Made by a program: the position numbers and the translations under genes
In this document: positions 1-64,000 of the stretch, one piece after another
Layout: every line of letters begins with the position of its first letter
Numbering within the stretch: the first letter of the stretch is position 1
Notes under the pieces: model-generated
Told to the model about the DNA's origin: nothing
Seen by the model: the letters and a program-made list of their open reading frames with translations, nothing else
Database searches by the model: none
NCBI GenBank assembly: GCA_963840855.1
Contig: CAWJBB010000055.1
Coordinates: forward strand, 12,227 to 76,226
Reading direction: 5' to 3'
DNA length: 64,000 nucleotides
From: an uncultured delta proteobacterium
GTDB lineage: Bacteria; Desulfobacterota; Binatia; UBA9968

Positions 1-190
1 CACGGCCCTGTTGGCCGAGCTGGCCCAGGCGTCGGGTGGGGAGATCAATCCGCGACCGCGCGATATTGCGCAAGAACCAGCGGTTACGAACCGTTTAGAG
101 CCTAAACGCTATCCGCTAATTGCCCTGGCCTTCCTTCTTTTCCTAATTGAGGTGGCTTTGCGAAAGTTTGTCCTCTCTGAAGCCGATTAG
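1..190 (+). CDS. 3' end of a membrane-anchored protein (partial; resembles C-termini of VWA-domain membrane proteins)
   Basis: Frame 2 reads TALLAELAQASGGEINP...YPLIALAFLLFLIEVALRKFVLSEAD* to TAG at 188-190; C-terminal hydrophobic helix followed by basic residues. Confidence 0.55.
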   Translation, partial: TALLAELAQASGGEINPRPRDIAQEPAVTNRLEPKRYPLIALAFLLFLIEVALRKFVLSEAD

Positions 191-254
191 TGCTTAAATA
201 GCCTTTCCTGTCATAACACAGGTCAAAAAGTCGATAGATTATCGGATTTTACGT

Positions 255-283
255 TTGACAGCGGCTAGATAATCGCTTATTAG
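255..283 (+). promoter_or_regulatory. Putative sigma70 promoter for the M23 gene
   Basis: TTGACA (255-260), 17-nt spacer, TATTAG (278-283), upstream of ATG 316. Confidence 0.4.
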
Positions 284-315
284 TGGTAAGATTTTTGCTT
301 CTGAGAGAGTAGCTC

Positions 316-1707
316 ATGAAACCAAGCGCGTGTAACAACATCCGCGTAGCCAGCTGGCGGCGATTGCGATTTTACAATGTAATTAGAACCTTGCTATGGT
401 TCTCGGCCTGTGCCGCGGTGCTGAGCTTGATCCCCTCTAAGTCCCAAGCCGCCAGACAAAAGAGTCTTAAAACTACAACTGTGAAGGGCAAATCCGACAC
501 CCCTCCTGTGCGCAAATTGGCGAAGCCGCCCGTTCCAAGACTGTTTAATAGAGAAAAAACGAATCCAGACATCGAACCTCTGGAAATCCGGGAGCATGTG
601 GTTCATAGAGCCGGGCGGAACGAGACACTGCCGGGAATTCTCAATCAATTCAGACTGTCGCACACCGAAAAACAAACATGGAGTCGATCAATATTGGCCA
701 GTTTCGGCGGGCAACCTCTGCCCAGGGGAAAGGAAGTCCATTTTTATTTTGCCAAGGGTGCAGGGGTGGGGCGCTTCAACTCTCCGGTGCAGTTGACGGC
801 GGTGGAGATGGATCAGAGCGACGCCATGTCCCTGATATGGGAAAAGGACGGCCAGACGATTCTCTTCCAAAGACTTGAAAGACCCTATGACGTTGAAGTT
901 CAAACCGTCAGCGCCCAAATCGAGAGTTCCTTATATGAGGATGGGCGCAAGGCTGGAATAGAACCGGCCTTATTGTCGCAGCTGACCGATATCTTCACCT
1001 GGGACCTGGATCTGGAAAAAGGCCTGGGTAATGGCGATAGCGTCAAGGTTCTTTACGAGAAAAGGACCCGTAAGCTCAAGCAGGCCAAATCGTCCTTGCG
1101 GATCTTGGCTGCTGAACTCGTCAACGCCGGCCAGAAGTTCACAGCGATCTATTTTGAAAAGCAAAAAGGTATGGGCGGGTATTACGATCTGGACGGTAGA
1201 AGCCTCGCCCGCAGCTTTCTGAGATTCCCACTGGAGTTTGCCGATATAACGTCCCATTTTGGTGAGTCGCGGTTTCATCCTATCCTGAAAACTCATGTGC
1301 CTCACACCGGCGTCGATTTTGCGGCCGAAAGAGGCACACCGGTGCGCGCCGTGGGCGACGGAGTAATTGCCCTGGCCGGTTGGCAGGGGCGCTACGGCAA
1401 GGCCATCGACCTGCAACATGACGCCAGGTATATGTCCCGCTATGCTCACCTGCAAAATTTCGCCGATGGAATCCGCAACGGTGTCGAAGTAAAGAAGGGC
1501 CAGATCATCGGTTACGTGGGTTCCACGGGCAGGAGCACCGGCCCCCATCTACATTTTGAACTCTACAAAGACCAGCAATACGTCAACCCGCTCAGCGTCG
1601 ATTTTCCCGCCGAGGATACCATCGAGCCCGGCCTGCTGAGAGTGTTCGACAACCAGAAGCGCACCTATCTCGTGGAACTCTCCGCCGCGCTCCATACTGG
1701 ATCATAA
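316..1707 (+). CDS. M23 family peptidoglycan DD-endopeptidase (MepM-like)
   Basis: HTGVDF and STGRSTGPHLHFE zinc motifs; N-terminal membrane/signal segment. Confidence 0.92.
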   Translation: MKPSACNNIRVASWRRLRFYNVIRTLLWFSACAAVLSLIPSKSQAARQKSLKTTTVKGKSDTPPVRKLAKPPVPRLFNREKTNPDIEPLEIREHVVHRAGRNETLPGILNQFRLSHTEKQTWSRSILASFGGQPLPRGKEVHFYFAKGAGVGRFNSPVQLTAVEMDQSDAMSLIWEKDGQTILFQRLERPYDVEVQTVSAQIESSLYEDGRKAGIEPALLSQLTDIFTWDLDLEKGLGNGDSVKVLYEKRTRKLKQAKSSLRILAAELVNAGQKFTAIYFEKQKGMGGYYDLDGRSLARSFLRFPLEFADITSHFGESRFHPILKTHVPHTGVDFAAERGTPVRAVGDGVIALAGWQGRYGKAIDLQHDARYMSRYAHLQNFADGIRNGVEVKKGQIIGYVGSTGRSTGPHLHFELYKDQQYVNPLSVDFPAEDTIEPGLLRVFDNQKRTYLVELSAALHTGS

Positions 1708-1853
1708 AAGGGGCCGGCGCCCGACACTGCCGGCCGGGTACTTTATTCAACCGGAACTGAGCTGGCTTCTCTTGGTTGGGCATCGCCTCCACTATATTTG
1801 ACTTTTCGGTTATGGGTGGCATCCGCCACGCGCGGCTATCGCCTGGGTGCTTA

Positions 1854-2315
1854 ATGCGCGCTATCACTTTGCTCGCCGCCACCGGCGCAGGGGTAGGATA
1901 CCTGCCGTGGCTGCCTGGAACTTTCGGCACTTGCCTAGCTATTCCCTTTTCCCTCGCCCTCAATCAGCTGGCCACCCAGTCGTTTTACAGCGCCCTCGTT
2001 GCGCTGGCGGGATTCACGGCATTCGCTATCTGGTTGTCAGGCAAAGCCTCAGCGATCCTGGGTCTTAAAGACCCGCAAGTCATCGTGATCGATGAAATCG
2101 CTGGGTTCCTCATCGCCAATTTTCTCAACCAGCCGAAGCTCTCCTCATTGATCCTGGCTTTTATTCTGTTTCGCTTTTTCGATATTGTTAAACCGTTCCC
2201 AGCCGCCAAAGCCGAAAGGCTGCCGGGCGGTTTCGGCATCGTCCTCGACGATGTAGTGGCCGGTTTATATGTTATTGTGACCTTATATATGTTGGCCCGT
2301 TGGAGTTTGGTGTGA
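1854..2315 (+). CDS. pgpA: Phosphatidylglycerophosphatase A
   Basis: PGTFGT, DPQVIVIDE, FRFFDIVKP and GIVLDD motifs; ATG 1854 chosen as start. Confidence 0.93.
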   Translation: MRAITLLAATGAGVGYLPWLPGTFGTCLAIPFSLALNQLATQSFYSALVALAGFTAFAIWLSGKASAILGLKDPQVIVIDEIAGFLIANFLNQPKLSSLILAFILFRFFDIVKPFPAAKAERLPGGFGIVLDDVVAGLYVIVTLYMLARWSLV

Positions 2316-3043
2316 GTGAAACATCGGGGATATCCGGTGCCGCGGTTGAGGCCCTAGGGACCTGGGTGTTTAAGGTCTGCGGCTTGTCTGAGACCGAGTT
2401 GGGCGAGCTATTGGCCCCGGTCGATTTCGGCCGCGACGCCAGGCTCTCCATCATCGCTCGCTATCCGGACTTAACTGTGCGGCTGGCGGTTGATAACGGG
2501 GACGAACAAAAATCGACGCGCCTGCGCGAGCAAGTCCGCGCTATTCTAGGTTCTCACGTTTACGCCGAAGGCGAGCGAACCTTGGAGGAAGTGGTCGGCG
2601 AGTTATTGCTCGCGAGACAACAGACTCTGGCGCTGGCCGAGTCCTGTACCGGCGGCTATATCAGCCATCGCATTACCCGGGTTGCTGGCAGCTCGGCTTA
2701 TTACTTTGGCGGCGCTGTGACCTATTCCAACGAAGCGAAAATGCTTTTCCTCGGCGTCAAATCCGAAACCCTGGAACGACACGGAGCGGTAAGTCGGGAA
2801 ACCGCGTTGGCAATGTCCAAGGGAATAAGAGAGCGAACCGGCGCGAGCATCGGTCTCAGTGTTACCGGCGTCGCCGGTCCGAGCGGCGGGAGCAACGAGA
2901 AACCCGTGGGTACCGTATGGATCAGCATCGCGCGCGAGGCCGATCACGAGGCCCGCCGGTTTCAATTCCGCGGCGAGCGCGAGGGGATTATTTTCGGGAC
3001 CTCGCAGGCGGCGCTGGACTGGCTGCGCCGGTGCCTTCTTTAG
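2312..3043 (+). CDS. cinA: CinA/PncC nicotinamide-mononucleotide deamidase lacking the N-terminal MoCF-like domain
   Basis: AESCTGG, HGAVS and TGVAGPSGG..KPVGTV motifs; GTG overlaps the pgpA TGA. Confidence 0.88.
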   Translation: MSETSGISGAAVEALGTWVFKVCGLSETELGELLAPVDFGRDARLSIIARYPDLTVRLAVDNGDEQKSTRLREQVRAILGSHVYAEGERTLEEVVGELLLARQQTLALAESCTGGYISHRITRVAGSSAYYFGGAVTYSNEAKMLFLGVKSETLERHGAVSRETALAMSKGIRERTGASIGLSVTGVAGPSGGSNEKPVGTVWISIAREADHEARRFQFRGEREGIIFGTSQAALDWLRRCLL

Positions 3044-3055
3044 CAGAAGACGCCG

Positions 3056-3133
3056 GTTCAATGTTCAAAGTTCAAGGTTCAACGTTCGGATTCGGAATCA
3101 CAACCTTTGAACGTTGAACCTTGAACTTTGAAC
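3056..3133. repeat. Inverted arrays of the heptamer GTTCAA(A/G) (repeat family B)
   Basis: gttcaatgttcaaagttcaaggttcaacg followed by tttgaacgttgaaccttgaactttgaac. Confidence 0.85.
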
Positions 3134-3151
3134 TATACCGGGTGAGCAATC

Positions 3152-3715
3152 ATGATACGAGCCTTTGTTGCCATCGAAATCGATCAAGCAATCATCCAGG
3201 GGATTTTTGCAACCACGGATGAATTGAGACAAAAGATCTCGGGCATCCGTTGGACTCCCCAGACCAATTGTCACCTCACGCTGAAGTTCCTCGGCGATGT
3301 CGACGCGGGGCAAATTGAAGCCATCGGCCAAGTGCTTGAGCGCGAGATAAGCCTCTTTCCGCGCTTCACCATAAGTGCTAAAGGTTTAGGAGTATTTCCG
3401 GATGCGACGAGACCGCGCGTCCTGTGGGTCGGTGTCGAAGGCAAACCGTTGGCCGAATTGGCTGAGAGGGTTGAAAAAGCGCTGGTGACGCTTGGTTTTG
3501 CGCGGGAGAAGAGAAAGTTCACGCCCCATTTAACCATCGGCCGGTGGCGGCAGTTCAAGCGCTCGGAAAACAATCTCACGGATGCTCTGGCCAAGTGCCA
3601 AGACCGTGACTTCGGCAGCTCCATCGTGCATGAAGTCGTACTGTTTCAAAGCATCCTGAATCCAAGCGGCGCGGAGTATCGCCGGCTCAAGGCCGCGCTG
3701 CTCTGCGACCCATGA
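3152..3715 (+). CDS. thpR: RNA 2',3'-cyclic phosphodiesterase (2H phosphoesterase)
   Basis: Two HxT motifs ([17 protein letters not shown]), RVLWVG; usual position upstream of recA. Confidence 0.92.
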
Positions 3716-3752
3716 GCGTTTGCTTGACGAAATTCCAAGGAGGCGGACAACT

Positions 3753-4808
3753 ATGGATGTCAATCGGGAAAAAGCCATTGATCTCGCGGTAAGCCAAATC
3801 GAGCGGCAATTCGGCAAAGGGGCCATCATGAAGCTCGGCGAGGGGAGCGTGCCGAAGGACCATCCGGTAATTTCGAGCGGCTCGCTCGGCCTTGACATTG
3901 CTCTCGGCATCGGCGGCGTGCCGCGCGGGCGGGTGATCGAAATTTACGGGCCCGAGTCTTCCGGTAAAACCACACTGGCGCTCCATATCGTAGCGGAAGC
4001 GCAAAAACTTGGAGGCATGGGCGCTTTCATCGATGCTGAGCACGCCCTCGACATCGGCTACGCCAAGAAGCTTGGCGTTAAGACCGACGATCTCCTGATT
4101 TCCCAGCCCGATCATGGCGAGCAGGCCCTTGAAATAGCCGAGACGTTGGTGCGCAGCGGCGCCATCGACGTCCTGGTCATCGACTCGGTAGCCGCGCTGG
4201 TACCCAAAGCCGAAATCGAAGGCGAGATGGGCGACGCTCATATGGGACTCCAAGCGCGGCTCATGTCTCAGGCCCTGCGTAAACTCACGGCGACGATTTC
4301 ACGCTCGAACACCGTGGTCACTTTCATCAATCAGATTCGCATGAAGATCGGCGTCATGTTCGGCAACCCGGAAACCACTACCGGCGGCAACGCGCTCAAA
4401 TTCTACGCTTCGGTGCGGATGGACATCCGGCGCATCGGCGCTCTCAAAGACGGCGATACTATCGTCGGCGGGCGCACGCGGGTGAAGGTCGTCAAAAACA
4501 AAATGGCGCCGCCGTTCAAGGAAGCGGAATTTGATATCCTATACGGCACCGGCATATCCCGCGACGGCGAAATTATCGATCTCGGCAGCGATATGGGCGT
4601 GGTGGAAAAAAGCGGCGCATGGTATTCCTTCGGCGGCGAGCGCATTGGTCAGGGGCGTGAAGCGGCCAAGCAATTCATGAAAGAACATCCGGCTACCGCG
4701 GCCCAAATAATGGCCAAAGTCATGGAAAAGACCGGGCTGAAAAAAGCTGAAGCGCCCGTGCCGGCGGCGGAAAAAAAGGCTCAAGGGAAAGTGCCACAAA
4801 AGGTTTGA
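3753..4808 (+). CDS. recA: Recombinase RecA
   Basis: [35 protein letters not shown]; AGGAGG ribosome-binding site upstream. Confidence 0.99.
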
Positions 4809-4815
4809 CGCAGTT

Positions 4816-5304
4816 CTGAAACCGCAACGGCCCAGTTCCAAACCGATTAACGCCTCCGGAGAGGCACTCAAGACGGCGCTTCGTTTCCTCGGCCGGCGCG
4901 CGCGCAGCGAAGCGGAAATAACCGAGCATCTAAAACGCAAGGGTTATGCCCCGGCTCTGGCAACGCTGACGCTGGAACAGCTCCGCCGATCGCGCTATGC
5001 CGGCGACGAAGGTTTTGCGCGCGATTGGGCGCGCTCGCGCGCCGATGGTCGCGGTTACGGGCCGCGCAGAATCGAACTGGAACTACGCGCCAAGGGCATC
5101 GATGAGCCGCTCATCCTCGATGCGTTACGCGAAACCTTCGGCGCCAATAACGAGCGTGAAAGGGCCAGGCTAGTTCTGGAGAAACGCTTCCGGCGCGAAA
5201 GGCTCGACGATGGCAAAATCTTGCGGCGCGCCGCGGCTTTCTTGCAGCGCCGCGGCTACAGTAAAACTGTGATTCTAGATCTCTTGCGACAACACGAAGA
5301 TTGA
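4816..5304 (+). CDS. recX: Regulatory protein RecX (missing from the ORF track; probable CTG start)
   Basis: Frame 1: ALRFLGRRARSEAEI..LKRKGY...DEGFARDW...GYGPRRIELELRAKGI...FLQRRGYS; lies between recA and alaS. Confidence 0.9.
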   Translation: MKPQRPSSKPINASGEALKTALRFLGRRARSEAEITEHLKRKGYAPALATLTLEQLRRSRYAGDEGFARDWARSRADGRGYGPRRIELELRAKGIDEPLILDALRETFGANNERERARLVLEKRFRRERLDDGKILRRAAAFLQRRGYSKTVILDLLRQHED

Positions 5305-5311
5305 CAAAGGC

Positions 5312-7948
5312 ATGATGACCGGCAACGACATCCGCAAATCCTTCCTGGACTATTTCATTAAACAAGGCCATACGGCGGTCAAAAGTTCGTCGCTAGTGCC
5401 CGACAAGGATCCGACGCTCTTGTTCACCAACGCCGGCATGGTCCAATTCAAGAACGTGTTCCTCGGCCAGGAGCGGCTACCCTATGTGCGCGCCGCCAGC
5501 TCGCAAAAATGCCTGCGCATCAGCGGCAAGCATAATGACCTGGAAGCGGTGGGAAGGGATACCTACCATCACACGTTTTTCGAGATGCTCGGCAACTGGT
5601 CCTTCGGCGACTATTACAAGGCCGAAGCCATCGAATGGGCGTGGGAGCTGCTCACCAAAGAATGGGGCTTGCCCAAAGATAAGCTCTGGGCCACGGTCTA
5701 TCTGGACGATGATCAGGCGGAGAAGCTGTGGGCTAAAATCAGCGGCCTGCCCATGGAGCGGATTTGCCGCTTCGGTGAGAAAGACAACTTTTGGGAGATG
5801 GGCGAGACCGGTCCATGCGGCCCGTGCAGCGAGATTCACCTCGATCGCGGCCCGCAAGCTTGCGACAAGCAAGGCCGCGCTGGGCATGAATGCCGCGTGA
5901 ATGGCGACTGTGCCCGTTATATCGAGCTCTGGAATTTGGTCTTCATCCAATACAACCGTCGTGAAGACCGCAGTTTATCCGAGCTGCCGGCCAAGCACGT
6001 CGACACCGGCATGGGGCTCGAACGCATTACCGCAGTCTTGCAGAACGTTTTGTCGAACTACGACATCGACTTCATGCGCGCTCTGACTGCCGCCACGGAA
6101 GCATTAACCGGGAGGAAATACGGCGCCGATCCGGCGGCCGATATTTCGTTTCGCGTCATCGACGACCACGCGCGGGCGGTCAGTTTTTTGATCGCCGACG
6201 GCGTTATGCCGAGCAACGAGGGGCGCGGTTACGTGCTGCGCCGGCTCCTCCGCAGAGCGGCGCGCCATGGCAGGTTAATCGGCTTGAAAGAACCGTTCTT
6301 GCACAAGGTCGCAACTACGGTGGCGGCTGTGATGGGAGACGCTTATCCCGAATTGCGCGCTGAGGAACAACGCATCGGCGAAATCATTCGCAGCGAAGAG
6401 GAGCGTTTCGGCGAAACCTTGGATCGCGGCCTTGTGCTGCTCGAAGAAGCCACGGCGAAACTGAAAGCCGCAAAACAGAAAACCTTGCCCGGTGAGGTCG
6501 CCTTTCGGCTTTACGACACCTATGGTTTTCCGCTGGATCTCACCGAAGACATTCTGAGCGGCGAAGACATGGTCGTCGATCAAGCCGGCTTCGGAAAACT
6601 CATGGAGGAGCAAAGAACCCGCGGTCGCGAAGCGCGCGAAGCCACCAGCATGGAATCGAAAATAGTGTTGGACCGCGCAGTGTGTTTCACCGGCTACGAC
6701 CGCTTGGAAGGAGACTCGACGGTACTGGCGATTTACGGCAACGGCGAAGGCAAGCGGGAAGCCGTTGAAGGAGAGGAAATCGAAATTCTGACCGCCGAGA
6801 CGCCTTTTTATGGCGAATCGGGTGGACAGGTGGGTGACCGCGGCACGATCCAAACCTCGCGCGGCGATATTGTCGAAGTTATCGACACCCAACACCCGAC
6901 TCCGCAGCTCATTGCCCACCGGGCGCGAGTCAAGAAGGGGCGCGTTCAGGTTGGCGATAAAGTAGGGTTGTCGGTCGACCCGAAGCACCGGCGACGGACC
7001 ATGCTCAATCATTCGGCGACTCATATTTTGCATGCGGTGCTGCGCCGCGAGTTGGGCGCCCATGTGCGCCAGGCTGGATCGCTGGTGGCGCCAGACCGGT
7101 TGCGCTTCGATTTCCATCACACCGGCGCGATTGCCGATGAAAAGCTCGCTCAGATCGAAGCCCAGGTTAACGGCTACATCCGGGCGGACGCCGACGTGAG
7201 AATCGACGAGATGAACTACCAGGAGGCCATTCGCGCGGGCGCGTTGGCGTTCTTCGGCGACAAATACGGCGATCGGGTGCGCGTCGTCAAGATCGGCGGC
7301 TTTTCCACGGAGCTTTGCGGCGGCACCCATGTCGAGCGTTCGGGAGAAATCGGCCTTTTCAAGCTTCCCTTCGAATCCGGCGTCGCCGCCGGCGTGCGCC
7401 GCGTCGAGGCCTTCACCGGCGAAGGCGCGCTTGAGTTGGTCAGCAGCTACGAGCAGCGGCTCAAGGAAATCGGCGCTCTGGTGCGTGGCAGCGCCGATGA
7501 CGCCGTCGACAAAGTGAAAAAACTACTGGAACGTCAAAGAGAACTGGAAAGGGAAATCGAAAAGCTGCGCGGCCAGTTCGGAAAAGACCAGATTCCTGAG
7601 CTGCTCGATAAAAAGCAGTCGGTGGACGGCATAAATATCTTGGTCAGCCGGGTAGACGGACTGGACGCCAAGCAGTTGCGCGACATGGCGGATCAAATAA
7701 ACGAAAAACTCGGCTCCGGCGTCGTCGTCCTGGCCAGTGCGGGCGAGTCCAATGTCAATCTAGTCGCGTCGGTCAGCAAAGACCTGACAAAAAAATATCA
7801 CGCCGGGAATATTATCAAGGAGCTGGCGCGCATGGTCGGTGGCGGCGGCGGCGGCCGGCCCGATTTCGCGCAAGCCGGCGGCAAAGAGCCGGGCCAGATC
7901 GCCGCCGCTCTAAAGCGCGCCGAGGAGCTCATCCGTCAAGCAAATTAA
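5312..7948 (+). CDS. alaS: Alanine--tRNA ligase
   Basis: LLFTNAGMVQFK, HHTFFEMLGNWSFGDY, NHSATH, ELCGGTHV, GGGGGRPDFAQAGG. Confidence 0.99.
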   Translation: MMTGNDIRKSFLDYFIKQGHTAVKSSSLVPDKDPTLLFTNAGMVQFKNVFLGQERLPYVRAASSQKCLRISGKHNDLEAVGRDTYHHTFFEMLGNWSFGDYYKAEAIEWAWELLTKEWGLPKDKLWATVYLDDDQAEKLWAKISGLPMERICRFGEKDNFWEMGETGPCGPCSEIHLDRGPQACDKQGRAGHECRVNGDCARYIELWNLVFIQYNRREDRSLSELPAKHVDTGMGLERITAVLQNVLSNYDIDFMRALTAATEALTGRKYGADPAADISFRVIDDHARAVSFLIADGVMPSNEGRGYVLRRLLRRAARHGRLIGLKEPFLHKVATTVAAVMGDAYPELRAEEQRIGEIIRSEEERFGETLDRGLVLLEEATAKLKAAKQKTLPGEVAFRLYDTYGFPLDLTEDILSGEDMVVDQAGFGKLMEEQRTRGREAREATSMESKIVLDRAVCFTGYDRLEGDSTVLAIYGNGEGKREAVEGEEIEILTAETPFYGESGGQVGDRGTIQTSRGDIVEVIDTQHPTPQLIAHRARVKKGRVQVGDKVGLSVDPKHRRRTMLNHSATHILHAVLRRELGAHVRQAGSLVAPDRLRFDFHHTGAIADEKLAQIEAQVNGYIRADADVRIDEMNYQEAIRAGALAFFGDKYGDRVRVVKIGGFSTELCGGTHVERSGEIGLFKLPFESGVAAGVRRVEAFTGEGALELVSSYEQRLKEIGALVRGSADDAVDKVKKLLERQRELEREIEKLRGQFGKDQIPELLDKKQSVDGINILVSRVDGLDAKQLRDMADQINEKLGSGVVVLASAGESNVNLVASVSKDLTKKYHAGNIIKELARMVGGGGGGRPDFAQAGGKEPGQIAAALKRAEELIRQAN

Positions 7949-8023
7949 TGAACGCCGATCATCCTTCCGTGATTGATACACTTATATTTTGCATGCGCGC
8001 GCGACGGCGACCCGAACGATTCG

Positions 8024-8140
8024 GTTCAACGTCCAAAGTTCAAGGTTCAACGCCTGCCCTGAGCTTGTCGAACGGGTTCAAGGTTGGGAGATTGAACCCG
8101 AAATCCGAAACATTGAACTTTGAACATTGAACCTTGAACT
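8024..8140. repeat. Family B heptamer inverted array with a nested family C unit (cctgccctgagcttgtcgaacggg)
   Basis: gttcaacgtccaaagttcaaggttcaac ... cattgaactttgaacattgaaccttgaac. Confidence 0.8.
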
Positions 8141-8178
8141 CTAAGCCGGCACCAAAGTGCCGGCACTGGAGAGAGCGA

Positions 8179-9204
8179 GTGAAAGAGGAAAACGAAAAAG
8201 TCACGAGCATTCTCAGCAAAGTTGAAAGCCGCCGCCTGGAGTTCAACGATCCGCGCTTGTTTCGCGATCTGCTCGGTCAGCACGACCAGCATGTCAAGAT
8301 CATCCAGCATACTCTGCAAATTAAAATCCGCGTGCGCGGCTCGGCCGTCGAGATCGAAGGCGACCCGCTGCAAGTGGAGCTGGCGAGCCAAATCATCCGG
8401 CAACTTTATGGGCTGCTGGAAAAGGGTTATCCGGTTTACGCCAGCGACGTCGACTATGCCATCCGGATTTTGAGCGGCGATGGCCGCGCCCGGCTTCAGG
8501 ATATATTCCTCGACACGATTTATATCTCCGCGCATAAGCGCACCATCACGCCGAAAAGTATCGCCCAGAAAGCCTATATCGACGCCATCCGCAAGCACGA
8601 TATCGTATTCGGCATCGGACCGGCGGGAACCGGCAAGACCTATCTCGCCATGGCTATGGCGGTTGCGGAGTTGATGAAGAATAACTGCGTGCGCATTGTT
8701 CTCACCCGCCCCGCGGTGGAGGCCGGGGAGAAGCTCGGCTTTTTGCCGGGCGATCTCGCCGAAAAAGTCAATCCATATTTGCGCCCGCTCTACGATGCGC
8801 TCCACGACATGGTAGATTTCGATCGCGCGCGCAAACTCGTCGAACGCGGCACCATCGAAGTCGCACCCCTCGCCTTCATGCGAGGACGCACGTTGAACGA
8901 TTCTTTTGTGATTCTCGACGAAGCGCAAAACACAACCCCGGAGCAGATGAAAATGTTCCTGACCCGCCTGGGTTACGGTTCCAAGGCGGTGATCACCGGC
9001 GACGCAACTCAGATCGATCTACCGGCGGGCAAACCGTCGGGGCTCAAGGAAGCCTCGCGGATTCTGAAGGGCATCCCCGGCATTCGCTTTGTGACCTTTA
9101 CCGAAAAAGACGTGGCGCGCCATCACCTGGTGCAAGAGATCATCATGGCCTATGAACGGGATGAGGCGCCAGCCGGCGCCGCCGACCGCTTTGAAAAAAC
9201 CTGA
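8179..9204 (+). CDS. phoH: PhoH-family ATPase (YbeZ-like)
   Basis: GPAGTGKT, RPAVEAGEKLGFLPG, RGRTL, DEAQN; GTG start after GGAGAG. Confidence 0.95.
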   Translation: MKEENEKVTSILSKVESRRLEFNDPRLFRDLLGQHDQHVKIIQHTLQIKIRVRGSAVEIEGDPLQVELASQIIRQLYGLLEKGYPVYASDVDYAIRILSGDGRARLQDIFLDTIYISAHKRTITPKSIAQKAYIDAIRKHDIVFGIGPAGTGKTYLAMAMAVAELMKNNCVRIVLTRPAVEAGEKLGFLPGDLAEKVNPYLRPLYDALHDMVDFDRARKLVERGTIEVAPLAFMRGRTLNDSFVILDEAQNTTPEQMKMFLTRLGYGSKAVITGDATQIDLPAGKPSGLKEASRILKGIPGIRFVTFTEKDVARHHLVQEIIMAYERDEAPAGAADRFEKT

Positions 9205-9427
9205 CAATCGTTTTCCCGAGAGCAGCAGCGGCAACGCTTTCTAGCTCCCAGCTCGAAGACCAGCCCCAAGTCAAACCGTTTGCCGGAAACTCCAATTCTA
9301 TAGTAATAAGTTACCGGCGCCGGGCGCCCATATTAGTTTTTAGTCTCGAGTCTAAACTCGAGTTACAGGCGAGACTCTAGACCAAGACCTATGAGGCTTT
9401 TTCAGCATTCCGCCAGGGAGAGAGAGG

Positions 9428-10999
9428 ATGAAGGCCAACGACGCGGTTACACAGACACTTCCGTCGCCTATAACACTCGACCATTACAACGCGGCGGAAG
9501 ATTTGTTAGAGCGCAATATCGCTGCCAGGCCCAACAAGACCGCCTATATAGACGAGCGTGGCAGCTATAGCTTTGCTGAGCTCGCCGAGCGTGTGAATCG
9601 CTCCGCTAATGCTCTCACCGGATTGGGGTTAGCACAGGAGGCCCGCGTCATGGTTTGTCTCCTCGACACCATCGACTTTCCTGCGGTGTTTCTCGGCGCC
9701 GTCAAAGCCGGCCTGGTGCCGATCGCGGTCAACACCTTGCTCACCGCTGGCGATTTCGACTTCATGCTGCGCGACAGCCGCGCCCAGGCGCTGATCGTGT
9801 CCGAAGCGCTGCTGCCGGTCTTCACACCGATCCTCGAGCGGCGGCCATTTCTTAAACATGTCGTCATATCAGGCGAAAAAGCGTCGGCTTATCCGTTATT
9901 GGAAAATCTGACGGCGCAAGCGGCAAGCGAGTTTGCCGCGGCGCCGACCCGTCCGGACGACGCCTGCTTCTGGTTGTATTCCTCGGGCTCCACCGGCACG
10001 CCTAAAGGCGTCGTTCATGTACAGACGAGCATGATCCGCACCGCCGAACTTTACGCTCAGCCGGTACTAGGAATTCAAGAAAGCGATATCGTCTTCTCGG
10101 CGGCAAAACTGTTCTTCGCCTACGGCTTGGGCAACGCGCTCAGCTTTCCGCTCTCCATTGGCGCCACCACGGTTCTCTTCAGTGACCGTCCGACACCGGC
10201 GGCGGTTTGCCGTATTCTGCGCGAATACCGGCCGACGATCTTCTACGGTGTGCCGACGCTTTACAGCGCTTTGTTAGCCAGCTCTGAATTGCCCAAACGC
10301 GATGAGCTCAATCTGCGCCGTTGTACCTCTGCCGGCGAAGCGTTGCCACCGGACGTTGGACGTCGATGGCTCGAACATACCGGCGTGGATATTCTTGACG
10401 GGCTTGGCTCCACCGAATTGCTGCATATCTTTCTTTCCAACAGACCCGATGACAATCGCTACGGGACCTCCGGGAAGCCCGTGCCGGGTTATGAAATCCG
10501 TCTGGTCGGCGAAGACGGCAGCCCCGTCGCCAAAGGCGAGATCGGCGAGCTCCAAGTCGCCGGTCCGACCAGCGCGGCTTTTTACTGGAACAATCGCGAC
10601 AAGAGCCGCAACACTTTTTTGGGCCCATGGACCAAGAGCGGCGACAAGTACACCGAAAGCGACGACGGCTACTTCACTTATTGCGGCCGCGGCGACGATA
10701 TGCTCAAAGTGAGCGGCATTTGGGTTTCGCCGTTCGAAGTCGAGTCGGCGCTGGCGTCGCACGAAGCGGTGCTCGAAGCCGCCGTGGTAGGTCAAGCCGA
10801 TGAAAACGGTCTCATCAAACCGAAGGCTTTCGTCGTGCTCCGTCCCAATTCGCCGCAGACGCCGCAGCTCGCCGCCGCGCTCCAACAACATGTAAAGGGC
10901 CACCTTGCGCCCTACAAGTATCCGCGCTGGATCGAATTCGTCGCCGAGTTGCCCAAGACCGCCACCGGCAAGATTCAACGTTTTAAACTGCGCATTTGA
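9428..10999 (+). CDS. Benzoate-CoA ligase family protein
   Basis: FWLYSSGSTGTPKG, AAKLFFAYGLGN, DGLGSTE, RGDDMLKVSGIWVSP, LPKTATGKIQRFKLR. Confidence 0.93.
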   Translation: MKANDAVTQTLPSPITLDHYNAAEDLLERNIAARPNKTAYIDERGSYSFAELAERVNRSANALTGLGLAQEARVMVCLLDTIDFPAVFLGAVKAGLVPIAVNTLLTAGDFDFMLRDSRAQALIVSEALLPVFTPILERRPFLKHVVISGEKASAYPLLENLTAQAASEFAAAPTRPDDACFWLYSSGSTGTPKGVVHVQTSMIRTAELYAQPVLGIQESDIVFSAAKLFFAYGLGNALSFPLSIGATTVLFSDRPTPAAVCRILREYRPTIFYGVPTLYSALLASSELPKRDELNLRRCTSAGEALPPDVGRRWLEHTGVDILDGLGSTELLHIFLSNRPDDNRYGTSGKPVPGYEIRLVGEDGSPVAKGEIGELQVAGPTSAAFYWNNRDKSRNTFLGPWTKSGDKYTESDDGYFTYCGRGDDMLKVSGIWVSPFEVESALASHEAVLEAAVVGQADENGLIKPKAFVVLRPNSPQTPQLAAALQQHVKGHLAPYKYPRWIEFVAELPKTATGKIQRFKLRI

Positions 11000-11021
11000 A
11001 GCGCACTACTTATTTATATGG

Positions 11022-11130
11022 AGTTCAAAAGTAAGCAGCCCTAAAGGCGCTGACCGAGGAGTTCAAAGTTTGGGATCGTGCTTACTCGGTTCATAAACGA
11101 TCGAAATACGTTGAACATTGAACTTTGAAC
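11022..11130. repeat. Degenerate family B heptamer repeats
   Basis: gttcaaaag, gttcaaagtt ... gttgaacattgaactttgaac. Confidence 0.6.
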
Positions 11131-11146
11131 CAGAGTATTTCCATTG

Positions 11147-12349
11147 ATGGAGGAAACCATGAAATGCGCCCCTGACGTTAACCGGCGGCGGTTTTTGACT
11201 CAATCCTGCCTGCTCGCCGCTAGCGTTCTGTTGCCTGAGTCCAGCGCCTTCGCACAAGCGCAAAGGCTGCGCGTCGGCCTGATGCTGCCGTACACCGGCA
11301 CCTATGCCCAACTCGGCACCGCCATCACCAACGGCTTCAAGCTCGTGGTGAGCGAGCGCGGCGGTAAACTCGGCGGCCGCGAACTCGAATACTTTACCGT
11401 GGACGATGAATCCGACCCGGCAAAAGCGCCGGAGAATACCAACAAGCTGGTGCAGCGCGATAAAGTCCATGTGCTGGTCGGCTCAGTGCACAGCGGCGTG
11501 CAGATGGGCATGGTCAAGATCGCCAAAGAAACCAATACGCTTATGATCATTCCCAACGCGGGGCTGGACGCCGCCACCGGCGCCCTGTGCGCGCCGAATA
11601 TTTTCCGCTCGTCTTTTTCCAACTGGCAGCCTTCCTATCCGATGGGCAAAGTGCTTGCCGACCGCGGCATCCGCAACGTTGTGTCCCTCGCCTGGAAGTA
11701 TGGCGCCGGCGAAGAAGCAGTGGCTGGTTTCACCGAGGGATTTATCAAGGCCGGCGGTAAAACCGTGCGCGGCTTGTGGATACCGTTTCCGAACGTGGAA
11801 TTCCAGGCGCTGCTTACCGAGATCGCTTCGATCAAGCCCGACGCCGTGTTCGTCTTTTTCGCCGGCGGCGGCGCTGCGAAGTTTATCAAGGATTACGCCG
11901 CGGCAGGGTTGCGCAAAACCATTCCACTGTTCGGCTCGGGATTTCTTACCGACGGCGTGCTCGATGCGGTCGATAACGCCGCTGAAGGGCTCGAAACCAC
12001 GCTGCATTACGCCGACGGGCTCGACAACAAACGGAATAAGGAGTTCCGCGCCGCATACATGAAAGCTTACAAGATCGAGCCTGACGTCTACGCCGTGCAG
12101 GGCTACGACGCGGCGCTGCTCCTTGCCACTGGCCTCGACGCCGTCAAAGGCGACGTCGGCAGGCGCAACGAAATGATCGGCGCTATGGAGAAAGCCAGGG
12201 TCGATAGTCCGCGCGGCACCTGGACGATGTCGAAAGCACACAACCCCATTCAGGATATCTATTTGCGCAAAGTCGTCGGCCGCGAAAACAAGTTCGTCGG
12301 CATCGCCCACAAGGCCCTCGCCGATCCGGCGCGGGGATGTAAAATGTAA
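11147..12349 (+). CDS. ABC transporter substrate-binding protein (LivK/aromatic acid type) with Tat signal
   Basis: NRRRFL twin-arginine motif; GLMLPYTGTYA, VDDESDP, DSPRG; next to benzoate-CoA ligase. Confidence 0.9.
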   Translation: MEETMKCAPDVNRRRFLTQSCLLAASVLLPESSAFAQAQRLRVGLMLPYTGTYAQLGTAITNGFKLVVSERGGKLGGRELEYFTVDDESDPAKAPENTNKLVQRDKVHVLVGSVHSGVQMGMVKIAKETNTLMIIPNAGLDAATGALCAPNIFRSSFSNWQPSYPMGKVLADRGIRNVVSLAWKYGAGEEAVAGFTEGFIKAGGKTVRGLWIPFPNVEFQALLTEIASIKPDAVFVFFAGGGAAKFIKDYAAAGLRKTIPLFGSGFLTDGVLDAVDNAAEGLETTLHYADGLDNKRNKEFRAAYMKAYKIEPDVYAVQGYDAALLLATGLDAVKGDVGRRNEMIGAMEKARVDSPRGTWTMSKAHNPIQDIYLRKVVGRENKFVGIAHKALADPARGCKM

Positions 12350-12359
12350 GACAGGTCGT

Positions 12360-12814
12360 TCACCACGAAGGCGCGAAGAACACGAAGGAAAAGCGGTAGG
12401 GTGTGAAATTCGACGAATTGTCGAATCGAGTTATTGGCTGCGCAATCGAAGTTCACCGGCAGCTCGGGCCGGGATTGTTAGAATCGGCCTACGAGCAGTG
12501 CCTGAGCTATGAACTCAATCAATCTCACCTACCGTTTCAAACGCAATGCGCGTTACCGGTGAAATACAAACAAATTGAGTTGGACTGCGCTTATCGTATC
12601 GACATGCTTGTCGATAATCAGCTGATTGTAGAGCTAAAAAGCGTGGATCAATTGTTGAAGATTCATGAGGCCCAAGTTTTAACGTATATGAAGTTGGCGA
12701 AAGTAAATGTCGGACTCCTGATTAACTTTAACGTCGATCTTCTCAGGAAAGGCATCAAGAGATTAGTTCTTTGATTCGAAATAACCCTTCGTGTCCTTCG
12801 TGCCTTCGTGGTGA
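12360..12814. mobile_element. Putative GxxExxY mini-element bounded by 29-bp inverted repeats (repeat family A)
   Basis: 12360-12388 TCACCACGAAGGCGCGAAGAACACGAAGG versus the reverse complement of 12786-12814 TCACCACGAAGGCACGAAGGACACGAAGG (27/29). Confidence 0.75.
12403..12774 (+). CDS. GxxExxY protein (predicted PD-(D/E)xK nuclease fold)
   Basis: VHRQLGPGLLESAYEQCL, YRIDMLV, IVELKSV, HEAQVLTYMK, GLLINFN; visibly AT-richer than flanking genes. Confidence 0.95.
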   Translation: MKFDELSNRVIGCAIEVHRQLGPGLLESAYEQCLSYELNQSHLPFQTQCALPVKYKQIELDCAYRIDMLVDNQLIVELKSVDQLLKIHEAQVLTYMKLAKVNVGLLINFNVDLLRKGIKRLVL

Positions 12815-12824
12815 GGCATTCATC

Positions 12825-13682
12825 ATGGTGCTTCTTATACAACTTTTGAACGCCGTACAGTATGGTTTATTGTTATTTCTGCTGGCGAGCGGCTTGACCC
12901 TGATCTTCGGCATCATGGGCGTGATCAATCTCGCCCACGGCAGTTTCTATATGGTCGGCGCCTACCTCGCCTACTGGCTCGCCAGGCACACCGGCAGCCT
13001 CTGGCTGGCGATTCCATTTGCAGTCGTCATCGCCTTCGGCATAGGTCTCCTGTTGGAGACGGCGATCTTCAGCCGCTTATACAAGCGCGACCATCTCTAT
13101 CAAGTGTTGCTCACCTTCGGCCTGATCCTGGTCTTCGAAGAACTGCGTAGCATTCTATTCGGCGATGAAGTCCATGGCGTGGCGATTCCGGCGCTGCTCA
13201 CCTCTTCGATCCCACTCACTGACACCCTGTCGTATCCGGTTTACCGGCTCTTCGTCACCGCGGTGTGCCTGGCGATCGCGGCCCTGCTGTATTTCGTGAT
13301 CCACAAAACCCGCGTTGGCATGATGATCCGGGCCGGCAACAGCAACCGCGAGATGGCCGCTTCGCTCGGCGTGAATATTCCCCTGCTGTTCGCCTTGGTC
13401 TTCGCATTCGGCATGGCCCTCGCCGCCTTCGCCGGCGCCGTCGCCGCGCCGATCTCGTCGGTATTTCCCGGCATGGGAAACCAAATCTTGATCATCTGCT
13501 TCGTTGTCGTCGTGATCGGTGGCATAGGCTCGATCAACGGCGCCATGATCGCCTCCCTCGCCATCGGCCTCGCCGACACTCTCGGCAAGGTAGTCGCGGC
13601 GGAATACTCCAGCGTCGCGGTTTACCTGGTCATGGCGGCAATTCTCTTGTGGCGCCCACAAGGCATCGCCAACAAGGCGTAA
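12825..13682 (+). CDS. Branched-chain-type ABC permease (LivH-like)
   Basis: GLTLIFGIMGVINLAHG, VVVVIGGIGS, LLWRPQG. Confidence 0.92.
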   Translation: MVLLIQLLNAVQYGLLLFLLASGLTLIFGIMGVINLAHGSFYMVGAYLAYWLARHTGSLWLAIPFAVVIAFGIGLLLETAIFSRLYKRDHLYQVLLTFGLILVFEELRSILFGDEVHGVAIPALLTSSIPLTDTLSYPVYRLFVTAVCLAIAALLYFVIHKTRVGMMIRAGNSNREMAASLGVNIPLLFALVFAFGMALAAFAGAVAAPISSVFPGMGNQILIICFVVVVIGGIGSINGAMIASLAIGLADTLGKVVAAEYSSVAVYLVMAAILLWRPQGIANKA

Positions 13683-13685
13683 CCG

Positions 13686-14693
13686 GTGAGCCCCATCATC
13701 TTGCCGCGTTCGCTATTGATCGCCGCCGTGCTGCTGCTCGCCCTGTTTCCCGTGTTTGGCGCGACTTTCTATATACAACTTGGCGCCAAGATCATGATCA
13801 TGGCGATCTTCGCCCTGAGTCTCGACCTGTTGGTCGGCCACACCGGGCTGGTTAGCTTGGGACACGCCGCTTACTTCGGCCTCGCCGCTTACGCGTTAGC
13901 GATAATCTCGCCCAGGTATGAAGCGGCCAATCTGTGGCTTACCCTGCCCGCGGCCATGGCTGGCGCCGCGCTGGCCGCCCTCGTCATCGGATTTCTCGTC
14001 GTCCGCACCGCCGGCATTTACTTCATCATGGTCACCTTGGCTTTCGCGCAGATGCTTTATTCCTTGTTTCATGACACGAAACTCGGCGGCGGCTCCGACG
14101 GCATCTATATTCAGGTGCGCCCGGAATTGACTCTATGGGGTTTCAAGCCTCTCGATCTGGAAAACCCCGCGCAATTTTATTACTTCGTGCTGATCATGCT
14201 GATCGCGGTCTATATATTTCTCAATCACGTGCTGCACGCGCCTTTGGGCCGCGCGCTGGCCGGTATCAGGGCCAATGAACAGCGTATGCGTTCCATCGGT
14301 TTTCCGGTCTTCGCTTACAAGCTCGGCGCGTTCGTGCTCGCGGGCGCGCTGGCGGGGCTCGCCGGTTATCTCGCCGCTTGTCAGTTTGGCTTCGTCAATC
14401 CGGACATCATGGCCTGGCACCAGTCCGGCATCGTGCTCATGATGGTGATTCTCGGCGGTATGGGCCGGCTGCATGGCCCGGTGCTCGGCGCCTTCGCTTA
14501 CGTGCTTATTCAAGAACTTCTTTCCGCGCCAGCGTTGCTTGGCCCTTACGCCAAGCATTGGCAACTCGCCATGGGCGGTTTGATTGTTACGATCGTGCTG
14601 GTTTTACCGCATGGCATCGGCGGCTTCATTGACATCGCTTTGCGGCGTTACTCCTACCGCCGCGTCCAAACGAACGGCGCCGCCGAATCATGA
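13686..14693 (+). CDS. Branched-chain-type ABC permease (LivM-like)
   Basis: GHTGLVSLGHAAYFG, GIYFIMVTLAFAQM, GGSDG, MVILGGMG. Confidence 0.92.
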   Translation: MSPIILPRSLLIAAVLLLALFPVFGATFYIQLGAKIMIMAIFALSLDLLVGHTGLVSLGHAAYFGLAAYALAIISPRYEAANLWLTLPAAMAGAALAALVIGFLVVRTAGIYFIMVTLAFAQMLYSLFHDTKLGGGSDGIYIQVRPELTLWGFKPLDLENPAQFYYFVLIMLIAVYIFLNHVLHAPLGRALAGIRANEQRMRSIGFPVFAYKLGAFVLAGALAGLAGYLAACQFGFVNPDIMAWHQSGIVLMMVILGGMGRLHGPVLGAFAYVLIQELLSAPALLGPYAKHWQLAMGGLIVTIVLVLPHGIGGFIDIALRRYSYRRVQTNGAAES

Positions 14694-15448
14694 GCGACGC
14701 CCTCCTCCAAGCGCGCGGGTTGAGCAAGAGTTTCGGCGGACTTGCCGCCGTGGATAATTTGTCCCTCGAAGTCAGAGTGGGCGAACTACACGCGGTCATC
14801 GGCCCCAACGGCGCGGGCAAAACGACGCTGATCAACCTGCTTTCCGGTGAGCTGCCCGCCAGCTCCGGAGACATCATCTTTGGCGGTAACCCTATTTCCC
14901 GGCTGGCGCCCGAGAAACGCGCGCGCTTGGGCATGGGTCGAAGTTATCAGAAGACGAATATTTTTCTTGGCTTCAGCGCGTTGGAAAATTGCCGGCTGGC
15001 GGCCCAATCGCGCGAGCCGCGGCCATTGAATTGGCTGCGTAACGCGCTCTCCTACGAAAGTGTCATGGCTCAGGCGCGGCGCGCCCTCGATGCCGTGGGC
15101 TTGGCGCACCGGGCGAGCGACGCAGCGCTGGCGCTCAGTCACGGCGAGCAGCGCCAGTTGGAAATCGCCATGTGCCTCGCCACCGAACCGCGCTTGTTAC
15201 TGCTCGACGAACCGCTCGCCGGCATGGGCATGGAGGAATCATTGAAGATGGTGGAACTCATCCGCCGTCTCGGTGAAAGTCACGCCATCCTGCTGGTCGA
15301 GCACGACATGGATGCGGTCTTTCAGTTAGCCAAAGTGCTGACCGTAATGGTCGATGGCAAAAAACTTGCCTCCGGCGCCCCCGAGGAAATTCGCGCCAAC
15401 CGAAACGTCCAGGTTGCATACCTCGGCAGCGATAACGAGTTGCGATGA
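14690..15448 (+). CDS. ABC ATP-binding protein (LivG-like)
   Basis: GPNGAGKTT, LSHGEQR, LLLDEP, VEHDM. Confidence 0.93.
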   Translation: MSDALLQARGLSKSFGGLAAVDNLSLEVRVGELHAVIGPNGAGKTTLINLLSGELPASSGDIIFGGNPISRLAPEKRARLGMGRSYQKTNIFLGFSALENCRLAAQSREPRPLNWLRNALSYESVMAQARRALDAVGLAHRASDAALALSHGEQRQLEIAMCLATEPRLLLLDEPLAGMGMEESLKMVELIRRLGESHAILLVEHDMDAVFQLAKVLTVMVDGKKLASGAPEEIRANRNVQVAYLGSDNELR

Positions 15449-16161
15449 CCGACGAGCCGATCATCGAAGCGCGCGAGCTGCACACTTACTATGGCGCCAG
15501 CCATATTTTGCACGGCGTCGATTTCACCGTGCGCGCCGGCGAAGCCGTGGGGTTGATGGGGCGAAACGGCATGGGCAAGACGACGCTCATTCGATCGTTA
15601 ATCGGCCATGTTCCATCACGCCGCGGTGAAATTAAGATCAACGGCCGGGTGATGACCCACGCCGCGCCGCATCAGATCGCGCGCCAAGGCATCGCCTACG
15701 TTCCCGAAGGCCGCGGCATTTTTCCCAATCTCACGGTAAAAGAAAACCTCGTCATGGCCGCCCGGCCAGGCGCTCACGGCAAACACGACTGGACCCTCGC
15801 ACGCGTGCTGCAAACTTTTCCACGGCTGGCCGAGCGGCTGACCCATGGCGGCCAGCAACTTTCCGGCGGCGAGCAGCAGATGCTGTCGATTGGCCGTGCG
15901 CTGATGACCAATCCAACATTGTTGATACTCGACGAAGCCACGGAAGGTCTCGCGCCCATCATCGCCCAAGAAATCTGGCGCATGGTCCGCACGATTCGCG
16001 AATCCGGCATCGCCGCGATCATCGTCGACAAAAACTTCGCCGCCGTCTCGGCGCACACCGACCGAAACGTCATTCTGGTCAAAGGCCGCATCGTGTTCGA
16101 AGGCACCGGCGATCAATTAAAAGCCCAACCGGAGTTGCTACGCCAGCATTTGGGGATCTGA
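15445..16161 (+). CDS. ABC ATP-binding protein (LivF-like)
   Basis: GRNGMGKTT, YVPEGR, LSGGEQQM, LILDE. Confidence 0.93.
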   Translation: MTDEPIIEARELHTYYGASHILHGVDFTVRAGEAVGLMGRNGMGKTTLIRSLIGHVPSRRGEIKINGRVMTHAAPHQIARQGIAYVPEGRGIFPNLTVKENLVMAARPGAHGKHDWTLARVLQTFPRLAERLTHGGQQLSGGEQQMLSIGRALMTNPTLLILDEATEGLAPIIAQEIWRMVRTIRESGIAAIIVDKNFAAVSAHTDRNVILVKGRIVFEGTGDQLKAQPELLRQHLGI

Positions 16162-16396
16162 CCAAATCGCAAATCATACTCCCGCCACCCGCGTTTGTCG
16201 GGTGAGAGATTGACAACGCGTAATCTCATGATGGATAGTGCGGCAGATTTGTTTTTCTCAGAATGGAAAAAGCACAATACATTCCCGGAAGAGCCGGCAT
16301 TAGACTTAAGCGCGAGGGGCTACACCGTATGCCGATGACTAATCTTCTAGTTCAATACGTTAGGCATTAGGCTACAGCCCAAGAAGGAAGGATACC

Positions 16397-16936
16397 ATGT
16401 CCAAGACACCCAAGGTCACGGCCTTCTTGCTCACCCTCCTCGTCGCCGCCTGCGCAAGCCTGCAACCACCGACGTCTATGGTCAAGGTGCCGGATAAGCT
16501 CAAACCCGGCGCGAACGAATCGTTGACGATGATCGTTCCCGCAAAGGGCGTGCAGATCTACGAATGCCGTGCCAGAAAGGATCAAGTCGGGGCATATGAA
16601 TGGGCGTTCGTAGCTCCCGAAGCTGATCTCTTCGACGCGCGTGGAAACAAGATCGGCCGACACTATGCTGGCCCACATTGGGAATCGACCGACGGCAGCA
16701 AGATCTTGGGTACGGTGAAGGAACGTGCCGACGCGCCAGTGGCCGACGCCATCCCTTGGCTGCTGCTTGCCGCGAAGTCCGTCGGCTCGGAAGGCTCGTT
16801 CAGCAAGGTCACGAGCATACAGCGCGTAAGTACCGTGGGCGGCGTGGCGCCTAACGCCGGTTGTTCTCAAGCCGCGGCCGGGACGCCCGCTCGCATAAAC
16901 TACACGGCGGACTATTACTTCTTCACCGCTAAGTAA
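16397..16936 (+). CDS. DUF3455-family lipoprotein
   Basis: Lipobox VAAC; AKGVQIYEC, W.FVAPEA.L, GPHWESTDGS, IPWLLL, YTADYYF. Confidence 0.85.
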   Translation: MSKTPKVTAFLLTLLVAACASLQPPTSMVKVPDKLKPGANESLTMIVPAKGVQIYECRARKDQVGAYEWAFVAPEADLFDARGNKIGRHYAGPHWESTDGSKILGTVKERADAPVADAIPWLLLAAKSVGSEGSFSKVTSIQRVSTVGGVAPNAGCSQAAAGTPARINYTADYYFFTAK

Positions 16937-16997
16937 TCTGGTGCGGTGCCCCGCTCTCGCGTCAGCGGTCGCGGCCGGCCGCGGCCAGCTCGATGAT

Positions 16998-17044
16998 GCC
17001 TAACATGGTAGAGCGGACCGGCCCCTCACCATAAGCGTTTAGGC
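16998..17044 (+). other. Degenerate, internally shortened attC site
   Basis: GCCTAAC(atggta)GAGCGGACCGGC...CTCACCATAAGC-GTTTAGGC. Confidence 0.55.
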
Positions 17045-17110
17045 CGACGGCCGGTTTACCGAGCCGGAGGGTTTCTTTGACCGCGCCCGAAATGTTCAAG
17101 TGGAGGTGTT

Positions 17111-18169
17111 ATGCAATCACACATAGCTAGTATCGGCGTAGTGCTCGCTATTGTTGCCGGTCTTAGCGTGAACGGCGTGTTCGCGCAGCAGTCCCCGGTC
17201 AAAAGGAACTTCGAGGCGGAGATCCAGGCCGCCCTGCAGTCGGCCAAGACCGCAGCCGGGTTTGAGTTCCTCGGTACCTTGGTCCGGACATGCCTGTTGC
17301 CTCAGAGCGGCGGCGAAAACACCAGCGACAACGCGCCGGGCTATATCACGAACCCCGGCAGTGCGCCGGCGCGTGACACCTGGTACGCTGAACCCGCTAA
17401 GGTCTTTGACAATCTCTATTTCGTCGGCGGCAAGCTTCACTCGGCCTGGGCTTTGACGACAAAGGAAGGGATCATCTTGATCGACACGATTTATCCCTAC
17501 AACTCAGAGGAACTGATTATCGGCGGGATGCAGAAAGTCGGCCTCGATCCGAAGAACATCAAGTATGTTCTCATCTCCCACGCTCATGGTGATCACATCG
17601 GGGGCGCCGAGATGCTGCAGACTCGGTACGGGGCCCGCGTTGTCATGGGCGGGCCCGATTGGGATCTGGTTGCGAAGTATCCGAACCGGTACAAAACAAT
17701 GGCGCCGAAACGCGACATCGTCGCCACCGACGGCATGAAGATAACGCTCGGCGATACAACCGTGACCATCTGGCTCACCCCTGGCCATACGCCGGGCACG
17801 CTGTCCTACACTTTTACCGTGTTAGACCGTGGCAAGCCGGTCAACGTGGCGTATTCGGGCGGCACCGCTTTCAATTTCGTGAACAACACGCCGGATCCGG
17901 GCGTCAAAAATTTCCAGACCTATATCGAGTCGCAGAAGCACATGGCGGCAAAAGCTGCCTCTACCGGTGCGACCGTCCTCCTTTCGAACCACTCGGAGTT
18001 CGACAATGCGTTCAACAAGAACAGAATGCTCGCCGGGCGCGGTGAAGGTCCGCATCCATATGAACTCGGGGCCGATTGGGTCCAGCGCTATTTCCAGGTC
18101 ATGCAGGGTTGCGCCCGGGCGGCGCAGCTGAGGCTGGAACAGAAACTGGTTGAAACAGCCATGCCGTAG
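17111..18169 (+). CDS. Secreted metallo-beta-lactamase-fold hydrolase, subclass B3-like
   Basis: Signal peptide; KVFDNLYFVG, ILIDT, HAHGDH, TPGHTPG, LSNH. Confidence 0.88.
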   Translation: MQSHIASIGVVLAIVAGLSVNGVFAQQSPVKRNFEAEIQAALQSAKTAAGFEFLGTLVRTCLLPQSGGENTSDNAPGYITNPGSAPARDTWYAEPAKVFDNLYFVGGKLHSAWALTTKEGIILIDTIYPYNSEELIIGGMQKVGLDPKNIKYVLISHAHGDHIGGAEMLQTRYGARVVMGGPDWDLVAKYPNRYKTMAPKRDIVATDGMKITLGDTTVTIWLTPGHTPGTLSYTFTVLDRGKPVNVAYSGGTAFNFVNNTPDPGVKNFQTYIESQKHMAAKAASTGATVLLSNHSEFDNAFNKNRMLAGRGEGPHPYELGADWVQRYFQVMQGCARAAQLRLEQKLVETAMP

Positions 18170-18191
18170 AGAGCTCGGGCGCCGCGCCATA

Positions 18192-18282
18192 GCCTAACGA
18201 GGCGCTGCACCCGTCGGGGCCGCGAGCTAAATCGGCGCAATTGACCCACTGCGGGTCGCGGGGGAGCGACAGGGTGGTAGGC
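18192..18282 (+). other. Degenerate attC site
   Basis: GCCTAACGAGGCGCTGCACCCG ... GCGGGGGAGCGACAGGGT-GGTAGGC, 22 nt after the MBL stop. Confidence 0.6.
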
Positions 18283-18608
18283 GTTTCCGCTAACCTCGCA
18301 ACATTTCACTTCGGTGTGGACTGTCACTCGACAAATGTAAGCTCGCGCCGCGCACCCGTCCCGCAGCGTCATTCGCTCATCATTCGGTTCCGGGCTTGCC
18401 TGATCCCATTGCTACGAAGTCCCTCTGCCTACGACGCGCGCTTCGAGACGCCCGAAGAGCGCCCCACCAACTCACAGTCTCTGCGCTAGACAGCCAAAGG
18501 AAAAATGAGGCCTCGGTAAGATCATCGCGCGGGGCTTGCCGCGGCGTCCCGTTTGCAATATATGAATCTGAAAAGTAACCCTATCGAGCAGACGGGAGGA
18601 AATGAGAC

Positions 18609-19742
18609 ATGAAAGACGGATTTAAAGTTATCGATGCCGACCGGCATATCCTTGAGCCGTCGGATTTGTATCAGAATTATTTGCCCGAAAAGTTCAAACA
18701 CCGGGTGCGCCTCGCCGGGCCGAACCAGACCGTGCGCGAAGTGGACGGCAAGCCGGTCTCTGACTCCGCCCTGCGTCCCGGACGAGAGACAGTGGATTAC
18801 GGTTATATTTTTTCATCGTCCAAGCGCTGGCGCGAGTGCTTCGCCGATGCCTACGCGAATAAGTTCGACCCGGCGTCCAATCTGCGCGATATGGAGCGCG
18901 AAGGCATCGACGTCTCGGTCCTGTTCCCAACCATCGGTCTTTACATTATGTGGCGGGACGATATCGACCCGGAGCTGAGCGCCGCGATTTGCCGGGCTTA
19001 CAACACCTGGCTGGCGGATTACTGCGATCATGACCGCAAGCGCCTCTACGGCGTTATGCTTCTGCCGCTGCAAGATCCGGCGCGCGCCGTTGAAGAACTG
19101 AAATACGCGAGAGAGAAATTGGGTCTGGTCGGCATTTTCTGGCGGCCAAACAAATTTTGCGGCCGCACTTTCGCCAGCCCCGATTACTATCCGATCTACG
19201 ATGCCTGCTCCGAGCTCGGCGTGACGATCTGCGTCCACGAAGGCGCGCGCACCGTTCTTCAGCAGGCCGGCTCCGACCGCTACAGCGAATTCGGCCGCCA
19301 TGTGGCTTGCCATCCGCTGGAACAGATGCTTGCTTGCCTGAGCTTCTGCGCCGACGGCGTGCTGGAAAAATTTCCCAAGCTGAAGGTCGCCCACCTCGAA
19401 TCAGGCTGCGGCTGGGCGCCGTTCTGGCTGGAACGCATGGACGAACACTGGGAACATGAATCCCACGGCTCGGCTAAGATCACGAAAGAAAAACCGAGCT
19501 ATTACTTCAAGCGCAACTGCTGGATCAGCTGCGAGGCTGGCGAGGAGCTGGCGCCGGTCTTCGTCGACCACGTCGGCGACGACTATTTGATGATCGCCAC
19601 CGACTATCCGCACAGCGACGCCATCGATAAGTTCCCGGACAAGACCGTCGGCGCGATCAGCGGCAACGACAAAATTTCCCGTCAATCGCGCGCCAAGATT
19701 CTCTGGGATAATCCGACCAAGGCGTTCAGCTTGGGAGCTTGA
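18609..19742 (+). CDS. Amidohydrolase family 2 protein
   Basis: IDADRH, DMEREGID, VLFPT, CVHEG, HLESGCGW, ATDYPH. Confidence 0.9.
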   Translation: MKDGFKVIDADRHILEPSDLYQNYLPEKFKHRVRLAGPNQTVREVDGKPVSDSALRPGRETVDYGYIFSSSKRWRECFADAYANKFDPASNLRDMEREGIDVSVLFPTIGLYIMWRDDIDPELSAAICRAYNTWLADYCDHDRKRLYGVMLLPLQDPARAVEELKYAREKLGLVGIFWRPNKFCGRTFASPDYYPIYDACSELGVTICVHEGARTVLQQAGSDRYSEFGRHVACHPLEQMLACLSFCADGVLEKFPKLKVAHLESGCGWAPFWLERMDEHWEHESHGSAKITKEKPSYYFKRNCWISCEAGEELAPVFVDHVGDDYLMIATDYPHSDAIDKFPDKTVGAISGNDKISRQSRAKILWDNPTKAFSLGA

Positions 19743-19789
19743 AGCTAACGAAATTAGATGTATTTGAGTCTTCGCCTGGGAGGTAAATC

Positions 19790-20182
19790 ATGATCAAAAC
19801 TCAAGGCGTGCTCCATTTCAGTTTGCCGGCCACCGATCTCGACCGCAGCGCGAAGTTTTATCACGAGTTGCTCGGCATGAAGATTGTCGAGCAAACGCCG
19901 CGGATGGTTTTTCTCCAGAGCGGCGAGAATTATTTTATTATGGCTAAGGGTAATGCGCCGGTGAAATACGACTCGCCCCAGAGCACTCCGGTGCATCATG
20001 CGTTCAAAGTAAAGCCGGAAGACTTCGAGCCGTCGATTGAATTTTTGCGCAAGAACGGCGTCGATGTTTTTCACATCGAAGACCGTAACGAGGGAGTCTT
20101 CTGGGGCAAGCAGGCGTACTTCCTGGACCCGGACGGCAACAAACTCGAAATCTACGCGGGCCCCGGCGCGAAGAAAACCTGA
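19790..20182 (+). CDS. VOC/glyoxalase family protein
   Basis: LHFSLP.TDLDRS.KFY..LLGM, HHAF, YFLDPDGNKLEI. Confidence 0.9.
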   Translation: MIKTQGVLHFSLPATDLDRSAKFYHELLGMKIVEQTPRMVFLQSGENYFIMAKGNAPVKYDSPQSTPVHHAFKVKPEDFEPSIEFLRKNGVDVFHIEDRNEGVFWGKQAYFLDPDGNKLEIYAGPGAKKT

Positions 20183-20193
20183 GTTTTAGATGC

Positions 20194-20232
20194 AAAAAAC
20201 CGAAGCACGCCCGCGGGGCGCGCGCTTCGGTT
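20194..20232 (-). terminator. Intrinsic terminator between convergent genes
   Basis: AACCGAAGC...GCTTCGGTT stem with an A6 tract on the left (U-tract on the minus strand). Confidence 0.65.
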
Positions 20233-20297
20233 CGTGCGCATTAGAGAACGGCGGCGGATTCTCACTGTAGCAACCTTCCGCCTTCATCCTTTCCGGA

Positions 20298-21162
20298 TCA
20301 TTTTCCCGCTCTTGTCGCGCTCCATTTATTGCCGCCGGCGGTGCCCTCCATCGAGTTGCCGCTAACGCGCCCGCTGTACTGCACGTTGCCGGCCGTGAAT
20401 GTGATCTGATCGCCGTTCAATTTCCCACTGACCTGCGTGGCGGCGTTGCCGTTCTTGAGCGTGCCGGAGATCATCTGAAAAGTCTGTTTGAGCGTCAGCT
20501 CGCCTTGTGGCAAGTTTCCACGATCCCTCCACTTTCGCCGGGACGATCCAGAGATGCGCCGTGCACCAATTGTTGCAGCCTTCTACCGTCGCCGTTTCGT
20601 CGGGCTTCCACTCCTCCATGTCAAAGGAGTTCGAAACTATCCTCGTGCCGGGCTTGAGATCGAGAATCTTCGGCCGTAGCTTGACATTGATGCTCGGCAG
20701 CAAGAACATCGTAATGACCTGGGCCTGCGAGAAGTCGCTTTCGAAAAGATCGGCTTTCACGAAACTCGCTTTATCGCTCACGCCTTCTTTGGCGGCGCTT
20801 CGCTTCGACAGTTCCACCATGTCCGGGTTGTATTCTATGCCAAGAGCTTTGGAGCCCCGCTTCGCTGCCGTGATGACCGTGCGCCCGTCACCGGAACCCA
20901 GATCGATGACGTAATCCTTCGGCGTCACCTTGGCCATGTCGAGCATCTTGTCCACCAGGGCCTGGGGCGTCGGCACCCAAACGACGTCTTTGCCAGCTTG
21001 CCCGACTTCGGGCTCGTATTCTTTAGCCGGCTGCGCCTGAGCAATACCGCTCGCAAGCGCGACCGACAACGATAGCGCCAGTGCAAATTGTCTGTACAAA
21101 TTCAATCTAGTCACAAATCTCCTCCCGCTTTGAATTGATATATTGCTGCTTCTAGTTTTCAC
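20298..21162 (-). CDS. Class I SAM-dependent methyltransferase with signal peptide; one frameshift near 20510
   Basis: DVVWVPTP, DLGSGDGR; the C-terminus PQGELTLKQTFQMISG continues in ORF 20298-20513 and matches the paralog; start uncertain. Confidence 0.85.
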
Positions 21163-21206
21163 TTGGGCCGACTCAGTCGCAAGGGGTCAGTTCAACCACT
21201 TGATTG

Positions 21207-22019
21207 TTAATTTGCTCCGCGCGACGCGCTCCAGTTCCCGCCGGACTTGAGCGTTCCTTCGATAGAGTTGCCATTGACCCGGCCGGTGTATTGCGCCTCG
21301 CCGGCAGAAAAGCTGATCTCATCGCCGTTCAGCTTACCCGTGACCGGCGTGGCCACGCTACCGCTCTTGAGCGTGCCGGAGATCATCTGAAAAGTCTGTT
21401 TGAGCGTCAGCTCGCCTTGTGAAGTTGTCCAGACGCCGCCGACTTTTGCCGGGACGATCCAAAGATGCGCCGTGCACCAGGAGCTGCAACCGGCAAGGTT
21501 GGCCGTTTCATCGGGCTTCCATTCGGCCATATCGAAGGTATTCGACACGATGCGCGTGCCCGGCTTGAGGTCGAGGATCTTAGGCCGCAGCTTCAAGTTG
21601 ATACTGGAGAGTAGAAACATCGTGATGACCTGGGCCTGTGAGAAATCGCTTTCGAATAGATCGGCTTTCACGAAACTCGCTTTATCGCTCACGCCTTCTT
21701 TGGCGGCGGTTCGTTTCGATAGTTCCACCATGTCCGGATTGTATTCGATGCCAAGAGCTTTGGAGCCCCGTTTCGCCGCCGTGATGACCGTGCGCCCGTC
21801 ACCGGAACCCAGATCGATGACATAATCTTTCGGCGTCACCTTGGCCATGTCGAGCATCTTGTCCACCAGGGCCTGGGGCGTCGGCACCCATATGACATCT
21901 TTCCCATCCTGGCCGACTTGCGGTTCATATCCTTTTGCCGACTGCGCGGGTGCACCCACCGGAAGCGCCGCAATGCAGATTGCCAATAGCACGATTCGCG
22001 AAAATCTCGCCGCTATCAT
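21207..22019 (-). CDS. Class I SAM-dependent methyltransferase with signal peptide (tandem paralog)
   Basis: DVIWVPTP, DLGSGDGR, GIEYN, LKPGTRIVSN. Confidence 0.9.
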   Translation of the reverse strand: MIAARFSRIVLLAICIAALPVGAPAQSAKGYEPQVGQDGKDVIWVPTPQALVDKMLDMAKVTPKDYVIDLGSGDGRTVITAAKRGSKALGIEYNPDMVELSKRTAAKEGVSDKASFVKADLFESDFSQAQVITMFLLSSINLKLRPKILDLKPGTRIVSNTFDMAEWKPDETANLAGCSSWCTAHLWIVPAKVGGVWTTSQGELTLKQTFQMISGTLKSGSVATPVTGKLNGDEISFSAGEAQYTGRVNGNSIEGTLKSGGNWSASRGAN

Positions 22020-22145
22020 TTATCCCTCCATAAATTTGATCTAAATTCGAAGCGAACCCTATACGAATACTCCACGGCACGAAAAATGTCTAGAAAGGCG
22101 GGCCAATCCCCAGGATCCTGTCGAAGTCGTCTTGAGCAGATTCAA

Positions 22146-22213
22146 AATCCCTCTGAATCTCCCTTTACAAAGGGAGACTTTGCATTCTCCCTTTGAGGGG
22201 GAAATGGGGAATT
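22146..22213. repeat. Family E palindromic repeat (CCCTTT..AAAGGG)
   Basis: aaatccctctgaatctccctttacaaagggaga...ctccctttgaggggg. Confidence 0.65.
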
Positions 22214-22323
22214 TCGGACAAACGCGATTTGTGAATTCAAGTCAGTAAAATGATACTTACTTTGACGTTGCCCTGGGCCGGTCCCTGATTGCAACAATTT
22301 GACGATTGAGCAAGCGAAAACCA

Positions 22324-23610
22324 CTAACTTTCAAGAGTACGGATCGCCGGGATGCGCCAGGCGACGAGCAGAGTTAGCAGAATAACGATGGCGCCCATTG
22401 TCGCCACCGTCATCGGCGCGCCGATGAAATGCGCCGCGGTGCCGGCAAATAACGCCCCCGCCGGCATGAAGCCGCGATCGAGCATGTAGAGGCTCATCAC
22501 CCGGCCGCGCAATTCGTCGGGGACGACAAGCTGAAGCATCGTGGCGGTACTGGCAAGAAAAAACATTTGGAAAGCGCCCGCAATCACCAGAGTGATGAGC
22601 GCCAGCGGCAATGAAGTCAGTTGAGAAAAGACGATCAGAAAAAAGCCGAGGATGACGATGCTGCCGACCAGCAACAAGCCTTGGCGTTTGATGCGATGGC
22701 CGAGCGACGCCAGCGTCAGAACGGCGATCACCGCGCCGACGCCGGGCGCCGCCATTAATAGACCCAATCCTTCGGGTCCGACATGCAGCACGTCTTTCTG
22801 AAACACGGGCATCAATGTTTGGTACGGTACCGCGAAAACCCGCGGCACATATGCGAGCATCATCAGCGCTAGCACGGCCGGCGTGGACCAGACGTAGGCA
22901 ACGCCTTCCTTGAGATTGGCGAAGGCGGTCGCGCGCTTCGCTTCGGCGGAGTGGGGCGGGATGTGCATCAGATAGATCATCGCCAGCACGCCGATGTAAG
23001 CAATGCCTTGGACGAAGAAATTGTCCGCCGCTCCGAACCAAGCGATCATGGCGCCGCCGAGCGCGGGACCGATAACTTTCATCAAATTGAAGCCGCCGGA
23101 GTTGAGCGCGATCGCGTTGGCCAGATCTCGTTTCGGCACGACGCTGGGGATCATGCTCATCCGCACCGGTTCGGTGATCGTCCAGGCGACGCCGGTGATC
23201 AACGTGAAAAGAAAAATATGCCAGACATGTAAAAACGGCGAAGCGACCAGCGCGCCCATGAGAATCGCGGTGATGATCAATACCCACTGTGTGTATAGGA
23301 GCAACTTGCGCCGGTCCATGCGGTCGGCGGCCACCCCCGCCATGGGCCCGGTGACCAAAAAAGGCAGGGCACGCAGACCATTCAGCGCGCCGAGCAGCAT
23401 CGAGTTGCCGGTTAGATCGTAAAGCAGCCAGCCAAGCGTCACTTGCTGAACCCACTGGCCGGTGCTCATCATCAAGGTGCCGGTCCACAAATAGCGATAG
23501 TCGGCATGGCGCAATGAAGCGAAGATTCGAGGACGAAACCGATGTGCCGCCGTTTTGGCTCTCTCGGTTTCAATTCCCGGCGTAGCAGGCTTTGTAAATT
23601 CGTCTTTCAA
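22324..23610 (-). CDS. MFS transporter (DHA3/MFS_3-like)
   Basis: About 12 hydrophobic segments; GVAADRMDRRK, VPDELRGRVMS. Confidence 0.9.
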   Translation of the reverse strand: MKDEFTKPATPGIETERAKTAAHRFRPRIFASLRHADYRYLWTGTLMMSTGQWVQQVTLGWLLYDLTGNSMLLGALNGLRALPFLVTGPMAGVAADRMDRRKLLLYTQWVLIITAILMGALVASPFLHVWHIFLFTLITGVAWTITEPVRMSMIPSVVPKRDLANAIALNSGGFNLMKVIGPALGGAMIAWFGAADNFFVQGIAYIGVLAMIYLMHIPPHSAEAKRATAFANLKEGVAYVWSTPAVLALMMLAYVPRVFAVPYQTLMPVFQKDVLHVGPEGLGLLMAAPGVGAVIAVLTLASLGHRIKRQGLLLVGSIVILGFFLIVFSQLTSLPLALITLVIAGAFQMFFLASTATMLQLVVPDELRGRVMSLYMLDRGFMPAGALFAGTAAHFIGAPMTVATMGAIVILLTLLVAWRIPAIRTLES

Positions 23611-23685
23611 GGAATTTGTTCCGGCTTGGAGGGGACTGATTGGACCAATTCATTAGTATCAAGATTCGCCGCGACTTACTATCGA

Positions 23686-23977
23686 CGTCGGCGCCGGGTA
23701 GTGGTTCAGTTTGGGAAAGATCCCTCTCTTCGCCAGACGGTGTGAAAACTCCGTTCATGGTTCGACTGGGCTCACCACGAACGGATATCGGACATTACAA
23801 ATCAAGCATTTAGCCGTTCGCCCTGAGCTTAGTCGAAGGGCTCCTAATGAGTTTTCACACAGTCTGTCGTTCGGGATGACAATTCACCATGCCTGTCATT
23901 TCGAGCCGAGCGAGAAATCTATCTTGCTATCCAGATGCGGGGCCGACTTCTAATTGAACCACTAGCCTGCGCCGATG
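23686..23977. repeat. Nested composite of several palindromic repeat families
   Basis: TAGTGGTTCA inverted pair (23699/23964), split AGATCCCTC..CGGGATGAC unit, AGAC.GTGTGAAAACTC inverted pair (23735/23865), inner CCGTTC..CGAACGG units. Confidence 0.8.
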
Positions 23978-24091
23978 AAATCGCTTCGGCTATGCGATGA
24001 GTGTTTCAAGCGGTGGTATAACAAGGTAAGTTAAGAGTTGATTTACCGAGTGGAAGGAGCGAAAAATTTTGTCGCTCTGCCGGTTCCTACC

Positions 24092-24943
24092 ATGACTACC
24101 CGTGTCGATTCCCAGCGGTTACGCCGCCATCTAGATATGATCGTCGGCGAGCGCAGCCCGTTCCGCGGCCAACGTCACCTGGCCGCGGTGGAAAAATTTA
24201 TCGAACAAGAATTCGCAAGCTGCGGCCTCGACGTCGAGAGCGATTATTTCCCTTACGGCGGGGGTAGATTTCGCAATATCATCGCCCGCAGGAGGCCAAC
24301 AAGAGGCGGCCCGATTATTATCCTCGGCGCCCATTTCGATTCGGTGCCGGGCAGTCCCGGCGCCGACGACAACGCCAGCGGTGTGGCGGTGCTCCTCGAA
24401 GCGGCGAGGCTGCTCTGTCAAATCGAACGGCTGCATTCGCAAATACTATTCTGCGCCTTCAATCTCGAAGAACTGAATATGATCGGCAGCGCGGCCTTGG
24501 CAAAAAAACTCAAAGCCGCGGGAGCGAAAGTCGAAGCGATGATTTCGCTGGAAATGGTCGGCTATACGGACCCGCGGCCCGGCAGGCAAAAGTATCCGGT
24601 GGGGCTTAGTTGGATGTATCCTGACCGCGGTGACTTCATCGGCGTCATCGGCAACTGGAACTCGAACATCTTGCTGCGCCGATTCGCTGATTCAATGCGC
24701 CAGGTGTCAGGGCTGCCGATCGAAACCCTTTCCGTACCCGGTAACGGCATGTTGATTCCCGCCGTGCGCCTCAGCGATCATTCGCCGTTCTGGGACCTGG
24801 GTTATCCGGCGCTGATGGTCACCGACACATCTTTTTATCGCAATCCACACTACCACGGTCCCAGCGATACCATCGACACTTTGGATATGGACTTTATGGC
24901 AAAGGTCTGCGAGGGAGTGATTCGCGGGGCGACGGCGCTGTAG
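24092..24943 (+). CDS. M28 family peptidase
   Basis: GAHFDS, PGADDNASG, FNLEE, SLEMVGY, LSDHSPFW, NPHYH..SDT. Confidence 0.9.
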   Translation: MTTRVDSQRLRRHLDMIVGERSPFRGQRHLAAVEKFIEQEFASCGLDVESDYFPYGGGRFRNIIARRRPTRGGPIIILGAHFDSVPGSPGADDNASGVAVLLEAARLLCQIERLHSQILFCAFNLEELNMIGSAALAKKLKAAGAKVEAMISLEMVGYTDPRPGRQKYPVGLSWMYPDRGDFIGVIGNWNSNILLRRFADSMRQVSGLPIETLSVPGNGMLIPAVRLSDHSPFWDLGYPALMVTDTSFYRNPHYHGPSDTIDTLDMDFMAKVCEGVIRGATAL

Positions 24944-25134
24944 CCATCCCCGCCGCCCACTCTAAACACCGTATACGCCCGGCGGCCAAAGACGCGGTTG
25001 ACTGCCGGATTACTCAGGTGGTAGATGGCACTTACGGAGTTCGCAGATTGATGGTTTCCCGGGGCGATTTTTTGGAAGTCACTTTAGCGGGCTATCGCTG
25101 CCAACCGGAACGGTTGAGTAATAAAGGAGGATCT

Positions 25135-25536
25135 ATGATTACTACGAAAGGCGTCTATCATCTCGGCATTCCCGTCAACGATGTCGAGCGCGCGGTCAAA
25201 TTTTATACCGAGATTCTTGGGATGACGATCGCCAAGCTCAACCGCGACGACATGGGCGATCACTTGAACCGCGCCGATCTTCGCTCCGGCGATTCGATGG
25301 TCGTCTTGTTCCAACGGCCCGAGCCCATCGAGAAAGACGCCGTGAAAGAAGACGGCGCCACGCACCAGGCCTTCACCGTCTCGCCGGAAGACTTCGAGCT
25401 GGCGGAGAAAAAAATGAAAGATTGGGGCGTGAAGGTTTACAACATCCCGACCGTCGAACGCCCCTCGGGGAGAGGTTTTTACTTTTTCGATCCGGACGGC
25501 AATCTCTTGCAACTCTACGCCCCGCCGCGGAAATAG
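25135..25536 (+). CDS. VOC/glyoxalase family protein
   Basis: YHLGIPVNDVERAVKFY, HQAF, YFFDPDGN; AGGAGG ribosome-binding site. Confidence 0.9.
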   Translation: MITTKGVYHLGIPVNDVERAVKFYTEILGMTIAKLNRDDMGDHLNRADLRSGDSMVVLFQRPEPIEKDAVKEDGATHQAFTVSPEDFELAEKKMKDWGVKVYNIPTVERPSGRGFYFFDPDGNLLQLYAPPRK

Positions 25537-25547
25537 TTATTTTCGGC

Positions 25548-27830
25548 ATGAAACCTTTCAGGGTTGTCGGCAAACCACAGCCGCGACTCGATGGTCCGGA
25601 AACAGTGACGGGCCGCGCCCCCTACACGGTTGACGTCCTTTTGCCGGGAATGCTTCACGCGAAGTTATTCCGTAGTTCCGTACCGCACGCTAAAATCCGG
25701 CGCCTCGACGCGAGCCGCGCCCGGTTGCTTACCGGCGTCGCGGCGGTTTTGACGGCGAGTGACGTGCCGCGCAAGCGTTTCGGCTTCACAGTCCAGGATG
25801 AAGAACTCTTCGCCGGCGAAAAAGCGCGTTACATAGGCGACGTCATCGCGGCGGTGGCGGCCAAAGACGAGGAAACCGCGGAGGCGGCTCTGAGCCTGAT
25901 CGACTGTGACTACGAAGAGCTGCCCGCCGCTTTGTCACCCGACCAAGCTCTGAAAGAAAATGCCCCGTTAATTCACGAAAACTTCGACTCCTACCGGCTG
26001 AACGACATGCTGGCGCGCAGTTGGCATCCGGTGGCGGGAACCAACATCGCGCATCAAGCAGTTTACTCCAGGGGTAACATCGATCAGGGCTTTGCCGAAG
26101 CCGATGAAATTTTCGACGACCGGTTCAGCTCGCAGCAGGTTCAGCATTGTTCGCTCGAGCCCCACGCCGTGGTGGCGCACTGGGACGGCGAGCGGCTGAT
26201 GTTGTGGACCAGTACGCAAAAAGTCTTTCTAGTGCGCTCCGGTCTGGCGGAACTCTTCGGCTTACCGGAAGAGAAGATCCGCGTGATCGGTAGCAAGATT
26301 GGCGCTGGTTTCGGCGGCAAAAACGCGATGCGGCTTGAGCCCTATGCCGCCGCTCTCGCGCTCAGAACCGGCAAGCCCGTACGGCTCATCAACAGCAGAG
26401 CGGAAGAATTTGCCGCCGCAGCGGGCTCGGTGCCGGCCACGGTCCGCGTCAAAACCGGCGTCAAGCGCGACGGCACGATCACGGCGCGCGCCATGGAGTT
26501 TATCTGGGACACAGGAGCCTACGCCGAAGGATTGCCCGGCAGCAATCGCGCGCTAAAAGACGGCGTTGGACCGTATAGGATTGCCAATCTTCGGGTCACG
26601 TCGACGCTGGTCTATACGAACAAACTGCGCGGCTGTCCGTTTCGCGGCCTGGGCATCCCGGAGGCCGTCTGGGCCGGCGAATCGCAGATGGATATCATCG
26701 CGGCAAAGTTGGGCATCGATCCCGTGGCGCTCCGGCTCAAAAATTGTCTCGACACCGGCGATGAAACGCCGGCCGGCGACCGCGCCAATCATATCGCCCT
26801 GCGCCAGTGCTTGCTGGAAGTTTCCAGAGAACTCAAGCGCTGGAAAAAACGCGCGCCGTCGGACCATGGCTTCGGCGTGGCGCTGATTCACAAATCACCG
26901 ACCACGTCGGCGGCGTCATCGAAAGCGCTCCTGCGCATTCGCGCCGACGCCGGCGTAGAACTCATGATCGGCGCCACCGACGTCGGCGGCGGAACGGGCA
27001 CGACCCTCGGGCAAATCGCCGCCGAGGAACTGGGGATCGCGCCAACCGACATCCGGGTGGTGATCGCCGACACCGACTTGACTCCCTTCGATCACGGCAC
27101 CTATTCCAGCCGCGTGACGGCCTACGTCGGGGCGGCCGTGAAGCTGGCCGCCACGGATGCGCGCCGGCAACTGATCGAGGCATCTGCTCGTCTCTGGAAT
27201 CTTTCGCCGGAAAAGTTGCGAATCAAGGGCAAGAAGGTCGTGGCGAGCGGGCGGCGCTCGATGACCTATGGCGAAGTGATCAAGAAATCGAAATTGGCGG
27301 AAATCCTCGGCAGCGGGTCATTCGAAAGCAAAAGGTCATGGGCCGGCGATGCTGCATCGAACAAGCAAGATTCCGCCGCGGCGGGATGGCCTTTCGGCGC
27401 GCAGGCGGTGGAGGTAAAAATCGATCGCGAGACCGGTGTCATCAAGCTCGTCCGCGTCGCGTCGGCGCACGATGTCGGCAAAGCGATCAATCCTATGGCC
27501 GTTACGGGCCAGATCCAGGGCGGTATTGCCATGGGGTTAGGATATGCCCTCTTCGAAGGTTTGCAGTTCGAAGCAGGAAAAGTCGCCAACGCCAGCTTCG
27601 CGGACTACAAGATCGCAACCGCGTGCGATATGCCGGGCGCCACGCCGAGGATCGTTGAAAAACTTTACGCGTCGGAACCCTATGGCGCCAAAGGCGTCGG
27701 CGAGATGTCCATATTCGGCATCGCGCCAGCCATCGCCAATGCCATCGCGTCCTTGACGGGGAAGCGCATCAAGGATCTCCCTATGTCAGCGGAGAAATTA
27801 TTCGAACAGCTCAAACAAACTGCGAAGTAA
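25548..27830 (+). CDS. Xanthine dehydrogenase family molybdopterin-binding subunit (stand-alone)
   Basis: SLEPH, STQ, GAGFGGK, PFRGLG, QIAAEELG, HDVGKAINP, GQIQGG, GAKGVGE. Confidence 0.92.
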   Translation: MKPFRVVGKPQPRLDGPETVTGRAPYTVDVLLPGMLHAKLFRSSVPHAKIRRLDASRARLLTGVAAVLTASDVPRKRFGFTVQDEELFAGEKARYIGDVIAAVAAKDEETAEAALSLIDCDYEELPAALSPDQALKENAPLIHENFDSYRLNDMLARSWHPVAGTNIAHQAVYSRGNIDQGFAEADEIFDDRFSSQQVQHCSLEPHAVVAHWDGERLMLWTSTQKVFLVRSGLAELFGLPEEKIRVIGSKIGAGFGGKNAMRLEPYAAALALRTGKPVRLINSRAEEFAAAAGSVPATVRVKTGVKRDGTITARAMEFIWDTGAYAEGLPGSNRALKDGVGPYRIANLRVTSTLVYTNKLRGCPFRGLGIPEAVWAGESQMDIIAAKLGIDPVALRLKNCLDTGDETPAGDRANHIALRQCLLEVSRELKRWKKRAPSDHGFGVALIHKSPTTSAASSKALLRIRADAGVELMIGATDVGGGTGTTLGQIAAEELGIAPTDIRVVIADTDLTPFDHGTYSSRVTAYVGAAVKLAATDARRQLIEASARLWNLSPEKLRIKGKKVVASGRRSMTYGEVIKKSKLAEILGSGSFESKRSWAGDAASNKQDSAAAGWPFGAQAVEVKIDRETGVIKLVRVASAHDVGKAINPMAVTGQIQGGIAMGLGYALFEGLQFEAGKVANASFADYKIATACDMPGATPRIVEKLYASEPYGAKGVGEMSIFGIAPAIANAIASLTGKRIKDLPMSAEKLFEQLKQTAK

Positions 27831-27889
27831 CGCAGAGCGCGCCAATATGAAGAAAATGACAAATTTCGGATTTTGATAAGGGAGGCATC

Positions 27890-28912
27890 ATGCTCTGCCA
27901 ACTGTGTAAGGCGATTTGTCTTTCATTACTTCTGCTCGGCACAACGTTCGTGCCGCTCAACTCAGCCCAGGGGCAGTCCGAGGACGAACTGGCGCGCGGG
28001 GCAAAGAAAGAAGGGAAAGTGGTTTTCTGGAGCTCCATGCGCATTGAGGATTCGCGGGCGTTGGCGGCGGGCTTCGAGGCAAGATATCCGTTCATCAAAG
28101 TCGACATCTTTCGCGCCGGCGGCGAACAGATCGTCAACCGCGCCCTCGCGGAACATCTGGCGGGCAAAACGACCTACGATGTGCTCAACGCCTTCGCCCT
28201 CAAGGTAGTGCAAAACAAAGGGCTCTTGCAGGCCTATGCCGCGCCGGAAGCAACGTATTATCCTACCGGGTTTAAAGATCCGCAGAATTATTGGGTGTCG
28301 CTTTACAGCGGCTACAACGTGATCGGCTACAACACCAAGCTGGTAACCAAAGCCGATGCGCCGAGAAATTGGGACGATCTTTTGCACCCGCGCTGGAAAG
28401 GTAAACTCGGCATGGATGATGAAGAATATTTTTGGCACGCGGGCATGCTCAAACACTGGGGCGAAGAAAAGGGCAGAAAGTACATGGAAGTGCTGAGCCG
28501 GCAAGGGCTTCAGTTCCGTAATGGCCACGCGTTGCTCGCGGACTTGATGTCGGTCGGCGAATTCCCCGCAGCCGTGGTTGTTTATCCGGACCACATCGAA
28601 CAAATGAAAAACAAGGGCCAGCCGGTTGAGTGGATCAAGAGCACCGATCCGATTCTCGTCAACCTGGCGCCCGTCGCCGTTGCCGCCAAGGCGCCACAAC
28701 CCAACGCCGCGAAGCTGTTCATGAACTACAGCATCTCGAAGGAAGGCCAGGAAATCCTGCAAAAAGCCCGGCGCGCCTCGGCGCGGCACGACGTTGCGCC
28801 TCTCGTCCCCGATATGGACCCCAGGAAGTTGAAGCTCGTGCCCCTGGACCCGGACATAGCGACCAACGCGGATCATATAAAAGATTTTCGCCGAGTCTTC
28901 GGTTTAAATTGA
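27890..28912 (+). CDS. Extracellular solute-binding protein (Fe3+/AfuA-like), no adjacent permease
   Basis: Signal peptide; AKKEGKVV, YNTKLV..AP..WDDLL.P.WKGK, PNAAKLF. Confidence 0.85.
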   Translation: MLCQLCKAICLSLLLLGTTFVPLNSAQGQSEDELARGAKKEGKVVFWSSMRIEDSRALAAGFEARYPFIKVDIFRAGGEQIVNRALAEHLAGKTTYDVLNAFALKVVQNKGLLQAYAAPEATYYPTGFKDPQNYWVSLYSGYNVIGYNTKLVTKADAPRNWDDLLHPRWKGKLGMDDEEYFWHAGMLKHWGEEKGRKYMEVLSRQGLQFRNGHALLADLMSVGEFPAAVVVYPDHIEQMKNKGQPVEWIKSTDPILVNLAPVAVAAKAPQPNAAKLFMNYSISKEGQEILQKARRASARHDVAPLVPDMDPRKLKLVPLDPDIATNADHIKDFRRVFGLN

Positions 28913-28963
28913 TTTTAGCCGAAGATATTTGAAATTTTCGAACGAATTCTGCAGAACACAAAT

Positions 28964-30445
28964 ATGACATCACCAGAACAAACCATACACACCGATGAAG
29001 GCAATCTGCCGCGTCCCTACAACGACGTGAGGGAATGGCTCGACCTCGTCGAATCGATGGGTGAGCTCAAGCGCGTCGATGGCGCCGACTGGAATCTCGA
29101 GATCGGCACGATGGCGGAGCTTATCTATCGTGAGCGCGGCGGCACCATTCCGGCGTTGCTGTTCGACCGCATCACGGGTTACCCCGAAGGGTTTAGAATT
29201 CTTTTCGGCCAGCAGACTTCCTACCGGCGTCTCGCGCTCATGGCCGGCTTGCCGATGGACAGCGTGGGGCTGAAGCTGGTCAGCCGGTTTAAAGATAAGC
29301 TCAACACGCTCCGGCCGATTCCGCCGCGGATAGTTACGACGGGACCGGTTTTCGAAAACAAGATGGCCGGCGATCAGATCGACGTGCTCAAATTTCCCGC
29401 GCCCAAAGTTCACGAGTTGGACGGCGGCCGATTTATCGGCACGGCTTGCATCGCGGTCACGCGCGATCCAGAGGAAGGCTGGCTCAACCTCGGCACCTAC
29501 CGGGCGATGGTGCATGACGCGAAATCCGTGGGTCTTTTCATGTCGTCCGCGGGCAAGCATGGACGCATGCACATGGAAAAATATTTCAAACAAGGAAAGC
29601 CTTGCCCGGTTGTCTTGTGCGTCGGCCAAGACCCACTGCTGCTTCTGGCCGCGGGCAATCCAATTGAGTTAGGTTATTCCGAGTACGATTACTGCGGCGG
29701 CATCAGAGGCAGACCCTTCGATCTCGTCAAAGGGGAAGTTACCGGTTTGCCCTTTCCTGCCCACACCGAGATCGCCATCGAGGGATTTCTTCATCCGGGA
29801 GACATCAAGCCCGACGGGCCCTTCGGCGAGTGGCTCGGTTACTACGGCACCCGAATGGAAGATACGCCGGTGCTCCGGATCGAACGGATTTATTATCGCA
29901 ACGACCCGATCTTATGCGTCGCGCGCCCGGGGCGCCCGCCGACGGATTACTCGCTCTCCAAAGGCATGATTCGCGCCGCTCAACTATGGGATCGCGTCGA
30001 AAAAGCCGGCTTGCCCAACGTAAAGGGCGTCTGGTCCCTCGAATCCGGCATCGGTAGTCTGTTTAACGTCATCTCGATCAAACAAGCCTATCCCGGCCAC
30101 TCCCGCCAGGCGCTCTTTCTCGCGTCTCAGTCCCTCGGCGGCGCCTACAACGGGCGCTTCGTCGTAGTAGTCGATGAAGACATCGATCCGACGAGCGAAT
30201 TCGACGTGCTCTGGGCGATGGCGACACGCTGCGACCCCGAACAAGCGGTCGAAATCATCCGCCGCGCGGCGAGCGGTTCGCTGGACGTCTGCATTCCACC
30301 CGAGAACAAAGGGCACAGCTCGCGCTGTCTGATTGACGCCTGCATGCCCTACGAACGCCGGCATCAGTTCCCGCCCATCGCCGAATCGAGCGAGGAGCTA
30401 AAAAACCAAATCCGCGCGAAATGGAAAGCCACGATCTATGAATAA
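28964..30445 (+). CDS. UbiD family (de)carboxylase
   Basis: P..HELDGGRFIGT, NLGTYR, GPFGEWLGYY, VVVDEDID, VLWAMATRCDP. Confidence 0.93.
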   Translation: MTSPEQTIHTDEGNLPRPYNDVREWLDLVESMGELKRVDGADWNLEIGTMAELIYRERGGTIPALLFDRITGYPEGFRILFGQQTSYRRLALMAGLPMDSVGLKLVSRFKDKLNTLRPIPPRIVTTGPVFENKMAGDQIDVLKFPAPKVHELDGGRFIGTACIAVTRDPEEGWLNLGTYRAMVHDAKSVGLFMSSAGKHGRMHMEKYFKQGKPCPVVLCVGQDPLLLLAAGNPIELGYSEYDYCGGIRGRPFDLVKGEVTGLPFPAHTEIAIEGFLHPGDIKPDGPFGEWLGYYGTRMEDTPVLRIERIYYRNDPILCVARPGRPPTDYSLSKGMIRAAQLWDRVEKAGLPNVKGVWSLESGIGSLFNVISIKQAYPGHSRQALFLASQSLGGAYNGRFVVVVDEDIDPTSEFDVLWAMATRCDPEQAVEIIRRAASGSLDVCIPPENKGHSSRCLIDACMPYERRHQFPPIAESSEELKNQIRAKWKATIYE

Positions 30446-30507
30446 AAGTTTTCGCGGATTGCGCAAATTTTCTGGGGATCTGGAATACTCGAACCTGGGG
30501 AATTGAC

Positions 30508-30665
30508 TCCCGCCAAGGCGCAAAGCACGCCAAGTTCGGAGGGAAGAGATGAATTATCTTGGAGAATTTTTCACCGTTATTTTCCGACCTTCGCGACCTT
30601 TGCGCCTTTGCGCGAGATATTCCGGCTTTTGGTTGCGGCTATGTCGCGCTGTGCTCTTTGTGGTT
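30508..30665. repeat. Family A inverted pair without cargo plus a GGTTGCGGC..GCGCT unit
   Basis: tcccgccaaggcgcaaagcacgccaag (30508-30534) versus cttcgcgacctttgcgcctttgcgcgaga (30589-30617). Confidence 0.8.
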
Positions 30666-31595
30666 AATTTTATTCCTTCGTGTCTTTCCGCGCAGGAGCC
30701 GCTGCGGGCCGGAACCATCTTCAGCGCCACTCAGGCGCCGCTTTGGGCGGCTAGAGAAGGCCGCTACTTCGAGAAGTACGGAATAAAGAACCTGGAAGTG
30801 ATCCAGTTTTCCGGCGGCCAACCGGTGACCCGAGCACTGATCGGCGGGGACATTCAAATCAGCACCACCGGCGGCGCCGCGGTGGTCAACGCCCGGCTGA
30901 AGGGCGCCGATACAATAATCATCGCCAGAACCGTCGGCGTATTTCCGTATACGTTCTACGTCAGCAAGGAAATCCGCGACCCGTCGGAGCTAAAAGGGAA
31001 GAAGCTCGCGGTGAACACGGTGGGCGGCTCAGGCTACGTCGCCATGCAGTATGCTCTTAGAAAACTCGGCTTGGACCCCGACAAAGACGTCGCGATGTTG
31101 CAGGTGGGTGACTTCGGCACCCGCCTCGCGTCGCTGGCGGCCGGAACGGTTCAAGGAACTTTGCTCCTTCCGCCTTTTACGTTGCGCGCGAAAGAACTTG
31201 GTCTGAAGCCCCTTTACGATATGGTGGGCAGCGGCATCCAATACCCGATCAATCAAATCACCACGCGGCAATCCTTCATCAAGTCGCAGCGCGAAACAGT
31301 GAAGAATTTCATGAGAGGTTTTGTCGCGGGCCTTGCGAAATTTCGCACGGACCGGGAATTTGGCTCGCGGGTGTTGGCCAAGAATCTGCGCGAAAGCGAC
31401 CCGAAAATTCTTCAAGAGACCTATGAGTTCTGGTTGAAAGTTTTTCCGCGAGTCCCCAACCCAGGCCCCGAAGACGCCACGGTTTTCTTGGAGCTCATGC
31501 AAGTCAAAGAGCAGCGCGACTGGAAAGACTTCGTCGACACGAGTGTCATGGACGAACTGGAGCGCGAAGGATTTCTGACCGCCGTCTACAAGTGA
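30549..31595 (+). CDS. NMT1/TauA-like substrate-binding protein; N-terminus overlaps repeats
   Basis: PLWAAREGRYFEKYG, LKGKKLAV, LGLDPDKDV, FVD.S...ELEREGF. Confidence 0.85.
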   Translation: MNYLGEFFTVIFRPSRPLRLCARYSGFWLRLCRAVLFVVNFIPSCLSAQEPLRAGTIFSATQAPLWAAREGRYFEKYGIKNLEVIQFSGGQPVTRALIGGDIQISTTGGAAVVNARLKGADTIIIARTVGVFPYTFYVSKEIRDPSELKGKKLAVNTVGGSGYVAMQYALRKLGLDPDKDVAMLQVGDFGTRLASLAAGTVQGTLLLPPFTLRAKELGLKPLYDMVGSGIQYPINQITTRQSFIKSQRETVKNFMRGFVAGLAKFRTDREFGSRVLAKNLRESDPKILQETYEFWLKVFPRVPNPGPEDATVFLELMQVKEQRDWKDFVDTSVMDELEREGFLTAVYK

Positions 31596-31684
31596 GAGCG
31601 TTCTTCGCCAGGTTCTTGTGTCCCGATTCGATGATAAGCCCTTAAAGGGAATCCATCGTTTGGCAAACGATATAAGGGGCAATC

Positions 31685-32638
31685 GTGAGCCGTTCAATGA
31701 CTAATATATTGATGATTTTGCTCACATTCCTATCTTTTCCCGGGTCGGTCGACGCGGCGGACAAGGTTCGAATCAGCATCTCCAACTTGAGCGGCCAGTT
31801 TATGACTTTCCCTCTGGCGCACAAAAGAGGCTTCCTCAAAGAAGAGGGCATCGAAGCCGAGATTATCCGGGTCACCGGTGGAGCGGGCAGCGCGGCGTTG
31901 AGCAGCGGAGATTTGGACTACGGTACTGGTATGGCGGTCGGAGGCGCGATGACCGGACTACCCGTCAAGGTGGTGGCCTGCTTTGTGCCGGCTCCTGTTC
32001 TCGCGCTGGTTGCACGGGCTGAGGTCAGGTCAATCCACGAACTCAGGGGCAAGACAGTGGGGATTTCGACCTTTGGCGGTGTCTCGATTTTCGCGGCGCG
32101 GGTCATGGCCAAGCATTTCGGGCTTGATCCCGATAAGGATATGAAGTTTGTCGCCGTCGGCGCAGTCGAGGCTCGCTTTATCAGGCTCACCCAGGGCTTG
32201 ATTGATGCGGCCATACTGGCTCCCCCGTTGGATTCCGAGGCGAAGAAGCGGGGCTTCAACATTCTCGCCAAGGCTGAGGATATACTCATCTTCCCCGAGA
32301 CGGGTTTGGTAGCCGGCGTGAAGAAAATCCAGGACAAGCCGGATGAAATCAAGCGCGTCATCAAGGCGGGCATCAAGGCCAACCGCTATATTCGCGGCAA
32401 TCGCGACGGAACCATTCAGTTCATCATGGAGTGGCTAAAGGTCAGTAAAGAGGTCGCCGCGGCTACCTACGACGGTGTGGCCAAAGTCTACAATGAGGAT
32501 CCAAGCGTTTGTGAAAAAGGACTGCGCGTGACGATTGAAGAGAGAAAGCAGGCCTTGAAGATCAACCGGGATGTTCCCCTCAGCGAAGTCGCTGACCTCT
32601 CACTTATCAGAGAGGCGCTGAGGGAATTGCAAAAATAG
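31685..32638 (+). CDS. NMT1/TauA-like substrate-binding protein
   Basis: Signal peptide; GFLKEEGI, LRGKTVG, GLDPDKD. Confidence 0.85.
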   Translation: MSRSMTNILMILLTFLSFPGSVDAADKVRISISNLSGQFMTFPLAHKRGFLKEEGIEAEIIRVTGGAGSAALSSGDLDYGTGMAVGGAMTGLPVKVVACFVPAPVLALVARAEVRSIHELRGKTVGISTFGGVSIFAARVMAKHFGLDPDKDMKFVAVGAVEARFIRLTQGLIDAAILAPPLDSEAKKRGFNILAKAEDILIFPETGLVAGVKKIQDKPDEIKRVIKAGIKANRYIRGNRDGTIQFIMEWLKVSKEVAAATYDGVAKVYNEDPSVCEKGLRVTIEERKQALKINRDVPLSEVADLSLIREALRELQK

Positions 32639-32668
32639 CTTCCCGTTTCACAACAGGAGGGTACAAGC

Positions 32669-33775
32669 ATGCCGCCCGTAGAACAAGACAAGCTTAAACG
32701 CTCTGGAATTGGACTGCGCGCATGCGATCACGAGCGCGCCTTTCCCGGCTACACATTGTTTGCGCCGCAAAGCGGCGGTGGCAAGGTTTACCTTATCGAC
32801 CTTGATGGTAACCCCGTCCACACTTGGCAGATGCCCTATCCTCCCGGCAACTATGGCTATCTCACGGAACGAGGCACCCACTTTTATAACGGCCAGATCA
32901 CCGAGGACTCGAAGCGCTTTATCAGCAAAAAACCCTGGAAAGGCGGCGTGGCCCTCGAAGCGGATTGGAACGGCCGCGTCCTTTGGGAAGTGCGCCACGC
33001 GGACCACCATCACGATGGCATACGACTTCGAAACGGCAATGTACTGTTAATTTGTGTAGCTCACCTGCCGCAGCATCTTGTTGCACGGGTTAAAGGCGGC
33101 CGGGCCGGCACCGAGCACAACGGCGAGATGTATGCGGACTACCTCGTCGAGATGACGACCGATGGACGAGCCATGTGGGAATGGCGTTCCTGGGAGCACC
33201 TCGATCCGGAAACTGATTGCATCACGGCGACACAAGATGAGCGGGAAGACTGGACCCATGCTAACGGTCTCGCCGAGCTGCCGGACGGCGATATTGTCGT
33301 GAGCTTTCGTCACATCTCGACCGTCATCATCATTGACCGTAAATCCGGAAACATTATTTGGAAGCTCGGCGCCCCGCCGCTATCCGGCCAGCATGCGCCG
33401 ATGCCGCTTCCGAATGGCAACCTCTTGCTCTTCGACAACGGCCCGCACCGGCTTGATCATACGATGACGTTTTCGCGCATCATCGAAGTTGAATTGGCGA
33501 CCAAGCGAATCGTTTGGAAATATCAAGAGAAGCGGGAGTATGAATTTTACAGCCCGCGCATGTCCAATGCACAAAGGTTACCCAACGGCAACACGCTCAT
33601 TTGCGAGGCGGACTTCGGGCGCCTCTTCGAGGTCACAAGCACAGGCGAATTGGTTTGGGAATACGTCAATCCCTATTTCGGCGAAGGGCCCAACGGAGCA
33701 AACAATCGCGTCTTTCGCGCCTACAGATATAGCGCCGAGGAGATCGCGAGAGCGAAAGCGACTGGAGGCGCGTGA
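32669..33775 (+). CDS. Arylsulfotransferase (ASST)-like beta-propeller, no signal peptide
   Basis: GYTLFAP, HHHDG, WTHAN, GQH, FDNG, AQRLPNGNTLICE, VFRAYRY. Confidence 0.85.
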   Translation: MPPVEQDKLKRSGIGLRACDHERAFPGYTLFAPQSGGGKVYLIDLDGNPVHTWQMPYPPGNYGYLTERGTHFYNGQITEDSKRFISKKPWKGGVALEADWNGRVLWEVRHADHHHDGIRLRNGNVLLICVAHLPQHLVARVKGGRAGTEHNGEMYADYLVEMTTDGRAMWEWRSWEHLDPETDCITATQDEREDWTHANGLAELPDGDIVVSFRHISTVIIIDRKSGNIIWKLGAPPLSGQHAPMPLPNGNLLLFDNGPHRLDHTMTFSRIIEVELATKRIVWKYQEKREYEFYSPRMSNAQRLPNGNTLICEADFGRLFEVTSTGELVWEYVNPYFGEGPNGANNRVFRAYRYSAEEIARAKATGGA

Positions 33776-33816
33776 TGAAAAACACTATTGCCACCGGCCA
33801 TCCACTCTTTTTATCC

Positions 33817-34023
33817 TCACGCCAAGCCTGTCCAGAGCAAGTCGAAGGGACGCCAAGAATGCCAAGTGACGGGCCAAAACCCGTTATCCCGAGCGAATGC
33901 GAGGGATCTAAGAAAGATTTCTCCCGACGTTTATCCTGAGCTTGCCGAAGGGGTCGATGACAAAGCGTTCCTTTGCGCCTTTGCGCGAGATATTTCGGCT
34001 TTAGTTGCGGCTCGCCGCGCTAG
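33817..34023. repeat. Nested composite of repeat families A, C and D
   Basis: tcacgccaag[cctgtccagagcaagtcgaaggg]acgccaagaatgccaag ... gttatcccgagcgaatgcgagggatct ... ctttgcgcctttgcgcgaga. Confidence 0.78.
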
Positions 34024-34088
34024 ATCTCTATGGTAAATACTCCTTTACAGTAAACCTGGAAGAACCAAAGTTTTTAAGGAGCAATCAC

Positions 34089-35042
34089 ATGGCATTGAAA
34101 CTATTTATGAGCTGCGGTCCCTACGACCGCGCCAAGGCGCTAATCGACGGCGCTGTGAAGCCGGAAGGCATCGATCTCGAAGTTTATGTCAACCCGGATC
34201 CGGGCCGGCACACAGAGGTCGACGGCAGGGAATTCGATATCGCCGAGTTTTACTCCGGCCTCTACATCGCCGACCTGCACTACAAATCCCTCGGCTACAC
34301 TGCGATTCCGATTTTCGTCAAGCGGATGTTTCGCCACTCCTACATTTATATCAATAAGCGAGCGGGAATCCGCTCACCCGCCGACTTGAACGGGAAGCGC
34401 ATCGGCGTGCAAAACTGGCTGACAACGACGGCGGTGTGGGCGAGAGGTCTCCTCGAAGACGAGTACGGTCTCGACCAAAAATCCGTTACCTGGTTTACTG
34501 AACGGATGCGAAGCGTGGGGCAATGGAAGCCTCCGGCGTGGCTCAAGATGGAGCTTATACCTCAGAGTCGCACTCAGTTTGATCTACTCGCCGCCGGCGA
34601 AATTGATGCCGGCATTACCACTGAAACATGGGCGCCCAACGTTCACCCCGACATCGATTTTTTGTTTCCCAATTACGCCGAGCTGGAGCGGGAGTATTTC
34701 AAGCGCACCGGTTTCTTCCCGATCATGCACACCTTGCTGATCAAAACTTCGCTCCTGGAGCAAAATCCCTGGGTGGCGATGAGCATGTTCAACGCCTGGG
34801 AAGAATCGAAACGGAAATGCTACGAGTGGCTCGAATGGCAACGCGTGCATCAGACTTCGCTCTGGTACCGAGCGTTGTGGGAGGAAGAGCAGGCCGTCGC
34901 GGGTCCCGATATTTATCTCTGGGGCTTTCAAAAAACCCGGCCCGAGGTCGACAAGTTACTGGATTACTGTTATCGCCAGGGCCTGACGACGCGCAAATTC
35001 GCACCTGAGGAGATGTTTCACCCGAGCACGCTGAAAACGTGA
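34089..35042 (+). CDS. 4,5-dihydroxyphthalate decarboxylase-like protein
   Basis: CGPYDR..ALIDG.V, AIPIF..R.FRHS.IYIN, AVWARGLL..EYG, YFKRTGFFPIMH, EEMF. Confidence 0.82.
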   Translation: MALKLFMSCGPYDRAKALIDGAVKPEGIDLEVYVNPDPGRHTEVDGREFDIAEFYSGLYIADLHYKSLGYTAIPIFVKRMFRHSYIYINKRAGIRSPADLNGKRIGVQNWLTTTAVWARGLLEDEYGLDQKSVTWFTERMRSVGQWKPPAWLKMELIPQSRTQFDLLAAGEIDAGITTETWAPNVHPDIDFLFPNYAELEREYFKRTGFFPIMHTLLIKTSLLEQNPWVAMSMFNAWEESKRKCYEWLEWQRVHQTSLWYRALWEEEQAVAGPDIYLWGFQKTRPEVDKLLDYCYRQGLTTRKFAPEEMFHPSTLKT

Positions 35043-35249
35043 CACAAAATCCCTCCTAACCTCCCTATACAAAAGGGAGGAAAGAACAGCTCTGAGCTTG
35101 CATCCCCTTTACGACGCGCGCGTATGCGTTGATTATTATCCCCCTTTGAAAAAGGAGAAGCTGGGAAAAAATTGAAAAATGTCTTGTCATAGCTAAATAA
35201 CAATGCAAAAGTCGACTCCAGAATCATTTCGTCGAGCGGAGGTGCTTTG

Positions 35250-35454
35250 CATGGGATATCTAACCGAGGTCCAAGTGGTCGAACGGGCCAACGGGCAGCG
35301 ACAATTCTATCTGATATGTCCGGCGCCTTTGGCTAAAGCTCTCGAGAGGGAGAAAGGTGAGAGCATTGAGTGGGTGATTGAGAATAAGTGGATCCTTCGC
35401 ATAACACGCACTGAAGCTCGAAGGGCGTCGCGGAGCTCGCATGCAAAACGATAA
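35250..35454 (+). CDS. Small AbrB-like accessory protein inside the IS
   Basis: MGYLTEVQVV...FYLICPAPLAKALE.EKGE.IEW pattern resembles AbrB/MazE folds; GGAGG upstream. Confidence 0.55.
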
Positions 35455-36990
35455 AGCTCTGGAGAGATCTAAGACGCAGAAGGTGGCGTCTTGGTTGCGC
35501 TGCAAGCCCGTGGAGCGCAATCAACTGTTGTTGCGGGCGGTCGATGTGGAGAAGCTGGTGGGCGAAGAGCATGCGGTGCGAGCGATCTGGGAGTTGGTGG
35601 GTCAGTTGGATCTCACCCGGTACTACAGCGAGATTGGCGCCTTGGAAGGGCAAGCCGGCCGGCCGGTGTGGGATCCTCGGGTACTGATCAGTTTGTGGAT
35701 TTATGCCTATAAGGACGGGGTCAGTTCGGCGCGTGAGATTGCGCGTTTGTGTGAGTTTGATCCGGCCTATCAGTGGCTGACGGGGATGGAGGTGGTCAAT
35801 TATCACACGCTGGCGGATTTCCGCATTGAATACGAGCAGGCGCTCAACGGCTTGTTTGTCGAAGTGTTGGGAGTGCTCAGCGACCAGGGACTGGTCACGC
35901 TTAAGCGGGTCATGCACGATGGGACCAAGATCAAGGCTTGCGCATCGGAGAAGAGTTTTCGGCGCAAACAAACCCTGGAGGCTCATCTTAAAGAGGCTGA
36001 GGAGCAGGTTAAAGCGATGGGAGATCCGCTCTCGGAAAAACTCAGTCAGCGGGTTTTTCGGGCGCGCCAGCGAGCGTTGCGCGAGAAGCAGGAGCGGCTT
36101 AAAGAGGCCCTTCGGGAGTTGGCGCAACTTAAGGCTACGCAGTGCGAGACAGCGCAGGATGAGCCCACAGAACAGGCAAAGAAAAAAGCAGCACGTGCCA
36201 GTAGCACCGACCCGCAGGCGCGCGTGATGTTGGGGGCCAAAGGGGCTTATGGGCCAGGCTACAACATCCAGATTTCCACCGACGCTCAGGCTAAGATCAT
36301 CGTAGCAATGGGCGTGATGCAGTCCTCTAGCGACGCGGGGGAATTGGCAGGAGCCGTAGAACGAATCGAAGCGAATCTTGGGCAAAAGCTCGGGCTGAAG
36401 GTGGTGGACGCAGCTTACTCGACGCACCAGGCCATTGAGGCGATGGCAGACAAAGAGATTGATTTGATTGGACCGCTGAGAGAGGGAAAAAAGATCCGTG
36501 GAATGATCCATTGAAACGTCGCGGTATTAGTCCAGAGTTTTATCCCGAGGCCTTTGGCTATGATCCGAGTACTGACCATTACCGGTGTCCGGCAGAAAAG
36601 CTGCTTAGTTTTGAAACCGAGGAACGAAAGCCCGGTTGGGTGAGTCGTCGCTACCGGGCGCGACTGGCGGATTGTCGCAGCTGTCCTTTTCAGGCGCAAT
36701 GTTGTCCCAAGACCAAAAAGGGACGTTCCTTGCTGCGTATGAAGAAGACGGCTCCACTGATGGCCTTTGAAGCGAAGATGCAGACCGAACAGGCGCAAAA
36801 GATCTATAAGCAGCGAGCCGGGGTCGCGGAGTTTCCCAATGCCTGGATTAAAGAGAAGTTTGGTTTGCGCCAGTTTCGCTTGCGCGGTGTGGTTAAGGTG
36901 GGACTGGAATCTCTTTGGGCCTGTCTCACCTACAATATTTGCCAGTGGGTGCGGCTTTGCTGGAAACCCCGGCGGTTGGCTCAAGCTTAG
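35441..36990 (+). CDS. IS1182 family transposase, split by a -1 frameshift near 36490
   Basis: GRPVWDP, SSAREIARLC, NYHTLADFR, HDGTKIKA, TDPQARVM, GYNIQ, DAAY; second part CPA, C..CP...QC, YKQR...AEFP..WIK. Confidence 0.9.
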
Positions 36991-37245
36991 AGGAGACTCG
37001 GACAAACAAACCCGGTGGCGTCCATTGGGGCCGCAATACAGAGCTAGTGAGGGATCAATGATGGCTTAAAACTATTCATGACTGATAGGGCGTCGAAAGT
37101 CCATCGCAAAAAAATCGCATGCAGCGAATCGAACCTCTGTTGTCGTAAAATTTTTTCAAGTTCGGAGGGGGACCAAGGGGGATTTGAACCACATCAGATA
37201 CCGCCGCTGTTTGTGAGTCACAAGCCCACAGGATCATAACAAATC

Positions 37246-39233
37246 ATGCTACTCGACTTGTCATTCGACGACGAGAGCCCTTCGCCAACGGCCATGAATT
37301 TCCCATCACCGGCGCCTACGAGAAACTGGTCGGCAAAATCTATGGCGAGGTCGATCCGAAGAATAGGCTCAACAAGATGATCGTGAATCTCGACAAGGCG
37401 CCGCGCAACCGCCGCGGCAGAGTCGAGTATTCGAGCGACTTCTGCATCTTGAAGCCGTTGGACATGGCGCGGGGAAGCGGCAAGATATTTTTTGACGCCC
37501 CCAACCGCGGCGGCAAGCGCATTGTCGCGTTCTTCAACGACGCGCCGCAGAGCAACGACCCGGCGACACTGGAAGACGCCGGCAACGGTTTTCTGATGCG
37601 CCGAGGCTACGCCATTGTCTGGTGCGGCTGGCAGGGCGATCTTATGCCGGTCAAAAACTGGCTGGTACTGAATGTTCCCGTTGCGACCAATAATGGCAAA
37701 GAGATCATCCGTCAAACCCGCACTGAAATCGTCGTCGATGAAAAAGGCGTCAAGTCCCAGCCGCTCAGCGGCGATGACCGCGTCAAGAGCTACGAAGCGG
37801 CGTCACGGGACAAATTAATCGCTTCGCTCACCGTTCGCGAGAAATCTTACGGACCAAGAATTCCCATACCGCCATCGGAATGGGAATTTGCCAGTTGTGT
37901 TAAAGATTCACGCTCCGGCAAAGAAACGATCAAATCCAGCGGCAAGCATCTTTACCTTCGCGCCGGCTTCAAGCCGGGGCATATCTATGAATTCGTTTAT
38001 GCCGCGAAGAATCCCTTGGTCCTAGGTTTGGGATTCGCTGCTGTGCGTGATCTCGTTTCGTTCTTGCGTTACCAAAGGAAAGACTCGGCTGGCCGCCTCA
38101 ATCCCCTCGCAACGGATAGAAAAACTTCTGGCATCCGATACGCGTATGGTTGGGGCCGCTCGCAGAGCGGCCGATTCCTCCGCGACCTCCTTTATCACGG
38201 CTTCAATGGAGACGAGGCGCATAGAAAAGTTTTGGACGCGATCGCGCCGCATGTGGCGGGGGGCGGGCGCTTGTTTTTGAATTATGAGTTCGCCCGCCCC
38301 GTCACTTCCTCGCAGCAGCACACAAACCAACTTGACCCCGAACTTTTCCCCCACGCTTACAACGTTTTGAAAGACGCGCATACCGGACGACGCGACGGCA
38401 TTCTCAAGCGTCCAAGAACCGACCCGGTGGTTTTCCACACCCAAACGTCGACTGAGTACTGGCAGAAGCGGGCTTGCCTGGCGCATACCGATGGCAAAGG
38501 TCGCGACATCACGCTCCCGGAAAATGTCCGGCTCTACGTCATCGCCAGCGCCCAGCACAACAGTCCCTTCGGTTCCGAAGCCGTCAAAGAAGACACCCAG
38601 CAGCGAATCAATCCGTTGCCCGCCGGCGACGCGCTGCGCGCTCTGATGGTCGCCATGGATCTGTGGGTTACTCAAGGAATTTCGCCGCCGCCGAGCCAGT
38701 ATCCGAGAGTGAGTGACGGGACTCTGGTGCGTCCGGATCGAAGAAGCACCGGATTCCCAAATGTTCCTGGCGTTCGCTACTTCGGGTTTCACAACCGTCA
38801 ACTCTTTCTCGATTACGGTCCGAACATAAGTCGCGGGCGGCTAGGCGTTCATCCTCCACGGCCAAGCGCCAACGGCGCCTACGCGATTCTCGTTCCGAAG
38901 GTCGACAAAGACGGCAACGACGTCGCAGGCATTCGTTTGCCGGCGATTCAAGTCCCCGTCGGCACCTATACAGGGTGGAATTTGCGCCCCCGCGGCCTCG
39001 CTGAAGATGAGTTGTCAGGCTTGCTCGGATCGTATATACGGTTTGCCAAAACACGATCGCAGCGCAAACAACTCGGCGACCCGCGCGGATCGATCGAAGA
39101 GCGCTACAAAGATCGGGCGGACTACGTGCGGCAAGTCAGCCGCGCAGCAAGATTTCTCGTGGAGCAACGATATCTGCTTCCAGACGACGCAGAGCGCATT
39201 ATCAAGGAAGCGAGTAAGCATCGATTGAGGTAG
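37246..39233 (+). CDS. Alpha/beta hydrolase domain protein (Abhydrolase_10-like), cytoplasmic; frameshift just after the ATG
   Basis: Reading frame extends upstream of 37377 as TRLVIRRREPFANGHEF; GRSQSGRFLRD elbow; VDKDGN..AGIRLP; SIEERY. Confidence 0.82.
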
Positions 39234-39258
39234 TCAGGTTGTGAATGATTAGAAGGCG

Positions 39259-39338
39259 AGATTCCTCACTCCGTTCGGGATGACATCGCACGGAGAATAA
39301 CAACACGAATATGGCATTCCGAGCAAAGCGAGGAATCT
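39259..39338. repeat. Family D inverted pair
   Basis: agattcctcactccgttcgggatgac ... cattccgagcaaagcgaggaatct. Confidence 0.75.
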
Positions 39339-39384
39339 CGACTTTCGCACAAAAATTAGCGCTGATTTGTAATCGGAGGTCGCC

Positions 39385-41414
39385 ATGTTTTCTGTCATAA
39401 CGATTTTGATTGCATTGTTTTGCCTCCCAGCAACTTCCTCCTCCGAAATCACCAAGATCGTCATCGACAAGCGCGAGCCGTTCGCGAACGGCCATGAATT
39501 CGGAGTTACCGGCGCCTACGAGAAACTCATCGGCAAGGCCTACGGCGAGGTCAATCCCGACACGAAGCACAACAAAGGCATTGTGAATCTCAAAAGAGCG
39601 CCGCGCAACGAGCGCGGCCGCGCTGAGTATTCGATGGACGTTTTTATGCTCAAGCCCATGGACATGAAGCGCGGCAACCAGACGATCTTTTACGATGTCG
39701 TGAACCGTGGCAACCAGGCTCTGCGCGTGAACTACGGCGCCGAACGAAGCAACAACCCATCGACGCTCGCCCATGCCGGCGACGGCTTCATGATGCGGCA
39801 AGGCTACACGCTGGTCTGGAGCGGCTGGCAGGGCGATGTTCTACCTGGCGGAGGCAGATTAACGACAAGCTTTCCAGTCGCCAAAAATCCGGAGGGAAGC
39901 CCGATCCGTCGCGTGATCACAACAGAGTTTGTTTTCGATAAACCGACCTTCAGCGTCCCGGTCAGTTTCGACCGTGGATCTTTGGATGTCCAACCCTACC
40001 CCCTCGTGAAGGAAAGCATGTCCAAAGCTAAACTCCATCGCCGCGCCGGCCCCCATGAGACGCGGGAACTGATTCCAACCGACCAATGGTCTTTTGATCG
40101 CTGTCCGGACGGCAAAACGAAAACGCCGAGCAACGCCGACGTATGCCTGCCCGCAGGCTTCTCGGCGAACTACATTTACGAACTCACCTACGAAGCAAGC
40201 GATCCGATGGTGATGGGAATGGGCTTCGCTGCTACACGCGATCTCGTTTCCTATCTGCGTTACGATACCTCCGACGGAAACCCGCTGGCGGACAGCAAGG
40301 AGAAAAAGTCGCCGCGCTGGGCCATCGGTTTCGGCTCATCACAGAGTGGGCGATTTCTAAAAGATCTCATCTATCAAGGGTTCAACCAGGATGAGACAGG
40401 CAGAATAGTTTTCGATGGCGCGATCCCGCACATCTCCGCGACACGCCGCACTTTTACCAACTATGAATTTGCCATGCCGGGACGTTCAGTAAATACGATT
40501 GAGGGCCACTATTATCCGGGTAACGAATTCCCGTTCACTTATGAGACGACTCCTGACCCTTTAAGCAAGAGGACGGATGGGTTTCTTGCCCGCTGCCGCC
40601 AAGACAAAGCCTGTCCAAAGATTATGCATTGGGATTCCGGCACCGAGGCTTGGCAGGGTCGAAACTCGCTCGTCATTACCGACCCGCTAGCGAAGAAAGA
40701 CGCACCGATTCCTGAAAACGTTCGTCTTTACTATTTTGCCAGCACGCAGCATGGCCCGGCGGCGAAACCGTCGCGCGGCATCTGCCAACAACTCAGCAAC
40801 CCCCTCTCGTACCAAGAGACGCAACGCGCCCTGATCGTCGCGCTTCAGTCGTGGGTAACGCTGAGGCGTGTTACCACCGCCAAGCCGATTTCCGCGAATT
40901 TCTGACGGCACCCTCGTGCCGCCACTGCCGCAGAGCGCACAGGGACTTCCCGGTCATCCCTGGCGTCCGCTACAAGGGAAAACCAAACGATCTTTCACTT
41001 AATGATGGGACCGTTCAGCCGCCCACTCATGTGAAGGCCAAAGAGTATTCGCTGCTCGTCCCCAAAGTGGATAAAGATGGAAACGACATCGCCGGCATCC
41101 GCGCCGTTGGACTGCAGGTTCCGCTCGCCACTCACACCGGTTGGAATCTGCGGGCGAGAGGCTTTATGGAAGACGAGCTCTGCTATCTCAGCGGTACCTA
41201 TGTTCCCTTCGCCAAAACCAAGGAAGATCGGGAAAAGAACGGCGACCCGCGTTTATCAATCGAAGAACGCTACAAAGATCACGCCGACTATGTGCAGCAG
41301 GTCAGCCGCGCGGCGAGAACGCTGATGGATGAAAGATTTCTGCTGCCGGAAGATGCCGAGCGAATCATCTCAGAAGCGGCGAAGGCGAAAATATTCGCCG
41401 AGAAAACACCGTAG
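39385..41414 (+). CDS. Alpha/beta hydrolase domain protein (Abhydrolase_10-like), secreted paralog; two frameshifts near 40865 and 40945
   Basis: Signal peptide; GSSQSGRFLKD; the bridging frame GVLPPPSRFPRISDGTLV matches the paralog's PPPSQYPRVSDGTLV. Confidence 0.82.
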
Positions 41415-41516
41415 GAGGATTGATTCTATATGCGAAAGGCACGACGGCCTCGGACATTTATTCTCTGAAACTTCGTACTATCCGAAGTTGTCGCAGCTTG
41501 GGCAAACTCTTAGCTC

Positions 41517-41589
41517 GTAGCCTGGAGGAAATAAAATCAAATCCAGGTAACACTTCCCCCGGATTCCGCTTTGGCTCCATCCGGGCTAC
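41517..41589. repeat. GTAG-type REP doublet (REPIN)
   Basis: GTAGCCTGGA...TCCAGG and inverted CCCGGATTCCGCTTTGGCTCCATCCGGGCTAC. Confidence 0.75.
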
Positions 41590-41644
41590 CTCCTGGCCGA
41601 CAATCAGAAGAGCGTTATTCCCGGCCAGGGGAATCGAGTTCTTT

Positions 41645-41673
41645 CTTCGTGAACTTCGTGTCCTTCGTGGTGA
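41645..41673. repeat. Solo copy of the GxxExxY-flanking repeat (family A)
   Basis: cttcgtgaacttcgtgtccttcgtggtga, closely similar to 12786-12814. Confidence 0.8.
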
Positions 41674-42400
41674 GAATTGCCTCACGCCTATTTCTGCTCA
41701 TAGAGCTTCTTGATGAACCCGCTCTTGTCCAGCTCGGCGATTAACGTCGGGTCCATGAACTCTTCGGGCTTTTTATTGCGGATCTCGGGTCTCGTCGCCG
41801 CGACATAGTCGTAAGTAGCCTCCAGTCCCTTCATGATCGGATAGGGCACGGAAATGAAATCCTGCCGGAAAATTTCGTATGAACCTTCCAAGAGTTCCTG
41901 ATCGTTGGTTCTCAGATATTTGCTTAGCACTTTGATGCTGAAATCTTTGTGCGATTTGAGATACGCGATGCCTTCGACGTGAGATTTGAGCATGCGCATC
42001 ACCGTATCGCGATCTTCTTGTACGGTCTTGCGCCTGGTCACCACCGACATCGAAGGATAGACCACCTCTTTCCTCGCGTCCCACAGTACCCGGTAACCCA
42101 TTCGCTGCGCCTGAACATCAGTGGGATAGGACAGGTCCGCGGCATCCACCCGCCCCGATGCCAACGCCTGCAGCCGCTCCTGGGGTGTTCCGATGGAGAG
42201 CCAAATGACGTCCCGAATCGGGTCCATGCCGTTTTTACGAATGATGTACTTGAACAGAAAATCGCCCAGCGTGGCCGATTTCACGGAACGTACCCACCCA
42301 ATTTCAACGAAGGGACCCACCCCATTTCAGGTGGTTTCCTTCGATTCTGAGCTAAGCGACGAACGATGCTACCTTGGCCAACTGGAGGAGGATCCAGTTG

Positions 42401-43919
42401 ATGGCCAAAGAGAGGACCAGCGTTCGTATGCAAGCGCAAATCAAAATTCTGTCCGAACAAGGGCACTCAATTCGCAGCATCGCCCGGATTCTGAGGCTTT
42501 CGCGCCGAACCGTGCGCAAGTTCTTGGAATCGATTCCACAGCCGGCTGCTGAGAGCAGCAGTTGGATGGAGACGGTTGACTGGGAATATGTGCGCCAGGA
42601 AGTCTATGGCAAAGGGACCACGGTCAAGCAGATCCAGCGCGAGGTGGCCCCCGATATAGCGTACGTAAAGTTTTGGCGGGCGTTTCGGGAAAAGGTCAGT
42701 GTACAGGCCTCGCCCGATCAAGTGACGATCCGGCTTCATCATAAGCCTGCAGAGAAGACCCAGATCGATTTTTGTGACGGTCTTTTTCTCACCGATCCTG
42801 TGACGGGCAACAAGACCCTTACGCAGTTTTTCCTAGGGGTCTTGCCGTTCAGCTCGTATTTCTTCGGCGAGTTCGTGCTGGATCAAAAACTTGCCACTTT
42901 CATCGGCGTCCAGAGCCGCATGTTCGCCTACTTCGGCGGGATCACTCCCTACGTGGTGGTGGACAATCTCAAAAGCGGCGTGAACAAGGCCGATCTGTAC
43001 GACCCCGATGTAAATCCCACCTATTGTGACTTTGCCAATCACATGGGCTTTGCGGTTGTGCCAGCCAGGCCCCGAAAGCCACGGGACAAGGGCTCGGGAG
43101 AAACCCACATCGGAGTGGTCCAGAGGAGTTTTTACCAGGAGGTCCGTAACCGCCTCTTTTATTCGCTCCACGAGCTCAATCAAACGCTCAGAGACTATCT
43201 TCAGCGGCTCAACCACGAGGTGATGAAAGACTACGGGGTGAGCCGTTCTGAGCGTTTCGAGGAAGAGAAAAAGCAATTAAAGGCCCTGCCGAGTTTCTCC
43301 CTTCGAGCTCAGCGAGTGGCGGCAAGCCAAAGTCCATCCCGATTGCCATATCCAGGTGGAGAAAAATTTCTACTCGGTCCCGTTTATCTACGCCGGCCAG
43401 AAAGTCCGGGTCCGACTCACGGAGAAAATCGTGGAAGTCTTCAGTGAGGACAGCCAATCCCTTACCGCTCACGCAAGACTTAGGGGGATCGGGCAGTTCT
43501 CCACCTATGATTTCCATTATCCCGAAAAAAAGCTCAGCGTGGCGCGCTTCGAAGTCCGCCACGCCCAACATCGGGCCAAACAGCTCGGCCCCCATGTCGA
43601 GAAATTGGTCGACCAGCTGTTCGGTGGTTCCCATCCGCTGCGCCATCTACGGCGGGTCCAAGGGATCTTGCGGCTTTCAAAACGCTATCCGATCACCCCT
43701 GAAGCTCTGGACCACGCCTGCCAGCGCGCCCTTAGCTTCAACAAAACACGGCTCGCCTACATCAAAGACTGCGCCATTTACTTTGTCGCCCACGGTCAAA
43801 GACCAACGCTGCTTACCCCACAGAGAAAGCCCGATTGCGTGCATCTGCATCAATACGCCGCCAACTCGGGCGCAGATTCCGAGCTGTCCTCAGCGTCGGT
43901 GGAGGAGGAACTGTTATGA
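42401..43919 (+). CDS. istA: IS21 transposase IstA, frameshift near 43295
   Basis: N-terminal HTH, QIDF, DNLKSGV, PARPRKPRDKGSGE; resumes as W..AKVHPDCHIQVEKNFYSVP. Confidence 0.9.
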
Positions 43920-44078
43920 ACACGAGCTTAAAATCCAGCCGCAAAGCCATTTTTAATCATCCAGACAAGCAAGCGGGAAAAAACGGCCTCCGTATAAGCC
44001 CTATAAACGACGATCTCCCCTCGGTTAATACCTTGGGTACCCCCAAAATCAGCCTCTTCTCCCGGAGGTCTCACCACC

Positions 44079-44849
44079 ATGATGCTTGATCAAGTCAGAA
44101 ATCTCTCGCACCAGATGCGCCTGTTCGGCATCCATGAAGCCTGCGAACGACAAGCCCAGACAGCCTTGTCCCAGCAGCTCCATCCCCTGGAGTTCCTCCG
44201 ACTCCTGCTTGAAGACGAACTGTTATCGCGCAAAGACCGAACTGCCAAAGCGCTTATGACCAAAGCCCGCTTTCGCTTCCGCGCCGATCTGGAAGATTTA
44301 GACCTAACCTTCCACAAGGATCTGACCAAGGCCAAGATCAAAGAGCTCTGTGAATTGAGTTTCCTCCATAACCAGGAGAATCTTTTGATCCTTGGAAAAA
44401 CCGGGCTCGGAAAAACTCATCTCGCCATCGCTCTCGGTAAACGGCTGTGCCAGGAAGGCCATCCCACTCAGTTCCTGCCGGTCAACTTCTTGTTCGAGGA
44501 AATCCAGGCCGCCAAGGCCGCCGGACGCTACCTCAATTACATCCGTAGCCTCATCAAGGCCAAGGTTTTGATCCTCGATGACCTGGGGTTAAGAAACTAC
44601 ACCCACGAGGAGGCCACTTCCCTGATCGATATCCTCGAAGAGCGTTACCACAAGGCTCCTCTGATCGTCACTTCCCAGGTCGAACCCCAGGGATGGATAA
44701 AACTGTTTGAAGATCCGGTGATCGCCGAGGCCATTGTGGATCGGCTCATCCACCCATCTCAGAAAATCACTTTAAAAGGAGAGAAGTCCTATAGAGAAAA
44801 ACTTACAGAGAAAAAATCAGGATTGAAAAACCAGGGAGGCTCAGTGTAA
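44079..44849 (+). CDS. istB: IS21 helper ATPase IstB
   Basis: GKTGLGKTHLA, LILDDLG, IVTSQ, AIVDRLIH. Confidence 0.95.
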   Translation: MMLDQVRNLSHQMRLFGIHEACERQAQTALSQQLHPLEFLRLLLEDELLSRKDRTAKALMTKARFRFRADLEDLDLTFHKDLTKAKIKELCELSFLHNQENLLILGKTGLGKTHLAIALGKRLCQEGHPTQFLPVNFLFEEIQAAKAAGRYLNYIRSLIKAKVLILDDLGLRNYTHEEATSLIDILEERYHKAPLIVTSQVEPQGWIKLFEDPVIAEAIVDRLIHPSQKITLKGEKSYREKLTEKKSGLKNQGGSV

Positions 44850-45397
44850 AAGTCAAAATCGCTTCGTCGCTTCGCTCCGCCGATTTCAATGGTCCCCTTC
44901 GTTGAAATCGGGTGGGTCCCTAAAGGAAATCGAACCCAGCGAACCTAAACTCGATGTCGCGATCCTCTTCCCTTTGATATCTTCTGGCCGTCTAATCTCC
45001 TGCTTCACCAGCAGTTTGCTCTGAACTCCGGGCACCGTGTGAGCGATGTTCACCAGATCGGCGCCGGCGAGAAGAGCGAGCATTACTTGCGGAACCGCAA
45101 CGGGCGCGGCAAACAGGCTGCCGCCAAGAATCGCCGTCGACGTTTGGCCTGATCCTTTTACCAGGATCAATTCGACATCGAGTCCGTATTTCTCGTAAAT
45201 TTTCGCGTCCTTGGCGAGCCACGGAATCCAATTGGACGCAGACAACGACGTTACGCCCCAGCTGATCTTGTTGAGCGGCTTGTCCTGCGCGCCGGCGGAA
45301 CCGAGCCACAGCACGGCAATGATAAGTGTCGCCGAAATGGTTCGAAATCTGCTCATGAACTTCCTCAGGTTTTTGCGGTTGCCCACCGCCAAGCTGG

Positions 45398-45598
45398 TCA
45401 CTTCGAGGTTGCCAACGCTTTGACAAGTCCACTTGCTTCGATCTTTTTCAGATAGCTATTGTCGTAAAATTCCTCCGGGCTCGCCGTCGCCGCTTTCGGC
45501 TGGCCGGCGACCAAAAACTGCAACACCGCGCGTACACCGGCTGCGTTGGCATAGGGCATAACCGGCATCATGTCGACGTAATAGTTGTAGCCCTCTTG
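45398..45598 (-). pseudogene. Orphan C-terminal fragment of another NMT1-like substrate-binding protein
   Basis: Minus-strand frame without start: EGYNYYVDMMPVMPYANAAGV...PEEFYDNSYLKKIEASGLVKAL*, parallel to the neighbour's PEEFMDPTLIAELDKSGFIKKL. Confidence 0.75.
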
Positions 45599-45655
45599 CC
45601 CTTTCCGATCTCTTCCTGTTGATTATCGCCGCAGCTCTGTTGCCGAATTCTGTGG

Positions 45656-46507
45656 TCACGGAGTTCCCTTAGCCTGCTTGGCCCGAATCGCTTTTGCTTG
45701 GACCTCCAGTTTTTCCGCCTCTGCCATTCGGTTCATTTTTCGTAATATTTCCGCGTATCTTTCCTGGATTGTCGCCACGTCCGGGTAATCGGCACCGAAA
45801 ACCTTCTCGGCGATCGCCAATGTGCGCTTATAGAAAGGCTCGGCGTCGCTATTCCGCCCTTGAACCTTATAGAGTTCCGCCAGGTTGTTGAGACTCTGGG
45901 CGACCTCCGGATCCTCGGCACCTAACACATTCTCTCGAATTGCCAACGCCCGTTTGTGAGCCGCCTCGGCATCGGCATACTTGCGTTGAGCCTTGTAGAC
46001 TTCCGCCAGATTGTTGAGGATCTGGGCCACGTCCGGATCCTCGGGTCCCGCGACTTTTTCAACAATCGCTAGCAACTTCCCGGTGAGCGGTTCGGCCTCA
46101 GCATACTTGCCCTGAGTCCAGTAAAGTTTCGCCAAACTGTTGAGACTTTGGGCTACCAGCGCATGTTCCGAGCCAAAACGCTTTTCCAACAAGGCCAACG
46201 CTCGCTTCTGATACGGCTCGGCGTCAGAATACTTGCCCTGATTCTGATAGAGTTCCGCCAGGTTGTTGAGACTAATGACCAACCGCCCATCTTCAGGACC
46301 GAAGCGTTCCGCCAGTTCAAGCCCGCTCTTCCACGTCTTTTCTGCGTCAGCGGGTCGGCCTTCGGCAAAGGCTTTTCCCCCCGCCTCATCTAACTCCTTC
46401 CACCTTTCGTCATCGGACGTTGTGGACTGTGAATGAACTTTAGGGGCAGTGAAGGCAATCGCCAATGTAACGGCAAGTATGATACTCGCCCTGTTACTAT
46501 TCCTCAT
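45656..46507 (-). CDS. Tetratricopeptide repeat protein with signal peptide
   Basis: Four 42-aa repeats SLNNLA.LY..QGKY..AEP; hydrophobic N-terminus. Confidence 0.9.
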
Positions 46508-48440
46508 ACTGTTCTTTTAACTTCGCCACCACCGTCGGATCCGCCAATGTCGTCGTGTCGCCCATCGCTCGCCCGTCGGCGATGTCGCGCAGCAAGCGGC
46601 GCATGATTTTTCCGCTGCGCGTCTTCGGCAACTCGGCCGCGAAGTAAATCTCATCCGGTCTTGCGATGGGTCCGATCTTCTTCGCGACGTGACCTTTGAG
46701 TTCGTCCACCAGCGCGCCGCCGCCGTCGACGCCCATTTTAAGCGACACGAAGGCACAGATCGCCTGTCCTTTGATCTCATGGGCCTTGCCGATGACGGCT
46801 GCTTCGGCGACGCTCGAGTGATCCACCAGCGCGCTTTCCACCTCCATGGTGCTAATGCGATGTCCGGCAACGTTCATCACGTCATCGACACGCCCCAGCA
46901 ACCAGAAGTAGCCGTCTTTGTCTCGCTTGCAGCCATCGCCGGCAAAGTATTTCCCCGGGAACCGGGTCCAGTAGGTTTGCACGAATCGGTCTGGGTCGCC
47001 GTAGATCGTCCGCATCATCGCCGGCCACGGCTTCGTCAACACCAGATACCCGCCGCCACCTTTGGGCACGGATTTACCCTGCTCGTCGACGACGTCGGCT
47101 TCGATGCCGGGAAATGGCATAGTCGCCGAACCGGGTTTTAGCGTAGTGATGCCGGGTAACGGGGTGATCAGCGGATGGCCGGTTTCCGTCTGCCACCAGG
47201 TGTCCATCACCGGACAGCGCCCGCCGCCGATAAATTTGTGATACCACACCCAGGCTTCGGGGTTGATCGGCTCGCCCACAGTGCCGAGTAATCGAAGGCT
47301 CTTCAGATTGTGTTTGCCCGGATGTTCCGTGCCCCAGCGCATGAAAGTGCGGATCGCCGTCGGCGCGGTGTGAAAAATCGTCACGCCGTATTTCTCGACG
47401 ATGCGCCATAGACGTTCGCGGTCAGGCCAGTCGGGCGTGCCTTCGTACATGACCTGGGTCATGCCGTTGGCCATCGGCCCGTAGACGATGTGCGTGTGGC
47501 CGGTGACCCAGCCGATGTCGGCGGCGCACCAGAAAACGTCATCTTCTTTCATGTCGAAGATCCACTTATTGGCGAGAGCGACGCCGGTAAGGTATCCGCC
47601 GGTAGTATGAACGATGCCTTTCGGTTTGCCGGTGGTGCCGCTCGTGTAAAGGAGAAAAAGTATGTCCTCGCTGTCCATCTTTTCCGGCTCGCACCACATC
47701 GGCGCGTCCGCCATCAGCTCATGCCACCATTGGTCTCTGCCCGGTTTCATCTGCGCGCCGGATTGGGCGCCGATGCGGTTGACCACGACGACGTGTTGTA
47801 TGGACGGCGTGTCCTTCAAAGCATCGTCGGAGTTTTTCTTGAGCGGCACGATGGAGCCGCGGCGGTAGCCGCCGTCGGCGGTGATCAGAACTTTCGCTTG
47901 CGCGTCATTGATGCGGTCGCGCAGCGCCTCGGCGCTGAAGCCGCCGAACACCACACTGTGCGGCGCGCCGATGCGGTTGCAGGCATGCATGGCGATCACT
48001 AGCTCGGGAATCATGCCCATATAGAGGCAGACGCGGTCGCCCTTCTTGACGCCGAGTTTTTTTAAAACATTGGCGAATTTGTTTACCTCGCGCCAAATAT
48101 CACGGTAGGTCAATACGCGCTCGTCGCCCGGCTCGCCTTCCCAAATGATCGCGGCTTTGTTTTTCCGCCCGCTGTCAACATGGCGGTCCAGACAATTATA
48201 GGAAACGTTCAGCTTGCCGCCGACGAACCATTTGGCCCAGGGAGATTTCCACTCGAGGACCTTCCTCCACGGCTTAAACCAGTGCAGCTCCTTGGCGGCT
48301 TTCGCCCAGAAGGCCTGGGGATTTTTGCGCGCGCTGTTAAAGGTGCCCGCGTTTTTCATGTTAGCGGACTTTTTGAATTCTTTAGGCGGCGGAAAGTTTC
48401 GTTTCTCGTCTAACAGAACCTCAATGGCTTTGTCGGCCAT
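46497..48440 (-). CDS. acs: Acetyl-CoA synthetase
   Basis: [48 protein letters not shown]. Confidence 0.98.
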
Positions 48441-48537
48441 GGCGCTTCCTCCCTTCGGAAAACCTTTATTTAAATAGCGAAAATCGCTCGGATTCTAGTT
48501 GAGCGGGACCGGGATGGCAAGAGCTGGTGACCGCGCC

Positions 48538-48670
48538 TAGAGTCTCGGGTCTCAAATCGTTCAAACTGTTCAAGAGCGACTCGAACAGAGTTGAACAACG
48601 ATGTTTCTAACTTTGAGAACCGAGGTTTGCGTTCCTAAAACCCGAGATTGGACCAAGGCACTAGACTCTA
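48538..48670. repeat. Composite palindromic repeat (AGTCTCG/CGAGA..AGACTCTA around GTTCAA units)
   Basis: tagagtctcggg ... cccgaga ... agactcta; similar motifs at 9340-9390. Confidence 0.55.
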
Positions 48671-48722
48671 CACCGCGGGTTGCGGTAGTGAAGAACAGAA
48701 GCGGATATCGCAGGAGGAAGCC

Positions 48723-49464
48723 ATGACCAAAATTGCCATCGTAACGGGCGCCGCATCGGGCATCGGTAAAGCCGTGGTGGAGCGCTTCGCCAAAGAAGAT
48801 GTCTCATCGATCATACTGGATATCGATGAATCCGGAGGAAAAAACGTTGCCGCCGAGATTCAACAACGGCAAAAACAGGCGACGTTCATGCGGCTGGATG
48901 TGACCAACGAAACCGAAGTCCAATCGGTTTTCGAAAAAATCAAATCTACTCATGGCCGGGTCGATATCCTGGTCAACGTCGCCGGCGGCAGCATGCACCG
49001 GCATCCGCTCGAGGAATTCACCCTGGCGCACTGGCAAGCAGTCATCGACGTCAACCTCACCTCGACGTTTCTCTGCTGCCGCGCGGTGACAGGGTTAATG
49101 AAAGGCCAAAAGGGCGGCGCCATCGTCAATATTTCTTCCGACATCGGTTTCAGCGGCGACGCCAACCGCTCGGCCTATGCAGCGGCCAAAGCGGGAATTC
49201 TCGGCCTGACGAAAACCTTGGCGCTTGAGCTCGCGCCCTTTGGTGTACGCGCCAACGCTGTGGCACCAGGACGCATCGCTACCCCGCGCGTGCGCGCCAC
49301 CTATTCGGACGCCGAGTGGGAAACCGCCGCGAAAAGAATTCCCAATGGGCCATGCCGGCGAGCCGGAGGACGTCGCTGAAACCGTAGCGTTTCTCGTCAG
49401 CGATGCCGCTAAACATTTCACTGGGCAGACGCTCCACGTAAACGGCGGCAGGATCATGACGTAG
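48723..49464 (+). CDS. SDR family oxidoreductase (FabG-like), frameshift near 49342
   Basis: TGAASGIG, VNISS, YAAAK, NAVAPG; C-terminus PMGHAGEPEDVA..TGQTLHVNGG in the other frame. Confidence 0.9.
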
Positions 49465-49503
49465 ATCGCAGCGCCCGTCGGCGCAGCCAAAAGCCGTTAT
49501 ACC

Positions 49504-49560
49504 TCCCGCAAAGGCGCGAAGGCGCAAAGTTAGGGGGCGTTAAAGGGGACGCAAACCTTT
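49504..49560. repeat. Solo family A arm followed by an AAAGG..CCTTT palindrome
   Basis: tcccgcaaaggcgcgaaggcgcaaag; aaaggggacgcaaaccttt. Confidence 0.65.
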
Positions 49561-49597
49561 CTTGACGCCATGGAGTCGATCGATGTAGCGTTGCGCG

Positions 49598-49760
49598 ATG
49601 GCCCCGACGAGCACGCATTGCGCCAGGTGAAATAGTCTATCACGCTCTCAATCGCGCGAATGGACGAAATGAACTGTTTCATAAGCCGGAAGATTATTCC
49701 GCGTTAGAGCGGATTATAATTTCAGCTCATGCAAGTGCGCATCCGCATCAATCACTCTAA
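49598..49760 (+). pseudogene. N-terminal remnant of a REP-associated tyrosine transposase (RAYT/Y1)
   Basis: M/PRRARIAPGEIVYHALNRANGRNELFHKPEDY.AL; stops before the HUH motif. Confidence 0.72.
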
Positions 49761-49876
49761 CGCCTTTCCACATCGTCTTGATCTCCTTTCGGTTGAAGCT
49801 TAGCAGCTTGCTTAAAATTCCCCGTTCACCTTTCGATAAACTCAAGGCGAACGGGGGAAAGGTCCGGATACCCGCG

Positions 49877-50995
49877 TTATTTCAACGTCGCCTGGGGAAG
49901 GCCGAAAGCGTTGAGCGCATTCTTCTCCCACTTGTTGCTGTTCTGCAGCGTGTCCCAGCTGTTCACGGCGAGTTTTTTTCCTTGCGTCACTCTGGCCGCT
50001 TCGGAGCCGGGCACAAAGACCGATGTCTTAGGCTCGAGGCTCTCGATGATCGTCTGCGCCGCTGGCGAGATCTGGAACTCAAGCCACAGCAGACCCGCGT
50101 GAGAATAAGGCGAGACCTGCGCAATCGTGGTCATTTCCTGGGTACGCACCGGCACCGGCTCGATGAGCTTACACTCCAGGGACTTGGAAATGTCCTTTCG
50201 TTTTGCCCGGATACACGAGTGATAGTAGGACAAATGCAGCATGGACTGTTCGCCGGTTGTAATCGCGGTAATTGCACGGCTGATGCCGCGCACCCAGACC
50301 GGGTCCTGATCTTTGAGCTTGCGCGCGTAGTCTAACATCCATTCTTCGCCGAGCCCGGCCGCTAGAGTCGCCATCCCCGTCGGGCGAATTTCGACCATAA
50401 ACTTTCGGCCCTTGAATTCCGGCCTAAGGAAATCCTCCCACCGGTTGGGCACCCTTTCCGGGGCAACCAGGCTCTTGTTGTACGAGAGGCTATAGATCGT
50501 GCTGGCGAGACTTATGACGTTGCGGTTCGTCGGATCGATGATTTCGCCCGGGATCTGGAGCACCCCCTGCTTTGCCATCCCCAGGATATCGAACTTCTTA
50601 AGTTGCGGCAGGAAGTCCTGGTACAATTCCTGCGCGACTTCAAAAACGTCCCAGTTGCTTCTCCCGGCCTGCAGTTCGAGCGCAAACCGTTGCCCTCCTT
50701 CGACCCCGGAAATTCTTTCCGCGCGCGCGTCGATGAACGGGTATCGCTTCATGAAAGCCTTGCGCAGCGCTTCAATATTGTCCGGGTCCATATTACTCAG
50801 CACCCGCACGCGACCTTCCTCTTTCGCCTTGGCAACGATCTCATCCCGGTTGGCATAGAAAACGTAGCCTCTGGATTCGGCTTCCTTCTTCGCTTTAGCC
50901 AGTTCCGCGCTTTGCGCCGCGCCCGCGCTGTCCGCCAACATCCCTAGGGCTACCGCGCAAAACATAAGCCCGGCCATTATGAACTTAACCTTCAT
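49877..50995 (-). CDS. Extracellular solute-binding protein (Fe3+/AfuA-like), no adjacent permease
   Basis: Signal peptide; AKEEGRV, YNKSLV..P..WEDFL.PEFKG. Confidence 0.82.
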   Translation of the reverse strand: MKVKFIMAGLMFCAVALGMLADSAGAAQSAELAKAKKEAESRGYVFYANRDEIVAKAKEEGRVRVLSNMDPDNIEALRKAFMKRYPFIDARAERISGVEGGQRFALELQAGRSNWDVFEVAQELYQDFLPQLKKFDILGMAKQGVLQIPGEIIDPTNRNVISLASTIYSLSYNKSLVAPERVPNRWEDFLRPEFKGRKFMVEIRPTGMATLAAGLGEEWMLDYARKLKDQDPVWVRGISRAITAITTGEQSMLHLSYYHSCIRAKRKDISKSLECKLIEPVPVRTQEMTTIAQVSPYSHAGLLWLEFQISPAAQTIIESLEPKTSVFVPGSEAARVTQGKKLAVNSWDTLQNSNKWEKNALNAFGLPQATLK

Positions 50996-51425
50996 AAAAT
51001 AACCTCCTCAGTTATTTTCTCTGCCTTTTAAAGATTTCAATTTCATACAGCGCGTCAAAATGTTTGTTATATCTATTTCATTCCTGCTCACTCTACCCTA
51101 CTCTAACTCCCTGCTGGGAACAGCACCCAGATATCGCCGGACCAGAGAACTGTCAATCTCATTTCTGTTTGATGAAAATCCCGGTGTTGCTTCGGTCGGC
51201 TTGGGCGGCGCAGCGGTCGGACGCGCGCGAAGTGTTCCAGATCGCGCCGCTCGCTCGCACTCAGAGCGAGCGGCGCCGTCGGCTAGCGTTGGCAACCGGA
51301 GGTTGGCTCTCAGATTGTCTGGAATAGATCGAATCGCTGCGCCGGGGAGCGCGGCGGGGCGCGATAGGCCTTCAACTTTTTCAAATCCTCGATCCTCACC
51401 GCACTCGCGAGACTTAGGCTCGTGA

Positions 51426-54065
51426 TCACTGTGCCGTCGAGAGTATTGCGCTACTGGATCGGTAGCCGTAGCCAACACGCCAGTGGAAGTAGCCGACCAC
51501 CTGTCCGTCCTTTTCGAGGGTTTCCTCGGCGACGTCACCCATTCGCTCGAAGTATTGCGCCAGTGACGGTTCCGCAAGTTTTTTACGATCAAAATCAATC
51601 ATTATGAAATTTCTGCCCAACGCCACGGAGCTTGGCAGCCAGAACTCCCACATCAGGCTTCGGCCGCCAAAAAAATGAGGACCTCCGGTATTGCGAACGC
51701 CGTCACCGTCAAGGTCATAGAAGCTTATTTGGCTCGATATCCTGTATCTATCCATGCCAACGATAATCGGCTCACGTCCTGTCTCATTCTCAAGAGCACT
51801 CTCAATTTGACCTACTCTGTCCGCTAGGAGGCGCCACGGGCCGAAAGCGCGTTTCGTCGCCATCGGAGAGCCGGGCAATCCTATGGAGAAATAGTAAAAC
51901 ATACCACCATAGGTGAGCAGTAAGACAACGATCGTTGGCAACCAGGATCGTCGGATGAGTCGGGTCAAAGGTCCTGTGACTTCACCAACGCGTGGAACCA
52001 TATCCACGGCGAGTATCGGAATAGCCGCCAGCAAGACCGGGCCGAGCCAGTGAAGTTTCGAGTCATGGAATACGCTATGAATGAGGAACACACATAATGG
52101 CACCAAAGTGAAACTGAGCAACCACAGACGCTGTTTTCGCTGCCTATCGGCTTGATGAGAGCTGGTTTTACTTTTGCCTCTGTCGGCAAGAAAAATATTG
52201 CTAACGGCTAGCAATCCAACCGGTGTCAGAACGAGCAACAGCGAAGCCAGCAGTACGTGAAGAGAAAAATCAGAACTAGCCGACCAGCGATTCGTGCCCT
52301 GAAACGCAAACGAGACCCAATCGTTCCGCATATTCCAGAGCAGCACCGGTGAAAAAAGAATCGCACCAATCAGCACCGCAAGATAGGGTTGCGGGCGGAG
52401 CAACCAGCGTCGGGATCGGCGGTCAATAATCAGAAATGTCAAAGTGCCGAGGCCCAAGAGCGCAATGGTATATTTCGCCAGCATCCCAAGTCCGACGCAC
52501 ACACCCACTCCCCACCACGCTCGGCGCTCCTCTCCGGCAAGCGCGCGTTCGAGAAAATAAAGGCAGCCGGCCCAGGCCGCGTACAAGGGGGCATCTGGCG
52601 TCATGAAAAAGCTCACTCCGAAATAGATCGGCAGCACCGCCAAAAGTAAGACACTGCGAAAGGCGGCAGGCCTATCATAGAGATTCACCGTCAACCGAAA
52701 CATGAAGATGGCAGCGATAATACCGGCGATAGAGGCCGGTAGACGAATGGCCAATTCGGAATTGCCGAATATGAATGTCGAAAGCCAGATCAGCCACGCC
52801 ACCATCGGCGGATGATCGAGATAGCCTATGTCCAGATGTTGGGCATAGTTCCAATAGTATGCTTCCTCTGGGATCACGTTCAGAAGATCCATAAAGGCGA
52901 TCTTAAGTAGCCATACATAACCGAAGACGACGACGGAGATCATCCGCCAGCGAATACGGAATACCTCGTTCCAGTCCGGTTTGGTAAGCACGAACAGAGT
53001 GGTACCGACAAAAAGTAAGGACGCCGCAATAAAGGCTGCACTCAGGATGGCTGCCAGCGGTGGCCAATGCCAAGTTTCGATGACGATTAAGAATACTGCG
53101 CTACGAAATAGCAGGACGAGCAGGAAAACCATTAGCAGTCGCCCTGAGAGCTGCCACAGGGAAGTGCCGCTTGATCCCGCAAATCTGGTAAAGGTCCGGC
53201 GCGCGATCAACCCGTAATTCAAAACCGTCGCGGCGAAAAAGCTGCTGATTTGACCCCAGATTAGGTTTACCTGCGCGACGAGAAGTACATGGAACAAAAT
53301 CAGGTCGAGGATCAAACCCGAAAGTCCAATAGTGGCGAGATACAGATCCAGCCCGGCAGGGAGTGCGCCACCCGTAAGAGCCACCAGTTGCATCAAGAAA
53401 ATCCGACTCTGGCGAATGCCGAACTTGGATCTGCCGGAGGCCCGATTCTGGAATACGATCGGTATTTCAATTACCCGCAAGGTATCATTCCCTCGAGCGA
53501 GGATCTCCAGAGCGATCTTGAAGCCAGCCATGTCGCATGCCAGTTGGAGCAAGAGCCTGCGCCTCACAGCAAAAAAGCCGGACAAGGGGTCCTTCACGCT
53601 CACCAGCGGCGTAACAAGCATCGTCGCCACCCGAGAAACCAACCATCTTGTCCATGGCCAGTCCAGCATCGAGCCGCCGGGAACGTACCGGCTCGCAAGC
53701 GCCATGTCATGCGTGCCATCCATCAATGGCCGGATCAGCTGCGGTATCGTTTCGGGAGGATGGCTCAAGTCCGCATCGAGTACGACGACGAACTCACCTC
53801 GCGCCGAGCCGGCTGCCACAATGATATCGCCCGCCAGACCGCGTTTTGCGTCCGACTGGAGCAGCCGAACGGGACGATCGACGGTCCACCTTTGCACTTG
53901 AGCCTGGGTTCCGTCCGTGGAGCCGCCGTCTACAATCAATACTTCGGCTTGTAGTCGATTCCGTTCGAGCATCGCCAGCATACGGGCGAGCAGGGGCTCA
54001 ATATTGTCCGCTTCATTCAGTGTCGGGACTATGATCGAAAACGTTGATTGCAGTTCACGCTTCAT
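51426..54065 (-). CDS. Fusion of GT2 polyprenol-phosphate sugar synthase, GtrA-like membrane domain and ArnT/PMT-like (GT-C) glycosyltransferase
   Basis: PTLNEADN, VDGGSTDGT, DADLSHPPE, DPLSGFF; ILDLILF...NYGL segment; PEEAYYWNYA..LDIGYLDHPP, TPDAP, LAKYT. Confidence 0.88.
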   Translation of the reverse strand: MKRELQSTFSIIVPTLNEADNIEPLLARMLAMLERNRLQAEVLIVDGGSTDGTQAQVQRWTVDRPVRLLQSDAKRGLAGDIIVAAGSARGEFVVVLDADLSHPPETIPQLIRPLMDGTHDMALASRYVPGGSMLDWPWTRWLVSRVATMLVTPLVSVKDPLSGFFAVRRRLLLQLACDMAGFKIALEILARGNDTLRVIEIPIVFQNRASGRSKFGIRQSRIFLMQLVALTGGALPAGLDLYLATIGLSGLILDLILFHVLLVAQVNLIWGQISSFFAATVLNYGLIARRTFTRFAGSSGTSLWQLSGRLLMVFLLVLLFRSAVFLIVIETWHWPPLAAILSAAFIAASLLFVGTTLFVLTKPDWNEVFRIRWRMISVVVFGYVWLLKIAFMDLLNVIPEEAYYWNYAQHLDIGYLDHPPMVAWLIWLSTFIFGNSELAIRLPASIAGIIAAIFMFRLTVNLYDRPAAFRSVLLLAVLPIYFGVSFFMTPDAPLYAAWAGCLYFLERALAGEERRAWWGVGVCVGLGMLAKYTIALLGLGTLTFLIIDRRSRRWLLRPQPYLAVLIGAILFSPVLLWNMRNDWVSFAFQGTNRWSASSDFSLHVLLASLLLVLTPVGLLAVSNIFLADRGKSKTSSHQADRQRKQRLWLLSFTLVPLCVFLIHSVFHDSKLHWLGPVLLAAIPILAVDMVPRVGEVTGPLTRLIRRSWLPTIVVLLLTYGGMFYYFSIGLPGSPMATKRAFGPWRLLADRVGQIESALENETGREPIIVGMDRYRISSQISFYDLDGDGVRNTGGPHFFGGRSLMWEFWLPSSVALGRNFIMIDFDRKKLAEPSLAQYFERMGDVAEETLEKDGQVVGYFHWRVGYGYRSSSAILSTAQ

Positions 54066-54164
54066 TCTGACGTGTCCATTTCAGCCACTTTGTGAGAGTG
54101 TGAACACTAAACTGCCAACAGGAGCGAGAGAAAGTCAAACAATCAGGGCACCAAAAAGGAGCGA

Positions 54165-54453
54165 GCCGATATGGCCGCCTATGGCAGCTCCAAAGCGGCG
54201 CTAATGAACTTAACTCTGCACATGGCGCACCAGTGGGGACCGGAGGTTCGGGTCAACTGTATCGCGCCGGGCACCATCGACACACCTCGTCCACCGGGGA
54301 CCAATCGACAGGAGCTGGCAGCGGAAGCTCTCAAGAGAGCTGCGCTGGGAAGGGCGTGCAGCCCCGACGAGTCGCCAACGTGGCGTTGTTCTTAGCTTCA
54401 GACGCGGTAAGCTTCGTCAGCGGCGCGGGTAATCGACGTGAATGGAGGCGAAT
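54165..54453 (+). pseudogene. C-terminal remnant of an SDR oxidoreductase
   Basis: AAYGSSKAALMNLT, VRVNCIAPGTIDT, VANVALFLASD..SFVSG in shifted frames; no N-terminal Rossmann motif. Confidence 0.78.
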
Positions 54454-54487
54454 AAGATTTGCGAATTGCGGTTAAATGCCCTCCGAT

Positions 54488-55834
54488 TTAACTCGCGGCC
54501 GCTTTGGGCGCGGCGATAATTTCCAGCATCTCGTCGTCGCTCGAGTATTTGTATTCCCAGGTGTTGCGTTTTTTTGCCTCTTCCTTTTCCTTGGCTTCGA
54601 GCACGGCGACATCCGCTTTAGTAACGAACGAGACCTTTTTCTCTTCGAGCTTATCCAGCACCGCTTCGATCTTTTGCTGCGCGACTTGCGGTTCGAAGCC
54701 TTCTTTTGAAGCGAGATATTGGTTGACGACCTTCATGCCGCGCTCGGCGTCTTGTTTGGCCACCCCGACCAGTCCAACGCTCGCATTGCGCGACCAACCG
54801 ATGACGTATATGTTTTCCAGCGCTTGCTTCGTCTCCGGATTATAGGGCTGATATTGCGCCGGGTTAGGATCGCCGGGTAGTTGCGCGAGATTGGTCACAA
54901 AAGCGCCGCGGTTAAAGGGCAGGCCGAGCGACGCGTCGACTTCATCGCCGATGGCATAGATCACGCAATCGAGCGGCAGCTCGATCTTTTGTCCCGTTCC
55001 CTTGGGAGCGGTCCGGCCGTTTTCCACGACGAGCTTGTTCAGCTCCACTTCCAATGCCGCGACTTTGTTTTCACTGTCGGGAACAACCCGGGTCGGAGAG
55101 CAGAGGTAGCGGAATCGTAGTTTCTGATCCGCCGGCGGAATGGTCGTGCCGACGAACTTCTCAATAATCTCTTCGACATTCTGGCCGGCGGTCTCAAGAT
55201 CCGGCCGGATGCGCTCGATCTCCTTGCGCATGTCGTCGTTATCGAGATACTTTTCGATGACCTCGAACTCGCCGTCGTCATAAGCTTTTTCTTTAGGCCC
55301 GCGGCGCGCGACCACCGTCACTTCCGCGATGTTCATGTAATTGAGCAACCAGTTGGCGACGTCGACCATGACGTTTCCCATGCCGATAATCGCGACGCGT
55401 TTGCCCAACTCGAAGGGCCGCTGGCTGAAGGGAGGAAGCTTATTGAAATGATAGACAACGTCCTTGGCGTGATAGACCCGCTTGGTGTCTTCGCCGGGAA
55501 GGCCCAACTTCTTCGTGCCCTGCGCGCCCGCGGCAACGACAATCACACTGAAACCGATTTCTTGGAGGTCCTTGAGCGTAAGGGCTTTACCTTGCCCCAC
55601 CGTGACGTGGCCGAGATAGAATACCTGGGGGTGGATGAGAATGCGCTGAAATTGTTTGCGCAAGCCGGTCTTCATCTTCTCTTTGTCCATGAAGATGCCG
55701 TACTCGGCCAAGCCGCCTGGTTTGATGTCACGATTAATGAGCAGGACCCGGTGCCCGGCTTCCGTTAGTTTTCTCGCGCCGTAAATGCCGGCTGGACCGG
55801 CACCAATGACCGCCACCAGGTGTTGTTTTGACAT
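54488..55834 (-). CDS. FAD-dependent oxidoreductase, ferredoxin-NADP+ reductase (FprA/AdR-like)
   Basis: IGAGPAG, PGGLAEYGI, IIGMGNVMVDV, ARRGP, YVIGW. Confidence 0.85.
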   Translation of the reverse strand: MSKQHLVAVIGAGPAGIYGARKLTEAGHRVLLINRDIKPGGLAEYGIFMDKEKMKTGLRKQFQRILIHPQVFYLGHVTVGQGKALTLKDLQEIGFSVIVVAAGAQGTKKLGLPGEDTKRVYHAKDVVYHFNKLPPFSQRPFELGKRVAIIGMGNVMVDVANWLLNYMNIAEVTVVARRGPKEKAYDDGEFEVIEKYLDNDDMRKEIERIRPDLETAGQNVEEIIEKFVGTTIPPADQKLRFRYLCSPTRVVPDSENKVAALEVELNKLVVENGRTAPKGTGQKIELPLDCVIYAIGDEVDASLGLPFNRGAFVTNLAQLPGDPNPAQYQPYNPETKQALENIYVIGWSRNASVGLVGVAKQDAERGMKVVNQYLASKEGFEPQVAQQKIEAVLDKLEEKKVSFVTKADVAVLEAKEKEEAKKRNTWEYKYSSDDEMLEIIAAPKAAAS

Positions 55835-55928
55835 TCTCTATACCTCTGTTATTTTCTGCAATTTTAACCGACCGGAAGTAAAGAACCAAATGGTTGAAAC
55901 GAAACGGAAAGGAAAACGCGGGAGGGAT

Positions 55929-56198
55929 TTACTGAAGCTCTCTTTTGCCTTCGATTTCCAACTCCGTGCCCCGGGAATCCTTATGCGTGAATGAGACCAG
56001 CTCCCAGCTGCCGTCTTCCAGGGGCCCCTTGAGGATGTAGGAGTTTTGGTCACTACCCAGCACACGGAAATAACAGGCTTGCTCGCCAAACCAGCGGTCG
56101 GAGACCTCCTCGACCTCTATGCTTCGGCTTCCCAGCAGAAACCGGGACGGACTTTCTTGTCCTTTGGCGTCGGGAGCGGATTCCACCTTGATTTTCAC
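55929..56198 (-). CDS. Small hypothetical protein
   Basis: P.RF.LG.R...VEEV.DRW.GE...YFRV pattern; fits between genes. Confidence 0.7.
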   Translation of the reverse strand: MKIKVESAPDAKGQESPSRFLLGSRSIEVEEVSDRWFGEQACYFRVLGSDQNSYILKGPLEDGSWELVSFTHKDSRGTELEIEGKRELQ

Positions 56199-56272
56199 GC
56201 GCGGGTCTCTTTTCCGGGAAATTTAAAAAAATTAATATATCCGAAATCACCCGGAATGGAAAGGAGTATCCT

Positions 56273-56956
56273 ATGATTACCATCGACCAGCTCAAAAAGG
56301 ATGTCGTCAGCGCTTGCCGAATTCTTTCTCACCAGAAACTTGTCGAGGGATTCGGACATGTCAGCGCGCGCATCCCCGCCTCAGACCGGTTTATCATCAC
56401 GCCGCGCGTCAGCTTATCTCTCGCGCGCGAAAGTCAGTTGCTCACTATGAACCTCGACGGAGAAGTCGTCGAGGGCGGTGATACGCCGCCCTTCGAGGCC
56501 TGGCTGCACACGGCTATCATGAAAGCCAAGCCCAGTGTGAATGCCATCACGCGCATTCACGCCCGTGCCGCCAACATGTTTTCCGTCACCGACCGTAAAC
56601 TCGAACCGGTGCATAACCACGGCAGTTTTTTCGGCGGCGGTGTGCCGGTGTTTATTAAACCGGATCTTATCGCTACCGAACGCCTCGGCAGCGATGTCGC
56701 CGCCACCCTCGGCGACAATCCCGCGGTTTTACTCAGAGGTAACGGACAAGTGACCGTGGGACGAACGATTCCCGAAGCGGTGATGATGGCTATTTATCTG
56801 GAAGAGGCCGCGGAGATTCTCTTCGGCGCGCTCCAGATCGGCAAACCGATTCCGTTAACCATGGATGAATCGAAGCAACGCCAAGTGGAAGCCTTACCGC
56901 CGGTGGACATGGAGCGGGCGTGGAACTTTTTCAAGAACTTGGTTGAGAGAAACTAG
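56273..56956 (+). CDS. Class II aldolase/adducin family protein
   Basis: GFGHVSAR, E..LHTAI..KP.VNA, LLRGNG; some zinc-ligand histidines appear substituted. Confidence 0.85.
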   Translation: MITIDQLKKDVVSACRILSHQKLVEGFGHVSARIPASDRFIITPRVSLSLARESQLLTMNLDGEVVEGGDTPPFEAWLHTAIMKAKPSVNAITRIHARAANMFSVTDRKLEPVHNHGSFFGGGVPVFIKPDLIATERLGSDVAATLGDNPAVLLRGNGQVTVGRTIPEAVMMAIYLEEAAEILFGALQIGKPIPLTMDESKQRQVEALPPVDMERAWNFFKNLVERN

Positions 56957-56983
56957 TGAATTATATCAGCTACATAGCGTTTG

Positions 56984-57053
56984 CCGTTCATGGTTCGAGA
57001 ACCTCACCACGAACGGCTTGTGCTTGACCGTTCACCCTGAGCTCGTCGAAGGG
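56984..57053. repeat. Family C repeat pair
   Basis: ccgttcatggttcgagaacctcaccacgaacgg ... ccgttcaccctgagctcgtcgaagg; similar copies at 23751-23840 and 49821-49855. Confidence 0.8.
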
Positions 57054-57242
57054 TTCTTCGAACTTAGACGTGAACCAACTGTTACAGTTCACTAGTTGGT
57101 GACTCTGAAGTTCGTTACACGATTCAATCGTCATTCCGGTTGACCCTCGCGCCCATTCCCGCTTTCTTGGTCTCCCCTTAGAGACTGTGTCGCAATCCGC
57201 GAAAGCGCGCTCATGTTCTAACTTTGTAACGAACTTTTCGAC

Positions 57243-57281
57243 AAAAAAAGCACGGCACCGGAGTTCCCAGTGCCGTGCTTT
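57243..57281 (-). terminator. Intrinsic terminator of the cytochrome operon
   Basis: GCACGGCAC/GTGCCGTGC stem with A7 tract, just downstream of stop 57300. Confidence 0.8.
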
Positions 57282-57299
57282 CGTACGTAGTGAATATTC

Positions 57300-58021
57300 T
57301 TATTTGCCGGCCAACTCGAAATTAGCCTTGGCGTCTTCCTTGGCTTTCACGGTGACCTTCTGGGTGCTTTTGCCGAGCTTTTCGTGCCAGACTTCTACGG
57401 TGTAGGCGCCGGCCGGAACATCGGTCAATTTAAAACTGCCGGAATTGTCCGTCACCGCGAAGTATGGATTTGCCGTGGCTACGATCCACCCGGACATCCA
57501 GCCATGCACGTCGCATTTGACCTCGAAGGCCTCGGGCTTTTCGATCTTTTGGTCCAGTGATTTTTTGAATTTCGGCTGTGCTATGTTAAAAGCGCTGTTG
57601 ACTTTGCTGTAGGAATGAATGTTGTGAAGTATTCCGTCCGGATTCAGAATCTCCACGGTGCTGCCTGCGGGAAAAGCCACCACATGGGGCTTATACTCGC
57701 AGCCGTGCTTGGTCCAGGGTGACTTTTTTGAGCTCGACCGTTCTTGCCTTTTTTAATATCGGTAATCGTGACAACGGCATTGGCTAGATTGCCGTTGTTC
57801 ACAACCAAAGACTGGTCTATCTTGGGCGTCTTGGCGCATACCTCTTTATCTTTTCTGACATCCAGTTTCTTCGGCGCCGGGGCGGTGCCTTTGAACTTGA
57901 CGGTTCCCGAGATCGTCCCGCCATCTCTGACGTCGCCGCCGTGATATTGCGCCATGCCGCTTGCCGGCAAGGTCAAGATAGCCGCAGCGACAAATAACGA
58001 ACGCATCATATTCATATTCAT
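57300..58021 (-). CDS. Periplasmic cupredoxin-like/carboxypeptidase-regulatory-like protein; frameshifts near 57712 and 57740
   Basis: Signal peptide; GTISGTVKF, LDQ.GCEYKPHV, LHNIH, KCDVHGWM, VPAGAYTVEVWHE. Confidence 0.8.
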
Positions 58022-58076
58022 ACAATCCTCCTTAATCCTATGGTTAAACGTTTGACGCTTTGAAGCTAGGTAATAT

Positions 58077-60771
58077 TCACCGCTTCGCCGGCTTGGCTTT
58101 GGCGGTATCCGCTGCCACTGCAGCAGCCACGGTGGGCGCCGCTCGGCCCAGCGTTAACAAATAATCCCGCAGCGCTTCGATCTGCCGGTCATCCTTGCCG
58201 CCCAAAATATTGTCCGGGCCGCCCGGATAGAACGACGGCATCTTGGTGCCCGGCTGAATTTTTTGCGGGTCTTTCAACCACTTCAAGATCCAGTTGGGGT
58301 TGAGCCGCTGGCGCGCCAGGGCGAGATCCGGCGCCCAGCCTTCCGGTGGTCCTTCCGGATTCTTACCACCCTGCACGTGACAACTGAAGCAATTGAAATA
58401 TTCCGGCGACGTCAATTGACGAGCAGCCTCGAGATTTTCCGGCGGTATCTGTTTATCGTCGACATAAACGAAAGGCTGTTCCACCTTTGAAAGGCCGTTG
58501 AAATAATTGACCAGCTGCGTCGCATGCTCGTCGGAAAAACCAAAGGTCGGCATGCGAATTTGCAGCCAGGGCCGTAGTGGAATCGGCGCTTTTACAAAGT
58601 TGTAGAACCAGTTCGATTGCACCTTTTCGCCCTCGCCGTTCAAAGGCGGCGGCGCCGCTGCGGGATTTTCGTAGTATTTTTTTACGAAGCCGCCGCGCTT
58701 CTCGATCTCATGGCAACCGACGCAATTATATTGCTGCATGAGCCGGCGTCCTTCGACCACCTGTTGGACTCTGAGCCCCTGATCCGCAAGATAGCGGTGG
58801 CCGACTTTTCGCTCCCGGAATCCGCCCAGCAAAATTCTGAGCGCCTTGATATCCTCGTCCGCCAGGTCGAACTGCGGCATCAACTGTTCAACACGCTCCG
58901 TGGCGTAACCCCGCGGCGTCTTGAGCTTGTGGTACGTCCAGTCATCCCAGGTGTGAGCGATGTCCGTGCGGTTGCCGAACGCCAGCTCTTCCACGGTCTT
59001 GGAACCGAAGGTCGTCAGCTCAGCGCCGATGCGCGATTCCTTTTCCATTCCCTTGATATCGTGGCAACCGAAGCAGCCCCATTTGCGCACCAGGGACTCG
59101 CCGCGTTTGATATTCTCCGGATCGGCAAGTTTTTCTTGGATCCCCGTGATCTCCTCGCCCTTCGAACCCAGCGTCGCCAGGTAGGTTGTAATCGCCAGCG
59201 CTTCGTCGTCGGTCAGGCGCAAGCTGGGCATTTTCGTATCCGGCTGATAGTCGCGCGGGTTCCTGATCCAATGGTAAATCCACTGAGCGTCCGGTCTTGG
59301 CCGAGATGTCTTTGAGATTGGGAACGAGATCCTTACCCTTGCCCAGGGGCGTGCTGAATTCCCCGTCGGCGAAGCCGTGGCAGCCCTTGCAGCCGATGGT
59401 CTCAACGAGCGTTTTGCCGCGCGCCGCTAGATTGGCGTCCCCTTCGCGGAAGCCGGCCGGCAGCGGATGCTCTTGCAACCACTTATCGCCCTCATCCTTA
59501 CCCGAGGACCAGACGTACGCCGCGATGGCGACGGCGTCTTCTGGCTTGAGTTCGAAGTTAGGCATGCGCGTGCGCGGGCGAAATTTATGCGGGTTTTCGA
59601 TCCAGCGCACCATCCAGCTTGGATCAGCCTTCGCGCTGATCTTGCGCAAGCTCGGAGCAATTTTGGGGATACTTTCGTAACCCTTTACGAGATGGCAGCC
59701 AGTGCAACCGATCTGTTCGAAGAGCCGCTGGCCTTCCGTGAGCAACGGCGCGTACTCTTCAAACTTTTGCGCGTCCAGATGACATGACGTGCAGCTCGAC
59801 TGGGATTTCGCCCCCCGGAGCAGCGGAAACTCCCACAGATGCACTTCACCATGCGCCTGTTTGGCGCTGCTGACCGCCACGCCTTGCCCTTCATGGCAAC
59901 CCGTACAGCCAAGTTTTTCCGGCGCATGGGCGTTGTCGGCTAAAAAAACTTCGCGGCGCGGATGGGTTTTGAAGGGATTCGGCTGGTCTTCGAACCCCGC
60001 CCGGTTGATCGCCAGGTGGCAGGTCTGGCAGCGATCCACGCGCGCGACGGGCTGGTCGAAACGATTGCGGTCGAATTCATCCATCGACACCTGCTGAATC
60101 TTGGGTACCTTGTAAAAAGTAACGGGGCCGAGCTTGAGCGTCACGTTGGCCATCACCCGCTGCCACTTGTCGCGCTCGGCGGTGAGCTTGGCCATTTCGT
60201 TTTCGACTTCCTTCGTGCTGGAATTGATCTTTTTGATTTCCTCTCTCAGCGCGTCGCGTTTCTTGCGCGCGGCCTCGAGCACCGGATCGAGCTTGGCTTG
60301 TTCCTTTTCCAGCTCACGGATTTGATCTAGGTAGGGCTTTGGATTTCGCTGCTGCTGGACAGCGTGGTCATATTCGTACCAAAGCTCTTCCATCTCGCTC
60401 TTGATAAACTTGATTTCCTGGTCGATTTCATTAAAGCGAACCGAGGCATCGTCTTCCTGCGACTTGAGAACTGCGAGTTTTTTTGCCAACTCGCCCTTCT
60501 CCAAACTCGACTTCGCTTCCTCGAGTTTCTTGGAGAGAGCCTGGTAGTTGGCGTCGGCCTGAAGCTTCTTATGCTCCTCGTCGTAAGCCGCTTGGGCCTT
60601 CTGGTAATCGAGCCGGTAAAAGCGATATTGGATTCCTTTCCACGGCCGACGGGTAATATTGTCGTCCCAAAAGGCCCATATCGACATAACCACTAATAAG
60701 GCGCTGCCGATCAGGAAGATGCTGCCATAGGATTTTTTCTCTTCCTTCTCGTCGATTCCTCGTTCCGCCAT
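58077..60771 (-). CDS. Membrane-anchored octaheme cytochrome c with coiled coil; frameshift near 59293
   Basis: CQTCH, CTGCH, CTSCH, CTGCH, CKGCH, then CFGCH, CVGCH, CFSCH; repeated W..nP....P.T.MP domains. Confidence 0.9.
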
Positions 60772-60781
60772 CCCGACTCCC

Positions 60782-60949
60782 TTATGCGGCCTTGCGCTCC
60801 AGCGCGCGGCCCAAAGAAAAAACCCCGAGCCCAATCAAGGTCAGCACGATCTCTTCCGCCATCGAAGACTTTTCCGCGATGCCGGCGAACAGGGCATAAC
60901 CCACGTCGGCCAAGCCCAGCCCTTGGAGGATCTTAGCCAGGTAAAACAT
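60782..60949 (-). CDS. Small two-helix membrane protein (55 aa)
   Basis: MFYLAKILQGLGLADVGYALFAGI...LIGLGVFSLGRALERKAA; TGATG coupling to the upstream gene. Confidence 0.7.
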   Translation of the reverse strand: MFYLAKILQGLGLADVGYALFAGIAEKSSMAEEIVLTLIGLGVFSLGRALERKAA

Positions 60950-61716
60950 CAGACGTTGATCCAGGGGGTCACTAAGATATATTTTACGTTGAACACAAGT
61001 CGCAAAAACATCTTGGCGGGAAGCGACAGCATCAAGACGAACAATGCGGCGGTGATCGTAAAGCGCACCATGCCCCATCTCTCGAGAAACTCCCTGCCCT
61101 TGACCTTTAGCACCCACAGATAAAACGCCGCCACCCCAGCGACAAAGTACAGGACGATTACGAACAAGCCGAAAGCCGCTGACAACCAGTAGTCTCTCAG
61201 GCCAAATAAATACGGCAAATCCACGTTGGTCAGCGCGACCACCTTATGGGGGTCCCAACGCTGCCATGGCCAGAACAAGTTCCAGCCGGGGCCGCGGAAA
61301 AAAGTCCCGATGATAATCATCGTTACCCAGAGAATATGAAAGCCCAAAACGAACGTGAGGATTTCGTATTTCCTCTCCTTAAAGCAGTAATAGCCGTTGC
61401 CTTTGGGATTGATATCGATAAATGGAACCACCATCAGGCCGACGATGATCAGGCTCGGCAAGACGACACCCGCATGCCACGGGTCGAAATAGACGAGCAT
61501 TTCTTGCAGGCCGAGAAAGTACCAAGGCGCCTTGGAGGGATTGGGCGTCCGCGTCGGATTGGCCGGCTCTTCGAGCGGCGCGTCGATGGTGATCGACCAG
61601 AGGGTCAGGGCCACGGTTACGAACAGCGCGACCAGAAACTCGCCGCGCACTAAATGGGGCCAGGTGTGAACTTTGTCGTCGACGGGTAACTTTCTTTCGC
61701 GGCTTGCCTCTGCCAT
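60949..61716 (-). CDS. Cytochrome b6 subunit IV-like (C-terminal cytochrome b domain)
   Basis: TWPHL, APLEEPANP..TPNPSKAPWYFLGLQEML. Confidence 0.88.
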   Translation of the reverse strand: MAEASRERKLPVDDKVHTWPHLVRGEFLVALFVTVALTLWSITIDAPLEEPANPTRTPNPSKAPWYFLGLQEMLVYFDPWHAGVVLPSLIIVGLMVVPFIDINPKGNGYYCFKERKYEILTFVLGFHILWVTMIIIGTFFRGPGWNLFWPWQRWDPHKVVALTNVDLPYLFGLRDYWLSAAFGLFVIVLYFVAGVAAFYLWVLKVKGREFLERWGMVRFTITAALFVLMLSLPAKMFLRLVFNVKYILVTPWINV

Positions 61717-61740
61717 CTTATTGCCTCGTTTTCGATTCAA

Positions 61741-62517
61741 CTAGAGGGACGGCCCCGAGAAGCCGTCTCTGCGGATGCGCCAGAAGTGCACCGCCATGAG
61801 AATGCTTGCGACTAGCGGTATGAAAATACAGTGCAGAATGTAGAACCGGAGCAGCGTATGCGGCCCGATTTCGCCGCCACCGAACAGGAACGCGCGGGCG
61901 TCATAGATCGGATTGGCGCCGACGAAATCGGCGAACGGGCCCTCATAACCCAAAAGCGGCGTGGCGCGCGCCATGTTGGAACCGACGGTAACGGCCCAGA
62001 TGGCGAGCTGGTCCCAGGGCAAGAGGTAACCCGTAAAGCTCAAGAGCAAGGTCAGCACCAGCAACAACACGCCGACGATCCAGTTAAATTCCCGCGGCGG
62101 CTTGTACGAGCCGGTCAGAAACACGCGGAACATATGCAGCCACACGAACACGACCATGGCATGGGCCGCCCAGCGGTGCATGTTGCGCATGAGCATGCCG
62201 AAGGGCATGTCGAACTCGAGATATTTCATATCCGCGTAGGCGTACTCCGCCACTGGCCGGTAGTAAAACATCAAGTAAACACCGGTCACAACGGTGACTA
62301 AAAACATCAGAAACGTGAGCCCGCCCATGCACCAGGTAAAGCGCATGCGCACCGCGTGGCGCCGGACTTTGGCGGGGTGGAGGTGGAGGAAAACATTCGC
62401 GGTCACCATCATGACGCGGTTACGCGGCGTGTCATCGTAGCCGTGACGAAAGATCGCCTTCCAGACCTGACTCTCGACGATATCGCTTTTGATTTTCTCT
62501 AGGACATTATTTGCCAT
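61741..62517 (-). CDS. Cytochrome b6-type (N-terminal cytochrome b) subunit
   Basis: WCMGG, RNMHRWAAH, HMFRVF, PREFNW, GYLLPWDQ, RFYILH...VHF. Confidence 0.95.
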   Translation of the reverse strand: MANNVLEKIKSDIVESQVWKAIFRHGYDDTPRNRVMMVTANVFLHLHPAKVRRHAVRMRFTWCMGGLTFLMFLVTVVTGVYLMFYYRPVAEYAYADMKYLEFDMPFGMLMRNMHRWAAHAMVVFVWLHMFRVFLTGSYKPPREFNWIVGVLLLVLTLLLSFTGYLLPWDQLAIWAVTVGSNMARATPLLGYEGPFADFVGANPIYDARAFLFGGGEIGPHTLLRFYILHCIFIPLVASILMAVHFWRIRRDGFSGPSL

Positions 62518-62530
62518 AAACAGTCTTTCG

Positions 62531-63043
62531 TTAGGCTTTCAAAATGCTTTCGGGGTGTTGCTCGTCGGGCTCGGCGTTGGGATTCATCTTGAAGACTTGT
62601 CCTTTGTCGACGACCAGTTGCCCATCTTCGCCAACGGCGATTTTGAAGCGGTCAAGCGGCCGCGGCGCCGGCCCCTCGAAGTTCAAGCCGGATTTAAAGA
62701 AGCCGCTACCGTGGCAGGGACATTTAAACTTGTTCTCAGTGGTAAGCCAGCGTGGCGTGCATCCCAAATGGGTGCACTTGGCGAAAATAGCGTAGACGCC
62801 GGCTTCCTCGCGGATGATCCAGACCCGCTGGTCTTGTTTGTATTTTTCGCTGACTTCGCCAATGGCGTAGTCGGAAATGAGCCCGGCTTTGAACGTTGAC
62901 GGCGGCTGGAAAAGTACCCGTGGAAACGCCGACCGGAGAAATCCAAGGAGACCCAACCCGCCGAAGATTCCGACCCCTCCCCAACCCATGCGAGTAAAGA
63001 AGTCTCTACGCGACCAGATGCCTCGTTTTTCCTTTTCTGCCAT
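62531..63043 (-). CDS. Rieske 2Fe-2S subunit with Tat signal anchor
   Basis: SRRDFF, CTHLGC, CPCHGS, GPAPRPL. Confidence 0.95.
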   Translation of the reverse strand: MAEKEKRGIWSRRDFFTRMGWGGVGIFGGLGLLGFLRSAFPRVLFQPPSTFKAGLISDYAIGEVSEKYKQDQRVWIIREEAGVYAIFAKCTHLGCTPRWLTTENKFKCPCHGSGFFKSGLNFEGPAPRPLDRFKIAVGEDGQLVVDKGQVFKMNPNAEPDEQHPESILKA

Positions 63044-63049
63044 GCTCGG

Positions 63050-63400
63050 TTATCCCTTGATCCAGCTAATCAAAGCGCCCCAAACGATAAAGATCAATCC
63101 GCCCAACATTAGAACTAACCCAATCGGACCGAAAACAAATGACAAGCCGGCTCCTAAACAAAATATCAAGACTCCCGTACCCAGTGGATTGAATGGAGCG
63201 GGAGCCGATCCCTTTTTCTGAGAATCGCCCTCGCCTACATAAACGAACTCCTCGCGAATCAGTGCGAACGCCAGCTCCTTGAGGTCTTCACGTCGCTCTG
63301 GGTCGGCGCCCTGGATCAGACGGCCAAGCTCTTGAGCTAACCTTTCGATCTCTTGTTCGCGCGCTTCGGGCGCTAGATTGGGAGGATCAGGTTCCACCAA
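63050..63400 (-). CDS. Hypothetical membrane protein
   Basis: Charged N-terminus, two C-terminal hydrophobic helices; abuts the Rieske gene. Confidence 0.6.
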   Translation of the reverse strand: MVEPDPPNLAPEAREQEIERLAQELGRLIQGADPERREDLKELAFALIREEFVYVGEGDSQKKGSAPAPFNPLGTGVLIFCLGAGLSFVFGPIGLVLMLGGLIFIVWGALISWIKG

Positions 63401-63464
63401 AGATTAGAAAAATTGATTAGTATAGAATTGCATGCTTGTCAACAAATCCGCCGCCACCGGAGCC

Positions 63465-63947
63465 CTATCGGCACAATAAAACCACCGCCGTTGCCGCCAT
63501 GCCCTTGCCTTGTCCAACCCAGCCAAGTTTTTCGGTGGTGGTCGCTTTGATATTGATCCTGTTTTCGCCCACTTTTAAGCAACGCGCCACGTTTTTGCGC
63601 ATCGTCGCATAGTGGCGCGCGACTTTAGGTTGTTGCGCCAACAGCGTCACATCCAGGTTGACCAGTTTGAAGCGTTTACGGCGCGTGATCTGGAGCACCC
63701 GGTCCAGCAACTTGCCGCTGGCGATACCTTTGTAACGCGCGTCCGTGTCGGGGAAATGCGCGCCGATATCTCCTTCCCCCATGGCGCCGAGAAGCGCGTT
63801 GATAATCGCGTGCAGCACGACGTCGGCATCCGAGTGGCCAGACAGACCCTTGCTATAGGGAATCTCGAGCCCCGCCAAGATCAGCTTGCGCCCGCGCACA
63901 AGGCGGTGGACGTCGAAGCCGTGTCCGATGCGAAAGACCCGCGCCAT
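63465..63947 (-). CDS. ispF: 2-C-methyl-D-erythritol 2,4-cyclodiphosphate synthase
   Basis: RIGHGFDVH, GHSDADV, GDIGAHFPD, KATTTEKLG. Confidence 0.98.
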   Translation of the reverse strand: MARVFRIGHGFDVHRLVRGRKLILAGLEIPYSKGLSGHSDADVVLHAIINALLGAMGEGDIGAHFPDTDARYKGIASGKLLDRVLQITRRKRFKLVNLDVTLLAQQPKVARHYATMRKNVARCLKVGENRINIKATTTEKLGWVGQGKGMAATAVVLLCR

Positions 63948-63950
63948 GTC

Positions 63951-64000
63951 TTAGAACCCCATTTTCATCACCGATTTAGCGAGTGGCGGCACGGTGCGCG
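63951..64000 (-). CDS. 3' end of an unidentified upstream gene (partial)
   Basis: ...RTVPPLAKSVMKMGF* ending 3 nt before the ispF start. Confidence 0.45.
   Translation of the reverse strand, partial: RTVPPLAKSVMKMGF

Follow-up and report, generated by a model that had tools for sequence, protein, structure and literature searches.

The bacterial elements closest in form to the unit described here are the ORF-bearing IVSs of 23S rRNA genes. The Coxiella 23S IVS is 444 nt long, is closed by a 28-bp terminal inverted-repeat stem, carries tandem heptamers upstream of an ORF for a four-helix-bundle protein, and is cut by RNase III (PMC4990558). Tandem heptamers also occur in other settings: the excerpted account of the TAACTGA heptamer repeats places them in intergenic DNA of Beggiatoaceae, Cyanobacteria, and Bacteroidetes (PMC4679880). 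REP/REPIN repeats and their RAYT genes provide another point of comparison: a one-gene unit flanked by an inverted short repeat that is also dispersed as intergenic gene-less hairpins. Cyanobacterial STRR repeats are further intergenic tandem heptamer repeats. The classic position of REP elements is the spacer between a binding-protein gene and a permease gene, as in malE-malF.

We analyzed a 64,000-nt stretch of DNA from an uncultured member of the Binatia, referred to here as the window, and compared its genome (G000) with those of relatives. The window holds a cassette within a liv-type ABC operon, in the order Peripla_BP_6 gene, cassette, two BPD_transp_2 permeases, and two ABC ATPases; the cassette points in the same direction as the host operon genes. 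Our overall explanation, an IVS-like, hairpin-boxed minigene cassette in an operon spacer, is one on which we are evenly balanced. The features of the locus are the following:

11144-12349, plus strand: upstream host gene, a periplasmic substrate-binding protein (Peripla_BP_6, 1.3e-65)
12360-12814, plus strand: whole cassette, 455 bp, made of left arm, GxxExxY gene, and right arm
12360-12388, no strand: left arm, TCACC and then three CACGAAG-type units of 8-9 nt each
12403-12774, plus strand: GxxExxY gene, 123 aa, GTG start, a minimal Cas4/RecB-like PD-(D/E)XK nuclease
12786-12814, no strand: right arm, three CTTCGTG units and then GTGA
12826-13682, plus strand: downstream host gene, a livH-type permease (BPD_transp_2, 1.4e-37)

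A sequence-only reading of the window had described an AT-richer GxxExxY gene inside a binding protein-liv operon, bracketed by inverted repeats of three CACGAAG units that match at 27/29 positions. Both descriptions are borne out. Profile matches confirm the operon, GC content is 45.7% in the cassette and 44.1% in the ORF versus 56.2% in the genome, and the 29-nt arms are 27/29 (93%) complementary with 397 nt between them. Inverted pairs of such quality are expected 1.3e-6 times per window in random sequence. The motif CACGAAGG has 10 copies in the window versus 2.4 expected, a count reached in 0 of 100 shuffles, and 5 of the 10 lie within the two cassette arms. The stop codon of the binding-protein gene is 10 nt 5' of the left arm, and 14 nt separate the end of that arm from the GTG start codon. 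Junction comparison with the relative G003 suggests that the permease starts at ATG 12826; read from the sequence, the arm end GGTGA and the following GG form a purine-rich stretch 9-12 nt 5' of this ATG. Since each flank carries one arm instead of a complete hairpin, the two arms together make a single hairpin whose loop holds the gene. The space inside the arms appears too small for a promoter, and transcription would therefore be by read-through from the operon.

The arms are paired in both the MFE and the centroid structures of the RNA fold (z = -5.9). Complementarity is not maintained in the 1-2-nt spacers between heptamer cores, while the cores are conserved: the counts of agreeing positions are 53/54 and 101/105 for cores but 17/35 and 18/54 for spacers. 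An Rfam scan at gathering thresholds found no family within the window, neither an RNA motif nor an rRNA context.

The ORF matches TIGR04256 (GxxExxY; 3.6e-46; 156.3 bits, cut-off 35) and PF13366 (4.1e-45; 153.3 bits, cut-off 22), passing both curated thresholds, and PF13366 is its sole Pfam match. The family is very large (7,999 of 8,000 candidates at E <= 1e-5 in one search), and the one classification paper naming PF13366/PDDEXK_3 gives its function as unknown; our literature search found no publication tying GxxExxY to repeats. The predicted fold is restriction-endonuclease-like (structure model pLDDT 95.2), the PD-(D/E)XK catalytic residues (E, D, ExK) are all present, and E27, D67, E77, K79, Q91, and Y95 are invariant across 35 aligned sequences. 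With dN/dS ~0.07, the protein is intact and under strongly purifying selection. The closest fold is that of Cas4 SSO0001 (PDB 4ic1; Z 9.9, 100 residues aligned). The protein shares with Cas4/RecB nucleases the fold core and the invariant E, D, ExK, and QxxxY residues, but it has 123 aa versus about 200, lacks the extra domain, and aligns to 4ic1 only over core residues 51-161 of 202. There are no adjacent cas genes, as the cassette's neighbors are transporter genes. A PDB sequence search returned no homolog below E 0.07, and the sortase matches it gave at E 0.07 were set aside as chance level.

The sequence-only reading had proposed a test for enrichment of inverted repeats beside GxxExxY genes in general, and this enrichment is strong across phyla. 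Among 80 GxxExxY loci taken from genome contigs, 75 were testable and were set against 279 displaced control windows. The median flank inverted-repeat score is 16 at GxxExxY loci versus 7 in controls; at 54/75 loci, from many phyla, the flanking inverted arms exceed the 95th percentile of the controls, and a score of at least 14 is reached by 45/75 loci versus 1/279 controls. The remaining 21/75 have no flank repeat above control. The arms are always tandem 8-9-nt units of type C[AG]CN[AG]AG. Where both neighbors could be called (67 loci), their orientation is (+,+) at 39 and (-,-) at 5. An Rfam scan of 40 of the 80 loci found none inside an rRNA gene. These data bear on whether an ordinary small gene might simply lie between two unrelated intergenic hairpins. 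A genome-wide scan does return many ordinary genes as boxed, because a heptamer hairpin lies on either side of them. Set against this are the single arm on each side of the cassette, the 54 of 75 homolog loci against a control rate of 5%, and the recurrence of the whole unit at other loci, and we regard such a coincidence as barely credible.

The arms recur widely without the gene. G000 has 64 arrays and 26 gene-less hairpins with cassette-type arms, ~76 nt each, 25 of the 26 with a conserved loop; the genome-wide count thus upholds the claim of gene-less copies, which are abundant. The right arm has 33-nt identity with gene-less hairpin arms at other sites, with five more 33-nt, 100%-identical matches in G000 and further ones in relatives. 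Hairpins rarely fall inside ORFs (3/131) and are depleted between divergent genes (11/127 versus a background of 18%). A comparison by eye of the hairpin loop with the cassette's inner ends, made in search of a MITE-like deletion, showed only a few shared letters, which we do not count as evidence. The commonest hairpin of the genome by far is the GTTCAA type, with 410 arrays, and it never supplies GxxExxY arms. Further arrays lie in the window:

30507-30616, no strand: gene-less hairpin with CGCAAAG/CGCCAAG arms of 34 nt, 82% complementary
33817-33990: region of ACGCCAAG units with a CCTTTGCGCCTTTGCGCGAG end
41645-41673, minus strand: solo CACGAAG-type arm, three CTTCGTG units and GTGA, no nearby partner arm
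49504-49529, plus strand: solo CGCAAAG-type array

The earlier reading had listed all four as arms similar or related to those of the cassette. At 41645-41673 the solo arm is confirmed, with its three CTTCGTG units and GTGA. The arms given as 30508-30617 do form a genuine hairpin, but of CGCCAAG/CGCAAAG and not CACGAAG units; units of this type also make up the arms around the other GxxExxY gene of the genome, its second, on contig C83. The array at 49504-49529 stands as a solo array, its units being of CGCAAAG type. The description of 33817-33990 is only loosely right: the units and the end are present, but no inverted pair was detected in this region by the repeat tool.

Comparison of the liv spacer among relatives bears on how the cassette behaves. 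G004, of the same genus, has the cassette, with the element 81% identical and the flanks ~80%. At the same place G003 has a 51-nt AATTTCGA array instead of the cassette, G001 (flanks 95% identical) has a gene-less CACGAAG hairpin with other repeat modules, and G005, G017, and G020 have CGTTCAANN-type hairpins. Among congeners the cassette is thus present in one and replaced in two. The sequence-only reading had suggested a look for empty sites in orthologous operons, and congener liv operons indeed lack the gene. It had also taken stable inheritance at this locus to speak against a selfish element; here the G004 copy, at 81%, is no more diverged than its flanks, but in two congeners the cassette is replaced. 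Movement appears to be rare, since the liv copies of G000 and G004 look vertically inherited.

Complete copies of the unit, 68-85% identical, are found at further loci and in further genomes. One such site is a spacer between His-kinase and response-regulator genes, where the cassette type is found in G000 (decayed, with 4-6 stops) and G029 (intact), and where another GxxExxY lineage, one with CGCAAAG arms, occurs in G016 and G002. Between G000 and G029 the copies at this spacer share 83% identity, against 70-73% for the flanking genes, and the G000 copy is 85% identical to a G007 copy at another locus. The cassette is therefore a discrete unit, as first proposed: close relatives differ in whether the same spacer holds it, lacks it, or has something else in its stead, whole copies recur at other spacers, and it is real and partly mobile. 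None of the 5 copies read shows a target-site duplication. In this the unit differs from classical IS/MITE elements, as it does in that its only gene encodes a PD-(D/E)XK nuclease and not a DDE, serine, or tyrosine transposase.

Metagenome contigs gave a hint of the same kind. One DNA metagenome contig joins 12347 to 12840, omitting the cassette, with the letters between the two sides unseen; contigs that include the cassette are present in the same run as well. The comparison used contigs, and parts of the cassette left uncovered in some runs carry no meaning. Two RNA-library joints, from 12387 to 12786, were considered as excision products and rejected: their sides are 26 letters long with other letters between, which marks them as gene-less hairpins from elsewhere. 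Separately, one RNA-library contig spans 12262-12412, possibly through DNA carry-over. Along an 11-kb stretch with four hairpins, the contigs of the 95%-identical G001 end or invert at hairpins, so no hairpin there is called present or absent.

What moves the repeat is a separate question. The sequence-only reading saw the cassette as the autonomous member of a REPIN-like system whose nuclease drives the spread. Strictly put, GxxExxY would be transposase-like, would recognize CACGAAG arrays, would move its own cassette, and would mobilize the gene-less hairpins in trans. The likeness to REP/REPIN and RAYT is real in several respects: the gene lies between inverted copies of a repeat that also occurs as dispersed hairpins, these lie downstream of genes, and gene lineage matches repeat type. 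The protein-repeat co-variation anticipated by the reading was found, each protein lineage retaining its own arm type. Arms are always C[AG]CN[AG]AG and never GTTCAA despite its 410 arrays, heptamer cores are conserved with free spacers, as expected of protein-binding sites, and the catalytic residues are invariant at the dN/dS given above. Arrays are missing from 18 relatives, and the GxxExxY gene is likewise missing from 17 of these. Simple linkage alone would, however, predict that gene and arm co-vary. Own-arm-type arrays are dispersed in 10/10 tested genomes of other phyla, and cross-type arrays are common to 5/10; the two array types are about equally frequent in all four Dehalococcoidia genomes tested, and the second type is also numerous in G042. 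Type specificity is only partly seen in these counts. The cassette also differs from REP/REPIN and RAYT in that its enzyme is not HUH/Y1 (PF01797) and its arms are tandem heptamer arrays where REP is one imperfect palindrome. RAYT itself was rejected as the driver of heptamer hairpins: the genome's ten Y1-type (PF01797) genes are located elsewhere and carry their own different termini, not heptamer arrays.

The relatives weigh against a nuclease-driven spread. Hairpin families occur in relatives that lack the gene: a search that does detect the decayed G000 copy gave neither a GxxExxY gene nor a remnant of one in G013 (96 arrays), G020 (21), or G033 (30), which are 94%, 96%, and 81% complete. 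Only non-cognate GxxExxY genes accompany the arrays of G001 (85), G002 (26), G016 (42), and G018 (37). Of the 11 relatives with at least 20 arrays, 10 were inspected: 3 have a cognate gene, 4 only a non-cognate one, and 3 none, in MAGs 81-99% complete. Such calls are soft, because most of the genomes are fragmented MAGs that break at these repeats. Since G013, G020, and G033 lack the gene, hairpin families can apparently persist and stay homogeneous without the nuclease; nearly all G033 arrays are one variant, which suggests gene-independent spread. No target-site duplication (at 5 copies) or excision product speaks for transposition.

Genes for the four-helix-bundle 23S-IVS protein (TIGR02436) add to this. 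In the same genome they are likewise boxed, by other unit types, and at such loci in relatives a score of at least 14 is reached in 12/20 versus 1/73 controls. They have their own gene-less hairpin families and no recognized catalytic domain. Because these unrelated genes share the anatomy, the GxxExxY-family enzyme is not required for the pattern. The REPIN comparison therefore stands for the boxed gene, the dispersed hairpins, and the match of arm to lineage, but arrays persist in three relatives without the gene, and the claim that the nuclease drives the repeat's spread is not supported, being weakened by these relatives and by the four-helix-bundle cassettes. We consider the strict analogue quite improbable.

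Another possibility is that REP-like intercistronic elements, such as mRNA-end or stability hairpins, account for the tandem-unit hairpins, which host recombination would spread or homogenize, with the GxxExxY and four-helix-bundle genes as cargo of cellular or defense role. In every relative the binding-protein/permease spacer holds some tandem-unit hairpin, of varying family, at the position classic for REP elements. The intergenic placement of hairpins and their depletion between divergent genes fit as well, as do hairpins that outlast the gene, two unrelated cargo families of the same anatomy, and the Cas4-like nuclease fold; one report describes a cas4 gene that was called as a GxxExxY domain (PMC8934634). 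However, GxxExxY and four-helix-bundle loci never share an arm class. This speaks against free capture by any hairpin, and with it a scheme of hairpin first and any cargo into any loop is disfavored. Conservation of the loop in 25 hairpins suggests that a single master element was copied, the kinase/regulator-spacer cassette is more alike between families than its flanks are, and the cassette has no defense-island context. We rate the cargo explanation as unlikely.

Our slight preference is for a cassette that is selfish, replaceable, and IVS-like and that has cognate relatives among the hairpins. The IVS-like minigene reading follows from the anatomy that four-helix-bundle genes and the Coxiella 23S IVS share, and the link of cassette to IVS is purely anatomical. 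ORF-bearing 23S rRNA IVSs (Coxiella, Leptospira) resemble the cassette in size (about 430-455 nt), in a terminal inverted-repeat stem of ~28 bp with tandem heptamers on the 5' side, in a single small ORF in the loop, and in transcription within the host operon with no promoter of their own; they too are seen as selfish, with mobility unknown and the ORF decayed in some lineages (PMC4990558). The earlier proposal of a candidate new element class is weakened by this likeness, which speaks against a wholly new one (PMC4990558). The differences are that the cassette lies in an mRNA spacer between protein genes and not in a 23S rRNA helix, and that its ORF encodes a PD-(D/E)XK nuclease (PF13366) where the IVS encodes an S23p four-helix bundle. 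RNase III cutting is demonstrated for the IVS and would be a prediction for the cassette, whose stem is mismatched every 7 bp, a spacing that may make it a poor RNase III substrate. The TAACTGA repeats, per the excerpted report, are alike in their 2-6-heptamer arrays, intergenic and near start codons, in their patchy distribution across phyla, and in a transfer mechanism given as unknown (PMC4679880). They are unlike the cassette in that 169 sets are direct versus one indirect, and the excerpt describes no gene-boxing inverted pairs and names no protein family (PMC4679880).

Under the IVS-like reading, the arms in RNA would fold into a stem of three 7-bp helices that RNase III could cut, by analogy with the 23S rRNA IVS. 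Spread and replacement would be DNA-level events: sequence would be copied from one site with cognate heptamer arrays to another that has them already, in a homing-like or gene-conversion-like mode. The encoded nuclease would be the probable source of the initiating cut, at or near the arrays; that the cassette's own nuclease is the initiating enzyme is a tentative proposal, one we would sooner doubt than assert.

The tie between GxxExxY and heptamer arrays across phyla provides a concrete, testable candidate substrate for the family. The comparison suggests that the ORF-bearing IVS of 23S rRNA is a special case of a broader class of operon-spacer cassettes, a class that would partly explain the short-repeat load fragmenting soil bacterial metagenome assemblies. 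Should the nuclease recognize a programmable heptamer array, it would be of interest to researchers of mobile elements and nucleic-acid tools. A wider and doubtful reading joins GxxExxY and four-helix-bundle cassettes, thousands of gene-less tandem-heptamer hairpins, and ORF-bearing 23S IVSs in one widespread superfamily of mobile elements in prokaryotes, in which inverted heptamer arrays would be the recognition sites of the small protein and a minimal Cas4-like PD-(D/E)XK nuclease would mobilize the GxxExxY branch. If true, this would be a transposition or homing chemistry new for bacterial repeat families.

The GxxExxY gene and its two inverted arms are best read as an IVS-like, hairpin-boxed minigene cassette that is housed in the spacers of operons and is accompanied by cognate hairpins lacking the gene, IVS being the intervening sequence of 23S rRNA genes. 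In the window, the cassette occupies a spacer of a five-gene liv-type ABC operon and shares the operon's strand; the binding-protein gene precedes it and the first permease gene follows. Its parts are as follows.

Parts of the cassette
12360-12388, left arm, 29 nt, complementary to the right arm at 27/29 positions
12403-12774, plus strand, GxxExxY / PDDEXK_3 ORF, GTG start, 123 aa, full-length, the sole ORF between the arms
12786-12814, right arm, 29 nt

Each arm is made of TCACC and then 3 CACGAAG-type units that repeat every 8-9 nt; arm pairs of such quality are expected by chance about 1e-6 times in the window. The gap from left arm to start codon is 14 nt and that from stop codon to right arm 11 nt, and the G+C content of the cassette lies about 10 points below that of the genome. 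The sequence-only reading had described precisely this: an AT-richer GxxExxY gene in a liv-type operon, with arms of three CACGAAG-like units matching at 27/29. Its list of further arms in the window fared less evenly. The solo arm at 41645-41673 is of the cassette's own type; 30507-30616 is a true hairpin, but of an arm type other than CACGAAG, and 49504-49529 is a solo array of that same other type. The stretch at 33817-33990 is repeat-like only loosely. A conserved module, AACCACAAAGAGCACAAAG then AAGAGGGGAC, adjoins one side of many CACGAAG hairpins in this genome (G000) and recurs in the window at about 30640-30665; it resembles a lone left arm belonging to a CACAAAG family, which makes the repeats composite.

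The encoded protein is a predicted nuclease. Residues E27, D67, E77, K79, Q91, and Y95, which constitute the PD-(D/E)XK set together with a RecB-like QxxxY, are invariant among 35 homologs from many phyla, and dN/dS between cassette copies is about 0.07, indicating that the protein is maintained functional. Solved structures include no sequence homolog. The top structural match of the confident AlphaFold model (pLDDT 95.2) is the Cas4 SSO0001 core (Foldseek E 9e-3; VIA-align Z 9.9, rmsd 4.3 over 100 residues), followed by other restriction-like nucleases and Hjc resolvases at Z 6-8; the modeled fold class is thus clear, and Cas4 is only suggested as the nearest relative. Metagenomes contain extremely many close homologs, at 74-93% identity, under source names from different phyla.

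Boxing by inverted repeats is a family-wide trait of GxxExxY, an observation that is real and stronger than a single locus could reveal. We sampled 80 GxxExxY loci from one-genome-per-species contigs, 75 of them testable, and took as score the highest ungapped inverted match of the 130 nt on one side of the gene with the 130 nt on the other; as controls, 279 windows of equal spacing were placed 700-1000 nt away. GxxExxY loci had a median score of 16 versus 7 in controls, and scores of at least 14 occurred at 45/75 loci versus 1/279 controls. Enrichment, for which the earlier reading had proposed a test, was found: 54/75 loci exceeded the control 95th percentile; 21/75 did not rise above control. 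At all boxed loci the arms are tandem units of one general type, with the following variants.

Arm units at boxed GxxExxY loci
CACGAAG, Binatia and other 'delta' lineages, Kiritimatiellia, Brocadiia, some Gammaproteobacteria
CACAGAG, Bacteroidota, Planctomycetota, Verrucomicrobiota
CGCAGAG, Dehalococcoidia, Acidobacteriota
CACGGAG, Spirochaetota
CGCGGAG, Botrimarina
CACCAAG, one Caulobacteraceae genome
CAGTGAG, Alphaproteobacteria
CGCAAAG, Flavobacteriales

Among loci with both neighbors callable, the gene is co-directional with both in 39/67 and opposed to both in 5/67; an in-frame stop codon interrupts 4/80 copies.

The repeat also exists in bulk without the gene. Counted genome-wide, G000 holds 64 arrays of at least 3 CACGAAG-type units and 26 gene-less hairpins of about 76 nt with the same arms; 25 of these 26 share a conserved 22-25-nt loop, which points to a single master element having been copied, not to cassettes decaying independently. 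Across 41 related genomes, including the two unpublished genomes G009 and G015, array counts range from 0 (18 genomes) to 96, with 0-1 for reversed-pattern controls, and array variants are uniform within a genome and different between genomes. Hairpins fall inside ORFs in 3/131 cases, though long ORFs make up about 85% of the genome, and between divergent genes in 11/127, versus 18% of all spacers. In other phyla, arrays of the sampled gene's own arm type are dispersed in 10/10 genomes; a second arm type is about equally common in 4/10 and numerous too in G042. Separately, an element of about 240 nt (G000 C17:5700-5970; locus L105, 1727-1966) has about 15 or more copies in the relative G001, at 80-87% identity.

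Comparison of orthologous spacers speaks to both inheritance and movement. In G004, of the same genus, the liv spacer holds the whole cassette at 81% identity with like flanks, and inheritance there looks vertical. Sites without the cassette, which the earlier reading had suggested looking for, occur in relatives: a palindromic AATTTCGA array of 51 nt takes its place in G003, of the same genus; G001, whose flanks are 95% identical to the window, has an identical right arm and a gene-less CACGAAG hairpin that keeps the canonical loop and is broken up by other repeat modules; and G005, G017, and G020, of other genera, have CGTTCAANN-type hairpins. Stable inheritance, named in advance as evidence against a selfish element, describes G004, with the cassette replaced or the spacer gene-less in the other relatives. 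Within the interrupted G001 hairpin (C558, locus L002) lies a module of about 100 nt starting TGTCATGCCGGCATGGATTGCCGGC. In G020 (C86, locus L006) the hairpin after the binding-protein gene is followed by a different ORF where the permease gene would be, which gives this relative another operon junction.

A second whole CACGAAG-boxed cassette, decayed by 4-6 stops, lies in a histidine kinase/response regulator spacer of G000 (C58:10666-11087); the HMM search overlooked it and a protein search picked it up. G029, of another family, carries an intact cassette in the same spacer, and in G016 and G002 that spacer holds GxxExxY genes of another lineage, whose arms are CGCAAAG. Identity between the G000 and G029 copies is 83%, against 70-73% for the flanking genes, and between the G000 copy and a G007 copy at yet another locus it is 85%. 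Whole copies elsewhere, together with replacement at the same spacers, indicate rare movement of the cassette, or exchange, from spacer to spacer; the 5 copies examined show no target-site duplication. Upstream of the intact G029 cassette (C6:750550-750850, locus L011) are 3 additional solo left-type CACGAAG arms, arranged as direct repeats at intervals of about 100 nt. One DNA metagenome contig, 99.8% identical to the window over 561 nt and near-identical within livH, joins 12347 to 12840 with about 90 unread letters between the sides; the cassette is covered, less deeply, by other contigs from that run. A population polymorphism is no more than hinted at by this.

An unrelated family has anatomy identical in kind: TIGR02436, the four-helix-bundle '23S rRNA intervening sequence protein' family. 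In G000, tandem-unit arms enclose most of its 6 loci, and the unit changes from locus to locus. We scored 20 loci in relatives, mostly the top of 104 listed matches, leaving aside unpublished genomes, near-contig-start matches, one stop-codon match, and G000's own; the twentieth came from lower in the list to represent the other family. Scores of at least 14 were reached by 12/20 loci versus 1/73 controls. Arm units were GTTCAA-type 7- or 9-mers, GTGAG, GTAAGG, GACAGAC, and others, and none of the 20 had GxxExxY-type arms. Arrays of GTTCAAN x3 number 410 in G000, 390 in G001, and 0 in the two other families of the order; such arms often box four-helix-bundle genes in relatives, and their hairpins also lie in the window.

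Hairpins with arms of 3-4 tandem GTTCAAN heptamers or CGTTCAANN 9-mers, also genome-wide in G000
3063-3133
8023-8133

Arm class and gene-less hairpins therefore go with the cargo family, each family having a set of its own; a recognised catalytic domain is absent from one of the two families.

The sequence-only reading had cast the nuclease as the driver of the repeat. GxxExxY may initiate copying of its own cassette, a role that is plausible but less likely than not. Inspection of the 11 relatives with at least 20 arrays, G015 aside, showed the cognate gene in G000, G007, and G029 alone; G001, G002, G016, and G018 have GxxExxY genes with other arms only. The protein search that detects the decayed G000 copy found no GxxExxY gene in G013, G020, or G033, absence calls that are soft because these genomes are MAGs, 81-96% complete, that break at these repeats. 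Such array-rich genomes weaken the nuclease-driver reading, as do the four-helix-bundle cassettes, which are the more telling of the two. G000 also has about ten Y1 (IS200/RAYT-like) genes, with reading frames of about 320 aa, on contigs C85, C1, C82, and C40; their termini are not heptamer arrays but a sequence of GGGTCAGGC..TGCATAAATG type on one side and the inverse of it on the other.

In the predicted RNA fold of the cassette, the arms pair in both minimum-energy and centroid structures (z = -5.9). Heptamer cores agree in 53/54 comparisons at 9 gene-bearing loci and 101/105 at 18 hairpins, whereas the 1-2-nt spacers between them are complementary in 17/35 and 18/54, respectively. Cores are kept and spacers are not, which argues for selection on an inverted repeated heptamer, not on a smooth helix; an array of putative binding sites would fit at least as well as a plain stem.

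STRR repeats and malE-malF REP elements provide further comparison background, as reportedly does a 1993 study by Ralph and McClelland. REPIN/RAYT systems share the cassette's layout and differ in enzyme. The closest described counterpart is the ORF-bearing 23S rRNA IVS. Passages on the Coxiella IVS (PMC4990558) describe 444 nt with a 28-bp terminal stem, a four-helix-bundle ORF preceded by tandem GACAGAT heptamers, and cleavage by RNase III; they term it selfish, its mode of movement not known. Intergenic heptamer arrays appear as direct repeats in PMC4679880. The claim of a new selfish element class holds in part: the anatomy is already described in the 23S IVS, but host site and ORF family differ. 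A link between GxxExxY and flanking repeats was not found in the literature covered, which falls short of most subscription journals and supplements. With these cassettes, a huge orphan nuclease family gains a candidate substrate and is tied to the old puzzle of rRNA intervening sequences.
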